From positions 96,001-160,000 of the forward strand of contig CAWEZH010000002.1 in the NCBI GenBank assembly GCA_963813535.1: a stretch of 64,000 nt of DNA, given 5' to 3'. Shown piece after piece: positions 1 through 64,000 of the stretch. The position numbers were made by a program, and so were the translations under genes. The first letter of the stretch is position 1, and each line of letters starts with the position of its first letter. The notes below the pieces were generated by a model. That model did no database searches and was not told where the DNA came from. It was given only the letters and a program-made list of their open reading frames with translations. The stretch comes from an uncultured Chloroflexia bacterium. GTDB taxonomy: Bacteria; Chloroflexota; Limnocylindria; Limnocylindrales; CSP1-4.

Positions 1-353
1 TGCTCCGGTCGCTCGAGACGCGGATGGACAACGTCGTCTACCGGTCCGGCTTCGCACCGTCCCGCGCGGCCGCCCGCCAGCTCGTCACCCACGGGCACTT
101 CGCGGTGAATGGCGTCCCGACGAACATCCCCTCGTACCAGCTGAAGCCCGGCGACAAGGTCGAGGTCCGCGAGATCCGGCGCGGCCGCGAGCCGTTCAAG
201 GTCGCCAAGGAGACGCTGCGCAATCATCAGGCACCCGAATGGCTGTCCGTCGACGCGGAGAAGCTGGCCGGGTCCATCGTCACGCCGCCCACGCGCGACC
301 AGATGCCGCTCGATCTCAACGAGCAGCTCGTGGTCGAGTACTACTCGAGGTAA
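1..353 (+). CDS. rpsD: 30S ribosomal protein S4 (5'-truncated by window)
   Basis: LETRMDNVVYR..SRAAARQLVTHGH..NEQLVVEYYSR are S4 motifs; frame is open to the window edge; directly upstream of rpoA. Confidence 0.98.
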   Translation, partial: LRSLETRMDNVVYRSGFAPSRAAARQLVTHGHFAVNGVPTNIPSYQLKPGDKVEVREIRRGREPFKVAKETLRNHQAPEWLSVDAEKLAGSIVTPPTRDQMPLDLNEQLVVEYYSR

Positions 354-363
354 CTGGCCCCAT

Positions 364-1356
364 ATGATCGAACAACTCGAGAACCCGCAGATCGAGTCAG
401 TCGAGGAAGTCGGCACGTACGCCAAGTACGAGGCCGGTCCTCTCCAGGCTGGCTATGGCGTCACCCTCGGCAACGCGCTCCGACGGGTCCTGCTGTCGTC
501 GCTCGAAGGCGCGGCGGTCACGAGCATCCAGATCCGCGACGTTTACCAGGAGTTCTCGACGATCCCGGGCGTCAAGGAAGACGTCACCCAGATCGTCCTG
601 AACGTCAAGAAGCTCCGGCTCAAGAGCTTCGCCGCCCACCCCGTCCAACTCCGCCTCATCAAGAGCGGTGCCGGCGCGGTAACGGCCTCGGACGTCGCCG
701 AGTCGGCCGACGTCGAGATCATCAACCCCGACCTCGTCCTCATGACGATCGACACCGACGACGTGACGATCGAGATGGATCTCACGGTCGAGCGCGGCGT
801 CGGCTATCTCGGCGCCGAGCGTGCCGAGGCGCTGCCGATCGGCGTGATCGCGGTCGACGCGATCTTCACGCCCGTCCGCAAGGTCAACTACTGGGTCGAG
901 AGCATGCGGGTGGGTCAGATGACCAACTTCGACAAGCTCACGATCGAGATCGAGACCGACGGGACGATCAGCCCGGAGGAGGCGCTCAGCCGGTCGGCCG
1001 AGGTCCTCGTCAACCAGTTCCGCCCATTCGTCACGGTCGGCATGGCAGCCGTGCCGGCCGCGGCGGCCACGGGCGTCGCTGCGCTCCCGCCGAACATGCT
1101 CGACATGCCCATCGAGGAGCTCGACCTCCCGATGCGGGCCTACAACTCGCTCAAGCGCAACAACATCGTCAAGGTCGGCCAGCTCCTGCAGCTCAAGGAC
1201 GATGACCTGCTGCGCATGCGCAACTTCGGCAAGAAGTCGCTCGACGAGATGAAGGAGCGCCTCCGGATGCGCGGCTTCATCGTTCCGGACGCGGAGGGCG
1301 ACGGCCTCGACGATCTCGACGGCGACGAGCCGTTCGGGGACGAGACCGAGGACTGA
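364..1356 (+). CDS. rpoA: RNA polymerase subunit alpha
   Basis: GYGVTLGNALRRVLLSS, GVKEDV, DAIFTPVRKV, RNFGKKSLDE motifs. Confidence 0.99.
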   Translation: MIEQLENPQIESVEEVGTYAKYEAGPLQAGYGVTLGNALRRVLLSSLEGAAVTSIQIRDVYQEFSTIPGVKEDVTQIVLNVKKLRLKSFAAHPVQLRLIKSGAGAVTASDVAESADVEIINPDLVLMTIDTDDVTIEMDLTVERGVGYLGAERAEALPIGVIAVDAIFTPVRKVNYWVESMRVGQMTNFDKLTIEIETDGTISPEEALSRSAEVLVNQFRPFVTVGMAAVPAAAATGVAALPPNMLDMPIEELDLPMRAYNSLKRNNIVKVGQLLQLKDDDLLRMRNFGKKSLDEMKERLRMRGFIVPDAEGDGLDDLDGDEPFGDETED

Positions 1357-1357
1357 C

Positions 1358-1711
1358 GTGGCGCATCGGATCGGCGGTCGCAAGCTCAGCCGCAAGCAGG
1401 GGCCGCGCCTCAGCCTGTTCAAGAACCTGACCGTGTCGGTCCTGCGCTACGAGCGGGTCAAGACCACCGAGGCGAAGGCCAAGGAGATCAGCGGTCGCGT
1501 GGAGAAGGTCATCACGCTGGCCAAGCGCGGCGACCTCGCCGCTCGCCGAGCCGTCGTCGCCCAGTTCCCCAACGAACCACTCGTCGTCAACAAGCTGTTC
1601 GACGAGATCGCGCCCAAATACGCGGACAGGACGTCGGGTTTCACCCGCATCGTCCGCATCGGTCAGCGCCGCGGTGACGCCGCGGAGATCGTCCAGATCG
1701 AACTCGTCTAA
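1358..1711 (+). CDS. rplQ: 50S ribosomal protein L17
   Basis: KTTEAKAKE and GFTRIVRIGQRRGDAA motifs; follows rpoA. Confidence 0.98.
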   Translation: MAHRIGGRKLSRKQGPRLSLFKNLTVSVLRYERVKTTEAKAKEISGRVEKVITLAKRGDLAARRAVVAQFPNEPLVVNKLFDEIAPKYADRTSGFTRIVRIGQRRGDAAEIVQIELV

Positions 1712-1730
1712 ACGAAGCACGCTCGAGAGG

Positions 1731-2507
1731 GTGTCACCGACGCGCTATCGCGCGACGGTCGAATATGACGGAACGGACTTTGCGGGGTTCCAAGTGAACC
1801 CCGGGAAGCGCACCGTTCAGGGGGTCCTGGAAGACGCGCTGGCGCGCCTCGGTGACGGGGTGGTCCGGCGGGTCGACGGGGCCGGTCGCACGGACGCCGG
1901 CGTCCACGCAGCGGGACAGGTGATCGCCTTCTCGTACGGGGGCCGCCTCACGGCGACGGAGCTCGGTGCGGCCCTCGAGGCGATCCTGCCTCGGGACGTC
2001 GCGGTCCGGGACATCCGCCCGGCAGTCGACGGGTTCAACCCCCGCTACGCGGCGCGGTACCGGGAATACCGCTACACCGTCTGGAACGGGCCGCCAAGCC
2101 CGCTTCGCGAGCGCACGGCGCTCGGGCTGCGGGACCCACTCGACGCCGCCGCGATGGCACGAGCCGCGTCGGCCTTCATCGGCCGGCACGACTTCCGAGC
2201 CTTCGGAGCGGGGGACCGATCCCCGGTCCGGACCGTCATGGCGGTCCGGGTCCGACGGTCGGGCCGGTACGTCACCGTCGACGTCCGGGCCGACTCGTTC
2301 CTCCGGGGACAGGTCAGACGGATGGTCGGCCTCCTGTTGGAGGTCGGTCTCGGGACGTCGGGTAGCGAGTCGATCCGGGCGGCACTGGCCGACCCGGGAT
2401 CGGCGACGAAGCCGCCGGCAGCGCCGGCGAAAGGATTGTGCCTCCGGCACGTGGCCCTCGGGCGACGGACCGGCGATGAAACGAACGGAGAACGCGAGCA
2501 ACGATGA
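1731..2507 (+). CDS. truA: tRNA pseudouridine(38-40) synthase
   Basis: [21 protein letters not shown] catalytic motif, [20 protein letters not shown]; GTG start at 1731 inferred. Confidence 0.96.
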
Positions 2508-2935
2508 ACGCGAAGACCATAGCGGTCCGAGAGAGCGAGATCGAGCGACGCTGGTACGTCGTGGATGCGGCCGACCAGACGCTCGGCCGGCTCGCGTCGC
2601 GCATCGCTCGCGTCCTCGAGGGCAAGCACAAGCCGACCTACCAGCCCAATCTCGACTCCGGCGATCACGTCATCGTGCTGAACGCAAAGAAGATCGCCGT
2701 CACCAGCGACAAGCTCGAAAGCAAGGTCTACGCCCGCCACAGCGGCTATCCGCAGGGCTTCAAGGAGGAGACGCTCGGTCACCTCCTCGAGCGGCGCCCC
2801 GAGGAGGTCATCCGTCGCGCGGTGAAGGGCATGCTGCCGCACAACAGTCTCGGCGCCCAGCAGCTGCGCAAGCTGAAGGTCTATGCCGGTGCCGACCATC
2901 CCCATCAGGCTCAGCAGCCTGAGCCGCTCGCCTGA
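2504..2935 (+). CDS. rplM: 50S ribosomal protein L13
   Basis: [35 protein letters not shown]. Confidence 0.99.
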
Positions 2936-2952
2936 CGAGGAGCGAAACGACG

Positions 2953-3351
2953 ATGTCCATCCCTGCGTTCTATTCCGGGACCGGCCGCCGCAAGACGGCG
3001 ATCGCCCGCGTCCGCCTCCTGCCCGGCGAGGGTGAGATCGTCGTGAACGGTCGATCGCTCGACGAGCACTTCGGCAACGCCGTCAACGAGGCCGATGTCC
3101 GGATGCCATTCCGGGTGACCGGCACAGAGGGCCGCTTCAACGCGATGATCAAGGTCGAGGGTGGCGGCGTGACCGGCCAGGCCGGCGCGATCCGCCACGG
3201 TATCGCCCGAGCCCTGCTCGAGGTGGATGAGGCGACCAACCGCGTGCCGCTGCGCCAGGCAGGCCTGCTGACGCGCGATCCGCGCATGAAGGAGCGCAAG
3301 AAGTACGGGCTCAAGCGAGCCCGCAAGGCGCCCCAGTACACCAAGCGCTAG
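2953..3351 (+). CDS. rpsI: 30S ribosomal protein S9
   Basis: [50 protein letters not shown]. Confidence 0.99.
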
Positions 3352-3470
3352 CGCGGCGCGCTGCGCGCCGATCGCGGCGTTGCCGACTGCGGGCGCTCGC
3401 TCACGGACATCAGAGTCCGCTCGCTCACGTCCTCGCCGGCGCCTTGCGCTCGACACGCATCGCGCCGCGC
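3351..3470. repeat. imperfect palindromic intergenic element (REP/MITE-like or terminator region)
   Basis: GCGCGGCG (3351) pairs with CGCCGCGC (ending 3470); inner CGGAC-ATCAGA-GTCCG hairpin; CGCTCGCTCACG occurs twice; GGCGTTG...GCGCCTTG frame. Confidence 0.45.
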
Positions 3471-3539
3471 TCGATCGACCGCGCTCCCAGGACCATCCGG
3501 GGGTGCCGCGGTAGCGATATCGCCCAGTAGAGTGAGCGG

Positions 3540-4505
3540 GTGATGAGCGTCGAGGGGCCACCCACCTCCCTCCGCGGCCGCGATCTCCTGAGCGCGGCGG
3601 ATCTCAGCGCGGCGGACGTCGGGCAAGTCTTCGACACGGCCACCCGGCTCAAGGACGAGTTCCGAGCCGACCGGCGCCACGCCGAGAAGCTGCTCACCGG
3701 GCGGACGCTGGCGATGCTCTTCCAGAAGCCGAGCCTGCGGACGCGGGTCACGTTCGAGGCGGGCATGACCCAGCTCGGTGGCGCGGCGATCTATCTCCCC
3801 GAGGACGCCGTGATGGGCGCCCGCGAGGCGGTGCGCGACGTCGCCCGCAACCTCGAGCGGTTCGTCGATGCCATCGTGGCCCGGACCGGTCCCCACGAGG
3901 TGGTGCTCGAGCTCGCGGCCCAGTCCTCGGTGCCCGTGATCAACGGCCTGACGCTCCGCGAACATCCCTGCCAGGCCCTCGCCGACATCTTCACGATCCG
4001 CGAGCACCTGGGCCGGCTGGACGGGGCCGTCATCACGTTCGTCGGTGACGGCAACAACGTGTACCACTCGCTGGCGCTCGTCGCGGCCGCCTTCGGCATG
4101 GAGGTCCGGCTCGCGCACCCGACCGGGTACGGACCGGATCCCCGGATCGTGGCGGCTGCCCAGGCCCGCGCCGCCGAGTCGGGCGGGCGACTCGTCTTCG
4201 GCCAGGAACCGGAGGAGCTCGTCCACGGCGCGGCCGTGGTCTACACCGATGCCTGGACGTCGATGGGCCAGGAAGTCGAGACCGAGGCGCGGCGCGATGC
4301 GTTCGCGGCCTATCGGATCGACGACGCGTTGATGGATGCCGCCGGTCCCGATGCCGTGGCGATGCACTGCCTGCCCGCCCATCGCGGCGAGGAGATCACG
4401 TCGTCGGTGATGGATGGGCCGCGCAGCCTGATCTTCGAACAATCGGAGAACCGGCTCCACGTGCAGAAGGCACTGCTCGTCGAGCTGATCGGCGCAACGG
4501 CATGA
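3540..4505 (+). CDS. argF: ornithine carbamoyltransferase
   Basis: FQKPSLRTR carbamoyl-phosphate site, HPCQ, VGDGNN, WTSMGQE, MHCLP. Confidence 0.95.
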   Translation: MMSVEGPPTSLRGRDLLSAADLSAADVGQVFDTATRLKDEFRADRRHAEKLLTGRTLAMLFQKPSLRTRVTFEAGMTQLGGAAIYLPEDAVMGAREAVRDVARNLERFVDAIVARTGPHEVVLELAAQSSVPVINGLTLREHPCQALADIFTIREHLGRLDGAVITFVGDGNNVYHSLALVAAAFGMEVRLAHPTGYGPDPRIVAAAQARAAESGGRLVFGQEPEELVHGAAVVYTDAWTSMGQEVETEARRDAFAAYRIDDALMDAAGPDAVAMHCLPAHRGEEITSSVMDGPRSLIFEQSENRLHVQKALLVELIGATA

Positions 4506-5389
4506 CCGACGCCCTGTACGAGCGCTACAAGGAGGCCCTGCGGCGCGGGCATGTCGCGAACCAGCGCGGCCGCCACGACGAGGCCCTCGATGCGTACGGC
4601 GAGGCGGCGCGTCTCGCCCCGGACCGGGCCCTACCACTGGTCGGCATCGGGCAGGTCCTGGTTCGACTCGGCAAGTCGACGGAGGCGCTCTCGGCGTTCG
4701 ACCTCGCGTTGGAGCGGGCACCCACCGACGAGACCGCGTTGCGTGGCCGCGCCGACACGCTGGTGGCGCTCGGTGACCGTATCCGTGCCGCCGCAGCATT
4801 CGACGAAGCCGCGGCGGTCGCCCTGGCGGCCGGTCGACCCGGTGACGCCCTCGATCTCGCGGGCCGGGCGCTGGACCTGGCCGAGGCGCGCAGCCGCCGC
4901 GCGACGCTGCGCTCGATGGTCGAGACGATCGAGGCGGACCCGGTCACGGCCGCGGTCATCCCCGACGCGCTCGATCGGGCGAACGCCCGGCTGGCCGGAC
5001 CCATCGGACCTGAGGCACCGCCCCCGCCGCCGCCGTTCGACCCGGCAGCGGCCATGGCCGCGGTGGAGGATGCCGCCGCGCGCCGTGACGCGGATGGCAC
5101 CCGGGAGGCAGCACTCGCCGCGGCGCACGGCTATCGCGCCGGTGGTCAGGTCCATGCCGCCATCGACGTCTGCTACCAGGCGCTCGCGACGAACCCGTCG
5201 GACACGGCCCTGCATCTGGTCCTCGCCGATCTGTACCTCGACCGTGGTTGGCGGACCGTCGCTGCCGACAAGCTCGTGCTGCTCTCGCACCTCGTCGACC
5301 TCTCGACGGATCGCGAGACGCGCGACCGACTCTGCGAGGTCGCCACCCGCGTGCCCGACGACACGCGCCTGGAGAGCATCTGCGCCTGA
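4502..5389 (+). CDS. tetratricopeptide-repeat protein
   Basis: Repeated TPR-like helix pairs (A..AY.EA.RLAP, AL.AF..AL...P) with a Pro-rich linker; ATGA overlap with argF. Confidence 0.8.
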   Translation: MTDALYERYKEALRRGHVANQRGRHDEALDAYGEAARLAPDRALPLVGIGQVLVRLGKSTEALSAFDLALERAPTDETALRGRADTLVALGDRIRAAAAFDEAAAVALAAGRPGDALDLAGRALDLAEARSRRATLRSMVETIEADPVTAAVIPDALDRANARLAGPIGPEAPPPPPPFDPAAAMAAVEDAAARRDADGTREAALAAAHGYRAGGQVHAAIDVCYQALATNPSDTALHLVLADLYLDRGWRTVAADKLVLLSHLVDLSTDRETRDRLCEVATRVPDDTRLESICA

Positions 5390-5442
5390 CTCCGTCGGCC
5401 ATGAGCCGGTCAGGAGGGGGCGCGATGCTACACTGAGGAACG

Positions 5443-6303
5443 ATGTCGGATCTCTTCGGATCGATCCTCGAACAGGTTCGTCTGACGACCATCGTCGACA
5501 TCGGGATCACCTCCCTCCTGATCTACTGGTTGTTCAGCCTCATCCGTGGGACGCGGGCGGTGCGTCTCGTGATCGGCGTGAGCGTCCTGATCGTGGTGTA
5601 CGTGTTGGCGGTCGCCTTCGGGCTCGAGCTGCTGACCCGGATCCTGCAGGGCGGTGCTGTCGTCGGGCTGTTCGCGCTCGTCGTGATCTTCCAACCCGAG
5701 ATCCGCCGCGCCCTGGAGCGGATCGGACGCGTCGGGTCGTTCGGCTGGGTCCTGCCCGGGGCCGATTCACGATCCGTCGACCATGTCGCCAGCGAGGTCG
5801 CCCGGGCCGCTGCCGAGCTGTCGGCCGAGGGTCACGGGGCGCTCATCGTGATGGAGCGCGAGACCGGCCTGGAGGACACGGCCGAGACCGGCGTGATGAT
5901 CCACGGCGACGTCTCGTCCGACCTCATCCGCACGATCTTCGCTCCGCGTACCGCGCTCCATGATGGCGCGGTGATCATCCGCGGCGAGGCGATCCTGGCG
6001 GCCGGCGTGCTGCTGCCCCTCGCCGAGACCACCGTCCAGGCCGAGCGCTTCGGGACGCGCCACCGGGCCGCCCTCGGTATCGCCGAGCAGACCGATGCGA
6101 TCGTGATCGTCGTCTCGGAGGAGAACGGGCAGATCAGCCTGGTCGAGCGGGCGCGCATCGTGCGCAACCTCAACGAGGCGCAGCTCGTGCGGACCATCCG
6201 CCAGCTCATGGATCCGACCCACGGTCGCCGCCGGCGTGCCCTCAGCGCCTGGCGGTCCACGGCCGAGCCGACCTCCACCTCGGCGGTACGAGCCCCGCGG
6301 TGA
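5443..6303 (+). CDS. cdaA: diadenylate cyclase (c-di-AMP synthase)
   Basis: Three N-terminal TM segments, VIFQPEIRRALE, LHDGA and GTRHRAA catalytic motifs, VVSEENG. Confidence 0.96.
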   Translation: MSDLFGSILEQVRLTTIVDIGITSLLIYWLFSLIRGTRAVRLVIGVSVLIVVYVLAVAFGLELLTRILQGGAVVGLFALVVIFQPEIRRALERIGRVGSFGWVLPGADSRSVDHVASEVARAAAELSAEGHGALIVMERETGLEDTAETGVMIHGDVSSDLIRTIFAPRTALHDGAVIIRGEAILAAGVLLPLAETTVQAERFGTRHRAALGIAEQTDAIVIVVSEENGQISLVERARIVRNLNEAQLVRTIRQLMDPTHGRRRRALSAWRSTAEPTSTSAVRAPR

Positions 6304-7520
6304 CCCGAGCCTTCGGGGTCCTCGTCCACAACTGGCCCCTCAAACTCGCAGCGATCGGACTCGCCTCGTTGCTGTACGGCGGCCTGGTGCTGTCGCAGAG
6401 CTCGGCCACGTTGACCGGGGTCGTGCGGGTCGACGTGCGCGAGCAGCCGCCCGACACGTTCCTGCTCACGACGATCCGGCCGGTCACCGAGATCCGCTAC
6501 TTCAGCCCGTCGAACGTCCGCCCCATCTCGTCCGACTTCGAGGCATGGGTCGACCTCAGCGACGTCGCGCCGGGCAGTGGGCGGCAGAGCGTCCCGGTCC
6601 AGCTGCGCTCGATCGACCCACGCGTCCGCGTCCTCGGGTTCGAGCCCCAGAACGCGACCGTCGAGCTCGATAGCGTTGGAACCAAGACCGTCCCGGTCCA
6701 GATCGATCACGGCGATGCCCCGCCGAACATGACGTTGGGTGCCGCGACGTCCGATCCGTCAGACGTCAGCGTCATCGGACCCGAGTCGGTGCTCGGTCGC
6801 GTGGTGGCCGCCCGCGCCAGCGTGATCATCCAGCCGTCCGGCCTCGACGTCGCCGAGGACGTCGAGCTCCTCGCGGTCGACAGCGTCGGCGACGTCGTGC
6901 CGCAGGTCCGGGTCGAACCCGCCACGGCGCACATCGATATCTCGGTGATCTCGAAGCTCCAGTCGAAGACCTTGCCGGTCAGTCCGCAGATCACGGGCTC
7001 GCCGGCGGCCGGCTACGAGGTGGTCTCGGCCAGCGTGGAACCCCTGTTCGTCACCGTCGAGGGCGATGCGGACGAGCTCGAAGTCCTCGCGAGCGCGGAC
7101 ACCCAGCCCATCCCGATCGCCGGCTACTCTGCGTCGCGGACCGTGGAGGTCGGGCTGGCCCTGCCGACGGGCGTCATCGCCGTCGACGCGCAGCAGGTCG
7201 CGGTGACCGTCGACGTCCGGGCGGTGACCGGTACCCGGAGCTTCGAGGTGGGTGTCCGGACCCTCGGCGTGAAGCCCGAGTACGAGTACGGGGTCGCCGT
7301 CGACCGCGTGCTGCTCACGGTCGGCGGCAGTCCCGCCGACCTCGACCGGATCGTGGGCGCCACGCTCGCTGCGGACCTCGACGTCTCGTCGCTGGGGCCC
7401 GGTACGACGAATGTCACGGTCAAAGCGACATTGCCGGCTGGGGTCACGCTCGCCGCCGCCAGTCCGCCACAGGTCGCCGTCACGGTGACCGTCCGTCCCA
7501 GCCCACCACCGCCGGCCTGA
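6300..7520 (+). CDS. cdaR: CdaR/YbbR-like regulator
   Basis: NWPLKLAAI N-terminal anchor, repeated beta-rich YbbR-like units, position between cdaA and glmM. Confidence 0.88.
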   Translation: MTRAFGVLVHNWPLKLAAIGLASLLYGGLVLSQSSATLTGVVRVDVREQPPDTFLLTTIRPVTEIRYFSPSNVRPISSDFEAWVDLSDVAPGSGRQSVPVQLRSIDPRVRVLGFEPQNATVELDSVGTKTVPVQIDHGDAPPNMTLGAATSDPSDVSVIGPESVLGRVVAARASVIIQPSGLDVAEDVELLAVDSVGDVVPQVRVEPATAHIDISVISKLQSKTLPVSPQITGSPAAGYEVVSASVEPLFVTVEGDADELEVLASADTQPIPIAGYSASRTVEVGLALPTGVIAVDAQQVAVTVDVRAVTGTRSFEVGVRTLGVKPEYEYGVAVDRVLLTVGGSPADLDRIVGATLAADLDVSSLGPGTTNVTVKATLPAGVTLAAASPPQVAVTVTVRPSPPPPA

Positions 7521-7524
7521 CGGG

Positions 7525-8856
7525 ATGGGACGGCTGTTCGGCACGGATGGGATCCGTGGGGTTGCCAACGTCGACCTGCGGCCGACGACGGCCTATGCAC
7601 TCGGCCGGGCGACCGCCAAGCGGCTCGCCGAACCGGGATCCGCCATCGTCCTCGGCCAGGACACGCGCCGATCAGGTGACATGTTCGTCGCCGCCATCGT
7701 GGCCGGCGCGACGAGTCTCGGGGTCGACGTCCATGTCGTCGGCGTCGTCCCGACGCCGGCGCTGGCGTTCCTGGCACGCTCCGGGCCCTACCGCGCAGGG
7801 ATCATGGTGTCGGCCTCGCACAACCCCGCCGACGACAACGGGCTCAAGGTGCTCGATGCCGATGGCCTCAAGCTCGACAATTCGATCGAAGACGAGCTCG
7901 AGGACATGATCTGGCACGAGGCCGAGCTCGGCGGGGTCGGCAACGCGGAGCTCGGTCGGCGGATCGATGCCGCCGAGACGCTCGTGTCGTACATGGATCA
8001 CCGTCGCGGGCTCGCGGGCTCGATCGATGCCAGCGGCATTCACATCGTCCTCGACGGGGCGAACGGCTCCGGCGGCGCGGTTGGCGCGACGATCCTCGAG
8101 ACGACCGGCGCCCGCGTCGAGGCCATCCACGTCGACCCCGACGGGGTCAACATCAACGTCGAGTCGGGGGCGACCTCGCCGGCCGCCCTTGCCCGAGCGG
8201 TCATCGAGCGCGGCGCCGACGTCGGTTTCGCTCTCGACGGCGACGCCGACCGGTTGATCGCGGTCGATGGCGGCGGTCGCATCGTCGACGGTGACCAGGT
8301 GCTCGGGATCCTCGCGCTCGAGCGGCTCGAGCGGAACGCGCTGCCCGGCGGGCTGGTCGTCTCCGTCTTGTCGAATGGCGGCCTCCAGAGCGCGGTCGAG
8401 TCCGCCGGTGGCGAGGTCGTGCGGACGCCCGTCGGCGACAAGTACATCCTCGAGGGAATGCAGGTCGCAGGGGCGACGCTCGGCGGCGAGAAGTCCGGGC
8501 ACGTCATCGTGCTCGAGCACACGACGTCGGGCGATGGCATCGTGACCGCCCTCGAGGTCCTGCGCGTGATGACCAAACGCAACGCGTCGTTGGCGACACT
8601 GGCGGAAGCGATCCCGCTCCTCCCGCAGCAACAGCGGGCGGTCAAGGCTCGTCACAAGGATCAGTGGGAGACAGACCCGACGCTTCGGCGGGCGATCGCC
8701 GACGCCGCAGCCCGTCTTGGCGGCGGTGGACGCGTCCTCGTGCGACCCTCCGGCACCGAGCCCGCGCTGCGGGTCATGGTCGAGGGGCCGGATGAGGCAC
8801 TCGTCACGGAGCTGGCCGACTCGCTCGCGACCCTCGCAGGGGAGCGTCTAAACTAG
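7525..8856 (+). CDS. glmM: phosphoglucosamine mutase
   Basis: LFGTDGIRG, SASHNP, DGDADR, GGEKSGH, RPSGTEP. Confidence 0.97.
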   Translation: MGRLFGTDGIRGVANVDLRPTTAYALGRATAKRLAEPGSAIVLGQDTRRSGDMFVAAIVAGATSLGVDVHVVGVVPTPALAFLARSGPYRAGIMVSASHNPADDNGLKVLDADGLKLDNSIEDELEDMIWHEAELGGVGNAELGRRIDAAETLVSYMDHRRGLAGSIDASGIHIVLDGANGSGGAVGATILETTGARVEAIHVDPDGVNINVESGATSPAALARAVIERGADVGFALDGDADRLIAVDGGGRIVDGDQVLGILALERLERNALPGGLVVSVLSNGGLQSAVESAGGEVVRTPVGDKYILEGMQVAGATLGGEKSGHVIVLEHTTSGDGIVTALEVLRVMTKRNASLATLAEAIPLLPQQQRAVKARHKDQWETDPTLRRAIADAAARLGGGGRVLVRPSGTEPALRVMVEGPDEALVTELADSLATLAGERLN

Positions 8857-8863
8857 GCCGCTT

Positions 8864-8933
8864 AGCGCCACGGGACTCTCCGAGGGCGGAGGCGACGCTC
8901 CCGGGAGCCATCCGCCCGAGGATTTCGATCCTC
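8864..8933 (+). ncRNA. structured glmS leader, candidate divergent glmS ribozyme or other cis-regulatory RNA
   Basis: AGCGCC at 8864, CGAGGGCGGAGG at 8881, stem GGGCGGA/TCCGCCC (8884-8917), hairpin GAGGAT-TTCG-ATCCTC (8918-8933); lies directly upstream of glmS. Confidence 0.35.
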
Positions 8934-8963
8934 CGGATGCAGAATGAACGGAGATCAACGCTG

Positions 8964-10793
8964 ATGTGCGGCATCGTGGGCTATACGGGACCCCGGGAGG
9001 CGGGTCCCATCCTCATCGAAGGCCTGGCTCGGCTCGAGTACCGCGGATACGACTCCGCGGGGATCGCCCTGGTCGACGACGGGGGCGACCTGTTCGTCGA
9101 GAAGAAGGCCGGCAAACTGGCCAATCTGCGAGCGGCGATCGCCGACCGGACCCCGCACGCCGCGATCGGCCTGGCCCACACCCGCTGGGCGACCCACGGT
9201 CGTCCGAACGATCTGAACGCGCATCCGCACCAGGACTGCACGGGCGAGATCACGGTCATCCACAACGGGATCATCGAGAACTTCCGCGAGCTGCGCGACG
9301 GACTCGAGGCACGTGGTCACCGGCTCACGTCCGAGACCGACACCGAGGCCCTCGCTCACCTCGTCGAGGAGTGCTATCAGGGGGACCTCGCCGATGCGGT
9401 GCGGGGCACGCTCCGGCAGGTCCATGGCGCCTACGCGATCGCGGTCATGCATCGTGGTGAGGGCGACCGGCTGGTCGGCGCGCGCAAGGACGTGCCGCTG
9501 GTGGTCGGCCTCGCCGACGGCGAGACCTTCCTCGCCAGTGACGTCGCGGCGATCCTCGTCCACACGAACCAGGTCGTGTTCCTCGAGGACGGCGACGTGG
9601 CCGACCTGCACCCGGCGGGTGTGACGATCACGAATGTCGACGGCATCCCCCAGCAGCGCGACGTCACGACGATCGACTGGTCGCCCGAGGCGGCGGAGAA
9701 GGGCGGCTACGAGCATTTCATGCTTAAGGAGATCCACGAGCAGCCCCAGTCGCTGCGCCAGGCCATCGCCGGGCGCGTGACCAGCGAGGACCACATCTGG
9801 CTCGAGGAGCTCGAGGGGTTCGAGGAGACGCTGGCCAAGATCGACCGGGTCGAGCTCATCGCCTGCGGGACGGCCTACTACGCCGCGCTCGTCGGGGCGG
9901 CCGCGATCCAGGACTGGATCGGCATCCCGGCACGTGCCACGGTCGGTTCGGAATTCCGCTACAGCCCACCACCCATCGACGAGCGGACGCTGGTCATCTC
10001 GGTCACGCAGTCCGGCGAGACCGCGGACACGATCGCCCCGACCCGCCTCGCGCGCGAGCGCGGCGCGCCGGTCATCGCCGTGACCAATACGGTCGGGAGT
10101 GCGATCACCCGCGAGGCGCATCGCGTGCTGTTCCTCCAGGCAGGGCCCGAGATCGCGGTCGCGGCATCGAAGACGTTCGTCGCCCAGGTGACCACCCTCG
10201 TGATCCTCGCGGCGGCCATCGCCAAGTCACGTGGCGCGCTCGGTCTGGAACAGGAGCAAGAGCTCGGCGCGGCGCTCCACGCGCTGCCGGACGCCGCAGC
10301 GCGCGCGCTCGACAACGCGTCGGGCGTCCAAGATCTCGCGCGTCGGTACGTCAATTCGCGCGGCTTCATGTTCGTCGGCCGTGGCTATACCTATCCGACC
10401 GCGCTCGAGGGTGCCCTGAAGCTCAAGGAGGTCAGCTACGTCCATGCCGAGGGGTACGCCGCAGGCGAGATGAAGCACGGCCCCATCTCGCTGCTCGACG
10501 CCGAATGCCCGCTCGTCGCCGTGGCGACCCGTTCCTCCGTTTACGACAAGCTGGTCTCGAACGTGATGGAGGGTCGAGCTCGCGACGCCCGCGTCATCGC
10601 CGTCGCGACGGAGGGCGACCCCCAGATCGAGCGCTTCGCCGACGACATCTGCTGGGTGCCGGACACGCACGAGGCACTCAGCTCGGTGCTGGCGATCATC
10701 CCGCTCCAGCTGTTCGCCTACCACGTGGCGATCGCCCGTGGCACGGACGTGGATCAGCCGCGCAACCTGGCAAAGTCGGTCACGGTCGAGTAG
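8964..10793 (+). CDS. glmS: glutamine--fructose-6-phosphate transaminase
   Basis: MCGIVGY start, LEYRGYDSAG, HTRWATHG, QSGETADT, PRNLAKSVTVE. Confidence 0.99.
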   Translation: MCGIVGYTGPREAGPILIEGLARLEYRGYDSAGIALVDDGGDLFVEKKAGKLANLRAAIADRTPHAAIGLAHTRWATHGRPNDLNAHPHQDCTGEITVIHNGIIENFRELRDGLEARGHRLTSETDTEALAHLVEECYQGDLADAVRGTLRQVHGAYAIAVMHRGEGDRLVGARKDVPLVVGLADGETFLASDVAAILVHTNQVVFLEDGDVADLHPAGVTITNVDGIPQQRDVTTIDWSPEAAEKGGYEHFMLKEIHEQPQSLRQAIAGRVTSEDHIWLEELEGFEETLAKIDRVELIACGTAYYAALVGAAAIQDWIGIPARATVGSEFRYSPPPIDERTLVISVTQSGETADTIAPTRLARERGAPVIAVTNTVGSAITREAHRVLFLQAGPEIAVAASKTFVAQVTTLVILAAAIAKSRGALGLEQEQELGAALHALPDAAARALDNASGVQDLARRYVNSRGFMFVGRGYTYPTALEGALKLKEVSYVHAEGYAAGEMKHGPISLLDAECPLVAVATRSSVYDKLVSNVMEGRARDARVIAVATEGDPQIERFADDICWVPDTHEALSSVLAIIPLQLFAYHVAIARGTDVDQPRNLAKSVTVE

Positions 10794-10796
10794 ACG

Positions 10797-11378
10797 ATGT
10801 CGGGCGCGGCCGAAACACCTGCGCCCGGGGTCGATATGGCCCTCGCCGGCATCACCGAGCTCGGCATCGACATCATCAAGGTCGGGCGCATCCGAGCGTC
10901 GCTCGAGCGGTTCGGCTCGCGTTTCTCGAACCGCGTGCTGACACCCGCCGAGCAGCGCTACGTGCGCGGCCGGCCCGAGACCATGGCCGGACGGTGGGCC
11001 GCCAAGGAAGCGGTCTCCAAGGTGCTCGGGCTCGGCGTGCGCGGCATCGGCTGGCGCGACATCGAGATCGAGCGCTTGCCGACCGGCCAGCCCGCCGTCC
11101 GCCTGCATGGTCGCGCCCAGGCGCGCGCTGAGCAGCTCGGCATGGGCCGCATCGCCGTCACCATCAGTCACGAGTCTGACTACGCGGTGGCGATGGCGTT
11201 CGGGATCCGGACCACCGCCGGTCGCTATCTCTTCCCGCCGGACATCGAGGACCGGCTCGACGATCGGGAGCGCCGCATCCTCGCCCGGATCGAGCACCTC
11301 CGCGACCTGGCCGAATCGAACGGCGCCGCCTCACTCGCCTCTGACGCCCCAGCCGCCGGAGTCTCGGACGATGCCTGA
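10797..11378 (+). CDS. acpS: holo-[acyl-carrier-protein] synthase with C-terminal extension
   Basis: GIDII, AGRWAAKEAVSKVLG, TISHE..YAVA motifs. Confidence 0.93.
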   Translation: MSGAAETPAPGVDMALAGITELGIDIIKVGRIRASLERFGSRFSNRVLTPAEQRYVRGRPETMAGRWAAKEAVSKVLGLGVRGIGWRDIEIERLPTGQPAVRLHGRAQARAEQLGMGRIAVTISHESDYAVAMAFGIRTTAGRYLFPPDIEDRLDDRERRILARIEHLRDLAESNGAASLASDAPAAGVSDDA

Positions 11379-12465
11379 GCGCCGGGCCGTCGGCTTCGGG
11401 CGTGGTGCGGACTCGGCACCGGCCGGCGCTGGCTCGGCCGACGAACGACCCTGGCCGGAGGGCGTCCCGAAGCTCGACGAGGACGCCGCGATCGCCCTGC
11501 TGCCGAAGCGCCCGGCCCGCGGGCACAAGGGCTCCTTCGGGAAGCTGTTGGCGATCTGCGGGTCGCTCGACTACGCCGGCGCGGCACTGCTCGTCTGTCG
11601 CGCGGCCGGTCGAACCGGGGTCGGGCTCGTGACGCTGGCGGTGCCGGAGACGCTCCAGCCACTCTTCGCTGCGAAGGTCGTCGAGGCGACGACGATGGCG
11701 CTGCCCGAGGACGATGTCGAGGAGATCGACCCGGAACCGGCCCTCGCGCGCATCCTCGATCACGAACACGATGCGCTGGTGGTGGGGCCCGGGCTCCGGC
11801 CGGGTCTGGCGACCGCCGAGCTCGTGCGCCTGCTGATGGACCCGGCCGGCGAGGAGCGCCCCTCGGTCGTCCTCGACGCCGAGGCGCTGCGCTCGCTCGC
11901 GTCGATGGATGGCTGGTGGGAAGGCGAACGACGCGCAGCCGTCCTGACGCCCCATGCCGGTGAGTTCAGCCGATTGCGCGCAGGGAGTGGGGTCGCCCCT
12001 GACGCGGACGGTGACCTGATCGACGACGACATGGCGCGTGTCGCGGCGGCCAGGGACGCTGCGGCGACCTGGCGGCAGGTCGTGGTGCTCAAGGGCGCAC
12101 GGACCGTCATCGCCGCGCCGGAGGGGGACGTGGTCGTCGCACCGTTCGAGAACCCGGCCCTCGCGAGCGGGGGCACGGGCGACGTGCTGGCCGGCGCCAT
12201 CGGATCGCTGCTGGCGCAGGGGCTGACGCCGTTCGGCGCCGCCAAGCTCGGGGTGTACCTGCATGGTCTGGCGGGCGATGGCGCCCGTGAGCGGTTCGGC
12301 GACGCCGGTGTCCTGGCCTCGGACCTGCCGGAGGGCCTGGCGATCGCTCGTCGGCGGTTGACGACCATCGCCGAGCGGCACTCGCCGGACAAGCGCCTCG
12401 GCTTCCGGGTCCGCGAACCGTCCGAACCCCCGAAGGAACAGGAAGCGGACGCCGCGCGGGCGTGA
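11371..12465 (+). CDS. nnrD: NAD(P)H-hydrate dehydratase (stand-alone YjeF-C)
   Basis: HKGSFG, YAGAA, VGPGL, VLDAEAL, LTPHAGEF, LKGA.T, GGTGDVLAG. Confidence 0.93.
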   Translation: MPERRAVGFGRGADSAPAGAGSADERPWPEGVPKLDEDAAIALLPKRPARGHKGSFGKLLAICGSLDYAGAALLVCRAAGRTGVGLVTLAVPETLQPLFAAKVVEATTMALPEDDVEEIDPEPALARILDHEHDALVVGPGLRPGLATAELVRLLMDPAGEERPSVVLDAEALRSLASMDGWWEGERRAAVLTPHAGEFSRLRAGSGVAPDADGDLIDDDMARVAAARDAAATWRQVVVLKGARTVIAAPEGDVVVAPFENPALASGGTGDVLAGAIGSLLAQGLTPFGAAKLGVYLHGLAGDGARERFGDAGVLASDLPEGLAIARRRLTTIAERHSPDKRLGFRVREPSEPPKEQEADAARA

Positions 12466-12493
12466 GCGCGGCGACATCCGGGCCCTGCCACCG

Positions 12494-13748
12494 ATGACGG
12501 TGGTGGCCCGCCCCTCGATCGAGGCGCGTTTGGCGGAGGCCGGGCTGCCGCCGCTCCCCCGGATGGCGTGGCTGGAGCTCGATCTCGACGCGCTGCGCGG
12601 CAACCTCGCGTCACTTCGCAGCCTCGCCGCGGGCGCGCCGGTGCATCCGGTCGTGAAAGGCGACGCCTACGGTCACGGGGCGATCCCGATCGCCCGTGCG
12701 CTCGCGGACGCCGGTGCCGACGGTCTCTGCGTGGCGACCCTCGACGAGGCGCTCGAGCTGCGCGAGGCCGGCATCGACCTGCCGATCAGGGTCATGTACC
12801 CGATCCCGCCGGACACGGCCGGGGAGGCCATCCGCAACCGGGTCACGGTCGCGGTCGGGGACGGTTCGACCATCGGCGCCCTGCTGGCGGCCGCGTCGCG
12901 GGTCGAGGAACGCGGAGCCGGCGATGGCGAGCTTCTCGTCGAGATCGAGATCGAGACCGGCATGGGGCGCGGCGGGACGCCGCTCTCGGACGTGCCCGGG
13001 CTCGTCGATCGAAATCGACGCGACATCAGGTGTCCGTCTGACCGGTCTCTGGACGCATCTCCAGGCCAGCGAAGACGAGACGAACACGGCGGGGCAGCTC
13101 GAGCGCTTCGAGGCGGCATCGCGCGCGATCACGGGGAGCGGCCGGGACACGCCGCAGCGGCACGTGGCCGCCAGCGGCGGCCTGCTCACCGGGGTCGCCG
13201 GGTTCGACGGCGTGCGACCCGGCCTGTCGACCTACGGGATCGTGCCCGACGAGCTCGGCGATCGGCCGCTGCGCGGTCCGGGTCGCGACGGCTTCCGCCC
13301 CGTCATGTCCCTGCGCGCCCGTCCGGTGCGGGTCGCGGAGCTGCCGGCGGGTCACGGCGTCAGCTACGGGCCGACCTTCACGACGTCCCGTCCGAGCCGG
13401 ATCGCGACCCTCCCGCTCGGCTACGGCGACGGCTACGCTCGCGCGCACGCCCATCAGGGGCAGGCGCTGATCCGCGGCCTCCGTGTTCCCATCGTCGGGA
13501 ACATCACGATGGACGCGATCATGGTCGATGTCACGGACGTTCCCGGTGCCCCGGTCGATCTCGCCGACGAGTTCGTCCTGCTCGGAACACAGGGTGACGA
13601 GCGCATCTCCATCGAGGGGCTGGCGCAGCAGCGCACCACCAACACCTGGGAGGTCGCGACCTCGATGTCCGGTCGACTACCCCGGGTGTACCATGCCGCG
13701 ACCGGAGCGGTGGTGGGTCTGCGGACACTCACGCGGTGGAGAGGGTAG
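12494..13748 (+). CDS. alr: alanine racemase, +1 frameshift near 13012 (probable sequencing error)
   Basis: VVKGDAYGHG (PLP Lys) and ETGMGRGG in one frame; VRPGLSTYG, GVSYG, LGYGDG, TMD in the next; removing one A from GATCGAAATCGAC restores a single frame. Confidence 0.93.
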
Positions 13749-14305
13749 TGGCACGGATCGAGCTCTGGAACGGGGACATCTGCGACCTCGAGGTCGACGC
13801 ACTCGTGAACCCGGCGAACGTCTCGCTGTGGATGTCGACGGGCGTCTCGGGGGCGATCAAGCGCGCCGGCGGCGATGCGATCGAATTCGCCGCGGTGCGG
13901 CAGGCGCCTGTGCCCCTCGGTGAGGCGATCGTCACGCCCAGCGGCACGCTGGCGGCCAAGGCCGTCATCCATGCGGTCTCGCTCGACCGCGAACGCCGCA
14001 CGAGCGGCCCGGTCATCGAGTCGGCGGTGCGCAGCGCCATGGCGCGGGCCCGCGAGATCGGCGCGACCAGCATCGCCTTCCCGGCGCTCGGGACCGGCGT
14101 CGGCGGGTTCCCGCTCGAGGAGTCGGCGCGGATCACCATCGAGACCGTCCGCGACGAGCTGGCGCGCTCACCCGACATCGAGCACGTGACGTTCGCCCTC
14201 CGTGGTGGCGCCGCGTACCAGGCGTTCGAGGCCGCCCTCGGCCGGACCGTGTCCGCTCAGGGCCACACGCCGACCGCCCAGTCGATCGTCAGCGGTGCAT
14301 GGTGA
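13748..14305 (+). CDS. macro-domain (ADP-ribose binding) protein
   Basis: GDI, VNPAN..L....GVSGAI, VIHAV, SIAFPALGTGVGGFP. Confidence 0.92.
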   Translation: MARIELWNGDICDLEVDALVNPANVSLWMSTGVSGAIKRAGGDAIEFAAVRQAPVPLGEAIVTPSGTLAAKAVIHAVSLDRERRTSGPVIESAVRSAMARAREIGATSIAFPALGTGVGGFPLEESARITIETVRDELARSPDIEHVTFALRGGAAYQAFEAALGRTVSAQGHTPTAQSIVSGAW

Positions 14306-14592
14306 CGTTCCAGATCGAACCGGCCGAGGAAGCGCGAAACGAGCTCGTCGAGCAGGTCGCCCGGGAGATCCAGTTGCGCGGACTGACGTCGTCGGCCGTC
14401 CATTTCCTGGAAGCGAGCCGTCCGTACCGCGCCCTCGGCGCCAATGCCATGCTCTTCTTCGATCCGGTCCTGCGCGGCGTGTTCGGCGGCGACCTCGCCT
14501 CCGCGACGGAGATCCTCGCCGACGACACCGGCATCGAGCTGCTCATCGCGCGGCTCGAGGAGCTCGACGACGAGCTCGTCTGGGACGGCTGA
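14299..14592 (+). CDS. small conserved-looking hypothetical protein
   Basis: Overlaps the macrodomain stop; genome-typical codon usage; A..FLEASRP motif. Confidence 0.75.
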   Translation: MVTFQIEPAEEARNELVEQVAREIQLRGLTSSAVHFLEASRPYRALGANAMLFFDPVLRGVFGGDLASATEILADDTGIELLIARLEELDDELVWDG

Positions 14593-14655
14593 ACCGACCC
14601 GACTGACCATCCGACTCCGGCGGCCGGTCGAGCCCACTCCGGGTAGCATCTGACG

Positions 14656-16278
14656 GTGACGACCCAACCCCACGCCTTCCTGACGATCGACCACGGGTCG
14701 GCGACCGTGTCGGTGGCCCTGATCGGCCGGGCAGGCGGCGCGTGGCGGCTCATCGGCAACCTGGCGATCCCCACGGACGCCGAGCTCGATCCCGCCATCG
14801 ACCTGCTCATCGCCCGCACGATCGCGGCCGACGCACGCGTGGCCGCGGGCCTCGGCATCGTGGGTCTCGACCGGGACGCACTGCCGGTCCTCGAGGTGCG
14901 GAGCCGCCGGCCGCGGCGACTGGCGGTGGTCGCGGGCTCCGAGCGGACGCTCAGCGGGCTCCTCGCGACCGCCGGGCGCAGCGGGTGGCGCGCGTCCGGG
15001 GGAAGCACGGAGACGACGGATCCACTGGCGATGACCCGGCTCCTTCTCGACCGGACGGTCGAGGCGATCGTCGTCGGCGCCGGTGATCCGCCGCGTGGGG
15101 ACGAGCGCAGCGGGATCCGTGAGCTGGCGACGCTCGTCGCGGCCGCGGCGACGCGGCGGCCCGATGTGCCGGTCGTCCTGTCCGGGTCGATGTCGGAGGC
15201 GCTTGACGTCTTCGGCGATGTGGGTGCGCGTCCCGGCGAGATCGTGCTTGCGCCGGCCGCCCGACGCACGACCGGCGCCGTTGATGCCGACGCCCCCGAT
15301 CCGCTCGCCGACCTGCTCCTCGAGCTGGCGCTGCCCGCCGACGACCCGCGGCGCGCCCTCGGCACCGGCACGCGGACCCTGGCCGAGCTGCTCGACCGGC
15401 GGGTCGATGCGATCGTGCTCGGTCACGACGCGGCGGCCCGAGCCGTGGCCGTACCAGGGCAGGGCGGGCAGCCATCGACCGTGCGGCTGGCCGTCGTCCC
15501 GGATGCCGCCGTGGCCCCGGACGAACCCGACGATGCCGTCGTCGACGGTGTCATCGCGTGGTCGACGGCGCCGACCGACCGCCATCGTCTGCGCGATCGA
15601 CTCCGTGAGCTCCGCATCGCCCCGTGGTCGGATCCGGCGGGTGATGGTGCGGCGCTTCGGATGGCTGCCGCTCGGGCGGCACTGGTCCGACTGGCGAGCG
15701 CCACGTCACACTTCGACGACGGCCCGGTGCCTGACCTGATCGTCGCCGCCAGCGGGGTATGGACATCGGTCCCGGCGCCGGCGGTGGCGCTCGCCCACAT
15801 CGATGTCCTGCGCCGGCCGGGTGCCAGCCAGTACGCCCTGGACCATGCCCGGCTCCTCGGCCCGTTGGGGGCGATCCCGGACGCCGGCGAGCGACGCGTG
15901 CTGCTGATGGACCTCGTCGACGACCTGCTGGCGCCGCTCGGCAGTGTCGTGACACCCGCCGGGCTTCGCGCAGGCAAGTCGATCGGCAGCGTCCTCGTCC
16001 ACGCCCCGGACGGCACGAACGAGCTGGAGCTCACGCCGGGCGGCCTCGAGCTGGTCGACCTCCCGCCGGGCTCCACCGCAGTCGCCGAGTTCAAGTTCCG
16101 CGATCGCGTCCGGCTGGGTGGCCGCGGCCGCCATTTCGCCATCGACGTGGCCGGCGGTCTCGCGGGACTGATGGTCGACCTGCGCGACGTCCCGCTGCGC
16201 CTGCCCGATCGCGCCGATCGCCGGCGCGACCTGCTGGCGGCGTGGCAGTCGTCGCTCTGGGCGGGCTCCGACGGATGA
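14656..16278 (+). CDS. GlmL/MutL(glutamate mutase L)-like ASKHA-fold protein
   Basis: N-terminal FLTIDHGS phosphate-1-like motif; C-terminal GGLAGLMVDLRDVPLRLP..R...L..W resembling extended GlmL-like proteins (recalled, not searched). Confidence 0.65.
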   Translation: MTTQPHAFLTIDHGSATVSVALIGRAGGAWRLIGNLAIPTDAELDPAIDLLIARTIAADARVAAGLGIVGLDRDALPVLEVRSRRPRRLAVVAGSERTLSGLLATAGRSGWRASGGSTETTDPLAMTRLLLDRTVEAIVVGAGDPPRGDERSGIRELATLVAAAATRRPDVPVVLSGSMSEALDVFGDVGARPGEIVLAPAARRTTGAVDADAPDPLADLLLELALPADDPRRALGTGTRTLAELLDRRVDAIVLGHDAAARAVAVPGQGGQPSTVRLAVVPDAAVAPDEPDDAVVDGVIAWSTAPTDRHRLRDRLRELRIAPWSDPAGDGAALRMAAARAALVRLASATSHFDDGPVPDLIVAASGVWTSVPAPAVALAHIDVLRRPGASQYALDHARLLGPLGAIPDAGERRVLLMDLVDDLLAPLGSVVTPAGLRAGKSIGSVLVHAPDGTNELELTPGGLELVDLPPGSTAVAEFKFRDRVRLGGRGRHFAIDVAGGLAGLMVDLRDVPLRLPDRADRRRDLLAAWQSSLWAGSDG

Positions 16279-17321
16279 CCGAGGGCAACGGACACGTCCC
16301 GGACGGAGCGCCGGGTGCGCCCCCGGTGCTCGAGCCGGCGCACATCGAGGCGGTTCCCGTCGAGCCGCGACTGGACCTGGGCGTCGTCCGCGTCCGGCGC
16401 CTCCTCGAGGGACCCGTGGAGGTCACGTTCCCGCTTTCTCCGGGTGACCGTGCCCTGGTCGCCGCCGGGGAGTCGGTCGTGCCCGGCGCGCCGATCATCG
16501 AGCGGATCCGCGACCCACAGCTGAACGATGTCGTCGTGCCGCCCTCGTCGGAGCCGGCGCCCGGCGGCCGGATCCCGGACGGGGAACTGCTGTTCGAGTG
16601 GCGCGGTCGCTGGCGCGTGGCCACCGGCGAGGTCACCGAGGCGTTGGACAGCCCGGTCGCCGGCATCGTCAAGGAGGTTCGGCCGGGGGGTGGCGTCGTG
16701 GTTCGCGCCACCGGTCGCGGTCTGCGGGCGATCGTCACCCTTGGCGGCCCGACACGCGGCAAGCTGCACGTGGCGTCCTGGGTGGAGGGCGAGCTGCGCA
16801 GCGGCTCGGTCGATGTCGGCCTTGCCGGCAGGATCCTCGTCGTCGGGTCGCGCATCGACGCCGAGACCCTCACCCGGGCACGGGCGATGGGCGTTCGCGG
16901 CATCATCGTCGCCGGCCTGGCCAGCAAGGAGCGACGCGACTTCCTCGCCTCGGAGAACCGCCAGAAGGCGGCCCTCCATCGACTGCCGCCGTTCGCCGTC
17001 CTGGTGCTCGAAGGTGCCGTCCGGCGGCCGTTGGCCGGCCCGGTGATGGACATCCTCGAGGCGCTGGAGGGGCAGGACGTGGCCATCGTCGCCGACCCCC
17101 CGACGCTGGTCTTCGACCTGCCCGAGCTCGACATCCCGCCACCCCGACCCGACCACATCCGGATCCGCGCCGGGCAGCTCAGCGGGCGGGAGGGCACGTG
17201 GGCCGGGCTCGTCGGTCCGCGGCGGTTCACCGGTGGGGTGCACCTCGAAGCAGGCACGGTCCGCTTCGATGACGGCTCGATCGTCGCGGTCCCGCTCGGC
17301 GACCTCGAACGGTTCGCGTGA
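16275..17321 (+). CDS. hypothetical protein with barrel-sandwich-hybrid-like motifs, partner of the GlmL-like protein
   Basis: ATGA-coupled; LVAAGESVVPGAPI and SPVAGIVKEV motifs; ARAMGVRGIIVAG alpha/beta segment. Confidence 0.7.
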   Translation: MTEGNGHVPDGAPGAPPVLEPAHIEAVPVEPRLDLGVVRVRRLLEGPVEVTFPLSPGDRALVAAGESVVPGAPIIERIRDPQLNDVVVPPSSEPAPGGRIPDGELLFEWRGRWRVATGEVTEALDSPVAGIVKEVRPGGGVVVRATGRGLRAIVTLGGPTRGKLHVASWVEGELRSGSVDVGLAGRILVVGSRIDAETLTRARAMGVRGIIVAGLASKERRDFLASENRQKAALHRLPPFAVLVLEGAVRRPLAGPVMDILEALEGQDVAIVADPPTLVFDLPELDIPPPRPDHIRIRAGQLSGREGTWAGLVGPRRFTGGVHLEAGTVRFDDGSIVAVPLGDLERFA

Positions 17322-17800
17322 TCGACGTGGTCACGTCCGGCGTCGACGAGCGTGTCGTCGTCAGCCCCGATCCCGACGCGACGACACGGCTCGGCGAGGC
17401 GCTCGGTCGGGTCGCGCAGGCTGGTGACCTCATCTGCCTGTGGGGCGACCTCGGAGCCGGCAAGACGCACCTTGCCAAGGCATTCGGGGCGGCGCTCGGG
17501 GTGACCGACATCATCGCCTCGCCGAGCTTCATCCTCATGGCCGAGTACGAGGGTCGATCGCCGCTCTTCCACATCGATCCGTACCGCCTCGTCAGCGCCG
17601 AGGACGCCCTTGCCGGCGGTCTCATCGACGAGCGGCAGGCGGCCGGCGTCACCCTCGTCGAATGGCCGGAGCGGCTCGGCGACGCGCTGCCGATCGACCG
17701 ACTCGACGTCCGCATCGATGGGACCGGCGACGAGCCACGGACGATCACCCTCACGGCCTGGGCGCCACGATATCGGCGCTACATCGAGGCGGCCTCGTGA
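17318..17800 (+). CDS. tsaE: t6A biosynthesis ATPase
   Basis: GDLGAGKT, SPSF, HIDPYRL, VEWPE. Confidence 0.97.
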   Translation: MIDVVTSGVDERVVVSPDPDATTRLGEALGRVAQAGDLICLWGDLGAGKTHLAKAFGAALGVTDIIASPSFILMAEYEGRSPLFHIDPYRLVSAEDALAGGLIDERQAAGVTLVEWPERLGDALPIDRLDVRIDGTGDEPRTITLTAWAPRYRRYIEAAS

Positions 17801-18477
17801 GTGGCCACGACGGCCGCCGTCCTGCGATCCTCGCGATCGACACGGCCACGACCCGTGTCGTGATCGCCACAGGATCGCCGGATGGCGTCGCGGACGGCAT
17901 CTCGACATGGGCGGCCGGCTATCGCCATGGCGAGACGCTGCTCCCCTCCATCGGCCGGTTCCTCGGCGAGCAGAACATCCGCCGCTCCCGGTTGACGGGG
18001 ATCGTCGTCGGCACCGGTCCGGGTGCGTTCACGGGTCTGCGCGTCGGCCTCGCCACGGCGAAGGGGATGGCCCACGGGCTCCGGATCCCGCTCGTCGGGG
18101 TGCCGACCGGGGAGGCGCTGCTCGCGGCGAGCGGACTCGCCCACCCCGTGCTGCTGCTGCCGGCCGGCCCGTCGGACCGCATCCTCGTCAGGCCCGGCAG
18201 GCGGCCCGAGCCACTGCCGGCCGGACTGGAGGCGGAGATCGAGGATGGCGAGACCCTCGTCGCCCTGGATCTGGAGGGACGCGCCCCGGCCGATGCCCTC
18301 GCGCGCGGCGAGGCGGCCCACGCCCGGCTCGGCCACGAGCTCATCCGCCTGGGTGCGGAGCGCCTGCGCGCGGCGGGGTCCTCCGAGCTCGAGACCCTCG
18401 TCCCCGACTACGTCACCTTGCCGCGCGGCGTCCGCACGGCCGACGGATCCGTCGCATGGTCGCGCGACCACCGGTGA
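17797..18477 (+). CDS. tsaB: t6A biosynthesis protein
   Basis: ILAIDTAT, GPGAFTGLRVG, LVPDY. Confidence 0.95.
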   Translation: MSGHDGRRPAILAIDTATTRVVIATGSPDGVADGISTWAAGYRHGETLLPSIGRFLGEQNIRRSRLTGIVVGTGPGAFTGLRVGLATAKGMAHGLRIPLVGVPTGEALLAASGLAHPVLLLPAGPSDRILVRPGRRPEPLPAGLEAEIEDGETLVALDLEGRAPADALARGEAAHARLGHELIRLGAERLRAAGSSELETLVPDYVTLPRGVRTADGSVAWSRDHR

Positions 18478-19010
18478 GGATCGTCATCGAGCCGATGGGG
18501 CTCGATGACCTCCCAGCCGTCCAGGCGATCGAGCAGTCCAGCTTCACGGCGCCGTGGCCGCCCCACGCGTACCGCAGCGAGCTCGAATCGAACCGTCTGG
18601 CGCACTATCTCGTCGCTCGCGCCGGTGAGGCGGTGACCGCCTATGGCGGGATGTGGCTGATGGTCGACGAGGCGCACATCACGACCTTCGCCGTGCATCC
18701 CGCCTGGCGCCGCCAGCGGATCGGCGAGCGGCTGTTGCTGGCGTTCCTCGACATCGCGACCGAGTTGGGTGCCAACGAGGCGACCCTCGAGGTCCGGCTG
18801 TCCAACCTCGCCGCACGTGCCCTTTACGAGAAATACGGTTTCCGACCCGTCGGCCTCCGCCCGCGCTACTACAGCGACGACCAGGAGGACGCCCTCATCA
18901 TGACCACGCTGCCGCTCGGCGAGCCCGCGATGCGAGAGCGGATCGATCGGCTCCGCGTCGAGCTCGATGCATCGCCGGCACCGACGGAACCCGACGGGGG
19001 ATCGTCGTGA
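18456..19010 (+). CDS. rimI: ribosomal-protein alanine N-acetyltransferase
   Basis: DEAHITTFAVHP.WRRQRIG, TLEVRLSN..A..LY.KYGF, RYY..EDALIM. Confidence 0.95.
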   Translation: MVARPPVRIVIEPMGLDDLPAVQAIEQSSFTAPWPPHAYRSELESNRLAHYLVARAGEAVTAYGGMWLMVDEAHITTFAVHPAWRRQRIGERLLLAFLDIATELGANEATLEVRLSNLAARALYEKYGFRPVGLRPRYYSDDQEDALIMTTLPLGEPAMRERIDRLRVELDASPAPTEPDGGSS

Positions 19011-20081
19011 GCGGCCCGCTCCTGCTTTCCATCGAGTCGTCCTGCGACGAGACCGGGATCGCCGTCATCGAGGGTGGCCGTCGGATCCTCAGTAACGTGG
19101 TGGCGTCGCAGGTCGCGCTGCACGCGCCGACCGGGGGGATCGTCCCCGAACTCGCGGCCCGGGCGCACCTGCGCTGGATCGTGCCGACCCTCGATGAGGC
19201 GTGGGCCGGAGCCGGTGTCGAGTGGCGTGACATCGACGCGATCGCCGTCACGTACGGGCCGGGTCTTGCCGGCTCGCTGTTGGTCGGCATCAACTTCGCG
19301 AAGGCGCTGTCATGGGTCCATGACACCCCGCTCATCGGCGTGAACCACCTGGAGGGTCACGTGTACGCGGCGTGGCTGCTCGATCCCGGCGAGGACGAGA
19401 GCGACCAAGGTCGAGCCGATCTTCCCGCTCGTTGCGCTGGTCGTGTCGGGCGGCCACACGTTCCTCGCCGAGATGACCGACCACCTCACGTACCGGCTCC
19501 TCGGCACGACCGTCGACGACGCGGCCGGCGAGGCGTTCGACAAGGTCGGACGACTGCTCGGCCTCGGCTATCCGGGCGGGCCGGCCATCCAGAAGGCCGC
19601 CGAAGGTGCGACCAGCCGCGATGTGCGCTTCCCGCGGGCCTGGATGGGCGACTCGTACGACCTCAGCTTCTCGGGGCTGAAGACCGCTGCACGGAAGATC
19701 GTGAACGACGCCCGAACCGCCGAGGGCATCGCGCCGGACGATTCCGAGACACCGCTGAGCGACACCACGACCGCGGAACTGGCATGGGGCTTCCAGGACG
19801 CCGTCGTCGACGTGCTCGCGACGAAGGCAGCGCGTGCCGCGCGCGAGATCGGCGCCCGCTCGATCGTGCTCGGCGGGGGTGTCGCCGCGAACAGCTGCCT
19901 CCGCGAGCGACTGGCCGGCGAGGCCGACGGTCTGGGCATCCCGCTGATCGTCCCGCGGCCCGGCCTGTGCACCGACAACGGGGCGATGATCGGCGCCGCC
20001 GGCGCGCGACGCTTCGAGGCCGGCGAACGAGCGCGGCTCGACCTCGATGCCCGGCCCTCGCTGCCGCTCGCCAGACGCTGA
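19007..20081 (+). CDS. tsaD: t6A threonylcarbamoyltransferase, +1 frameshift near 19405 (probable sequencing error)
   Basis: IESSCDET, GGIVPE, GPGL, VNHLEGH in one frame; VSGGHT, DDAAGEAFDK, SFSGLKT, GGVAAN, CTDNGAMI in the next. Confidence 0.95.
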
Positions 20082-20089
20082 GGGCGGTC

Positions 20090-20974
20090 GTGAGCGCCTC
20101 CGCCGCGATCGATCCGGCCCAGGTCCGGGCGACGCTGCGGGCTGCCGGGCTACGCGCCCGCCACGCCCTCTCGCAGAACTTCCTCGCCGATGCTGATGTG
20201 CTGTCGGGCATCCTCGACGAGGCCGCGCCGGAACCAGGCAGCGGCGTGCTGGAGATCGGCCCCGGTCTGGGCCTCCTCACGGGGGGCCTGCTCGAGTCCG
20301 GCGCTGCCGTGACGGCCGTGGAGCTGGACGCCGGTTTGGCCGGGTTCCTGCGGGACCGGTTGGCGGGACCCATCGAGGACGGCCAGCTGCGTCTCGTCGA
20401 GGGCGACGCGCTCGATCAGGACCTCGTCCGGCTGGTCGCGCCACCGTACGACGTGGTCGCGAACCTGCCGTATCACATCACGTCGCCGATCCTGCACGCG
20501 CTGCTCGGCCAAGCACCGCGGCCCCGTCGCCTGGTGCTCATGGTCCAACGTGAGGTCGCGGAACGGATCGCGGCCCCGCCCGGGAAGATGAGCTACCTGT
20601 CCGTCTTCGTGCAGTACCACGCCCGAGTGCACGTCGCGTTTCGCGTCCCGCCCGAGGCCTTCGAGCCGGAGCCGGCCGTGGAGTCGGCGGTCATCGTGGT
20701 GGAGCCCTACGACACGGACGACCGCCTCGGCCCGGACGAGGAGGACGAGCTGTGGCGGCTGGTCCAGGCGGCCTTCCGCGAGCGACGCAAGATGATCCAC
20801 AACGTGCTGAGCCGCCAGCTGCCGGTCGACGCTCCGCGCGTCGATGCTGCGCTGGCAGCGGCCGGCATCGCGCCCGACCGCCGGCCGCAGACGCTGGCGG
20901 TCGGCGAGTGGCTCGCGCTGCGCGAACTCCTGGCGCCCATCGGCCACGATCGACGCGGGCGGTCAGCACCATGA
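20090..20974 (+). CDS. rsmA: 16S rRNA m6,2A dimethyltransferase
   Basis: SQNFL, EIGPGLG, VELD, ANLPYHIT, MVQREVAER, F..RRK. Confidence 0.96.
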   Translation: MSASAAIDPAQVRATLRAAGLRARHALSQNFLADADVLSGILDEAAPEPGSGVLEIGPGLGLLTGGLLESGAAVTAVELDAGLAGFLRDRLAGPIEDGQLRLVEGDALDQDLVRLVAPPYDVVANLPYHITSPILHALLGQAPRPRRLVLMVQREVAERIAAPPGKMSYLSVFVQYHARVHVAFRVPPEAFEPEPAVESAVIVVEPYDTDDRLGPDEEDELWRLVQAAFRERRKMIHNVLSRQLPVDAPRVDAALAAAGIAPDRRPQTLAVGEWLALRELLAPIGHDRRGRSAP

Positions 20975-21969
20975 CCGACGCCGCGCATCACATGCCGGTC
21001 GTCAGGCTCGCGCCGGCCAAGCTGAACCTGACCCTGGCCGTGGTCGGGCGCCGGGACGACGGCTTCCATGACCTCCATTCGGTGTTCGTGCCGCTCGGCC
21101 TGCACGACCGGCTCAGCGTGGCCCCTTCCGGTGGCACGGGACGCGACACGCTGCACGTCACGGGCGGCGACGCCGGGCCCATCGACGAGAACCTCGTGCT
21201 CCGCGCGATCTCCGCTGCGCGCGAGGCCGTCGGCCAGGGACCGGGGAAACCGCCAACGCCTCCGCTCGCGGCACGCCTGGACAAGCGCATCCCGGTCGCC
21301 GCGGGCCTCGGCGGCGGCTCGTCCGATGCCGCCGCCGCGTTCGACGCCGCCCTCGAGGCGTGGGGCGCCCGCGAGGCCGTCGATGCCGACCGACGGCGGA
21401 ATGCCGCGGCGATGATCGGCTCCGACGTGCCGTTCTTCCTGGTCGGCGGTCCGGCGCTCGTCGAGGGCCGGGGCGAGCGGGTCACGCCGCTCGCCGGCGT
21501 CCATGGCCATCCGGGCATCCTGCTGGTGACGCCGCGCGTGGCGGTTCGCACGCCCGACGTGTTCGCCATCTTCGACGGCGCGCGCCATGGCGCCGGGGGC
21601 GACAGCGCCATCCGGATGACCTCCGCGCACCTCGCCCAGGAGCTGGGCAACGGCCTGTCAGCGACCGACCTCATCGCACGAGCGGGCGTGCTGGCGTCGG
21701 CGAACGACCTTCTGCCGGCGGCGGCCCTCGTGGCGCCCGGCCTGGTCGGGGTCAGGCGTGCGCTGACGCGACTGCTCGGCCATCCGATCGGCCTGTCCGG
21801 CTCCGGGCCGACGCTGTGGACGCTCTATCCTTCACGCAGTGATGCCGAGACCGCCGCACGGACGGTCGAGGCGGCCGTGGCCGAGGGCACGGTGCCCACG
21901 ATCGGCGACGGCCCGCCGTCGGTCATCGCGACCACCATCCGCACAGGGCAAGAGGGAGAGGCCACATGA
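20971..21969 (+). CDS. ispE: 4-diphosphocytidyl-2-C-methyl-D-erythritol kinase
   Basis: APAKLNL, KRIPVAAGLGGGSSDAA, GSDVPFF, LSGSGPT. Confidence 0.95.
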   Translation: MTDAAHHMPVVRLAPAKLNLTLAVVGRRDDGFHDLHSVFVPLGLHDRLSVAPSGGTGRDTLHVTGGDAGPIDENLVLRAISAAREAVGQGPGKPPTPPLAARLDKRIPVAAGLGGGSSDAAAAFDAALEAWGAREAVDADRRRNAAAMIGSDVPFFLVGGPALVEGRGERVTPLAGVHGHPGILLVTPRVAVRTPDVFAIFDGARHGAGGDSAIRMTSAHLAQELGNGLSATDLIARAGVLASANDLLPAAALVAPGLVGVRRALTRLLGHPIGLSGSGPTLWTLYPSRSDAETAARTVEAAVAEGTVPTIGDGPPSVIATTIRTGQEGEAT

Positions 21970-22349
21970 CGCGCGAGGCGATCTCGACCACGAACGCGCC
22001 GGCCGCCGCGGGGGCGTACAGCCAGGCGATCGTGGCCGGCGACCTGGTCTTCTGCGCAGGCCAGATCCCGCTCGACCCGGCGACCGGCGAGATGCTGTCC
22101 GGCACCATCGAGGAGCAGACCGAGCGGGTCCTGCGCAACCTCGGCGCCGTGCTGGATGCGGCTGGTGTCGGCTTCGCGGACGTAGCGAAGACCACGGTCT
22201 TCCTGGCCGACATGGGCGACTTCCCGGCGATGAACGGGGTGTATGCGACGTTCTTCCCCGATCCGCCACCCGCACGCTCCACCATCGAAGTCGGCGCCCT
22301 GCCCCGCGGTGCCCGGGTCGAGATCGAGGCCATCGCACGCCGTCCGTGA
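21966..22349 (+). CDS. ridA: RidA/YjgF family enamine deaminase
   Basis: YSQA, GQIP, N.VY..FF, PPARS, LPRG..VEIE. Confidence 0.92.
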   Translation: MTREAISTTNAPAAAGAYSQAIVAGDLVFCAGQIPLDPATGEMLSGTIEEQTERVLRNLGAVLDAAGVGFADVAKTTVFLADMGDFPAMNGVYATFFPDPPPARSTIEVGALPRGARVEIEAIARRP

Positions 22350-22375
22350 TCGGGCGATCCCCCAGCCCCGCTCGC

Positions 22376-22404
22376 TTGACGCTCACACAGGGCGCCCATA
22401 CCAT
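22376..22404 (+). promoter_or_regulatory. sigma70-type promoter for glmU
   Basis: TTGACG-N17-TACCAT. Confidence 0.7.
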
Positions 22405-22496
22405 CCGGCCGACCAAGTCATGACACCACCCCTCCGCCCGTCGGGCTATGGATGCAACGTGGGCGACGGCCGCCCCGTGCACGCCCGACGCCGCGC

Positions 22497-23983
22497 ATGA
22501 ACCCCCCACGTCCCGATCCTGCGGCCTCGACGGTGAAGGGGCAGACCGGCCGCACCACCGCCGTCGTGCTGGCGGCCGGTCTGGGCACGCGCATGCGCTC
22601 CGCCACGCCCAAGGTGCTCCACCCGCTGTGTGGCCGGCCGATGCTCGCCTATGTGCTTGACGCGTGGGATGAGGTCGCCCAGGACGGCGATGCCACGAGC
22701 CGTCCGGTCGTCGTCTATTCGCCCGCCGTCGACGCGATCCGGCCTCCCTTCGACGATCGGGCCGACTTCGCGCTGCAGGACGAGCCGCGCGGGACCGGTG
22801 ACGCGGTCCGTGCCGCGCTGGTCGCGGTGCCCGACGACACCGACGAGGTCCTCGTCCTGTCGGGCGACGTGCCCCTGGTGAGCGGTGACGATCTCCGGGC
22901 GGTGCTCGGCGCCCGGCGCGAGGACGACGCGGCGATCGCGCTCGTCACGGTCTTTGCCGGCGACCCGGCACGGCTCGGACGCGTCGTCCGCGGCGAGTTC
23001 GGCACGGTCGAGTCGATCGTCGAGGCCAAGGACGCCACCGAGGAGGAGCTCGCCAACAACGAGGTGAACGCCGGCCTGTACGCCTTCGATGCCGACTGGC
23101 TGCGGCGGCGGATCGGATCGCTCAAGCCATCGGCCACGACCGGGGAGCTGTACCTGACCGAGTTGGTCCAGCTGGCCCGCGAGGACGGCCGGCTCGTGAT
23201 CGCCGTCGCGTTCGAGGACGACGGTCGGTTCGACGGCATCAACGACCGCTCGCAGCTCGCGGCCGCGGAGTGGAACCTACGCGTCCGTCGCAACGAGGAG
23301 CACATGCGCGCCGGGGTCACGATGCGCGACCCCTCCACCGTGTACCTCGACTGGGATGTGACGCTCGAACCCGACGTCACCCTCGAACCGAACGTGATCC
23401 TGCGTGGCGCCACATCGATCGGGGAGGGGAGCGTCATCGGCCCGGGCAGCCAGATCAGCGATTCGACGATCGGGCGCAACACCCGTGTGTGGGCGTCGGT
23501 CGTCGAGTCGTCGACGGTCGAGGACGAGGCAGCCATCGGGCCGTACAGCCACCTCCGCCCCGGCAGCGTCGTCGGCCGCGGCGCCGAGGTCGGCAACTAC
23601 GCGGAGCTCAAGAACACCCGTCTCGGACCGGGTTCGAAGCAACATCACATGAGCTACCTCGGCGATACCGAGACCGGCGAGGGCGTCAACATCGGGGCCG
23701 GGACCGTGACCGCCAACTACGACGGCAGCCGCAAGCACAAGACGACCATCGGCGATGGGGCGTTCATCGGTGTCGACACCATGATCGTCGCCCCGCGTGA
23801 CATCGGCGAGGGCGCCAGGACGGGCGCAGGGGCCGTCGTGACCAGGGACGTGCCGGCGGGCAAGCTCGCCGTGGGCGTGCCCGCGCGCATCCGCGAACCT
23901 CGTCCGAAACCGCCGTCGGACGTCGAGAGCGAGGCAGGACCGTCCGCCGAGCCGTCGGAACCCGCTCCCGGTGATGGCGCCTC

Positions 23984-23987
<4 letters not shown>
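22497..23987 (+). CDS. glmU: bifunctional UDP-GlcNAc pyrophosphorylase/acetyltransferase (start uncertain)
   Basis: LAAGLGTRMRS..PKVLH, GTGDAV, GELYLT, hexapeptide repeats, HMSYLGD, NYDG. Confidence 0.97.
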
Positions 23988-25321
<1,334 letters not shown>

Positions 25322-25348
25322 TGCCCGGCGCTCGGCGCCGGGGCGATC

Positions 25349-26374
25349 CTAGGCTGAGATCACCCCGACGATGATCTCCTCGAGTCGTGTGCGGGCGGCC
25401 GGCTGCACGACACCCGCCGCGTCGAGCTCGGCCAGGGCCTGATCCCGATATCGCCTGGCGGCATCGCGCGTGTAGTCGCGGGCCCCGACACGCTCGAGGA
25501 TCCGCACGATCTCTGACGACTGCTCGGGCGACGGCTGGCGCAGCGCGTACAGCTCGACCAGTCGCTCCCGGTCCTCGGGCCCGCCGTGTTCGACCGCGTA
25601 GATCACCGGCAGCGTCTTCTTCCGGTGGGCGACGTCGGACGCCTCCTTGCCGGTGGTCTGTTCCGCGCCCCAGATGCCCAGGAGATCGTCGTTGAGCTGG
25701 AACGCGATGCCCAGCGCCCACCCGAACGCGCGGTATCGGCGGATGACGTTCTCATCGTCGGTCGCCAGCAGGGCGCCCGCCTCGATGGACGCCGCGATCA
25801 GCGCCGCGGTCTTGCGGCCGATCATGTCGAAGTAGGCATCGACCGACATGACCTCGTCCGACTCGCTCGTCGCGATGTCGATGTACTGCCCCTCGCACAG
25901 GGCGAGGCAGGTCTCGTCGTAGAGCCGCATCAGCCGCAGGATCTTGGCGTCCGAGAAGCCGAGATCGCTCAGTCGATGCAGGGCGATGCGCGACAGGCTG
26001 AACAGCGTGTCGCCGGCGTTGATCGCCTGCGGGATGCCGTGGACCGTCCACAACGTCGGCCGATGCCGTCGTTCGCGGTCGCCGTCCTCGATGTCGTCGT
26101 GGACCAGGCTGAAGTTGTGGCCGAGCTCGACCGCGGCGGCGCCCGGCAGGGCACGCCGGTGATCGCCGGCGATCGATGCGTACGCGAGCAGGCCGAGGAG
26201 GGGCCGGACCCGCTTGCCACCGTTGCCCCCCTTGCCGTCGAGCGCGAGGTGGTAGCGGACCATCTCGTACAGCCCATGGGTCGACGGATCGCGGTCCTGG
26301 ACGAGCCGGACGATCTCGCCTTCGGTGTCGGCGATGAGCTCCGCGAGGTCGAGATCCTGCGAGGCGGTGGTCAC
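25349..26374 (-). CDS. short-chain polyprenyl diphosphate (probably GGPP) synthase
   Basis: GGKRVRP, FSLVHDDIED (Phe five residues before the first Asp-rich motif), KT, FQLNDD; GTG start inferred. Confidence 0.92.
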   Translation of the reverse strand: MTTASQDLDLAELIADTEGEIVRLVQDRDPSTHGLYEMVRYHLALDGKGGNGGKRVRPLLGLLAYASIAGDHRRALPGAAAVELGHNFSLVHDDIEDGDRERRHRPTLWTVHGIPQAINAGDTLFSLSRIALHRLSDLGFSDAKILRLMRLYDETCLALCEGQYIDIATSESDEVMSVDAYFDMIGRKTAALIAASIEAGALLATDDENVIRRYRAFGWALGIAFQLNDDLLGIWGAEQTTGKEASDVAHRKKTLPVIYAVEHGGPEDRERLVELYALRQPSPEQSSEIVRILERVGARDYTRDAARRYRDQALAELDAAGVVQPAARTRLEEIIVGVISA

Positions 26375-26540
26375 CTGGCCAGTGTACAACGAAACATGTC
26401 CGCTGTAAGTAGCCTGTTGATTGGCATGAAGGAGCGCCGGTGCGGGGGACGCGACCGCACCGGCGCCTGATACGGATACGGGGGCCGGCGCGAACCGGAT
26501 GAGTCGTTTCTGGTCATCCGATGGTACCGTCCGACCGGAG

Positions 26541-27305
26541 ATGCCCGTCCCCCGTCGCTACACCACCGACGCCATCGTGCTGTCGCGGTTCGATCTCGGC
26601 GAGGCGGACCGGGTCCTGACCCTCATCACGCCGGCCGGCGGCAAGCTCAAGGCGATCGCCAAGGGCATCCGCAGGCCGACGTCGCGTATCGGCGGCAGTC
26701 TCGAGCCATTCGCGGAGCTCACGGTGGCGCTGGCGCGAGGGCGCACGTTCGACGTGGTGACGCAAGTGAGCGTCGGGCACGCGTGGCTCCATCTGCGGGA
26801 CGACCTCGAAAGCACCGCCACGGCGTGGTACCTGGCCGAGCTCGCGGATCGGAGCCTCGAGGAGCGCCATGCCGCCGAACCGCTGTACGCACTCCTGCGC
26901 CGGGCGTACGAGCTGCTCGATGCGGGAATGGCGTCGGGCCGCGTGGCGCGCTGGTTCGAGATGCATCTGCTCGACGAGCTCGGAGTGCGCCCAGAGGTCG
27001 ACCGTTGCGTGGAGTGCGACCGCGTCCTCGAGTCCGACGCGCGATTCCGGTGGGTCCCGCCACTGGGCGGCGTGGTCTGCGATCGCTGTCCGGGGCCGCC
27101 GCACGACCGGACCGGTCTCAGCCTGGACGCGCTCAAGCTGCTCAAGGCCTACCAGCGCCTCGACATCGAGGCGCTCGCCGGTCTCCGCCTGACCGCGCAG
27201 GTGGAGGCTGAGGTGGAGACCGCGCTGCGCGATTTCGTGCGGCACGTGCTCGAGCGAGAGGCTCGCTCGCTGGCCTTCCTCGACGAGGTTCGGACGCACT
27301 CCTAG
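26541..27305 (+). CDS. recO: DNA repair protein RecO
   Basis: GEADRV..LT...GK..AIAKG.R; CVEC...GGVVCDRC zinc finger. Confidence 0.96.
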   Translation: MPVPRRYTTDAIVLSRFDLGEADRVLTLITPAGGKLKAIAKGIRRPTSRIGGSLEPFAELTVALARGRTFDVVTQVSVGHAWLHLRDDLESTATAWYLAELADRSLEERHAAEPLYALLRRAYELLDAGMASGRVARWFEMHLLDELGVRPEVDRCVECDRVLESDARFRWVPPLGGVVCDRCPGPPHDRTGLSLDALKLLKAYQRLDIEALAGLRLTAQVEAEVETALRDFVRHVLEREARSLAFLDEVRTHS

Positions 27306-27591
27306 AGCCCGGTCGACGTCGCGTGACGGGACCTTCGGGCCAGGACCCCCGGTGCACGCGGGCGACACCAACCCCTGACCGGGTGAGCCGCTGCTTGTGG
27401 GGTTGGCGCCGGAAAAGTCGGGAGCGGACACGTTTCCGTGAGGTTCCGATTCGGTGTTGTATGGCCCATACGTACTAGACCGCGAGGCTCCGCGCTGCCA
27501 TGATGCGCTACGTCTTCATCCGAGTCAGAGACGGGGGATCCCGGATCGACTCAACCATCAACCGGGCCCAACCGGCCTACAGGAGGTCCTC

Positions 27592-28412
27592 ATGCGGGGG
27601 TTCTCGGGGCGACGACGAGGCGTGTCGATGCGATCAGTAAGCGTGATCGGCGCCGGTGTCGTTCTTCTCACGGCGCTGTTCGCGCCGACAACGATGGCGG
27701 CGTCGCCCAACTCGGGTACGGCCGTCGTCGACGGCGCGACGGGCGATTGGTCGCTCGGCGCCGACTTCTTCGCGGACATGGCCGATGCCGGCAAGGCCGA
27801 CGCCGATGTTCGCGCCAAGCTGTATCTCAAGTACGACTGTGAAGAGGGTGTCCTCTACGCGCTCGTTCTCGCCCAGAACGGCGAGAAGGGCCGCCAGGAG
27901 CGGACCGACGAGGCCTACGTGGCCATCGACGGCTCCAAGGAGATCGATTCGTTCAACGGCGAGTTCGCGTGGGTCAACGGTGACGGCGTCCTTGCCGATG
28001 GCTTCGAGGGTTCCGCTGAGCTCGAGCCCGGCAGCTATTCGCTCCGCGCTCACATCCTCGTCGCCGACGACAGCGCCGACGGCTACACGCCGATGGATGT
28101 CATCGGCCGGACCGTCCCGCTCGATATCGTGTGCGAGGACGAGTCAGCCGACCGACGAAGCAGCCGACCGACGAGGAGCCGACGGATCCGGTCAACCCGC
28201 CGCCTGGTGGTGGCGTTGGCCCGACCACCGGCACGCGTCCGACCAAGACGCTCCCGCCGACCGATACGATCGAGACCAGCACCGCACCGTCGTCCGGTGT
28301 CGGGATCGTCCTCGCCGTCCTCGGCGTGGGCTCGCTGGCCACGCTCGTCCTGACCTTCGGTCGCCGCCGCCAGCCGGTCGGCATCGAGGTCGAGGAGACC
28401 ACCAAGCACTGA
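27592..28412 (+). CDS. secreted/surface protein with LPPTDT-TM-basic tail; two +1 frameshifts near 28145-28160
   Basis: AGGAGG RBS, signal peptide, QPTDE/EPTD linker split over three frames, KTLPPTDT followed by a hydrophobic helix and RRR. Confidence 0.7.
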
Positions 28413-28422
28413 TGACGAAGCG

Positions 28423-29617
28423 GTGGCGCGCCGCCTGACCCGCGCTACCACGATCGCGGCCGGGGTCCTCGGGACCTCGGCCGCTTTCGTTATGGGCGGC
28501 ATCGCCCTCGGCGGCGCGGCGTCGCAGGTCGCCGAACGCCGCCTGAACCGGGTCCATCGGCCGGGGCCGTACCGGGCGTCGGCACGAGCCGTCGAGCTGC
28601 ATCGATCGCTGACGGTCGTCGACCTCCACGCCGATACGCTGCTGTGGGGTCGCGATCTCGGGCGACGTGCCGGGTACGGGCACGTCGACGTCCCGCGGCT
28701 GATCGAGGGTGGGGTGGCCATCGTCGCCCTCTCCGCATCGACCCAGGTACCGCGGCGGGCCAACCTCGATCGCAACGACGGCAGCTCGGACCTCGTCACG
28801 CTGCTCGCCGTTGGCCAGCGTTGGCCACGCGCAGCATGGAGCAGTCGCTTGGCCCGGGCACTCCACCTGGCGCTCCGGCTGCGCGCGACGGTGGCCGACT
28901 CAGCAGGTCGGCTCAGCCTGATCGAGACCCGTCGCGACCTCGACGCCTATCTCGCCCGGCGCGCGGTCGATCCCGACGACGACCGCCGCGTTCCTGGCGA
29001 TCGAAGGTGCCCAGGCACTCGACGACGATCTGGACAACCTCGACGTGCTGGCACTCGCGGGTTACCGGATGGTGTCGCCGGCGCACTTCTTCGACACGGC
29101 CTACGGCGGCTCCGCTCACGGCGTCGTCAAGGGTGGGCTCACGGCGGCCGGTCGCGATCTGCTCTCGCGCATGGAGTCGAGCGGGATGGTCATGGACGTC
29201 GCCCATGCCTCGTCCGCGACGATCGACGATGTCCTGTCGCTTGCCGTCCGACCCGTCGTCGCCTCGCACACCGGCGTCCGCGCCGCCGTGCCGGGCGTCC
29301 GCAACCTGCCCGACGACCAGGTCCGTGCCATCGCCGCGACCGGCGGCCTCGTCGGTATCGGCTTCTGGCCGGTCGCCTGTGGCGGCGACGACGCGGCCGC
29401 GATCGCTCGGTCGATCGCCGCCGCCATCGGGCTCGCGGGCGTCGAGCACGTCGGCCTCGGATCCGACTTCGACGGCGCCGTCGCGACGCCCTTCGATGCG
29501 TCCGGGATGCCGCTGCTCACCGAGGCCCTGCTCGCAGAAGGGCTGTCGGAGCACGACATCGCCGCGGTGATGGGCGGCAACGCGGTGCGCGTGCTGGCGG
29601 CCTCGCTGCCCGGCTGA
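28423..29617 (+). CDS. membrane dipeptidase (M19), +1 frameshift near 28980
   Basis: DLHAD, HVDVPRL in one frame; DVAHAS, ASHTG, RNLPD, GLGSDFDG, GGNAVR in the next. Confidence 0.9.
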
Positions 29618-29681
29618 TAGCATCGGCGCCCAGCCATCCCGCGCGGCCATGCCACGGTCGCGTATCAGCGGAGAACTCCTC

Positions 29682-31094
29682 GTGACCAGCCCATCCGTCG
29701 ATCCGGACGACGTCGCCCCGGCCGTCCGCGACCTCGACACCATCGTGTCGCTCTCCAAGCGACGCGGCTTCATCTATCCATCGTCCGAGATCTACGGCGG
29801 CATCAATGCCGTTTGGGACTACGGGCCGCTCGGCGTCGAGCTCAAGAACAACGTGAAGCGTGCATGGTGGCGGTCGATGGTCCAGGAGCGCGACGACATC
29901 GTCGGGCTCGATGCCGGGATCCTCATGCACCCACAGGTCTGGGTGACATCCGGCCACGTCGGCAGCTTCAGCGATCCACTAGTCGAATGCCAGACGGACC
30001 ATCGCCGGTTCCGTCTCGATGAGTTGCCGGGGGCGGAGGGCCTGTCGGCCACCGAGCTCCAGGAGCCGGACATCGTCGAGCGGCTCGGCCTGCGCTGCCC
30101 GGTCGATGGCGGGCCACTCTCCGCTCCGCGCCGCTTCAACCTCATGTTCAAGACGTTCATGGGACCGGTCGAAGAGGACGCCTCGGTCATCTACCTGCGC
30201 CCCGAGACGGCCCAGGGCTCGTATGTCAACTTCAAGAACGTCCTGCAGTCGTCCCGCAAGAAGTTGCCGTTCGGGATCGCCCAGATCGGGAAGTCGTTCC
30301 GCAACGAGATCTCGCCCGGCAACTTCGTGTTCCGGATGCGCGAGTTCGAGCAGATGGAGATGCAGTACTTCGTTCGGCCCGAGGGCGAGGCCGCTGCGGC
30401 CTTCGAGACATGGCTCCCGGCGCGCCGCGCGTGGTACGAGCGCTTCGGCGTCACGCCCGAACGCCTTCGGCTGCGCGAACACGCACCGGACGAGCTGGCG
30501 CACTACGCGAAGAAGGCGGTCGACGTGGAGTACCGCTTCCCGTTCGGCTGGAAGGAGCTGGAAGGCGTCCACAACCGTGGCGATTTCGACCTGTCGCGCC
30601 ACTCGGAAGCGTCCGGCGAGAACCTCGAGTACTTCGACCAGGCAACGAACGAGCACGTCATCCCATGGATCGTCGAAACCGCCGCCGGCGCGGACCGTGC
30701 CGCCTTCACGTTCCTCATCGATGCCTATCGCGAGGAGGAGGTCCGCGGCGAGACGCGCGTCTCGCTGGCGCTCCACCCCGAGCTTGCGCCATACAAGGTC
30801 GCGGTCCTGCCGCTGCTCAAGAAGCGACCCGAGATCGTCGAGCTGTGCCACCGCATCAAGTCCGACCTGCAACGTCACACGATGGCCGTGTACGACGACA
30901 CCGCTGCCATCGGCAAGCTGTACCGACGCCAGGACGAGATCGGCACGCCGTGGTGCATCACCGTCGACGTCGACTCGCTCGAAGACGGAGCGGTCACCGT
31001 GCGCGATCGGGATTCGATGGCCCAGGAGCGCGTGCCGATCGAGGGCGTGACTCGGCTGATCCTCGACCGACTGGACGACGCGCGGGCCGGATGA
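29682..31094 (+). CDS. glyQS: glycine--tRNA ligase (alpha2 type)
   Basis: SSEIYGG, DYGPLG, YLRPETAQG, KSFRNEISPGNF.FR.REFEQME, IGKLYRRQDEIGTP. Confidence 0.98.
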   Translation: MTSPSVDPDDVAPAVRDLDTIVSLSKRRGFIYPSSEIYGGINAVWDYGPLGVELKNNVKRAWWRSMVQERDDIVGLDAGILMHPQVWVTSGHVGSFSDPLVECQTDHRRFRLDELPGAEGLSATELQEPDIVERLGLRCPVDGGPLSAPRRFNLMFKTFMGPVEEDASVIYLRPETAQGSYVNFKNVLQSSRKKLPFGIAQIGKSFRNEISPGNFVFRMREFEQMEMQYFVRPEGEAAAAFETWLPARRAWYERFGVTPERLRLREHAPDELAHYAKKAVDVEYRFPFGWKELEGVHNRGDFDLSRHSEASGENLEYFDQATNEHVIPWIVETAAGADRAAFTFLIDAYREEEVRGETRVSLALHPELAPYKVAVLPLLKKRPEIVELCHRIKSDLQRHTMAVYDDTAAIGKLYRRQDEIGTPWCITVDVDSLEDGAVTVRDRDSMAQERVPIEGVTRLILDRLDDARAG

Positions 31095-32077
31095 CCAGCG
31101 CGGACGATCTGGCACGCAGCGTCCGCGCGTGGCGTTCCACGCTCGACGGCGATCAGCGAGAGCGCTCGTCGTTCGGGTTCGACGACCCGGAGCGCGTCGT
31201 CTGGGCGTTCACGCCGGGCGAGCGTGCGGGCCTGGCGCTCGGTGATATGGCGCCGGAGCAGCGGTCGGCCGCGTCACGCATCGTCGAAGCCGCGATGAGC
31301 GCGCGTGGTGCCCGAGAGGTCGCCGCCGTCATCGCCCTCGAATCGGTCCTTGGCGGGCTGGAACGCGACCAGGGCCGCTCGAACTGGCCGCGGCGCGACC
31401 CAGGGCTGTACTGGTTTGCCGTCTTCGGCGATCCGACAGACCCGGCCACGGCACGGGAGCCATGGGCGTGGCGGATCGGCGGTCACCACGTGGCCGTCCA
31501 GATGACGGTCGCGGACAGCGAGGTCGTCGGCAGCACGCCGTCGTTCCTGGGGGCCAACCCGGCCGTCGTTCCCGGCGGGCCTCGTGCCGGGGAGCGGACG
31601 CTGACGGGCGAGGAGTCGCTTGCCCGGGCGCTGCTGGATGGCCTGTCGCCCGACGCGCGGGCGGTCGCCGTGGTCGACGCCGTGGCACCACCGGAGATCC
31701 TCACGGGCAACAGTGCCCGTGCCGATCCGTCGTCAGTCCCCCGCGGCCTCCGCTATGCCGAGATGGATCCGACCGCCCAGGCGGGGCTGGTGCGCCTGAT
31801 CCGGCACTACCTGGGACGGGCGGCCGACGACGTCGCTGAGTCCGATTGGGAGCGAGCGGTGGCCGATGGCCTCGCGGACACGACGTTCGCCTGGGCCGGG
31901 GCGCTGGAACCCGGGCGCGGGCACTACTACGCGATCCGTGGCCCGCGGCTGCTCATCGAGTACGACAACACGCAGAACGGCGCCAATCACGTCCACGCCG
32001 TGTGGCGCGATCCGGTGAACGATTGGGGTGAGGACCTCCTCGCGGCGCACTATCGCGCGGGTCACGCAGGGGGCTGA
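31091..32077 (+). CDS. DUF3500 domain protein
   Basis: RDP..Y.FAVFG.P, WRIGGHH, PSFLGANP, YYAI.GP.LLIEYDNTQNGANHVHAVWRD..NDWG. Confidence 0.88.
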   Translation: MTSADDLARSVRAWRSTLDGDQRERSSFGFDDPERVVWAFTPGERAGLALGDMAPEQRSAASRIVEAAMSARGAREVAAVIALESVLGGLERDQGRSNWPRRDPGLYWFAVFGDPTDPATAREPWAWRIGGHHVAVQMTVADSEVVGSTPSFLGANPAVVPGGPRAGERTLTGEESLARALLDGLSPDARAVAVVDAVAPPEILTGNSARADPSSVPRGLRYAEMDPTAQAGLVRLIRHYLGRAADDVAESDWERAVADGLADTTFAWAGALEPGRGHYYAIRGPRLLIEYDNTQNGANHVHAVWRDPVNDWGEDLLAAHYRAGHAGG

Positions 32078-32182
32078 CCACCTTGCGCCGTGGCGGCCGG
32101 GCCGTACACTCCGTCGAGCCTGTGTCGCCTGACCGGTGATCGCCGCGTCGGGCGGGCACGAAGCGAGTGAGGGATATCCACC

Positions 32183-32464
32183 ATGATGGCGATCTTCGGA
32201 GCACTCCTGCCCAGGTTCGTGCTCCTCGTCGGCTGGTTCAACGATCCGGGCTACTGGAACACCGTGATCCAATCACAGCTGTTCTTCCTGCTCGGCTTCC
32301 TGTTCCTGCCCTGGACCACCCTGGTCTACGGCTTGGCGGCACCCAACGGCCTCAGCCTGCTCAACATCATCTTCCTGATCTTCGCGCTGTTGATCGACCT
32401 TGCGACCTGGGGCGTCGGCGCCCTCGCGACGCGCAAGCAGGCGTCCTACTACCGCGGCACCTGA
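32183..32464 (+). CDS. small membrane protein
   Basis: Three hydrophobic segments, LGFLFLPWTTL motif, GAGG RBS. Confidence 0.8.
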   Translation: MMAIFGALLPRFVLLVGWFNDPGYWNTVIQSQLFFLLGFLFLPWTTLVYGLAAPNGLSLLNIIFLIFALLIDLATWGVGALATRKQASYYRGT

Positions 32465-32574
32465 CTGCCGCTTCGACGCGAACGAGGTCCTGCCGGGAAC
32501 GAATCGACCCACGCCCGACGACTACCATCTGAGCGCGACGAAACCGCCGCGCCGACCTCGTAGTCCGGTGGGCC

Positions 32575-33135
32575 GTGGACCAGCGAGAACTCGTCGAGCG
32601 AGCGCAGCGAGGCGATCATGACGCCTTCGCGACCCTTGCCGGCCTGTTCGTCGCGCGGCTGGATGCTGCCGCCCGCCTGATCCTCCGCGACCACGATCTC
32701 GCCCGAGACGCGGTCCAGGACGGGTTCATCCGGGCCTGGCGCAGCCTGCCCTCCCTCCGCGATCCGGATCGCTTCGAGGGATGGTTGCGCAGCCTCGTGG
32801 CCCGCTCATGCATCGACATCCTGCGCCGTCGTGGCCGCCGGCCGATCGAGGTCGAACTGATCTCGACGGACGGGCCATCGATCGACGACGTCTCGACCGT
32901 GACCGCGGACCGAGACTTGCTCGACTTGATCCTCCGACGATTGCCGCCCGATCAGCGGGCGGTCGTCGTGCTCCGTTACTACTTCGACCTCGAGGTGCCC
33001 GAGATCGCCAGCACGCTGGGGATCCCGCTCGGCACCGCCAAATCCCGACTCCACCGATCGATGGGCCTGATGCGTTCCGCGCTGGCCGACATCGATCCCG
33101 ACCACGCCCCGGTGCCGAAGGGACAGTTCGCATGA
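32575..33135 (+). CDS. ECF RNA polymerase sigma factor
   Basis: GD..AF, D.VQD.F..AW, F..WL (region 2); LP.DQR.VV.LRY, EIA..LGIP.GT.KSRL.R (region 4). Confidence 0.95.
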   Translation: MDQRELVERAQRGDHDAFATLAGLFVARLDAAARLILRDHDLARDAVQDGFIRAWRSLPSLRDPDRFEGWLRSLVARSCIDILRRRGRRPIEVELISTDGPSIDDVSTVTADRDLLDLILRRLPPDQRAVVVLRYYFDLEVPEIASTLGIPLGTAKSRLHRSMGLMRSALADIDPDHAPVPKGQFA

Positions 33136-34385
33136 CCACGTTCGAGCGCTTCGAGCATGCGATCCCGGAGCTCATGACCGAGCTCGCGCCGGCGCAGGTC
33201 CCCGACTACTTCGATGACATGCTCCGGCAGACCGCGGCGCATCGGCAGCGGCCGGCCTGGAGCTTCCCCGAAAGGTGGCTTCCCATGGACATCGCGGTCC
33301 AGCCGCTCATGTCGCGGCGCTTCCCGTGGCGACCGCTCCTCGTCGCGGGGCTCATCGGCCTCTTGATCGCCGCGGGTCTCGCCGCGTACATCGGGTCGCA
33401 GCAGCGACTGCCGCCCCCATTCGGCCTCGCACGGAACGGTCAGATCCTGTTCAGCACACCGGAAGGCAAGATCGTGTCCGCCGATCCCGACACAGGCGCG
33501 ATAACCGCGCTCATCACAGGGCCAGACCTGGCCTCGAACCCCTGGTTCTCGAATGACGGCACCCGATTCGCGTTCGACCGGCGAACGGCGGGCAGCCCTG
33601 CTGGCTTGTTCGTCGCGAACGCAGATGGTACGAACGTGCGCCAGGTCGCCGATCCCGCTCCGGAGATCTCATGGTTCGATTGGTCGCCGACGGGAGACCG
33701 CTTCGCCCTCTCCCGTGCCGGTGATCCTCCGGGTCAGATCACGATCATGGACCCGTCCGACGGCTCGACGACGACGTTCCAGCTGGGACTCGAGATCGCG
33801 ACAGCCGCGTGGCGGCCGAACAGCGACCAACTCGTCGTTACCACGAACATGCCTGGCGGCTCCGCCGCGCAGGGCTTCTACCTCGTGGGATCGGATGGAG
33901 CTGGTCTCAAGCCGATCGTCGTCGGTCCCACGATCATCAACACGCCGACCGTCTCGCCCGATGGCGCGAAGCTGGCGTACGCCACATGGGAGGCTGGGGC
34001 AGAGGGGCGCATCCATTTCGCCGACATCGACTCGGGCGCCATCAGCGAAGTCGATTTCGCCCCTGGATTCGAGTACACCGACCTGAGCCCGGTGTTCTCA
34101 CCCGACGGGAAGACATTCGTCGTGCAGCGGTATGCGATCGACGGCTATCGGCTGACCGTGCTGAGCGTCGACGGGCAAGCCCGAGCGGTCCCTATGGGAT
34201 TGGCGCACCCGGACATGACTGACGGTGCGGCCGTGCTCTTCTCGCCCGATGGGACGAAGGTCCTGGCGACGTACAAGAACGACGGGACGACCTGGCTCCT
34301 GGATGTGGTGACCGGCGGTGGCGACCAGATGACCTGGTCCGTCCCGATGACGACAGACGCGACGTGGCAGCGTCTCGCACCGTGA
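33132..34385 (+). CDS. putative anti-sigma factor with TM helix and TolB/PD40-like beta-propeller
   Basis: ATGA-coupled to the ECF gene; short cytoplasmic N-terminus, TM, repeated (W/F)SPDG units. Confidence 0.8.
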   Translation: MTTFERFEHAIPELMTELAPAQVPDYFDDMLRQTAAHRQRPAWSFPERWLPMDIAVQPLMSRRFPWRPLLVAGLIGLLIAAGLAAYIGSQQRLPPPFGLARNGQILFSTPEGKIVSADPDTGAITALITGPDLASNPWFSNDGTRFAFDRRTAGSPAGLFVANADGTNVRQVADPAPEISWFDWSPTGDRFALSRAGDPPGQITIMDPSDGSTTTFQLGLEIATAAWRPNSDQLVVTTNMPGGSAAQGFYLVGSDGAGLKPIVVGPTIINTPTVSPDGAKLAYATWEAGAEGRIHFADIDSGAISEVDFAPGFEYTDLSPVFSPDGKTFVVQRYAIDGYRLTVLSVDGQARAVPMGLAHPDMTDGAAVLFSPDGTKVLATYKNDGTTWLLDVVTGGGDQMTWSVPMTTDATWQRLAP

Positions 34386-34401
34386 TGCGGAGCACCGTCG
34401 G

Positions 34402-34490
34402 TTAGTCGCTCGCGCTCGATTCTGCGGCGTCGATGGCCGCGGCCAAGTCGGCCGCGGCCACGGCGCGCGGCTCCTTGCCCTTCGGCCAGT
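34402..34490 (-). pseudogene. detached alternative 3' end of the ferredoxin-NADP reductase gene
   Basis: Translates WPKGKEPRAVAAADLAAAIDAAESSASD*, versus WPKGKEPRGVAGAADLAAETDAAILNADQ* in the intact gene; 34464-34490 matches 36283-36309 at 26/27 nt. Confidence 0.9.
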
Positions 34491-34587
34491 CGCGACGGCA
34501 TGCCGCCGGTAGCCCGCAGCCGCACGCGGCTGAAGCCCCGGCGCGAGGCTGTGGGCGCGGGCCGATCTCGATCGAGAAATGATGAGA

Positions 34588-34641
34588 TTGACAGCGGCGC
34601 CAAAGCTACCTAGGATGCCGCTACATCGGATACAGATGTAG
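34588..34641 (+). promoter_or_regulatory. sigma70 promoter and PadR operator
   Basis: TTGACA-N17-TAGGAT (34588-34616); palindrome CTACATC-N7-GATGTAG (34621-34641). Confidence 0.8.
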
Positions 34642-34651
34642 AGGTGGGCGG

Positions 34652-35005
34652 ATGAAGCAGCTGAAGTCGTTTGGCAACCAGCTTGTGAAAGGCACGACGC
34701 CGATGCTCGTACTTTCCGTGATCGGGGAAGGCGAGCTCTACGGCTACGAGATCGCTCAACGCATCCGGGAGGAGAGCGGGGGCGGCTTGGCGCCGTCCGA
34801 GGGGTCGCTCTACCCGACGCTGCATAGGCTCGAGGCGGACGGAGCCCTCGAGGCGGTCTGGCGCGAGAGCGACCGAGGGCCTCGTCGGCGCTACTACAAG
34901 GTGACGGATCACGGGCGGGGCCTGCTCGCCTCCAGCCAGGACGAGTGGTCGACGTTCGCGCGGATGGTCGAGCGCGTCGCCCTTCGAGGTGATCGGAATG
35001 GCTGA
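34652..35005 (+). CDS. PadR family transcriptional regulator
   Basis: YGYEI, EGSLYPTLHRLE..G, GPRRRYY..T..G. Confidence 0.96.
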   Translation: MKQLKSFGNQLVKGTTPMLVLSVIGEGELYGYEIAQRIREESGGGLAPSEGSLYPTLHRLEADGALEAVWRESDRGPRRRYYKVTDHGRGLLASSQDEWSTFARMVERVALRGDRNG

Positions 35006-36197
35006 CTTTGATCCGACCCGCTGGACGTCGGACCGAGCCGGCTATCTCGCACGCGTCGCGGCGTCCTTGCGCCTCCCGGAAAGCGACGCCCGCGACGTCA
35101 TCGAGGAGCTGGAGGGCCACATCGCAGATTCCACCGCGGCGCTGATGGCGGACGGTCTCTCGCAAGAACAGGCCGAGCGGAATACCCTCGCCCGCCTCGG
35201 CGCACCCGACGTCCTTGCCGGGGATCTCCGGCGCGCTCGCCAGACGTCGCGTCGCATGATCGCGGCCGTCGGCGGAGGCGTGTGGGCCGCCACCCGCAGC
35301 GGGACGTTCGGTCTCCTGGTCGGGGCCGCGACAGCGCTCCCGGCCATGCTCCTCATTGCGGCGATCGTCGGGTTGTTGTTGCCGAGCGTGACGTTCCTGT
35401 TCGAGCCGGTCGGCATGGCAACGGGGATTGCGTGGGCATGGGCGATCGCCGCCTTTCTCGCTGCTGGCGCTGCGACACGCCGCATCGCCGTCACGGCTCG
35501 CCGTCCGATCGCCGATGTCCGCACCCCGGCCGCGCTGCTCGCCGCCCTCGTGATCGGCGCAGCCGTGCTGCTGATCCCGAGCCAGGCCCTCGACGAGCTG
35601 GCCGTCATCGTGTTGCTTGCGATCCCGCTCGGTGGCGTGTTGGGCGCGCTGCTCGCCACCGAACGCGGGCGACCCAGTCGCTGGCTGGCTCCGCTGGCGA
35701 TCCTCGTCATGGTGTTCGGCTTCGTTGCCCTGCCGTTGGCGATCCTCTGGGCGCCGCCAACGGTCACGTGGGGTGCGATCGTGCCGTCCGATCACCCAGC
35801 GTTCGAGGCCGAACCCGCCTTCGAGAGTCCGTTCGCGGATGGGATGGGGATCATCACCCAGAATCAGGACGGTCGATACGAACTGGAGACGACCGTCGGG
35901 CCGTCGATCGCGCAGTGGCGAAATTTGCGACTCGAGGTGTGGGCCTGCGCGCTCCCTTGCAGCGAACCTGATGCCGAGCGGACTGTGCTCATCGGCGATG
36001 CTCCAGCAAGCATCGCCAACGACCGGCTAACGGCTGCCGTGGTCATGAACCACTACCGCTACTCGGGTCCGATCGTCGCGCTCCTGCTGGGGACGGACGA
36101 AGGCGGCGTCCAGCACACGCTGTTCGGTCCCGACATCGGCAAAGCCGCATTCAACGGCCGGGTGATCGACTGGCTGTCGGCGCCAGTACCGTCCTAG
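34998..36197 (+). CDS. membrane protein with N-terminal HAAS/permease-prefix-type domain
   Basis: YL..V...L..D.IEELE.HI.....A...LG.P motif, about five TM segments, extracytoplasmic C-terminus. Confidence 0.8.
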   Translation: MADFDPTRWTSDRAGYLARVAASLRLPESDARDVIEELEGHIADSTAALMADGLSQEQAERNTLARLGAPDVLAGDLRRARQTSRRMIAAVGGGVWAATRSGTFGLLVGAATALPAMLLIAAIVGLLLPSVTFLFEPVGMATGIAWAWAIAAFLAAGAATRRIAVTARRPIADVRTPAALLAALVIGAAVLLIPSQALDELAVIVLLAIPLGGVLGALLATERGRPSRWLAPLAILVMVFGFVALPLAILWAPPTVTWGAIVPSDHPAFEAEPAFESPFADGMGIITQNQDGRYELETTVGPSIAQWRNLRLEVWACALPCSEPDAERTVLIGDAPASIANDRLTAAVVMNHYRYSGPIVALLLGTDEGGVQHTLFGPDIGKAAFNGRVIDWLSAPVPS

Positions 36198-36217
36198 CAG
36201 CGCGACTAACCGGTTTT

Positions 36218-37093
36218 CTACTGATCCGCGTTCAAGATCGCCGCGTCGGTCTCCGCCGCAAGGTCCGCCGCGCCAGCCACGCCGCGCGGTTCCTTGCCCT
36301 TCGGCCAGTACAGCTCCTTCTTGACCGACGCCTCGGGGAGTCCGAGGTCAAGGAGGGTCTGCTCGGCAGCGATGATCATGTCGGGGTTGCCACAGAGGTA
36401 GGCGATCGTGTCGTCCGGCTTGAGTCCGAGTTGCTCGAACACCGGGCCGACCACCGTCTCGGCGCGGCCGGTCCGGCCCTCCCAGGTGGCATTGGACGGG
36501 TCGCCGGGGCGGGAGACGGTGGGTACGAACGTCACCGGGTACTCGCCGCGCGTCTGCCAGCGCTCGAGGACGTCGCGATAGCCGAGGTCGCGCTCGTACG
36601 AGACGCCGTTGATGAACACCGCCCGACGGAGGTCGCCCGCGGCCATCGTCTCGCGCATCATCGACACGAATGGGGCATTGCCCGTGCCCGATGAGATGAA
36701 CAGGTGGACCCGATCGTCGCCGGGCTCGAGCAGGAACTTGCCCTTCGGCCCGATCATCCGCATCCGGTGGCCGACGGGCAGGTCCCACAGCACCGGCGTG
36801 AACGTGCCGCCCTGGACGAGCCGCAGGTAGAACTCGTAGCCGGTCGAGCCGGCCTCGCGCGGGGGTGACGCGACCGAGTACGGCCGCTGGACGATGCGCC
36901 CGTCGATGAACACGCCGATCGTCATGTACTGCCCGGGCTCGAAGGGCGTCGGTTCGCCGTCGAACTTGACCCAGAAGTAGCCCAGGCTCTCGTGCTGGTC
37001 GACGCGCTGGATCAGGGTCGCGTTGTAGCGCTCATCGTCGGTCGCGATGACGCCGCCGGGCTCGGCGGCCGCGGCGGCGGCGAGGTCGGTCAT
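36218..37093 (-). CDS. fpr: ferredoxin--NADP(+) reductase (bacterial Fpr type)
   Basis: FEPGQY, RPYSVAS, GTFT, GPKGKF, SGTGNAPF, YLCGNPDMI, ELYW. Confidence 0.88.
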   Translation of the reverse strand: MTDLAAAAAAEPGGVIATDDERYNATLIQRVDQHESLGYFWVKFDGEPTPFEPGQYMTIGVFIDGRIVQRPYSVASPPREAGSTGYEFYLRLVQGGTFTPVLWDLPVGHRMRMIGPKGKFLLEPGDDRVHLFISSGTGNAPFVSMMRETMAAGDLRRAVFINGVSYERDLGYRDVLERWQTRGEYPVTFVPTVSRPGDPSNATWEGRTGRAETVVGPVFEQLGLKPDDTIAYLCGNPDMIIAAEQTLLDLGLPEASVKKELYWPKGKEPRGVAGAADLAAETDAAILNADQ

Positions 37094-37179
37094 GTGTGGA
37101 CGCATCTCCGGTGCGGTTCCGGAGATGGTACCCGGCGACGCCACTCGACCAGCGAGGGTCGCCGCCGGGCGATGTGGAG

Positions 37180-37764
37180 CTAGGCGGGATCCCCCTGCCC
37201 TCGACAGCTCACCTTCGGGTTCCAGTCGTTGAACAGACCGCGGGGATTGCCCTTCCAGACCCAAGCATGGATCTCGTAGAAGTCCGGAAGCCCGTATCGG
37301 TTGCCCGCCGGAACGAGCGTCAGCCGCCGCCCGAACAGGCGAGGCGCCCTCGACCCGTTGGCCTTGTGCCAGGCATCCTTTAGGACCACGTACTCGACGG
37401 CCACGAGCTGGTAGCCGCCATCGGTGCGGGGCTCGTAGACGAGCACTTCCGGCCGCAGCTTGTCCAGCGCGGGATCCTCGACCAGCGCGCCCTTCACGAA
37501 GTGCTGGCCCATCCCGCCCGTGCCGGTCTTGTCTGTGCAGAGGTAGAACTTGTCGTAGCCCGCCGCCATCGCGATATCCAGGTTGTGGAACGCATCGGTC
37601 GCCGCTCGCACATCCGCGAGCTGACTCGTCGAGCCCTGCGGGCCGCTGCCTGCCACGACGACCGCGGAACCGACGATGGCCATCACCGCGATCGCGCCGA
37701 TGACGGCGGTGCGGGCTGACGTGACTCGCCGGCGCGCGACCCGGGAAAACGCATCTGGTGTCAT
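37180..37764 (-). CDS. secreted hypothetical protein
   Basis: Signal peptide; GGMGQHF, PEVLVYEP, AVEY, HAWVW..NP.G.F..WNP.V.C motifs. Confidence 0.8.
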   Translation of the reverse strand: MTPDAFSRVARRRVTSARTAVIGAIAVMAIVGSAVVVAGSGPQGSTSQLADVRAATDAFHNLDIAMAAGYDKFYLCTDKTGTGGMGQHFVKGALVEDPALDKLRPEVLVYEPRTDGGYQLVAVEYVVLKDAWHKANGSRAPRLFGRRLTLVPAGNRYGLPDFYEIHAWVWKGNPRGLFNDWNPKVSCRGQGDPA

Positions 37765-37773
37765 GCGATCACC

Positions 37774-38022
37774 TCACACCTCGACCGAGACTTCGTAGAC
37801 CTCGGGGGTCGGATGCCCGGCCCGCTCGTGGATCCGCATCACGGCCTCCCTCGATGGTCCGGTCGCCAGGCAGAAGACCTTGCCGGCCTCCGGATCCATC
37901 CAGGCACGCTCGAAATGGACGCTTTCATCGCGCTCGATCGCCAGGTCGCGGTCATGCGCTTCGCGCAGCTGGTCGGCCGTCACGCCGAAGAACCCCGAAT
38001 GCACGTCCATGAACTTCGTCAT
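37774..38022 (-). CDS. DUF4242 / SCO4226-like protein
   Basis: FMDVH, EAH..D, W.D...GKVFCL..GP...AV..IH..AGH; AGGAGG RBS. Confidence 0.88.
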   Translation of the reverse strand: MTKFMDVHSGFFGVTADQLREAHDRDLAIERDESVHFERAWMDPEAGKVFCLATGPSREAVMRIHERAGHPTPEVYEVSVEV

Positions 38023-38095
38023 CGACGCCTCCTGTCTCCTGTCCCGGCGAGGCGCCGGGTCCGTGGGCGAGACGGTCGCGCCGAAAACGGGCATC

Positions 38096-38119
38096 GTCAT
38101 CGGTCGAACGACCGATGAC
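38096..38119. promoter_or_regulatory. perfect inverted repeat, candidate operator of the STAND-LuxR regulator
   Basis: GTCATCGGTCG-AA-CGACCGATGAC between divergent genes. Confidence 0.6.
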
Positions 38120-38151
38120 CTGCGACGGACCCGGCCTACACTGCGAGCACG

Positions 38152-41037
38152 ATGGGGACGCTAGCCTCGCTCCAGTGCCCGATCCTGGTCGGTCGAGACG
38201 ATCTGCTGCGGATGGCGGATCAGGCCATCGAGGCCGTCGCCGGAGGCGATGGTCGGACCCTGCTGATCGCCGGTGAGGCGGGCATCGGCAAGACGCGCCT
38301 GGTCGATGCGGTGATCCGTCGCGCGAGCAGCGCCGGCTTCGCGTATGCGGGCGGTGACCTCGCGCCGCAGGATGCCGACGTCCCGTTGGCCGTGCTCGGC
38401 GATCTGTTCCGCTCGATGCGGCACGCAGCCCCCTGGGCGGACCTCGGCGAAGAGCTCCTCGCTCGCTGCGCCCAGGCGGCGCGTGCCGGCGACACCTATA
38501 GCCGTGCGCTGGTCGTCGACATCGTCGACCGCATCCGCCCCTACCTCGATCGGCCGACCCTCCTCAAGTTCGAAGACCTCCAATGGGCGGACGATATGAG
38601 CCTCGAGGCGATCGCCGAGCTGGCCCGGTTCAGTGCCGAGCTGCCACTCCTCGTTCTCGGCGTCTATCGACGGGACGAGACACCGCCCGGCGCACCTCTC
38701 CGGGCGTGGCGATCCCGGCTGCTGACCCAGCGACGAGCGGAGGAGTTCGTCCTCCAGCGCTTGTCAGCCGACGACACCGGCACGATGACGACGTTGCTGC
38801 TCGGCTCGGGCATGCCCGCCCCTCGCGAGGTCGTCCAGGCGGTCTACCAACGGTCGGATGGACTGCCGCTCCATGTCGAGGAGCTGATCGGCGGGGCTCG
38901 GGCGCGGGGCCAGGTGGACGCGGAGGTCATCCACACCACGGACGTCCCGAACACGATCGAGGACGCCGTCCGGGCGCGAGCCGCGGAGCGATCGGCGGAA
39001 GCCCAGGCGGTCGCACGCGCCGGGGCGGTGATCGGGCGGTGCTTCGTCCCTGAGGTGCTTGCCGACGTGATGGACCGACCCGCGGGCGAACTGGAGGATG
39101 CCCTGCAGGAGCTCGTCGACCATGGATTCCTGTTCGAGTTCGGGACGGTCGACGCCGGCTACTACGACTTTCGCCATCAGCTGTTGCGAGAGGCGCTCTA
39201 CCGCGCCACGCCGGAGCGCGATCGACGGCAGTACCACGCTCGAGCGGCGGCGTTCGGGGCGACCCTGGAGGGCGCATCCGAGGTCCACGCTTCCCTGCAC
39301 TACGAGCGTGCGGGGCTCTCCGCGGAGGCATACAGGGCGGCGCGAGTCGGTGGCGAGGAGGCTGCTCGCCTATCTGCCCACCGCGAGGCCTTCGAATTGC
39401 TCCGGCGCGCGGTCCGCAACATGCCCGACGGGACGCCGGATCTGGAACGTGCTGAGCTTCTCGAGCGCTACGCGTCCGAGGCCGCTGCCATCGAGGAGAA
39501 CGAGACATCGGAAGCGATGACGTGGGCCGCGCGGGCGGCATATCAAGGGGCGGGCCGACCCGAACTGGCCGCGCTGATGCTGTCCAGCGTCCACACGTTG
39601 TGGCGACGGATGGGTCGACCGCTCAGCGACCGTCGGGCGCTGATCCAGCAGGCCGAGGCCGAGCTTTCGGGCGTGCCGGACGGCCTCGAACTGGAGGAGG
39701 TCCGCCGCGAGCTGACATACGACCGACTCGTGATCGAGGTCGACGCGAACGAGATCGGTGCGGCGCGCCGGACCGGCAAGCCGTTGCTGTCCGCCTTCCA
39801 GGCGGCCGGTGAGGTGGGGTCGATGGCTGCCGTTGCCGTCCGCCTGGCGATGGTCGACATCCTGGCTGGTGACCCCGATGCCGGGCTTGCGACGATGGTT
39901 CGACTCGCAGAGGAGGCGCGCGAGAACCGGGCCGAGGAGACCGGGGTCACGGCGTTCCGGGACACCGCGGTGATGGCGACACGCGTGATGGACTATGCGC
40001 GAGCCGACGAGAGCCTCTCCGAGGGGCTCGTGTACGCGGACTCGATCCAGCAGTCCCACTGCGCCCACGTCATGTCGGCTTTGACCGCCGAGATCGACTG
40101 GGCCGCCGGGCGATGGGACGCCGCGGTGCCGGCGGGCGAACAGGCGATCGCCGACCGCGGCTGCGCACGAGCCCCGAACATGGCCCGCTGGGCGGTCGGG
40201 TACGTGGCCTTCGGGCGCGGAGAGCTCGATCACGCTCGCGGACTCCTCCATGAGGCCCTGGGCTTCGGCGATCAGAGCGAGATGATCGAGTGGCGCCTCC
40301 CGCCGGCCTGGGGGCTTGCCGAGACCGCGCTGCTCGACCACGACGCAAGCGACGCCATCGACCGCTGCGAGGCGGCGCTGACGCTGTGCATCGCGACGGG
40401 AGAGCGGGCGCTGCTCGCACCCTTCGTCGTCACCGGCGTGCGCGCGTACCTGAGCGCGGGCCGACCGGGCGAGGCGGAGCGCTGGCTGGCCCGCTGCGCT
40501 GCGCATCTCGCGCCGACGCCGGCGTTCGGGCGGGCCGCTCTCGACCACGGGGCGGGCTTGGTGGCGCTCGCGTCCGGGTCGACCGGTACGGCACGCACGT
40601 CGCTCGAGGCAGCGGCAGCCGGCTGGGACCGTCACGGTCGACTGTGGGAATCACGATGGGCGAGCCTCGACCTGGCGAATGCCCATATCCGCTCGAACCG
40701 GTTCGCGGCGGCAGTGGCGATCGCAGCGGACGTCCGCGAGACCGCCGACCGACTGTCCTGCCCGAGCCTGCTCGCCGAAGCTGACCGACTTCTCCGCCAG
40801 GCGCGGGGCCGCGTCGCCGTCGATGAGCCGTGGCGCCCACTCACGGCGCGCGAGTTCGAAGTCGCCCGGCTGATCGGCGAAGGGCTGACCAACGCCGAGA
40901 TCGCCGATTCGCTCGGGATCGCGCCGAAGACGGCAAGCTCCCACGTCGAGCACATCCTGGCCAAGCTCGGTGCGTCCCGCCGCACGGAGATCGCAACCTG
41001 GGCGAGCAACGTCGACAGGAGCGCTGCCGCGCACTGA
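38152..41037 (+). CDS. large STAND/AAA ATPase-LuxR transcriptional regulator
   Basis: LVGR, GEAGIGKT Walker A, FEDLQWAD Walker B, GLPL, FRHQLLRE, C-terminal LTAREFEVA..G.TN.EIA HTH. Confidence 0.95.
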   Translation: MGTLASLQCPILVGRDDLLRMADQAIEAVAGGDGRTLLIAGEAGIGKTRLVDAVIRRASSAGFAYAGGDLAPQDADVPLAVLGDLFRSMRHAAPWADLGEELLARCAQAARAGDTYSRALVVDIVDRIRPYLDRPTLLKFEDLQWADDMSLEAIAELARFSAELPLLVLGVYRRDETPPGAPLRAWRSRLLTQRRAEEFVLQRLSADDTGTMTTLLLGSGMPAPREVVQAVYQRSDGLPLHVEELIGGARARGQVDAEVIHTTDVPNTIEDAVRARAAERSAEAQAVARAGAVIGRCFVPEVLADVMDRPAGELEDALQELVDHGFLFEFGTVDAGYYDFRHQLLREALYRATPERDRRQYHARAAAFGATLEGASEVHASLHYERAGLSAEAYRAARVGGEEAARLSAHREAFELLRRAVRNMPDGTPDLERAELLERYASEAAAIEENETSEAMTWAARAAYQGAGRPELAALMLSSVHTLWRRMGRPLSDRRALIQQAEAELSGVPDGLELEEVRRELTYDRLVIEVDANEIGAARRTGKPLLSAFQAAGEVGSMAAVAVRLAMVDILAGDPDAGLATMVRLAEEARENRAEETGVTAFRDTAVMATRVMDYARADESLSEGLVYADSIQQSHCAHVMSALTAEIDWAAGRWDAAVPAGEQAIADRGCARAPNMARWAVGYVAFGRGELDHARGLLHEALGFGDQSEMIEWRLPPAWGLAETALLDHDASDAIDRCEAALTLCIATGERALLAPFVVTGVRAYLSAGRPGEAERWLARCAAHLAPTPAFGRAALDHGAGLVALASGSTGTARTSLEAAAAGWDRHGRLWESRWASLDLANAHIRSNRFAAAVAIAADVRETADRLSCPSLLAEADRLLRQARGRVAVDEPWRPLTAREFEVARLIGEGLTNAEIADSLGIAPKTASSHVEHILAKLGASRRTEIATWASNVDRSAAAH

Positions 41038-41152
41038 CCGAACAGCGGCTACCGACCCGCAACCGAGGGCGTCCGAACGGCGACGGTACAATCTCGGGGC
41101 CCTGATGACCTCGAGCGGGTCGTCCGCCCGCCACCCCCGGAGGCCCGTCCCG

Positions 41153-43945
41153 ATGACCACGACCACGCCCTCTCCGGCTACGGCCGACCGCTCCCACACG
41201 GCGGCCAAGCGCTACATCTATGCCTGGGGTGAGGGCACGGCCGAGGGCAACGCGGGCATGCGCGACCTCCTCGGCGGGAAGGGCGCAGGCCTGGCCGAGA
41301 TGACCATCGCCGGTCTCCCGACCCCGCCCGGTTTCACGATCACGACCGAAGCCTGCAACGACTACTTCGCCAACGGGGAGCGTCTGCCCGACGGCCTGTG
41401 GGACGACGTGCTCGAGGCGGTCAAGGAGGTCGAGCGGCGGACCGGCAAGGGCTTCGGCGACCCCTCGAACCCACTCCTCGTGAGTGTTCGCTCGGGCGCC
41501 AAGTTCTCGATGCCCGGGATGATGGACACGGTCCTGAACCTCGGCTTGAACGAGCAGACGCTGCAGGGCCTCATCGGGCTCACGAACAACGAGCGGTTCG
41601 GCTGGGACGCGTACCGCCGGTTCATCCAGATGTTCGGTCGCATCGTGATGGAGGTCAGCGGCGAGCGCTTCGACCATGCCCTCGACGAAGCCAAGGCGAG
41701 TCACGGTGCGAAGCAGGACACCGACCTCGACGCCGCGGCCCTCAAGGCCCTCGTCGGCGAGTTCAAGTCGATCGTCAAGGCCGACACGGGTCGGGACTTC
41801 CCGGACGACCCCGACGAGCAGCTCGACCTCGCGATCAAGGCGGTGTTCGCGAGCTGGTTCGGCAAGCGCGCCCGCGACTACCGCAAGAACCAGGCCATCC
41901 CCGACGACCTCGGCACCGCCGTCAACGTCGTGACGATGGTGTTCGGGAACATGGGCGACGACTCCGGCACGGGCGTCGCGTTCACGCGCGACCCGAACAC
42001 CGGCGAGAAGGTGCTCTTCGGCGAGTACCTGACCAACGCCCAGGGGGAGGATGTCGTGGCCGGCATCCGGACCGCGCCGAAGATCGCGCAGATGCAGACC
42101 GACATGCCCGAGGTCTACGCCGAGTTCCAGCGCATCGGTCAGCAACTCGAGGCGCACTACCGGGACGTGCAGGACCTCGAGTTCACCATCGAGCGCGGCC
42201 GCCTGTACATGCTCCAGACACGGTCCGCGAAGCGGACGGCGGCCGCGGCTGTGCGCATCGCCGCGGACATGGTCGAGGACGGCACGATCACCAAGGAGGA
42301 AGCGATCGCCCGGATCGAGCCCGGCCACGTCGACCAGCTGCTGCGCGACCAGTTCGACCAGGCCGGGCTGCAGGCCGCGACCCGCATCGCCAAGGGTCTC
42401 AATGCCTCACCGGGCGCGGCGGTCGGTCGCGCCGTGTTCAGTGCCGACACCGCCGTGGAGTGGGTCGAGAAGGGCGAGAAGGTCATCCTCGTCCGTATCG
42501 AGACGTCGCCCGACGACTTCCACGGCATGGCCGTCGCCCAGGGCATCCTCACCGCCCGTGGTGGAGCCACCAGCCACGCCGCCGTGGTGGCACGCCAGAT
42601 CGGCAAGCCGTGCGTCGCCGGTTGCGCCGAGCTCGTCATCGACTACGCCATGAAGACCGCCCGCAGCTCGGACAGCGGCGTCTCGTTCAAGGAAGGCGAC
42701 TCGATCAGCCTCGACGGCGCGACGGGGACGGTCTACGAGGGTGCGATCCCCACGGTCAGTGCACGGTTCGAGGATCAGCCCGAGCTACAGAAGATCCTCG
42801 GCTGGGCCGACGAGATCCGGCGCATGGGCGTCTGGACCAACGCCGACAAGCCCGAGGAGGCGGCCCAGGCGCGCGGCTACGGGGCCGAGGGCATCGGCCT
42901 CTGTCGGACCGAGCACATGTTCCGCGAGGGGGAGCGGCTCGACATCGTCCGGGGCGCGATCCTGGTCGCCAGCCAGGCCACCCGGGCGAAGGCCAAGCTG
43001 ACCGCCGGCGACTCGCTCGATGCGGACGAGCGCGAGGCGATCGCCACGTTCGACGCGGCCATGGCCAAGCTCGAAGTGCTCCAGCAAGGCGACTTCGAGG
43101 GCATCTTCAAGGCGATGGACGGCCTGCCGGTCGTCATCCGCCTGATCGACCCACCCCTCCATGAGTTCCTGCCCAACCTCGAGGACCAGCTCGTCAAGGT
43201 CACCAGAGCGGAGTCGACCGGCGGCGCGAGCCAGGCGGACAAGGAGCTCCTCGCGACCATCAGATCGTTGCACGAGCAGAACCCGATGCTCGGGTTGCGC
43301 GGGGTGCGCCTGGGCCTGACGATCCCGGACTTCGTGAAGGTCCAGACACGGGCGATCCTCAATGCCCAGATCGCGGTCAAGCGCGCCGGTGGCAACCCGA
43401 TCGCCAAGATCATGATCCCGCTGGTCGGTCACCCGAATGAGCTGCGGCGCACCAAGGAGCTGCTCGAAGCCGAGGTCGAAGCGGTCGAAGCCGCCGCGGG
43501 CGGCGTCGATGTCGACTACAAGTTCGGCACGATGATCGAGGTCCCACGTGGTGCGCTCGTCGCGGACGAGATCGCCAAGGATGCCGCGTTCTTCAGCTTC
43601 GGCACGAACGACCTGACCCAGATGACGTTCGGCTACAGTCGGGACGACGCCGAGGGCGGCTTCCTGCTCAAGTACGTCGAAGACGGCATCCTGCCGGTCA
43701 ACCCGTTCCAGACGCTCGACGACGCGGTCGCCGGCCTGATGCAGGTCGCCGTGGACAAGGGTCGGGCGACGCGCCCGGACCTCGAGATCGGCATCTGCGG
43801 GGAGCATGGCGGCGACCCGGCCTCGATCTTCAAGTGCGAGAAGCTCGGCCTCGACTACGTCTCCTGCTCACCGTTCCGTGTCCCCGTCGCGAGGCTTGCC
43901 GCCGCCCAGGCCGCCCTCACCACGGCCGCCGAACGCGACAAATAG
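41153..43945 (+). CDS. ppdK: pyruvate, phosphate dikinase
   Basis: LLGGKGA, SVRSGA..SMPGMMDT, GGATSHAAVVAR, GIGLCRTEHM, SFGTNDLTQ, GICGEHGG. Confidence 0.99.
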   Translation: MTTTTPSPATADRSHTAAKRYIYAWGEGTAEGNAGMRDLLGGKGAGLAEMTIAGLPTPPGFTITTEACNDYFANGERLPDGLWDDVLEAVKEVERRTGKGFGDPSNPLLVSVRSGAKFSMPGMMDTVLNLGLNEQTLQGLIGLTNNERFGWDAYRRFIQMFGRIVMEVSGERFDHALDEAKASHGAKQDTDLDAAALKALVGEFKSIVKADTGRDFPDDPDEQLDLAIKAVFASWFGKRARDYRKNQAIPDDLGTAVNVVTMVFGNMGDDSGTGVAFTRDPNTGEKVLFGEYLTNAQGEDVVAGIRTAPKIAQMQTDMPEVYAEFQRIGQQLEAHYRDVQDLEFTIERGRLYMLQTRSAKRTAAAAVRIAADMVEDGTITKEEAIARIEPGHVDQLLRDQFDQAGLQAATRIAKGLNASPGAAVGRAVFSADTAVEWVEKGEKVILVRIETSPDDFHGMAVAQGILTARGGATSHAAVVARQIGKPCVAGCAELVIDYAMKTARSSDSGVSFKEGDSISLDGATGTVYEGAIPTVSARFEDQPELQKILGWADEIRRMGVWTNADKPEEAAQARGYGAEGIGLCRTEHMFREGERLDIVRGAILVASQATRAKAKLTAGDSLDADEREAIATFDAAMAKLEVLQQGDFEGIFKAMDGLPVVIRLIDPPLHEFLPNLEDQLVKVTRAESTGGASQADKELLATIRSLHEQNPMLGLRGVRLGLTIPDFVKVQTRAILNAQIAVKRAGGNPIAKIMIPLVGHPNELRRTKELLEAEVEAVEAAAGGVDVDYKFGTMIEVPRGALVADEIAKDAAFFSFGTNDLTQMTFGYSRDDAEGGFLLKYVEDGILPVNPFQTLDDAVAGLMQVAVDKGRATRPDLEIGICGEHGGDPASIFKCEKLGLDYVSCSPFRVPVARLAAAQAALTTAAERDK

Positions 43946-43957
43946 CGACAAATAGCG
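43935..43957 (+). repeat. 10-bp tandem duplication over the ppdK stop codon
   Basis: GCGACAAATA GCGACAAATA GCG. Confidence 0.85.
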
Positions 43958-44075
43958 CTGTTCTCGGCCCTGTCGGCCGATTCTCGGAAATGCCTCGATG
44001 CACCAGTGTGGATAGAAAGGGGTTGCAACGGGACTGTCCGGTGTAGTCTAGTGACGCACAGGGGGCGAGAGCAGC

Positions 44076-44702
44076 GTGCAGGTCGACATCGAACAGTACA
44101 TCTACGCACTGCGAGCAGGGATCGGCATGGTGCCGCCGGTCCTGTGGGCCATCGTGTTGCTGGGGGGACCCACTGCGGGATGGCTCCTGTACCAATTCGT
44201 GGTGCAACCCCGCACCGCGCGGATGCGGGGCTCGGACCGCTCCGCGATGTGGGTATGCCATAGCTGCCGGTCGGTCAACGACTTGCGCATGCCGCGCTGC
44301 TATCGCTGCGACGCCGCACCCGACGAGGAAGCCCTCGAAGTCATCAATTCGCGCCCGACCGGTCCGATCCCGCTCTCCCCGGTCGGCCCGGGGCTCGACC
44401 TCGGCGGATCGCCGACCTCCCTGCCGCGGCCGATCTCCCGGATCGAGCGAGCCGAAGAGGTGTGGGTCGAGGACGAGGAGTGGCACGGGGAGGTGGTCCA
44501 GCGCGAAGCTGCGGCACTCCCCGAAGTGGCCGCGATGACCGAGGTCGGCCAGGCATCCAACGGTCGATGGTCCGCCCGACCCCCCGGACCGATCCCCGTC
44601 GGCCCCGGCCGCCCGGCCGTCGCGCGACCCGCTGTGGCACGACCGCGACGCGCCGTCGTCGCGGGTTCCGTACCGGATCCTGACGACTCGCCCGCGGCGT
44701 GA
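44076..44702 (+). CDS. membrane-anchored RanBP2-type zinc-finger protein
   Basis: TM segment, then WVCHSCRSVNDLRMPRCYRC (W-x-C-x2-C-x3-N-x6-C-x2-C) and a low-complexity tail. Confidence 0.72.
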   Translation: MQVDIEQYIYALRAGIGMVPPVLWAIVLLGGPTAGWLLYQFVVQPRTARMRGSDRSAMWVCHSCRSVNDLRMPRCYRCDAAPDEEALEVINSRPTGPIPLSPVGPGLDLGGSPTSLPRPISRIERAEEVWVEDEEWHGEVVQREAAALPEVAAMTEVGQASNGRWSARPPGPIPVGPGRPAVARPAVARPRRAVVAGSVPDPDDSPAA

Positions 44703-46084
44703 CCGCCGCCCCCGCTGAGCGGACCCGTCACCGGGTCCTGATCGTCGGCGGGGGATTCGCCGGGCTCTACGCGGCCCGAAACCTCAAGAGCGACCCCGAG
44801 GTCGCGGTCACCCTGCTCGACCGGCGCAACTTTCACCTGTTCCAGCCGATGCTCTACCAGGTCGCGACCGGCGCGCTCTCGCCGGCCGACATCGCGCAGC
44901 CCCTGCGCGCGGTCTTGTCGCGGCAGCGGAACGCGACGGTCATCCTCGGCGAGGCGATCGGCATCGACGTCGACAAGCGCGAGGTCCAGGTCTCCGACGG
45001 CGGCCCGATCCGGTACGACACGCTCATCGTGGCGACCGGTGCCCATCACACGTTCTTCGGGCACGACGACTGGGCCCAGCACGCACAGGGGCTCAAGACG
45101 CTCGAGGACGCGATCGAGATCCGGCGACGCATCCTCATCGCCTTCGAGGCCGCGGAACGGGAAGCCGATCCGGAACGGCGTCGCGAGTGGATGACTTTCG
45201 TGCTGGTCGGTGGCGGGCCGACGGGAGTAGAACTCGGGGGCTCGCTCGGCGAGATCGCCCGTGACACGCTCCGACGCGACTTCCGGGCGATCGACCCGTC
45301 GGATGCGCGGATCATCCTCATCGAGGCGATGGATCGCCTACTGCCGACCTTCCCGCCCGGTCGATCCGCCTCGGCGCGGCGCCAGCTCGAGCGACTCGGC
45401 GTCGAGGTGCGCACCGGCATGACCGTGACCCACATCGACGGCAGCAGCGTTCGGGTCCGCCCGACCGCCGACAAGGAGGCGGCCGAGGAGACCATTCCCA
45501 CGCGGACCGTCCTCTGGGGCGCCGGCGTCATCGCCTCGTCGTTCGCCCGCAAGGTGGCCACCGCGGCCGGCGCCGAGACCGACCGCGTGGGCCGTGTCCT
45601 GGTGGAGCCCGACCTGACCCTGCCCGGCCATCCGGAGATCTTCGTGGTCGGCGACGCGGCGGTGCAGCCCTGGAAGGAGGGGCGGCCGACCCCGGGCGTC
45701 GCCCAGGGCGGCATCCAGGGCGGATCGTATGCCGCCAAGGTCATCCGCCGCCGCATCCTCGGCCGCCCGTACGAGCCGTATCGCTACAGCAACCATGGCG
45801 ACGTCGCGGTCATCGGCCGCCTGTCGGGCGTGACCGATATCCCGTGGATGGGACCGTTCGGCCAGCAGGGCGGCTTCACGGCCTGGTTGCTGTGGATCGG
45901 CATCCACATCGCCTATCTGATCGGGTTCGCCAACCGTCTCGTCGTGCTCGTCCGCTGGGCGGGGTCGTTCTTCACGCACGGCCGCGGATCCCGCCTGATC
46001 ACGGCCGGCACGCTGCTACCCCCGATCGAGGAACCCGAACCGCCGATGATGCCGCCGCCGGAAGACGACGGGGCGGCGTCGTAG
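44699..46084 (+). CDS. ndh: type II NADH dehydrogenase family flavoprotein
   Basis: GGGFAG, FQPMLYQVATG, GGGPTGVE, FVVGD, VAQ, C-terminal membrane anchor. Confidence 0.92.
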   Translation: MTAAPAERTRHRVLIVGGGFAGLYAARNLKSDPEVAVTLLDRRNFHLFQPMLYQVATGALSPADIAQPLRAVLSRQRNATVILGEAIGIDVDKREVQVSDGGPIRYDTLIVATGAHHTFFGHDDWAQHAQGLKTLEDAIEIRRRILIAFEAAEREADPERRREWMTFVLVGGGPTGVELGGSLGEIARDTLRRDFRAIDPSDARIILIEAMDRLLPTFPPGRSASARRQLERLGVEVRTGMTVTHIDGSSVRVRPTADKEAAEETIPTRTVLWGAGVIASSFARKVATAAGAETDRVGRVLVEPDLTLPGHPEIFVVGDAAVQPWKEGRPTPGVAQGGIQGGSYAAKVIRRRILGRPYEPYRYSNHGDVAVIGRLSGVTDIPWMGPFGQQGGFTAWLLWIGIHIAYLIGFANRLVVLVRWAGSFFTHGRGSRLITAGTLLPPIEEPEPPMMPPPEDDGAAS

Positions 46085-46103
46085 CCAGGTCAAGGCCGGG
46101 CTT

Positions 46104-46135
46104 GAGCCCGGGTCGACACGGCTCGGGCTCCGTTT
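46104..46135 (+). terminator. GC-rich hairpin after ndh
   Basis: GAGCCCGGGTCG-ACA-CGGCTCGGGCTC (with G-U pairs) and a short T run. Confidence 0.5.
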
Positions 46136-46138
46136 CGG

Positions 46139-46297
46139 GTGATGCATATTTCCCGGACTCGGCCGACGGATCCGTCGTTCCGGTGATGACCCCAGGGGCC
46201 GCATCGCTGACGCGTGGCCCCGCGTGGCCCGCGGCGTGATGCGGGCCAGGGTCATCACGACGTCAGGGTCCGGCCGCCCGTCCGGGAATATGCATCA
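46139..46297. repeat. nested-palindrome repeat family, copy A
   Basis: GTGATGCATATTTCCCGGAC...GTGATGACCCCAGGGGCCGCATC...GATGCGGGCCAGGGTCATCAC...GTCCGGGAATATGCATCA. Confidence 0.88.
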
Positions 46298-47409
46298 GAA
46301 CTCGATCACCTGGCGGACGAACCGGCCCTCGCGCATCGCCGCGAACGCATCCTCGACATCGTCGAGGCCGATGCGGCGGTCGATCAGCGCACCCACCGGT
46401 AGCGTCCCGTCCAGCGTCCAGCCGGCATACCGCGGGAAGTCGATCGCCGGCTCCGCAGAGCCGTAGTTCGAGCCGATGATCCGGCGCGCGCCATCGACGA
46501 ACGGGTAGACCTCGAAGGCGGCTCGCTCGCCGATCGGTGTCATGCCGACGAGCACGGCCGTCCCGCCGACCGGCAGGGCGGCGATGGCGAGCTCCACGGT
46601 CGATGGACGGCCGATCGCTTCGAAGACGAAGTCGGGGCCGCCGTCGGTCAGGTCGCGCAAGGCCTCGGCCGTCGACACCGGGGTCACCGTCGGCGAGCAA
46701 TCCATCGGTCGCGCCGACCGCCCTGGCCGCATCGAGCTTCGCCGCCATCCGGTCGATCGCCACGATCCGAGACGCGCCGGCGACCACGGCACCCATCACG
46801 CACGACAGCCCGACGCCGCCCAGGCCGATCACGGCCACCGATGCGCCCGCTCGGGACCGCGGCCGTCTTCAGCACCGCCCCGACGCCGGTCGTCACGCAG
46901 CATCCGATGAGTGCCGCCGCCCCAGGGTCGACGCCGTCGGGGAGTGGGATCGCCGCCGCGGCCGGCACGACCGATGCCTCGGCCATCGTGGCGATCGCGC
47001 AGTACGACCGGACGCCGCGGAACGCCGTCTCGCCGTCGAGCAGCGCGTGCCGGTACGACGGGGAGTCGGGACATTCCCAGATCCGACCGCGCCGGCACGA
47101 CCGGCAGACCCCGCACGGGATCAGCCATGCCAGCGCGACCAGCTCGCCGACCCGTGGCGACGTCACGCCCGGCCCGACCGCCTCGACCACCCCGGCACCC
47201 TCGTGGCCCATCACGATCGGCGTCGGTCGATCCCACTCGCCGTCGCGGACGTGCAGGTCGGAATGGCACACGCCGGACGCGAGCATCCGCACGCGCACCT
47301 CGCCGACGCGTGGCTCGATGAGCTCGAGCTCGCGGATCTCGACCGGTCGACCGACCTCGGTCAGGACGGCCGCTCGGACGGTCGCTCGGACGCCGGGCAG
47401 GGGTGGCAC
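46295..47409 (-). CDS. Zn-dependent alcohol dehydrogenase, two +1 frameshifts (~46845, ~46685)
   Basis: GVCHSD, GHEGAG, CxxCxxC structural Zn site, GCCVTTG, GLGGVG, FEAIG spread over three successive frames. Confidence 0.9.
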
Positions 47410-47429
47410 ACCGCCAGTATCGTTGCCGG

Positions 47430-48278
47430 ATGGACCCCATGCCCCCCGGTTTCCGGTGGCCCGACGGCTACCGCGCGGCCGCGATGTTCACTTTCGATGT
47501 CGACGCCGAGGCGGTCATGCTGACCGACCACCCCGAGGTCGTCGACTACCTCGACGTCATCGGTCATCAGCGGTACGGGCCACAGGTCGCGGTGCCTCGA
47601 CTGCTCCGGATGCTCGACCGACGCAAACTGCGGACGACGTTCTTCGTCCCGGGCTGGGTCGCGGAAACGTGGCCCGATGTCGCTCGCTCGATCCGCGATG
47701 CCGGTCACGAGATCGGCCATCACGGCTACATGCACGAGAGCGTGCGCGGCAAGGACGAGGCGACCGAGGCGGGCTACCTCACGCGGGGGCTCGAGGCGCT
47801 CGACTCCGTCCTCGGCATCCGGCCGATCGGCTATCGAGCACCCTCCTGCGACATGAACTTCCGGACGCCCGACCTGCTCGCCAAGCACGGATTCACGTAC
47901 AGCTCCGGGATGATGGATTCGGACCATCCGTACAAGTGGGCATCCGGTCTCATCGAGCTGCCGATGCACTGGAGCCTCGACGACTGGAACCGGTACAACT
48001 ACGTCCCGGGCTATGCGGCATCGCCGATCCTGCGGCCGAGCGAGGTCTGCGCCGGGTGGGCGGAGGAGCTCGACGCGATCGTCGAGGTCGGCGGGCTGTT
48101 CGACCTGACGATGCATCCGTTCATCAGCGGTCGACCGGCCCGTGCGGCGGCGCTCGAGCAGCTGATCGAACGCGCGCAGTCGATGGACGGCGTGTGGGTC
48201 GCGGCGGGCGATGAGATCGCCGCCTGGGTCGCCGGCCTGGACCTGCCCGGGGTCACCCACGAGCCGCCGGTCGTCTAG
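47430..48278 (+). CDS. polysaccharide deacetylase (PuuE/PgdA-like)
   Basis: TFDVD, TFFVPG, HEIGHHGY.H, GYRAP, YSS, TMHP. Confidence 0.92.
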   Translation: MDPMPPGFRWPDGYRAAAMFTFDVDAEAVMLTDHPEVVDYLDVIGHQRYGPQVAVPRLLRMLDRRKLRTTFFVPGWVAETWPDVARSIRDAGHEIGHHGYMHESVRGKDEATEAGYLTRGLEALDSVLGIRPIGYRAPSCDMNFRTPDLLAKHGFTYSSGMMDSDHPYKWASGLIELPMHWSLDDWNRYNYVPGYAASPILRPSEVCAGWAEELDAIVEVGGLFDLTMHPFISGRPARAAALEQLIERAQSMDGVWVAAGDEIAAWVAGLDLPGVTHEPPVV

Positions 48279-48324
48279 CGGTCGACACGCGGCACGTCGC
48301 GGCCGTCCTGCTGATCGTCCTCGG

Positions 48325-48786
48325 CTAGCCGGCCGGCACGACGCGCATCACGCCGACCATGCCGTACGCCTCGTGGCCAGGCAGGTGGCAGATGAAGAGG
48401 TAGTCCCCGGGCGTATCGAAGACCACGGTCGTCGTCGCGTCGGAGCCGGGAGCCAGCGACACCTCGGTCGGGCGGTCGCCGTGGTGCGGTTCCGTGCCGG
48501 TCCGGTGACGCTCGTGGAACGCGGCATCACCAACGAGCCATTCGTGCTCGATCGGGTCCGCGTTGACCAGCGTGATCGTGATCGGGACGCCGGCCCTGGC
48601 GACCACCTCGGTCGGCGTGTACCTCGAGAAGTGGATCCCGATGGTGGCCGCCGTCGAGCCGCGATCGCCATCCAGACCGGGCGCCCGGACCCATGCCGCG
48701 GCGATCCCCGCGAGGCCGAGCGAAAGGGCGATCCCACCGACCAGGGCAAGGCGCCCCGGTCGGTGGGTCGAAACGCTGCGAGCCAT
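48325..48786 (-). CDS. cupredoxin (blue copper) protein
   Basis: Signal/anchor, HEW, C-HLPG-H-x3-GM type-1 Cu ligands, His-rich loop. Confidence 0.9.
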   Translation of the reverse strand: MARSVSTHRPGRLALVGGIALSLGLAGIAAAWVRAPGLDGDRGSTAATIGIHFSRYTPTEVVARAGVPITITLVNADPIEHEWLVGDAAFHERHRTGTEPHHGDRPTEVSLAPGSDATTTVVFDTPGDYLFICHLPGHEAYGMVGVMRVVPAG

Positions 48787-49853
48787 CAGGCGGGCCGCAA
48801 CCCCGAAAGCTGATGCCGGGCGATCAGCCAGAGGATCCCGCCGATGCCGAGCGACACGAACGAGATGCCGGCGAACCAGCGGATCGAGGACATCACGGTC
48901 GGATCGCTGGCGCCGGGCATATCGATACCAGCGTCCACGCGGGACGGCGCGTTGGCGCCGGACACGTCGACCGCGAGGTCGTACCCGAACTGTGGGGCCG
49001 TCCCGTCGAGCGCGATCTTCGTCAGCCACGCCTTGTCCGGGACCCACTCCATGCCACGGTCGGACCGCAGATCCGAGAGCAGCAGGTCGCTGGCCGGTGC
49101 CGCGTGCGTGACGGTCATCCCGTTGAACCCGTCGGGGTAGGGGAGCATCGCCGGCGACTGGTCGGTCAGCAGGTACACGTCGGCCTGGACGACCTCGCTT
49201 TCGCTCTTGCCGAGGGCGAGGATCCGGAGCGGGACCCACGGGTTGTGCGTGGGGATCGTGATGTGGACCGGTGTCCCATCACCGACGTTCTGGCCGCGGG
49301 CGGCGGCTGCGTCGCCGTCGAACGCGGCGGCAAGGAAGATCTGGCTGCGCTGCGCGTAGAAATCGAGGACCTCCGGCGCGTCGGGCGGGAGGCGGAAGCC
49401 GTGGTCCGTCGCCCAGGTGCCGACCTCCTGCGCGCCACCGCGCAGGACCGTGATGTCCAGGGCGTCGATGGTCACTTCCATCAGGACTTCCGCGCTCGCC
49501 GCGGCCGATTGGGCTGCACCGAGTCGGAGGAAGTCGCCCTCGGGAACCGGATCGGTCTCGCGGATCAGGCGCTGGAGCGTCCAGTCGCCACCCTTCTCGA
49601 CGCTCGTCGGTATGCCGGGGAGTGGCGTGAGGCTGCCGAAGGCACCTCCGCCGCCGGCGAACTCGAACGAGGTCACGTAGTGCTCGACCCCGTCGTGGTA
49701 TCCCGCGAACGTCGTCGTCCGCAGGAGGTTGACCGCCCCGTTGGGTCCGATGAGCCCGCCGCAGGCTAGAGCGGGGGCCGCGCTGATGGCGACCAGGAGG
49801 AGGCCGGCGGCGAGGGCGATGGTCCGCCTGCCGGCACGAGTGATCGATCGCAT
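48786..49853 (-). CDS. DUF2330-like secreted protein with C-terminal TM anchor
   Basis: Signal peptide ending ALA-CGG, P.P..P, W...GF, WVPLRIL; GGAGG RBS. Confidence 0.75.
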   Translation of the reverse strand: MRSITRAGRRTIALAAGLLLVAISAAPALACGGLIGPNGAVNLLRTTTFAGYHDGVEHYVTSFEFAGGGGAFGSLTPLPGIPTSVEKGGDWTLQRLIRETDPVPEGDFLRLGAAQSAAASAEVLMEVTIDALDITVLRGGAQEVGTWATDHGFRLPPDAPEVLDFYAQRSQIFLAAAFDGDAAAARGQNVGDGTPVHITIPTHNPWVPLRILALGKSESEVVQADVYLLTDQSPAMLPYPDGFNGMTVTHAAPASDLLLSDLRSDRGMEWVPDKAWLTKIALDGTAPQFGYDLAVDVSGANAPSRVDAGIDMPGASDPTVMSSIRWFAGISFVSLGIGGILWLIARHQLSGLRPA

Positions 49854-49978
49854 CGAACGATCCTCCTGTGCAACGGCCGGCCCCAGGGCATTGGGGTCTG
49901 GTCCGTTTCGGGTGAGACTCCAGATCGGCCCGGGATGTTCCGTCCTCGTCGCGCCGACGCGCCACTGGCGACGAGCGC

Positions 49979-50939
49979 CTACCGCCGCGCCAACTCCGCC
50001 GCCTTGCGGAAGCCGTTGATGGCATCCGTCGCCACGATGACCACGACGGTCACGCCGATCACGATGCCGGTCACCTCGAGCCACGTGCCATCGGTAGCGG
50101 TGCCCACCTCCGCGACGAGGGCCGGATTGAACAGCAAGTCGTTCTGAAGCAGCCAGACGGCCGGGATGGCGAACCCCGCGCCGAGGGCGGCGTTGATGAA
50201 GGCGAACGTCCACGTCCAGCGACCGCGCATGTAGAGCACGATCGTGAACACGATCTCGAGCAGCGAGATGACGATGAAGTAGGGGAGCCAGAACGACCAG
50301 AGGGACGGGTCGAACAGCGGGAACGCTTGCCCCTCGATGACGATCGGCGACTGCAGCTGCACCCACAGGATGCCGACGACGACGAAGACGTTGGCGATGA
50401 CGGTGCTGACGGCATCGGCGATGCTGATGCGACCGTCGTCGGGCAGCTCCGGCAGGTCGTCGACCGTCCAAGGCTTGCCCGTGATCGACTCGACGTTCGC
50501 GGCGCGCTCGATGAGGGCGAAGATGAGCGTCACCCAGAACAGGATCTGCAGGCTGACCGTCACGGCCGTCCCGATGCCCGCCGTGATCGCCTGACCGACC
50601 GTGTTGCCGGACAACAGGTTGGCGGTGAGCACGACGGCCGAGACGATCGGGACGATGATCGGCAGCAGCAGCGTCAGGAGACGCTTCCACTCGGCGAACC
50701 AGGTGGGTCCGATCAGGTACTGTGGCTGCTCGGAGTAGCGGGCAGCCAGCACACTCGGATCGCCGAGTTCGGCCAGCGCGGCCCGCTCGACCGCCTCGGC
50801 GCTCGGTGCGCGGCTCCCCGTTCCGTGCCTCGATGGCATCGGCGACGAGCGCTCTGATCTCCGGCTCGAGCTCGGTTCGTTGTGAGCGTGGCACCGCGCG
50901 GAGCACGGCCCACACGTATCGGTCGGTGAGGGCGGTCAT
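49979..50939 (-). CDS. permease-prefix-domain membrane protein, +1 frameshift near 50815
   Basis: DRYVWAV..VP..QR..L..E in one frame; ERAALAELGDP..LA..Y..LIGP and TM segments in the next. Confidence 0.85.
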
Positions 50940-51277
50940 CTGTCATCTCCTTGGGCAAGGGCGCGGATCGACGCATCGAGCCGCTTCCAGTCATCGAGGA
51001 GCTCCGTGGCGAACTGGTTGCCGGCGGGGCTGGTCCGGTAGAACTTGCGTGGCCGCGACTCCTCGGTGTTCCACTCGCTGGTCAGCACGCCCTGCGACTC
51101 CAGGCGCCGGAGGAGGGGGTAGAGCGTGTTGGCATCGACGCTGAACCCGAGATCGCGCAGCTGGTCGAGCAGCGCGTAGCCGTAGCCCGGTCGCCGAAGC
51201 AGGAGCAGGCACGCCAGCACGACGGTGCCGCGTCGCAGTTCCTGCCGGCCGCCGGCCAGGAGTTCGGTGAGGTCCAT
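50936..51277 (-). CDS. PadR family transcriptional regulator
   Basis: QELRRG, YGY, NTLYPLLRRLE.QG, RPRKFY. Confidence 0.95.
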   Translation of the reverse strand: MDLTELLAGGRQELRRGTVVLACLLLLRRPGYGYALLDQLRDLGFSVDANTLYPLLRRLESQGVLTSEWNTEESRPRKFYRTSPAGNQFATELLDDWKRLDASIRALAQGDDR

Positions 51278-51284
51278 GAGCGGC

Positions 51285-51313
51285 ACTATAGTGTGTGACA
51301 CACACTAATGCAA
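51285..51313 (-). promoter_or_regulatory. probably leaderless PadR promoter with operator in the spacer
   Basis: Minus strand TTGCAT-N17-TATAGT, 7 nt before ATG; perfect palindrome TAGTGTGTG-A-CACACACTA (51289-51307). Confidence 0.82.
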
Positions 51314-51410
51314 GTCCTACATCGATTTGCCCTCGCGAACAGGCGTCCGGTGCACGGCTAGCCCCATCGCGGGGTGACAGCGGCCGGTCCGAGCGGTCAG
51401 ACTTCCCGCC

Positions 51411-53000
51411 ATGCGTGCCCTGCTCGCCGCCCTTGTCGGTCTCCTGCTGCTCGCCCTCGTGGCCCCTGTCGCGACCGTCGCAGCCGCGGACTTCCCCGCG
51501 AAGGACTCTCGCTACCACTCCTACGCCGAGATGGTCGCGGAGCTCAACAAGGCCGTCGCCGACCACCCGGCGATCGTCCAGAAGTTCTCGATCGGTCAGA
51601 GCTACCAGAACCGCCAGATCTGGGCGGCGAAGATCTCGGACAACGTCGCGACCGACGAGAAAGAGCCCGAGGTGCTGTTCGACGCCCTGCACCATGCCCG
51701 CGAGCACCTGACCGTCGAACAGGCACTTGCCGTGCTGCGCTGGCTGAGTGACGGCTACACGACGAATTCGACCGTGAAGCGGCTCGTCGACACGCGCGAG
51801 ATCTTCATCGTCTTCATGGTCAATCCCGACGGCGGCGAATACGACCTCACCGGCTCCCCGTACCGCGGCTGGCGCAAGAACCGACAGCCGAATGCCGGCA
51901 GCTCGTACGTGGGCACCGACCTGAACCGGAACTACGACTACCACTGGGGCTGCTGCGGCGGATCGTCGGGCTCGAAGTCATCGAGCACGTACCGCGGGTC
52001 GCAGGCCTTCTCTGCGCCCGAGACGCGGGCCCTGCGCGACTTCATCAACAGCCGGGTGGTCGGCGGCCGCCAGCAGATCACCACCGCGATCACGTTCCAC
52101 ACGGCGGGCGAGCAGGTGCTGTGGCCGTACGGCTACACGTACGCCGACATCCCAGTCGACATGACCCGTGACGACCACGCCGCGCTGCGCGAGATCGGAG
52201 AGCGCCTGGCCGACAAGAACGGCTATCGACCGATGCAGTCGAGCGGCCTGTACATCACCGACGGCGACGAGATCGACTGGGCGTACGGCCGCCACCGGAT
52301 CTTCATGTACACCTTCGAGATGTATCCCCGTGGCGTGACCTCGCTCAGCCGGTTCTACCCGGCCGATGAGCTGATCTCGCGCGAGACGACGCGCAACAAG
52401 TCCGCGGTCCTGTACCTGATCGACGTCGCGGGCTGCGTCTACACGCCGATCGGCAAGAAGGCCACGCACTGCGGGCCGTTCAACGACGACCTCGAGATCA
52501 CGCGCGGCTGGCAGGTGAACCCGAACAGCGACGACACCGCGACCGGCGGCCGTTGGCAACGGGCCGATCCCGCCGCGACGAATTACCAGGTGAACTCGGT
52601 CACATCCGGTCGCTATGCGCTGGTGACGGGTGGGTCGGCCGGCTCCACCTCGAGTGCCAACGATGTCGACGGTGGGTCGACGTCGGTGCGCTCGGCGGCG
52701 ATCGGCCTGCCAAGCTCGGTCGGCAAGCTGACGTTCCGCTACTACCTTGCGCACGCCTCGAACGCGTCATCCGCCGACAGATTCCAGGCCTTCGTCGAGG
52801 TGGGCGGCGGCGGTGGTCGGACGCTGGTGAAGTCCGAGTCCGGCGCGGCCAACACCGACCGAGCGAGCTGGTCGTCGTTCTCGGTCTCGTTGGCGCCGTG
52901 GGCCGGTCAGACGGTCCGGATCGTGTTCGTGGCCACCGACGGAGGCGGCGACTCGGTGGTCGAGGCCGCGGTCGACGACGTGCGGATCACCCGCCCGTAG
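51411..53000 (+). CDS. secreted M14 zinc carboxypeptidase (carboxypeptidase T-like) with C-terminal beta-sandwich domain
   Basis: Signal peptide, HHAREH, NPDG, WRKNR, DLNRNY, FSAPET, TFH, TFEM. Confidence 0.94.
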
Positions 53001-53018
53001 GAGCCAACGCGCCGCTCG

Positions 53019-53972
53019 TTACCGCATCGGCTCGGTCTTGCCGTAGACGTCGCGACTGATCTGGTAGGCGTGCGCCTCGAGCGCGAGGGCCATGTCGTCG
53101 AACTTCGCCAGTGCCGCGCCGCGAACCACCGCGGTCGACTTCAGTTCGAGCTCCTCGACCGAATCCGACTCCCCCCGCCAGCCGACGCGGATCTCGCCGA
53201 CGCCGCGGGCGTATGACTTGAGTTGGAAGATGCCCTCCTCGTCCAGGCTCGACTCGGCGAACCGGTCGACGTCTGTGTAGCAGCCGGTCAGCACGCAGTC
53301 CGAGATGCCGGCGGCGTCGAGCCGGCTGAAGTCGGACCAGCCGACTTCGGGCCCCAAGCCCTGGAAGTACGTCCCTGGGTGGCTATCCGGGTCGGCGAAC
53401 ATCATCACGCCGGGCTTGGCATCGGCGAGGCCGGCGATCCAGGTCGGTGCGTCGACGACCTCGCCGTCCTCGAGCTCCTCTGGATGCTCCCCGAAGAACC
53501 AGACCGTGCCCTCATCGTCCTCGGCGTAGAACGCGATCTCCTTCTCGACGAGCTCGCCCTCATTGATGTCCTCGATCCAGACGACAGCGGTGGGCACGCC
53601 ATCGATGACCTTGGTGAGGTGGGTGACCGTCACCGTGATCCGATGCGGCGTTCGCTCGCCCTCCTCGATCAGCACGCCGTCGAAGATCCAACGGCGCCCG
53701 GCGAGGAGCGGCAACCACTCGTTGTCGATCGTCACGGGATGCGTGAAATGGGCATGGTCGAAGTCCGCCAGCGACGGCACGAGCGGGTCGATCGACGGTG
53801 TCGGTTCAGCGGTGGCGGTGACGCTCGGGACGGGCGACGGACCGGTCTGCGGCAGCGTCGGTGCTGCTGACGGAGCGGGCGGCGCCGCCGCGGTCGATGG
53901 CTGCGTCGCCGGAGCGCGACTGCATGCTGCAAGCAGGATGATTGACGACACAGCGGCGCCCACGGCGCGCAT
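53019..53972 (-). CDS. putative lipoprotein
   Basis: LAAC lipobox, Pro/Thr linker, IDNEWLPL, G.VWFFGE, W.AG...A.PG motifs. Confidence 0.78.
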   Translation of the reverse strand: MRAVGAAVSSIILLAACSRAPATQPSTAAAPPAPSAAPTLPQTGPSPVPSVTATAEPTPSIDPLVPSLADFDHAHFTHPVTIDNEWLPLLAGRRWIFDGVLIEEGERTPHRITVTVTHLTKVIDGVPTAVVWIEDINEGELVEKEIAFYAEDDEGTVWFFGEHPEELEDGEVVDAPTWIAGLADAKPGVMMFADPDSHPGTYFQGLGPEVGWSDFSRLDAAGISDCVLTGCYTDVDRFAESSLDEEGIFQLKSYARGVGEIRVGWRGESDSVEELELKSTAVVRGAALAKFDDMALALEAHAYQISRDVYGKTEPMR

Positions 53973-54107
53973 GCCCGACCGACCCATCGGAACCCCCACT
54001 TTCCCCTCACGTTCAAGACGGCGAGCGTCTTATCGACATCTTCGTCCTGGATCAACCAATTAGCCCGTCGTCTTCACACGATCGGTGCGAGTACGCACCA
54101 CTGATTT

Positions 54108-55232
54108 TCAGATCGGCAGCGCAGCCCGGAACGTTGTTCCGGCACTCCCCGTTTCCTCCACTTCCAGGGTGCCGCCGTGGGCCATCACGAGATGGCGGGC
54201 GATGGCCAGGCCCAGGCCCGACCCGGTCGAGTCGGCACCCTTCGCGAATCGCTCGAAGACGTGTGGCAGGAGATCGGGATCGATGCCCGGGCCGGTGTCG
54301 ATGACCCGGAGCACGACGCGATCGTCCGTCACCTCGCCACGGACCACGACGGAGCCACCGGACGGCGTGTGCCGGACGCCGTTCGCGACCAGGTTGGAGA
54401 GCACCTCCCGGATCCGGACCGGGTCGACGTCGAGGATCGGGAGATCACTCGGGACATCGGCCGTGACGGTCACTCCGGCCGTGCCTGCGGCGCCCGCGAA
54501 CGACCGGACGACCTCCACGACGAGCAGGTCGAGGTCGGTCGGCTCGCGATGGAGCGGGAGCGTGCCGGCCTCCGACAGGGCCACGGTCCGGAGGTCGTCG
54601 ATGAGCCGCTCCATGACCCTGGTCTCCTCGAGGATCGCGGCCAGGTGCGCCTCGTCGGCCGGGTGGACGCCATCGATCATCGCCTCGAGGTTGCCGGAGA
54701 TGACGCTGAGTGGCGTGCGCAGCTCGTGGCTCACGTCGTTGAGCAGGGTGCGTCGCTGGTCCTCGTTGCCCTGGAGGCGTTCGACCATGGTGTTGAAGCC
54801 GCGCACGAGCTGACGGACCGGGCGCCAGCCACGGGACGGTGACGACACGCGGGTCGTGTAATCGCCCGCTTCGACCCGACGGGTGGCGTCGACGAGTGAA
54901 TCGAGCGTCCCGGCCGACCGCCGGAACCCGCCGCTCACAGCCACGAGGGCGGCGATCACGATGACGATCGCGACGACCACCGGGATCGGTCCGAGAGTCG
55001 AGAAGGCCGTGGCGATGGTCGTGATGACCGCCCAGACGACCACCAGGAACACGATCGCGAACACGCAGCCGAAGAATGGCCGCGGCCGGCCGCGCCACTC
55101 GCCGCCCCATTCGCCGGCGCGTCGACGGCGCCACATCTCGCGGCGATAGGCTCGCCAGTCCTCGGGTTTGCCATCGCCGGGGGCCCAGGGCGGACCGGTG
55201 CCGCTCCCCGGGGAGCTGTCGCGGTCCGTCAT
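54108..55232 (-). CDS. HAMP-domain sensor histidine kinase (BaeS-like)
   Basis: Two TMs, HAMP, SHELRTPL, NLVAN, DTGPGI, GSGLGL. Confidence 0.96.
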   Translation of the reverse strand: MTDRDSSPGSGTGPPWAPGDGKPEDWRAYRREMWRRRRAGEWGGEWRGRPRPFFGCVFAIVFLVVVWAVITTIATAFSTLGPIPVVVAIVIVIAALVAVSGGFRRSAGTLDSLVDATRRVEAGDYTTRVSSPSRGWRPVRQLVRGFNTMVERLQGNEDQRRTLLNDVSHELRTPLSVISGNLEAMIDGVHPADEAHLAAILEETRVMERLIDDLRTVALSEAGTLPLHREPTDLDLLVVEVVRSFAGAAGTAGVTVTADVPSDLPILDVDPVRIREVLSNLVANGVRHTPSGGSVVVRGEVTDDRVVLRVIDTGPGIDPDLLPHVFERFAKGADSTGSGLGLAIARHLVMAHGGTLEVEETGSAGTTFRAALPI

Positions 55233-55915
55233 CGATCGTCCGCCAGCCGATAGCCGACGCCATACACCGTCAGCACGTAGCGGGGTTGGCGCGGATCCGG
55301 CTCGAGCTTGCGGCGCAGGTTCTTGATGTGCGAGTCGATCGCCCGCTCGTAGCTCTCGAACGCGACTCCGTGGAGCGCGTCGAGCAGCTGGCTGCGCGTG
55401 AAGATGCGACCGGGCTGACGGGCCAGGGTCGCAAGGAGCGTGAACTCGGTCGGGGTGAGGTCGACGGTGGTGCCGGCCACCTCGGTCCGCATCCGCGGGA
55501 CGTCGAGCGTCAGCTCCCCGACGCGGATCTGATCCGACGCATCGACCGGTCGGTCGGTCCGGCGGAGGACTGCCTTGATGCGTGCCACGAGCTCACGCGG
55601 TGAGAACGGCTTGGTGAGGTAGTCGTCGGCCCCGAGCTCGAGGCCGAGCAGCTTGTCGAGCTCGTCGTCGCGCGCGGTGACCATCACGATCGGCATCGAA
55701 CCGTCGCGCCGCAGCTCACGGGTCACGTCGAGGCCGTCGAGCCCAGGCAGACCGAGATCGAGCACGACGAGATCGGGTCGATCGCGCTTCGCCGAAGCGA
55801 GCGCCGCAGGTCCGTCGGCCGCGGTGATCACCCGGAAGCCGGCGTGCTCGAGATAGTCGCGTGCCAGCTCCACGATCCGTGGCTCGTCGTCGACGACGAG
55901 GATGGTTCGACTCAT
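55229..55915 (-). CDS. OmpR-family response regulator
   Basis: VVDDE, LDLGLP, GADDY.TKPF, winged HTH ending TVYGVGY. Confidence 0.97.
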   Translation of the reverse strand: MSRTILVVDDEPRIVELARDYLEHAGFRVITAADGPAALASAKRDRPDLVVLDLGLPGLDGLDVTRELRRDGSMPIVMVTARDDELDKLLGLELGADDYLTKPFSPRELVARIKAVLRRTDRPVDASDQIRVGELTLDVPRMRTEVAGTTVDLTPTEFTLLATLARQPGRIFTRSQLLDALHGVAFESYERAIDSHIKNLRRKLEPDPRQPRYVLTVYGVGYRLADDR

Positions 55916-55922
55916 GACTGGC

Positions 55923-55942
55923 TGCTCACGGTTTGCTCACGG
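55923..55942. repeat. direct repeat with 11-bp period, possible OmpR-type box
   Basis: TGCTCACGG-TT-TGCTCACGG just upstream of the regulator start. Confidence 0.5.
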
Positions 55943-55964
55943 GCTGCATCGTACCGACACGAAT

Positions 55965-55993
55965 GCGCCCTCCCGGACCGACCGGGAGGGCGC
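55965..55993 (-). terminator. strong hairpin after the 56011-56511 gene
   Basis: GCGCCCTCCCGG-ACCGA-CCGGGAGGGCGC. Confidence 0.65.
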
Positions 55994-56010
55994 GGGGTGT
56001 CGGGACCGAC

Positions 56011-56511
56011 CTAGGCGGGCCTGTCGGTCGGAGGCGTGGTGCCCCCGCTCGAGGTCGATCCTGAGGAGTCCCCGTGTGCCTGGCGATGCCAGTCGTCGAA
56101 GGTCTCCTGGAATCGACCGCGATGGTCGTGGTCGCCCCACTTGCCGGGGCCGCCGGGTCCGCCGGGGCCTCCCGGGCCGCCCCAATAGCCTGGGCCGCCC
56201 CACCGACCGCCGCCCCAGCCGCGACCCCGCCAGAAGACGGCGCGCAGCAGGCCGATGATCAGGAAGATGACGAGCAGGGTGCCGAGGAACCCGAAGATCG
56301 AGAACCCGTGGCCCCAACCCGGGCCGTACCCGTAGCCATACGCGTAGGGATAGGCCGGAGCGACCGGCGTGACGACCGTGCCGTCCGGGGCGTTGGCGGC
56401 CGCCGTGGTGATGGCGGTCGACAGCCCCGCCTGGTAGGCCGCTTGAGCGATGAACCCACCGCCGACGACGATCGCCGCGACGATGAGGAGTCCGATGAAG
56501 AGATTGCGCAT
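56011..56511 (-). CDS. Gly/Trp-rich membrane protein, likely target of the adjacent two-component system
   Basis: AAAGGAG RBS; two hydrophobic segments, GGPGG repeats, F.DWHR.AH motif. Confidence 0.82.
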   Translation of the reverse strand: MRNLFIGLLIVAAIVVGGGFIAQAAYQAGLSTAITTAAANAPDGTVVTPVAPAYPYAYGYGYGPGWGHGFSIFGFLGTLLVIFLIIGLLRAVFWRGRGWGGGRWGGPGYWGGPGGPGGPGGPGKWGDHDHRGRFQETFDDWHRQAHGDSSGSTSSGGTTPPTDRPA

Positions 56512-56609
56512 GTGTGCGTGAGCTCCTTTCTGTGTCGGATGCTCGCGCCGGAATGTGGAGTGGGCATGGAGTCCATCGGGAGGGCTCGGGTCGTCGCCGA
56601 AGTCGTCCG

Positions 56610-56760
56610 GTGATGCATATTTCTCGGCGCCGGGCGAACCCTTCCTCGGCGATGACTATGGGCCGCATCGCGGCTGCGGTTGGTTATCGTCTGTCTTGAT
56701 GCGGCCCAAGGTCATCAGTCGCCAAGGGTCGCGTTGGCGCCGGCCAGAAACATGCATCAC
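56610..56760. repeat. nested-palindrome repeat family, copy B
   Basis: GTGATGCATATTTCT...GATGACTATGGGCCGCATC...GATGCGGCCCAAGGTCATC...AGAAACATGCATCAC. Confidence 0.9.
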
Positions 56761-56769
56761 GAGGTAGCC

Positions 56770-56979
56770 GTGACGACACCGACCGACGATCCCGGCGTTC
56801 TCGGTGGGAAGAACCTGCCGATGTGCCCGCTCTGCGGCAACGCCACGTTCCGTCAGGAGGAGGGCAAGTTCGACAGCGCCTGGGGCTTCACCGCGCATCG
56901 GGTCACGATGCTGGTCTGTGAGCGCTGCTCGTACATCCTGACCTTCTACGAAGGCAACACGATCTTCGACTTCGATTGA
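56770..56979 (+). CDS. small zinc-ribbon protein
   Basis: CPLCG...CERCSY..FY; GAGG RBS; stop overlaps the glpK start. Confidence 0.7.
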
Positions 56980-58493
56980 ACGCGCCGCGGTCGCTCGTCG
57001 CCGCCATCGACCAGGGGACGACCAGCAGTCGATGCCTCCTGTTCGATCACGACGGGCAGCCGGTCGCGAGCCACCAGCTCGAGCACCGGCAGATCACGCC
57101 AAAGCCGGGTTGGGTCGAGCACGACCCCGACGAGATCATCGAGCGCGTCAACGCCTGCGTCCGGATCGCGCTCCGCGAGGCCGACGTCAACGCGACGGCC
57201 CTTGCCGCGGTCGGTATCAGCAACCAGCGCGAGACGACCGTCGTATGGGATCGGCGGACCGGTCGACCGGTCCACCCCGCCGTCGTCTGGCAGGACATGC
57301 GCACGGCCGATGCGGTCGGACGCATCGCCGCCGCGGAACCCAACGGCGTGGATCGCTACCGGGCCACGACCGGGTTGCCGGTGTCGACGTATTCGAGTGC
57401 GCTGAAGCTGCGCTGGATCCTCGATCACGTCGACCGCGACCCGGCCGAGCTGGCCTTCGGCACGATCGACTCGTGGGTCCTGTGGCAGCTCACCGGTGGC
57501 CTCGATGGCGGCGTCCACGCCACCGACGTGACCAATGCCAGCCGCACGATGCTGATGGATCTCGAGTCGCTCGACTGGGACCAGTCGATCCTCGACGAGC
57601 TCGGGATCCCTCGGTCGATGCTGCCGGAGATCCGAGGCTCATCGGAGGTCTACGGCACCGGCGTCGGCGATCTCGACGGTGTGCCGATCGCGGGCATCCT
57701 CGGTGACCAGCACGCGGCGCTGTTCGGCCAGGCCTGTTTCGAGGCCGGGGAGGCGAAGTGCACCTACGGGACCGGCGCGTTCATGTTGATGCACACCGGC
57801 ACCGTGCCGGTCCCCAGCACGCACGGGCTGATCACCACGGTCGCTGCGCGGCTCGGTGGTCCAGGCACGCCGGCCACCTACGCCCTCGAGGGGTCGGTGG
57901 CCGTCGCGGGCTCGCTCGTGCAGTGGCTGCGGGACGACCTCGCGATCATCGATTCGGCCGACGAGATCGAGCCGCTCGCCCGTTCCGTGCCGGATTCGGG
58001 TGATGTCGTGTTCGTACCGGCGTTCTCAGGCCTGTTCGCACCGCACTGGCGGCCCGATGCCCGGGGCGTGATCGCCGGTCTGACCCGGTTCTCGACCAAG
58101 GCCCACATCGCACGGGCCGCGCTCGAGGCGACGGCCTATCAGGTGGCCGATCTGGAGGAGGCGATGGCCGCGGATCTGGGGGCGCCACGGAACGGGGAGC
58201 TGCGGGTCGACGGTGGGATGACCCGGAACGAGCTCCTGATGCAGATCCAGGCGGACATCCTGGGGAGTGTCGTGGTCGCGCCGGCCATCACCGAGATCAC
58301 GGCCCTCGGCGCGGCCTACGCCGCGGGACTCGCGGTCGGCTTCTGGCGGGACCTCGACGAGCTGCGGTCGATGGCCGTTGCGACGCGTCGATGGGAGCCT
58401 CGGATGTCCGAGCGTGACCGCGCCGCCGCTCTGGCTCGATGGCACAAGGGGGTCGAGCGCTCGCTCGGTTGGGCTGAACCCGCTATCGACTGA
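56976..58493 (+). CDS. glpK: glycerol kinase
   Basis: [53 protein letters not shown]. Confidence 0.98.
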
Positions 58494-59386
58494 CCGCGAC
58501 CGGCTGTTGGGCGAGCTGCTGGTCGAGGGCCACGGCCGCATCGACGATCCTGTCCGGCAGTCGTAGGACCGAGGCCGGCAGGTCGGCATGGGCCACTCCG
58601 GCCCCGCCGGCGGCGACCAGCACGCCTCGCAGGTCGCCCACCGCTTCCGCGACGCCCAGCGCTGTCGCCCCGTCGTCGAGGGTGGGGATCCCGACCACCA
58701 CGCCACGTGCCCCGGTCACCTGGGCCGCATCGATCCAGCTCGTCTCGGGCACATCGGCTCCGAGATACACGACGCCGATCCCGCGCCGCCGGGCAGCCGT
58801 CGCGAACGCAAGCGCACCGAGCTCGTGCCGGCTCCCCGGTGGGAGGCCGACAAGGACGGGATATTCGACATCGAGCCGGGCAGCTGCCTCGAACGCGGCC
58901 GACAACCGGCGAAGCGTCGCGTGGCTGGCGGCATGCTCCGCAGCGACCGACACGCTGCCCGCCGCCCAGGCCTCGCCGAGCGCGCGGAGCGCGGGCATGA
59001 CCCGCTCGTCGATGACTCGCTCGAACGAGCCGGCTGCGAAGAGCTCATCAAGGACGGCCTCGACACGGCCCTCGTCCAGGGCAGCCGCCGCGGCCACGAA
59101 TGCCGCAGAAAGCTCGGCCGCGGAGATGTCATAAGGCCTCGCCTGGGTCGGGGCAGGAGAGGCAGGGACGCCGTTCGTCTCGATCTGGTGCGCGGCCTGG
59201 CTCGCTGACCAGCCCGAGTCGATGAGCGAGCGCATGGCCCGCAGGCGGTCGATCGTCGCGTCGTCATACAGGCGATAGCCGGACGGAGGTTCGCTCCGGC
59301 CGGACGATGCCGTAGCGCCGCTCCCAGGCGCGCAGCACCTCGACGCTGACACCCGCGCGTGACGCGGCTTCCCTGATGGTGTACAT
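58483..59386 (-). CDS. MerR-HTH / B12-binding regulator (CarH/LitR-like), +1 frameshift near 59288
   Basis: [11 protein letters not shown]...[12 protein letters not shown], then SGYRLY in the next frame; W-x9-EH; RHELG; YLGADVP. Confidence 0.9.
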
Positions 59387-59412
59387 GGTCTGTCGAGGAT
59401 ATCACGTCGAAA

Positions 59413-59476
59413 AGCCTTGACAAGCCTTACCTGCGCAGGGTAAAGTCTCGACGAACCCTATACACAGGGTAAACAG
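59413..59476 (+). promoter_or_regulatory. DUF378 promoter with CarH-type direct repeats
   Basis: TTGACA (59417)-N18-TAAAGT (59441); TCGACG, TATACA, TAAACA at 59448, 59459, 59470 (11-bp phase). Confidence 0.68.
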
Positions 59477-59515
59477 CAGCAGGCCCGGGGTACCGGGCGC
59501 AGCAGGAGTGGAGAC

Positions 59516-59767
59516 ATGCAGTATCTCAAGGCCCTCGCCCTTCTTCTCGTCATCGTCGGCGGTCTGAACTGGCTTCTTGTCGGGATCGCCCAGTTCGATC
59601 TTGTCGCAGCCATCACCGGAGCGACGTTCGGTGAGACCAACGCCATCTCGTCGGTGATCTACGTCCTCGTGGGCATCTCGGCCATCGCCCTGATCCCGAC
59701 CTTGTTCGAGTGGGTGACCGCGGACGCATCGGCGCGTTCGGACGCAACGGTGACCACCGCCCGCTGA
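59516..59767 (+). CDS. DUF378 domain membrane protein
   Basis: LVIVGGLNWLLVG..FDLVA.I.G....S.VIYVLVG.SA. Confidence 0.93.
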   Translation: MQYLKALALLLVIVGGLNWLLVGIAQFDLVAAITGATFGETNAISSVIYVLVGISAIALIPTLFEWVTADASARSDATVTTAR

Positions 59768-59801
59768 ACCATGTTCGCGTCATCCCGACGCGCCTCTTCC
59801 C

Positions 59802-59841
59802 AACGACCCGCGGGTTCGCTCACCCGCGGGTCGTTTCCTTT
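59802..59841 (+). terminator. intrinsic terminator after DUF378
   Basis: AACGACCCGCGGGT-TCGCTC-ACCCGCGGGTCGTT followed by TCCTTT. Confidence 0.8.
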
Positions 59842-59914
59842 CCAGGTATATGCGGTTGCAACGTCGGCGGGGCTACGGTGGTCGGGCCCGGACACCACGC
59901 ACCGAGGAACCGTC

Positions 59915-60865
59915 ATGACATCGACCCTACGACGCCTCGCCATGCTCGTCGCGCTGGCGATGGGCCTGTCGTTGGCCCTCGCGCCGGCCGTCGCCGCGCA
60001 CGATGGCCACGACACCGACGATCTCCCCGCCCGCATCGACCTGCCCGATGGCTGGCAGCCCGAAGGCATCGAGTCGTGGGGCAAGTGGCTGTACGCCGGG
60101 TCGCTGGCGAACGGCGCCATCTGGCGCGCGAATGCCAGGACCGGGGAGGGGCAGATCCTCGTTCCGGGCCAGACCGGCAAGGTGGCGGTCGGCCTGCACA
60201 TCGACCGCTGGGGTCGGCTGTGGGTCGCCGGCGGCCCGACCGGTGAGGTCCGGGTCTACAACGCCCGGAACGGGAAGCTGCTGCAGACCTACACGTTCAC
60301 CGGCACGGGCTTCCTGAACGATCTCGACATCGCCCGCAACGCTGTCTACGTCACAGACTCGATGAACCGCCACCTGGCGGTCATCCCGTTGCGCAGCCAT
60401 GGTCGACTGCCGGCTCCCTCGAAGGCGCATCTGATGCGGCTGAAGGGCGACTTCAAGCTCGAGCCCGGCTTCAACCTGAACGGCATCGCGAGCCGTGCTG
60501 GCTGGCTCGTCACGGTCCAGTCGGGGACGGGGTTCCTGTTCCGTGTCAACCCGCGCAGCGGTGTCACGAAGCGGATCGACACCGGTGGCTACCTCGTGAC
60601 CAACGGCGACGGCCTCGATTTCCGTGGCCGGACCCTGTACGTCGTCCGCAACTTCTCGAACCTGGTCGCGGTGCTTCGGGTCTCGAAGAACCTGCGGCAC
60701 GCCCGACTCCAGGGTGAGATCAAGCCGGCGACGCCGAGCGTGGTCGACGTGCCGACGACGGCGACGACCACACTGGGCGCCCTATGGGTGGTCAACTCCC
60801 GGTTCGCGACGACGCCCGGCCCGGACGTCGACTACTGGATCACGCGGTTGCCATTGCGTCCGTAG
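59915..60865 (+). CDS. secreted SMP-30/gluconolactonase-like beta-propeller protein
   Basis: Signal peptide, QPEGI, FLND, YVTDS, NGI, GDG motifs. Confidence 0.8.
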   Translation: MTSTLRRLAMLVALAMGLSLALAPAVAAHDGHDTDDLPARIDLPDGWQPEGIESWGKWLYAGSLANGAIWRANARTGEGQILVPGQTGKVAVGLHIDRWGRLWVAGGPTGEVRVYNARNGKLLQTYTFTGTGFLNDLDIARNAVYVTDSMNRHLAVIPLRSHGRLPAPSKAHLMRLKGDFKLEPGFNLNGIASRAGWLVTVQSGTGFLFRVNPRSGVTKRIDTGGYLVTNGDGLDFRGRTLYVVRNFSNLVAVLRVSKNLRHARLQGEIKPATPSVVDVPTTATTTLGALWVVNSRFATTPGPDVDYWITRLPLRP

Positions 60866-60901
60866 CTGCGCGTCCCTGCCGCGATTAGGCGGGGGCGCCG
60901 G

Positions 60902-60964
60902 GCGATGCACATTTCCCGGCGTCCCCGCGAAAGGTCATCGAGTGATGACCTTGGGCCACATCAG
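60902..60964. repeat. nested-palindrome repeat family, copy C (left arm only)
   Basis: GCGATGCACATTTCCCGG...GTGATGACCTTGGGCCACATCAG. Confidence 0.82.
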
Positions 60965-60987
60965 TGTCCGGGTGGCCGCGACCGGCG

Positions 60988-61893
60988 TCAGACCGGCGTG
61001 GCCTCGACCTCCGCGTCGGGCGCGACGACTCTCGGCCGCGATGCCAGGTGCTCGTGCCCGTAGCGGGCCGCGACGACCAGCGCCACGACCCAGGTCACCA
61101 GCGCGTAGAGGAACGACGCCGCACCGGTCGAGCCGATTGCTGCCGGCACGAACGCGCCGAAGTTCACAGCCGCGTGGAACAGGATGACCACGATGAGGCT
61201 GCCTCGCGTCTCGTTGAACAGCCACGTGCACAGGATCGACAAGCCGATCGTCCAGATGACGAACGCGACGATGGCGAACCCGAGCCCGGCTCCGGCGGCC
61301 GTTTCCTGCTGACCCGTGCCATGGACGAAGTAGAGCGGGATGTGCCACACCCCCCAGATCGATCCGAGGAGAACGCTCGCCTGGAACGCTGATCGCCGGG
61401 CCTGCAGCCGAGGTAGCGCGTAGCCGCGCCACCCGAGCTCCTCTTCGAGCGGTCCGCCCAAAAACACCACGCGAACGAACTCGATCATGAGGCTGCCAAG
61501 CACCGCCAGCGTGATGACAGGCATCGTCGCGCCGAAGGCGCCGACCGAGATCGCGATCGCGATGGCGACCATGCCGATGGGCAGGAGCAGGGCGATCAGC
61601 GTCCAAGTCAACGACACCCGACCGAGCGAGAAGCCGGCCAGCAGTCGCTGGAGTTCCCCTCCGCCGAGCGAGATCGCGAGGATCAGGGCCGCGATGCTGG
61701 GACCCGCGGTCGCGATGACGTTGAGGACGAGGCCCGTCGTGGTGGCGATGCTCACCGAGGTCGCCACCATGGCGGCCCAGATCACCCACGAGAATGCGAA
61801 CGTGAGCGCGAAGAACGCTCCGATCCCTCTGGTGATCAGTCCGACCCTCCCTCCTCGGTTGCGGGTCAGCGTACGCCTCCACGACAAGGCCAC
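60988..61893 (-). CDS. CPBP (CAAX/Abi) intramembrane metalloprotease (start uncertain)
   Basis: EEELGWRGY, WGVWHIP, FHAAVN, multiple TMs. Confidence 0.92.
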   Translation of the reverse strand: MALSWRRTLTRNRGGRVGLITRGIGAFFALTFAFSWVIWAAMVATSVSIATTTGLVLNVIATAGPSIAALILAISLGGGELQRLLAGFSLGRVSLTWTLIALLLPIGMVAIAIAISVGAFGATMPVITLAVLGSLMIEFVRVVFLGGPLEEELGWRGYALPRLQARRSAFQASVLLGSIWGVWHIPLYFVHGTGQQETAAGAGLGFAIVAFVIWTIGLSILCTWLFNETRGSLIVVILFHAAVNFGAFVPAAIGSTGAASFLYALVTWVVALVVAARYGHEHLASRPRVVAPDAEVEATPV

Positions 61894-61965
61894 AGACGCT
61901 GCAGATCGGTCGGCCTGCTAGCCTCGGCTGGTCGGCAGTGGGGGACTCGAGCGTGGAGGTTGCCC

Positions 61966-62727
61966 ATGGCCGCGATCCGCTCTGCCATCGCCAGGTGGCC
62001 GATCCCGGCCTACATCCTCGTGGCATTCGGCTTCAGCTGGGCGTTCACCTTCCTCGTGGCTCTGTCCGTCTTCTTCGGGCTGATCGCGCTGTTCGGACCC
62101 GCTCTCGCCGCGATCGTCGTGACGCGAGCCGAAGGCACGTTCGACGAGTTGCGGCAACGGATCGTCGACTGGCGGCAGCCGTGGGTCTGGTACGTCGCCG
62201 CGGTCGGCATCCCGTTCGGGGTCGCAGCCGCCGGCCGTGCAGTTCACGTTCTCTCGGGCGGCGCCCCACTCGGGATCGGCACGATCAGCGCGATCGAGAT
62301 CCTGATCTTCGTTCTGGTGATCGGCGAGGAGATCGGCTGGCGAGGGTTCTTGCAGCCCCGATTCCGGCGTCGGCTCAGCATCGCCTCGGCCGGCGCCGCG
62401 ACCGGCGTGATCTGGACGCTCTGGCACCTGCCGATCTATCTGCAACCCGGGGTCGGCTTGACGGCATTTGCCGTCTTCGCCTGGTGGGTGATCCCGCTGG
62501 CGATCGTGATGGGCTTCGTCGCCGAGCGGACTCGCTTCAGCGTCATCGTCGCGACCGTCATGCACGGTTCCGCGAACATCTCGATCCCGATCCTGCTTCC
62601 GGGGGTCGACCCCACGTGGACGCGGATCGTCACTGGGGCGATCTACTTGTTGGTCGCGACAGCGTTCGTCGTCTACGACGTGCGGCATCGACCAGCCGGC
62701 TCGCCGATCGGGGCATCGGCTGGCTGA
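61966..62727 (+). CDS. CPBP (CAAX/Abi) intramembrane metalloprotease
   Basis: GEEIGWRGF, WTLWHLP, MHGSAN; GGAGG RBS. Confidence 0.92.
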   Translation: MAAIRSAIARWPIPAYILVAFGFSWAFTFLVALSVFFGLIALFGPALAAIVVTRAEGTFDELRQRIVDWRQPWVWYVAAVGIPFGVAAAGRAVHVLSGGAPLGIGTISAIEILIFVLVIGEEIGWRGFLQPRFRRRLSIASAGAATGVIWTLWHLPIYLQPGVGLTAFAVFAWWVIPLAIVMGFVAERTRFSVIVATVMHGSANISIPILLPGVDPTWTRIVTGAIYLLVATAFVVYDVRHRPAGSPIGASAG

Positions 62728-62732
62728 CTTCC

Positions 62733-62892
62733 GATGACCTTGGGCCGCATCAGCGGCCAGCCCGGACGTGGCTTACCGCAGGCCTGCCAAGGGTCGTGCT
62801 AATGGGATTCGCCCGGATCCGGGCGTCTACCGATGCGGCCCAAAGTCATCAGCGAACGACCGTCCGCCCGGCGGGGCAGAAATGCGCATCAC
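62733..62892. repeat. nested-palindrome repeat family, copy D (inner left motif plus full right arm)
   Basis: GATGACCTTGGGCCGCATCAG...GATGCGGCCCAAAGTCATC...AGAAATGCGCATCAC. Confidence 0.85.
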
Positions 62893-62896
62893 ACGT

Positions 62897-63563
62897 CTAG
62901 CGCCGGCGCTCCAGGCCTTCAAGGATCAGGTCGAGGCTGAACTCGAACTCGGCGTCGTCGTCGCACGGGCCCAGCACGCCGCCGTGACGGACCGACATCG
63001 CCAGATCGGCGATGCGGGGGAAGCGGTCGGCCATCGCGTGCGCGAACGCGGCCGACTCCTCCGGTGATGGGGCGGGATCGGTCGAGTCCTCGAATGGATC
63101 CTGCGTGAACCCCAGGATGCGGCTGCCCAGCACGTGCAGCGCGTGGTGGGCCATCTCGACTGAGAACCCGCCGTCGGCGAGCTTCGCGAGGACCGACTCG
63201 ATGTAGGCGAGCATCGTCGCGCTGGTCGTCGTCCGATCGACGATGGCCCGCGGCGCCCACGTGTGGCGGAGCATGACCTGACGGGCGGCGATCGACTGCG
63301 CGCGGAGCGCAGGCCTCCAGTCGCCGTCCGAGCGCCGGGATGTCGATCTCGGCGATGACCGCGTCGACGATGCCGTCGAGGATGTCGTCCTTGTTCCGGA
63401 CGTGTCGATAGAGCGCCATCGCGTCGACGCTGAGCTCCTGGCCGAGCTTGCGCATGCTGAGGGCATCGATGCCGTCGCGGTCGGCGAGGTCGACGGCAGC
63501 CTGGAGCACGCGCTCCTTGGTCAAAGGCGTGCGGCGATCGGTGCTTGTGCTCGCCTCGGTCAC
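62897..63563 (-). CDS. TetR family regulator (TetR_C type), +1 frameshift near 63335
   Basis: LTKERVL.AA..LAD..GI.ALSMRKLG..L......LY.HV.NKD in one frame; DWR..LR...FEFSLDLIL.GL in the next. Confidence 0.92.
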
Positions 63564-63599
63564 GTTCACCTCTTGACGATGCCCCATCGGCCGCCTATT

Positions 63600-63626
63600 G
63601 TCTACACCGTAGTCTACGCCGTAGAC
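63600..63626. promoter_or_regulatory. two overlapping TetR operator palindromes
   Basis: GTCTAC-ACC-GTAGTC and GTCTAC-GCC-GTAGAC between divergent genes. Confidence 0.75.
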
Positions 63627-63653
63627 ACAAGTGTCAGCCCAGGAGGGACCCCG

Positions 63654-64000
63654 ATGTCGGAACAGACGATGCCCCGCCCCAAGATGCCGCCACGCTGGCT
63701 CATCAGGACGATCTGGGCCCTCCATCGAGCAGCCTACTCGCTCACCGGTGGCCGCTTCGGTCTGCGCACGCCACGACCCGACCGCTGGGGCACACTCCGG
63801 CTCAAGACTGTCGGCCGACGGAGTGGCAAGGAGCGCGTCGCGATCCTCGGCTTCATCGAGGTCGGCGGGAACCTCGTCACGCCGGCGATGAACGGCTGGG
63901 CCGACCCCGAGCCCGCCTGGCTACTCAACGTGCAGGCACATCCCGACACGACGGTCGAGCTGCCCGACGGCACCTCCCGCCAGGTGACCGCGCGAACCGC
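63654..64000 (+). CDS. deazaflavin(F420)-dependent nitroreductase/quinone reductase family protein (3'-truncated)
   Basis: Own translation: LRLKTVGRRSGKER...MNGWADPEPAWLLNVQAHP; AGGAGG RBS; missing from the ORF track because the stop lies outside the window. Confidence 0.85.
   Translation, partial: MSEQTMPRPKMPPRWLIRTIWALHRAAYSLTGGRFGLRTPRPDRWGTLRLKTVGRRSGKERVAILGFIEVGGNLVTPAMNGWADPEPAWLLNVQAHPDTTVELPDGTSRQVTART

Follow-up and report, generated by a model that had tools for sequence, protein, structure and literature searches.

How does a small operon with no mobility function come to lie between two versions of the same gene end? We address this question at a locus within the window, by which we mean the whole 64,000-nucleotide stretch of genome G000 that was analysed. 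A preliminary description of this DNA had proposed that a mini-island is lodged between two versions of the 3′ end of an fpr gene. We confirmed the arrangement: a PadR/HAAS operon with its own promoter separates the tail that is still attached to fpr (tail B) from an orphan tail (tail A) that ends beside a convergent neighbour gene (Table 1). The cassette encodes no mobility function.

Table 1 Features of the fpr locus in G000, with positions numbered along the window.
Feature	Position	Strand	Details
ECF sigma gene	32575–33135		Upstream of the PD40 gene; Pfam Sigma70_r2/r4/ECF
PD40 beta-propeller protein (left flank)	33135–34385	plus	Pfam PD40; converges on the orphan tail
Orphan fpr tail (tail A)	34402–34490	minus	Reads WPKGKEPRAVAAADLAAAIDAAESSASD, then stop
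Direct repeat copy 1 (core)	34457–34490		Final 19 nt same as copy 2
Cargo-side junction and regulatory region	34491–34651	plus	Promoter scan and direct reading
Cargo gene 1: PadR-family transcriptional regulator	34652–35005	plus	117 aa; Pfam PadR, E 3.1e-25
Cargo gene 2: protein with N-terminal HAAS domain	34989–36197	plus	402 aa; Pfam HAAS, E 1.4e-11
fpr (FNR-family flavin reductase)	36218–37093	minus	291 aa; Pfam FAD_binding_6 and NAD_binding_1
Attached tail of fpr (tail B)	36218–36309	minus	92 nt, from 2 nt before the Trp codon (36305–36307) to the stop; holds repeat copy 2
Direct repeat copy 2 (core)	36276–36309		Inside tail B

The cassette and its two fpr tails

The product of the interrupted locus ends in ...ELYWPKGKEPRGVAGAADLAAETDAAILNADQ before its stop codon. 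The name fpr is only approximate because, although both Pfam domains are present, the predicted protein scores under the cut-off of every NCBIfam equivalog (62 bits against a cut-off of 390 for NF008178); alignment to solved bacterial ferredoxin–NADP reductases (E 1e-19 to 1e-11) extends to about residue 253. The 3.28-Mb genome holds one full-length copy plus the tail fragment, and the reading frame upstream of the orphan's Trp codon has no likeness to fpr, indicating that the orphan does not derive from a full-length paralogue, an origin that the preliminary description had named as a challenge to its proposal. Elsewhere, the closest DNA match to tail A is the functional tail of genome G033 (92% over 78 nt), whereas its identity to tail B of its own genome is 81%. 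The two repeat copies match at 32 of 34 nt, share a 19-nt identical run (TCCTTGCCCTTCGGCCAGT; 26/27 when extended) and are spaced 1,819 nt apart. They form the sole long, high-identity direct repeat within 33500–37500, and the genome contains exactly two occurrences of the core pattern. The block around the Trp codon (...GAGCTGTAC TGGCCSAAGGGCAAGGARCCNCG...) is near-invariant and is the best-conserved stretch of fpr, the rest of which shows ~70–80% identity between species.

The suggestion that the attached tail was itself imported fared less clearly. Beyond +21, tail B makes G000 the odd one out against its sister genomes at 5 of 6 informative sites, compared with 16 of 47 in the body, but tail B also carries an extra Ala codon in common with those sisters, G024 and G034. 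No imported tract was found in the G000 fpr body relative to these two genomes; a dip in identity at −250 to −100, considered as a G000 import, is seen in the compared pairs rather than in G000 alone.

Ahead of the cargo genes, a scan identified a sigma-70-like promoter, TTGACA-17-TAGGAT, at 34588–34616 (one found versus a mean of 0.1 in shuffles), and direct reading identified a palindrome, CTACATC-N7-GATGTAG, at 34621–34641, after the −10 hexamer. The palindrome is probably the operator of PadR, which, once the cassette was in place, would presumably repress its own promoter through it. The regulator scores 88.4 bits against PF03551, over the cut-off, and also matches NCBIfam PadR models below their cut-offs; the second protein, whose gene is adjacent with a 17-nt overlap, is over the cut-offs of both PF22564 (45 bits) and the NCBIfam model ‘permease prefix domain 1’. 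HAAS homologues in the genus reach at most 40% identity, occur in 14 of 130 genomes and lie beside fpr in none of them. A collection of 5.8 billion proteins yielded three near HAAS relatives, at 96, 85 and 86% identity, and searches of genome_contigs and metagenome_contigs with the HAAS protein returned no relative that could mark a donor locus. Cargo GC (0.65–0.725) is the same as that of the flanks, which suggests a related organism as the donor.

Empty sites and recurrent scars downstream of fpr

The sequence from 34491 to ~36217 is a real, recent, lineage-specific insertion. Neither a PadR nor a HAAS gene lies beside fpr in any of 29 small loci or 20 larger loci from relatives, and a homologue of the beta-propeller gene directly adjoins a complete fpr, in convergent orientation, in G036, G021 and G035 (3 of 20 loci) and on contig 7 of G135. 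These unoccupied sites bear out the earlier proposal of an insertion at the WPKGKE codons. The orphan tail is stranded roughly where the complete fpr ends in these relatives, with its stop codon 16 nt from that of the neighbour gene, whose product is probably the anti-sigma partner of the ECF sigma factor encoded upstream. Against the closest relative, G024, homology covers 32000–34389 (92.3%) and 36264–37169 (92.2%), restarting within tail B; between these blocks G024 has a different 1-kb insert, with an HTH_31 gene, and no orphan tail, and the break falls mid-tail on one side and 4 nt past the neighbour's stop on the other. Gene content from glyS to the fpr 3′ end differs in nearly all 20 loci, which points to a hot spot of gene turnover immediately past fpr in the genus.

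Alternative cargo behind the fpr core, whose existence the preliminary description had proposed checking, was found in four further genomes, bringing orphaned tails to 5 of the 88 fpr loci of the genus. They lie beyond EamA, PAS and metallo-beta-lactamase-fold genes in G007 (2.4 kb), LacI, sugar ABC transporter and alpha-amylase-family genes in G022 (8 kb), a DSPc phosphatase gene in G020 (1.5 kb) and 4.8 kb of cargo in G136. The cargo genes of these four scars are unrelated, the neighbour genes beside the orphans differ, and with the G000 cassette there are at least five such scars of independent origin. Counted from the Trp codon, the orphan starts fall at −2, −1 and −3 in three of the five cases; the G020 orphan starts at +20 and has no core, and the start in G136 is ambiguous and abuts TGGCC. 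None contains any fpr body sequence, and the G022 orphan is an intact 87-nt long-type tail. In an order-wide sample of 401 genomes, two copies of the core were present in 0 of the 54 core-bearing genomes outside the genus. Among 61 genome_contigs loci in which the core does not follow a Leu codon, only 2 continue as a tail, and these match the G007 and G022 orphans; the corresponding metagenome scan gave 1 of 6 loci. A second nhmmer match in G061 (E 0.045), considered as a further orphan, was judged a chance match, with a poor alignment and a position beyond glyS.

Comparisons of junctions between species favour horizontal movement of cargo together with an fpr end. G007 and G022 have in common 50 nt after the stop, found in 2 of 131 genomes, and a 1.3-kb module that is 97% identical, against 76% for their fpr bodies. 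The metagenome contig L147 matches G022 at 94–95% over the distal cargo and junction and at 88.6% over the orphan, with nothing in common past the orphan's stop. The jump in identity between G007 and G022 at the Trp codon, taken to prove that tail and cargo move together, is weakened by the fact that tails are generally more conserved than bodies (tail minus body identity is at least 0.12 in 36 of 630 pairs). Alignment scores for shared arms at the cargo-side junctions of G000, G007 and G022 were at shuffle level. The original home of the G022 distal cargo was sought as a test for microhomology, and its best protein homologues, at ≤75%, were too distant; where the PAS/metallo-beta-lactamase module lies at other sites, the direct repeats flanking it do not consist of gene ends, and they were set aside.

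Mobility enzymes and possible routes of entry

The window contains no PF00589 or PF00239 match, in agreement with the earlier statement that it encodes no recombinase. Mobility enzymes were likewise absent from 34 cargo-region proteins at 15 loci and from 93 family representatives, drawn from 423 predicted proteins outside the backbone, at 60 further loci; across these 75 loci of relatives, no integrase or conjugation gene was found downstream of fpr. The genome-wide search that the preliminary description had called for added no core copy to the two already described. It identified only two tyrosine recombinases, both Xer-like and far from the fpr cassette, which are over the NF001399 ‘tyrosine recombinase’ cut-off, have XerD and XerC as best equivalogs and are matched by similarly spaced counterparts in G024 and G007. 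The census of the whole genome found no resolvase-type serine recombinase, no DDE_Tnp_1 and no Y1_Tnp, and one broken rve gene. There was no attC-like element or integron integrase, and a scan of viral_contigs for a phage or plasmid attP gave 0 matches to the core pattern. On inspection, neither clear dyad symmetry nor resemblance to dif consensus sequences is evident in the core; an idea based on the terminus and dif was abandoned, as cumulative GC skew is too flat for placing the terminus. Four soil or rhizosphere runs, covering only small shares as low-depth contigs, contained neither the joint from 34490 to 36310 that skips the cassette nor the circular junction that had been proposed as a target for read searches; near-identical pieces of the strain occur in two runs, X3 and X1. 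With no integrase in the cargo, in the 75 loci or in G000 beyond the two Xer-like genes, no core in viral contigs, no shared arms and 2 of 5 orphan boundaries that differ, the integrative-element mechanism of att site and integrase advanced in the preliminary description is unsupported.

The explanation that we put foremost, with our confidence evenly balanced for and against it, is that the fpr 3′ flank is a turnover hot spot at which incoming DNA with its own fpr 3′ end recombines at the Trp-codon block and is joined illegitimately at its far end. In the donor, the cargo would lie downstream of fpr, so that incoming DNA would arrive with a conserved fpr 3′ end already attached. Host homologous recombination would then pair the incoming end with the resident fpr through the near-invariant block, and the far end of the fragment would be joined before the resident tail by non-homologous or microhomology joining. 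The route could be homology-facilitated illegitimate recombination for a linear fragment or Campbell-type insertion for a circularised one; either way the enzyme would end in one tail version, with the second stranded past the cargo beside the convergent neighbour gene. The breakpoints sit uneasily with this account: three of five orphans start no more than 3 nt from where the Trp codon begins and a fourth (G136) starts at a TGGCC, a clustering that random illegitimate joining does not predict. Moreover, no donor arrangement was found for the PadR/HAAS pair (cargo beside a complete fpr, without an orphan), no empty-site allele or circular form of the PadR/HAAS cassette was seen, and the comparison of G000 with G024 and G034 offers no imported tract in the fpr body by which to place the crossover.

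Clustered breakpoints would fit site-specific integration in trans. In this possible, if somewhat unlikely, alternative, the Trp-codon block would be an attachment site, the recombinase would be supplied by a transient plasmid, conjugative element, phage or the host (Xer), and, in line with the preliminary description, the cassettes would be att-flanked units unable to move by themselves (CIME-like or cassette-like), each bringing a replacement tail with it. Three species share near-identical boundaries next to three unrelated junction sequences, with a possible fourth abutting TGGCC; the longest identical run of the G000 repeat sits at the Trp-codon edge; the G007/G022 and G022/L147 comparisons locate both ends of a shared unit at, or close to, the two copies of the tail; and beyond +21 tail B sets G000 apart from the sister genomes at a larger share of informative sites than the body does. 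Yet no cargo or fpr neighbourhood among the 75 loci supplies a recombinase, G000 has only its two Xer-like tyrosine recombinases and no resolvase-type enzyme, the core shows no clear dyad or dif likeness, is absent from viral contigs and has no conserved arms, the G020 orphan begins at +20 without the core, and the general conservation of tails makes the G007/G022 identity jump weak evidence. We think it doubtful that the first ~20 nt of the tail (TGGCCSAAGGGCAAGGARCC) are a docking site for integrase-independent, sequence-directed cassette exchange, whereby any module behind fpr could leave with a tail copy and insert into fpr in another species at an identical position, a host enzyme (Xer or an unknown nuclease or recombinase) reading the TGGCC edge. 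If true, this would represent integron-like or pdif-like gene sharing that exploits a housekeeping gene's end, among soil bacteria nearly without classical mobile elements. Very unlikely, in our judgement, is an ancient local duplication or rearrangement with later differential loss, with a genus ancestor that had two tails and genes between them and with vertical descent, cargo replacement and deletions thereafter. Direct repeats would permit repeated deletions and the flank is highly rearranged in all lineages, but non-coding relics dating back to the genus ancestor should be more decayed than the orphans are (intact over 87 nt in G022; 92% identical to the functional tail of a distant species in G000), the closest relative lacks one, and the few that exist are scattered in distribution and adjoin different neighbour genes. 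A false join or false duplication in metagenome assembly has only the slightest probability. G000 and its relatives appear to be metagenome-assembled, several relatives have frameshifts typical of long-read errors, and by a 31-letter rule no record in the four soil or rhizosphere runs bridges either junction; however, in an independent soil run (X1), a short-read contig of ~93% identity runs from the orphan core and 15 tail-like letters across 34490/34491 into PadR, and another record covers the end of the neighbour gene and the distal orphan. The independent contig L147 has the G022-type junction, and scars of the same form occur in five separate assemblies.

If the reading of homologous pairing at the Trp-codon block and illegitimate joining at the far end holds, the locus would be a natural case of bacteria with almost no mobile-element enzymes gaining small, ready-to-run modules. 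Conserved sequence at a housekeeping gene's end would be the landing pad, a fixed hot spot at which a swap of the enzyme tail is tolerated. Breakpoint clustering at one codon in several species makes a sequence-specific host activity a testable idea. For annotation, orphan gene ends by hot spots may be insertion scars, not decayed paralogues.

Comparison with known systems

Integrative elements that enter the 3′ end of a protein-coding gene and supply a replacement end include SCCmec at orfX/rlmH and ICESt1/3 at fda. The fpr cassette resembles such elements in that the last codons of a conserved gene are hit, the gene is left intact and a displaced copy of its end lies at the far side. It also has the flanking direct repeats expected of an ICE, IME, prophage or island, here a 34-nt repeat within ~90-nt homologous tails. 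Those elements have their own recombinase and fixed crossover sites, whereas the fpr cassette carries only PadR and HAAS genes, encodes no recombinase, and has repeats that belong to diverged homologues (81%). Islands integrated in yicC (PMC8978831) are a further example of this class.

CIMEs, by definition, retain attL and attR and have lost the genes for integration and transfer (PMC5704250). The fpr cassette shares this combination: it is small, has no integrase, lies between direct repeats containing the target gene's 3′ end, and could receive a further element at either repeat. In contrast to a CIME, it bears no sign of descent from an ICE or IME, its cargo is an ordinary regulator/membrane-protein operon, no ICE or IME uses the fpr site in the 75 relatives' loci, and cassette boundaries vary.

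IMEX elements, pdif modules and integron cassettes are small, integrase-free modules with short repeated sites that rely on an enzyme encoded elsewhere. Candidates for host XerC and XerD are present as the two Xer-like ORFs of G000, as for IMEX elements and pdif modules, but the fpr core has no dif-like architecture by inspection and its repeats are the tail of a coding gene; integron cassettes differ further in that fpr has neither an adjacent integron integrase nor an attC-like element. Homology-facilitated illegitimate recombination, in which one homologous anchor is combined with one microhomology join, has been described in laboratory work on Acinetobacter and pneumococcus and is not known as a recurrent natural scar at one gene. 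Although it gives no reason to expect three or four of the five far-end joins at one TGGCC, this process requires host functions only, accounts for ordinary cargo, variable far-end breakpoints and absent arms, and fits G000 as a genome poor in mobile-element enzymes.

The two fpr 3′ ends and the genes between them

The source genome (G000), a 3.28-Mb assembly in 3 contigs that is 92.9% complete, holds one full-length fpr and an orphan fragment of its 3′ end, and the core, a conserved block at the Trp codon of the fpr tail, occurs in it exactly twice. The name fpr is approximate, every NCBIfam equivalog scoring below its cut-off. The fpr product ends in ELYWPKGKEPRGVAGAADLAAETDAAILNADQ followed by the stop codon, and the orphan (34402-34490, minus strand) translates as WPKGKEPRAVAAADLAAAIDAAESSASD with a stop of its own. 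The DNA copies at 34457-34490 and 36276-36309 agree at 32 of 34 positions, their Trp-codon end being an unbroken match of 19 bases, and no other comparable direct repeat lies within 33500-37500. The translations and this repeat bear out the two fpr 3′ ends of the preliminary description; the orphan is not the remnant of a full-length paralogue, since its frame upstream of the Trp codon bears no likeness to fpr.

The cargo is a PadR and HAAS gene pair and nothing else, with a GC content that matches that of its flanks. Homologues of the HAAS protein in the genus are at most 40% identical, occur in 14 of 130 genomes and in no case adjoin fpr. Contig pieces of similar depth from a soil sequencing run (X1) match the HAAS gene (35416-36202) at 98-99.5% identity, the orphan and PadR-upstream part (34104-34771) at only 93-94% and the fpr body (36369-36806) at about 90%. 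Some of the cargo could have been exchanged recently, or the sample could contain several strains.

Features of the cassette in the window, cargo at the other orphan-bearing loci, and an intergenic repeat family
Feature	Position or span	Strand or setting	Description
fpr	36218-37093	minus	291-aa product; FAD_binding_6 and NAD_binding_1 domains
Promoter-like TTGACA-17-TAGGAT	34588-34616	between tail copies	promoter scan
Palindrome CTACATC-N7-GATGTAG	34621-34641	between tail copies	direct reading of sequence
PadR gene, then overlapping 402-aa HAAS-domain gene		after promoter and palindrome	domain matches
G007 cargo	2.4 kb	between fpr and orphan	EamA, PAS and metallo-beta-lactamase-fold genes; orphan decayed
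G022 cargo	8 kb		PAS/metallo-beta-lactamase pair as in G007, LacI regulator, sugar ABC transporter, alpha-amylase-family gene
G020 cargo	1.5 kb	between fpr and orphan	DSPc phosphatase gene; partial orphan
G136 cargo	4.8 kb		includes cNMP-binding protein gene; partial orphan
Repeat family, about 90 nt	L077 609-4137; L078 2546-4635	intergenic	

Orphan tails, empty sites and other cargo in the genus

A pattern scan found the core in 86 of 131 genus genomes, and a second copy on the same contig and strand only in G000 and its relatives G007 and G022; none of the 54 core-bearing genomes outside the genus has two copies. Such a search detects only orphans that retain the core. A tail profile, run over 28 loci and the window (433 kb) and then over 60 further loci (652 kb), added two partial orphans, that of G020 (E 4.5e-9) and that of G136 (E 0.021; 26 of 27 positions identical to the distal tail), bringing orphan tails to 5 of 88 fpr loci; a weak G061 match was dismissed as chance. 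A scan of all species genomes gave no further orphans, and two public records match those of G007 and G022. Relative to the Trp codon, the orphan boundaries fall at -2 (G000), -1 (G007), -3 (G022) and +20 nt (G020); that of G136 is either the Trp codon, if the orphan has lost an internal stretch, or about +45, and in either case directly precedes TGGCCG. No orphan contains fpr body sequence.

The cassette is an insertion. The reductase gene is present in 33 of 36 same-genus genomes drawn, in a backbone that runs from glyS through variable genes to a convergent fpr and further genes, and neither PadR nor HAAS lies beside fpr in 29 small or 20 larger loci of relatives. In G036, G021 and G035 (3 of 20 loci) and on contig 7 of G135, the PD40 beta-propeller gene, neighbour of the orphan in G000, converges directly on a complete fpr, which is the empty site that an insertion predicts. 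The preliminary description had suggested looking for such sites and for other cargo behind the same 19-bp core; other cargo between fpr and an orphan tail turned up in G007, G022, G020 and G136. The G022 orphan is intact and abuts the beta-propeller gene, and the partial orphan of G136 lies 31 nt from it. Against the closest relative, G024 (fpr protein 93% identical), homology covers 32000-34389 and 36264-37169 at 92%; the insert of G024 is another one, 1 kb long and bearing an HTH_31 gene, and homologues of this gene occur downstream of fpr in 4 other genomes.

On the other side of fpr, three genes at 37180-41037 (a 194-aa protein of unknown family, an SCO4226-like protein and a 961-aa LuxR-type regulator) are absent from G024 (locus L032), where the 930-aa protein of window 41153-43942 comes directly after fpr; both fpr flanks are thus unstable. 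At 32575-34385, an ECF sigma factor gene lies directly before the PD40 beta-propeller gene, as in a sigma/anti-sigma pair, which the two resemble; in most relatives identity is only 38-63% over the propeller part, against 79-98% for the sigma factor. Three genomes have two fpr loci on separate contigs, each with backbone neighbours (G135, L053 and L054; G125, L055 and L056; G092, L058 and L059, one of them cut by a contig end), reflecting either mixed bins or real duplications.

Cargo moves from one lineage to another along with the fpr end. The fpr bodies of G007 and G022 are 76% identical (583/765), yet the two genomes share the first 50 nt that follow the stop codon, a stretch present in no other genome of the 131, as well as a PAS/metallo-beta-lactamase module of 1.3 kb (97% identity). 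Close homologues of its metallo-beta-lactamase (90-98% protein identity) lie away from fpr in 13 other genomes, and all 7 of these that were fetched carry the whole module, mostly in different contexts. A metagenome contig (L147) matches G022 at 94-95% over distal cargo and junction and at 88.6% (78/88) over the orphan, with no similarity past the orphan's stop. The identity jump at the Trp codon is no proof that the tail travelled, because long-type tails are generally more conserved than fpr bodies.

The module comprises a 131-aa PAS protein, a Lactamase_B_2 protein and the region upstream of them; its 96-98% identity across 3 species (L044 6296-7611; L052 1765-3089; L072 5698-7022) and its varied contexts suggest a discrete, recently spread unit. 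In 2 genomes it is bracketed by the tabulated repeats (up to 4 copies in 4 kb). Long-type tails are 85-95% identical in DNA across species, against 70-80% for fpr bodies (for example, locus L036 8502-8588 and window 36218-36309), and hold a perfect palindrome, TGGCCGCGGCCA, with the TGGCC of the Trp-Pro codons repeated in its first half; these features may point to a constraint acting on the DNA or RNA. The attached tail of G022 (L049/L052 1391-1483) has 2 extra bases relative to the long type and reads WPKGKEPRGAGRRPTWPP and on to a stop, through either sequencing error or a tolerated frameshift.

Origin of the cassette

G000 is very poor in mobile-element enzymes. Its only tyrosine recombinases are two Xer-like ones, whose counterparts in G024 and G007 show corresponding spacing; genome-wide, it has no resolvase-type recombinase, DDE_Tnp_1 or Y1_Tnp, and its one rve fragment has an internal stop. 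The reported absence of a recombinase from the window extends, for the tyrosine and resolvase types and those Xer-like genes apart, to the whole genome. No integrase or transposase is found among 34 proteins downstream of fpr at 15 loci of relatives or among 93 family representatives of 423 non-backbone predicted proteins from 60 loci, the viral contig collection contains no copy of the core, and the cargo-side junctions of G000, G007 and G022 are mutually unrelated.

We favour host recombination, with about even confidence. A fragment from a related donor with cargo behind its fpr, linear or after circularisation, would pair with the resident fpr where the sequence around the Trp codon is nearly invariant, and illegitimate joining would attach its far end ahead of the resident tail. 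The cargo is ordinary, mobility enzymes and shared arms are lacking, breakpoints vary, and almost all species have this flank rearranged; all of this agrees with the reading, which leaves the clustering of 3, perhaps 4, of 5 breakpoints at one TGGCC unexplained. That clustering would instead fit a sequence-specific activity acting in trans, which we consider a rather unlikely but serious contender. The good preservation of the orphans and their scatter over the genus make ancient duplication with differential loss improbable; the same pattern, with junctions on independent short-read contigs, makes an assembly artefact more improbable still, although no short-read contig record strictly bridges a junction (31-letter rule).

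The attached tail had been described as imported, and the evidence points both ways. A quick tree places G000 with G024 (support 99) and G034 (84), and the extra Ala codon (GVAGAAD) common to the attached tails of all three suggests inheritance. The orphan lacks this codon, as does the common long type to which it belongs, and best matches the tail of the distant G033 (92%). In favour of import, at 5 of 6 informative sites beyond +21 it is the attached tail that stands apart (in the body, G000 does so at only 16 of 47), and the orphan sits beside the neighbouring gene much as a native tail would. Hybrid tails from a crossover inside the 90-nt homology would reconcile both lines of evidence.

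The likely mechanism is closest to homology-facilitated illegitimate recombination, and what most merits pursuit is the clustering of breakpoints, which it does not explain. The mini-island proposed for this locus stands as an insertion with att-like repeats, and not as an island with the cognate recombinase or element that defines CIMEs and islands that target a protein-coding gene and replace its 3′ end. In form it resembles both, CIMEs being att-like repeats without integration genes (PMC5704250).
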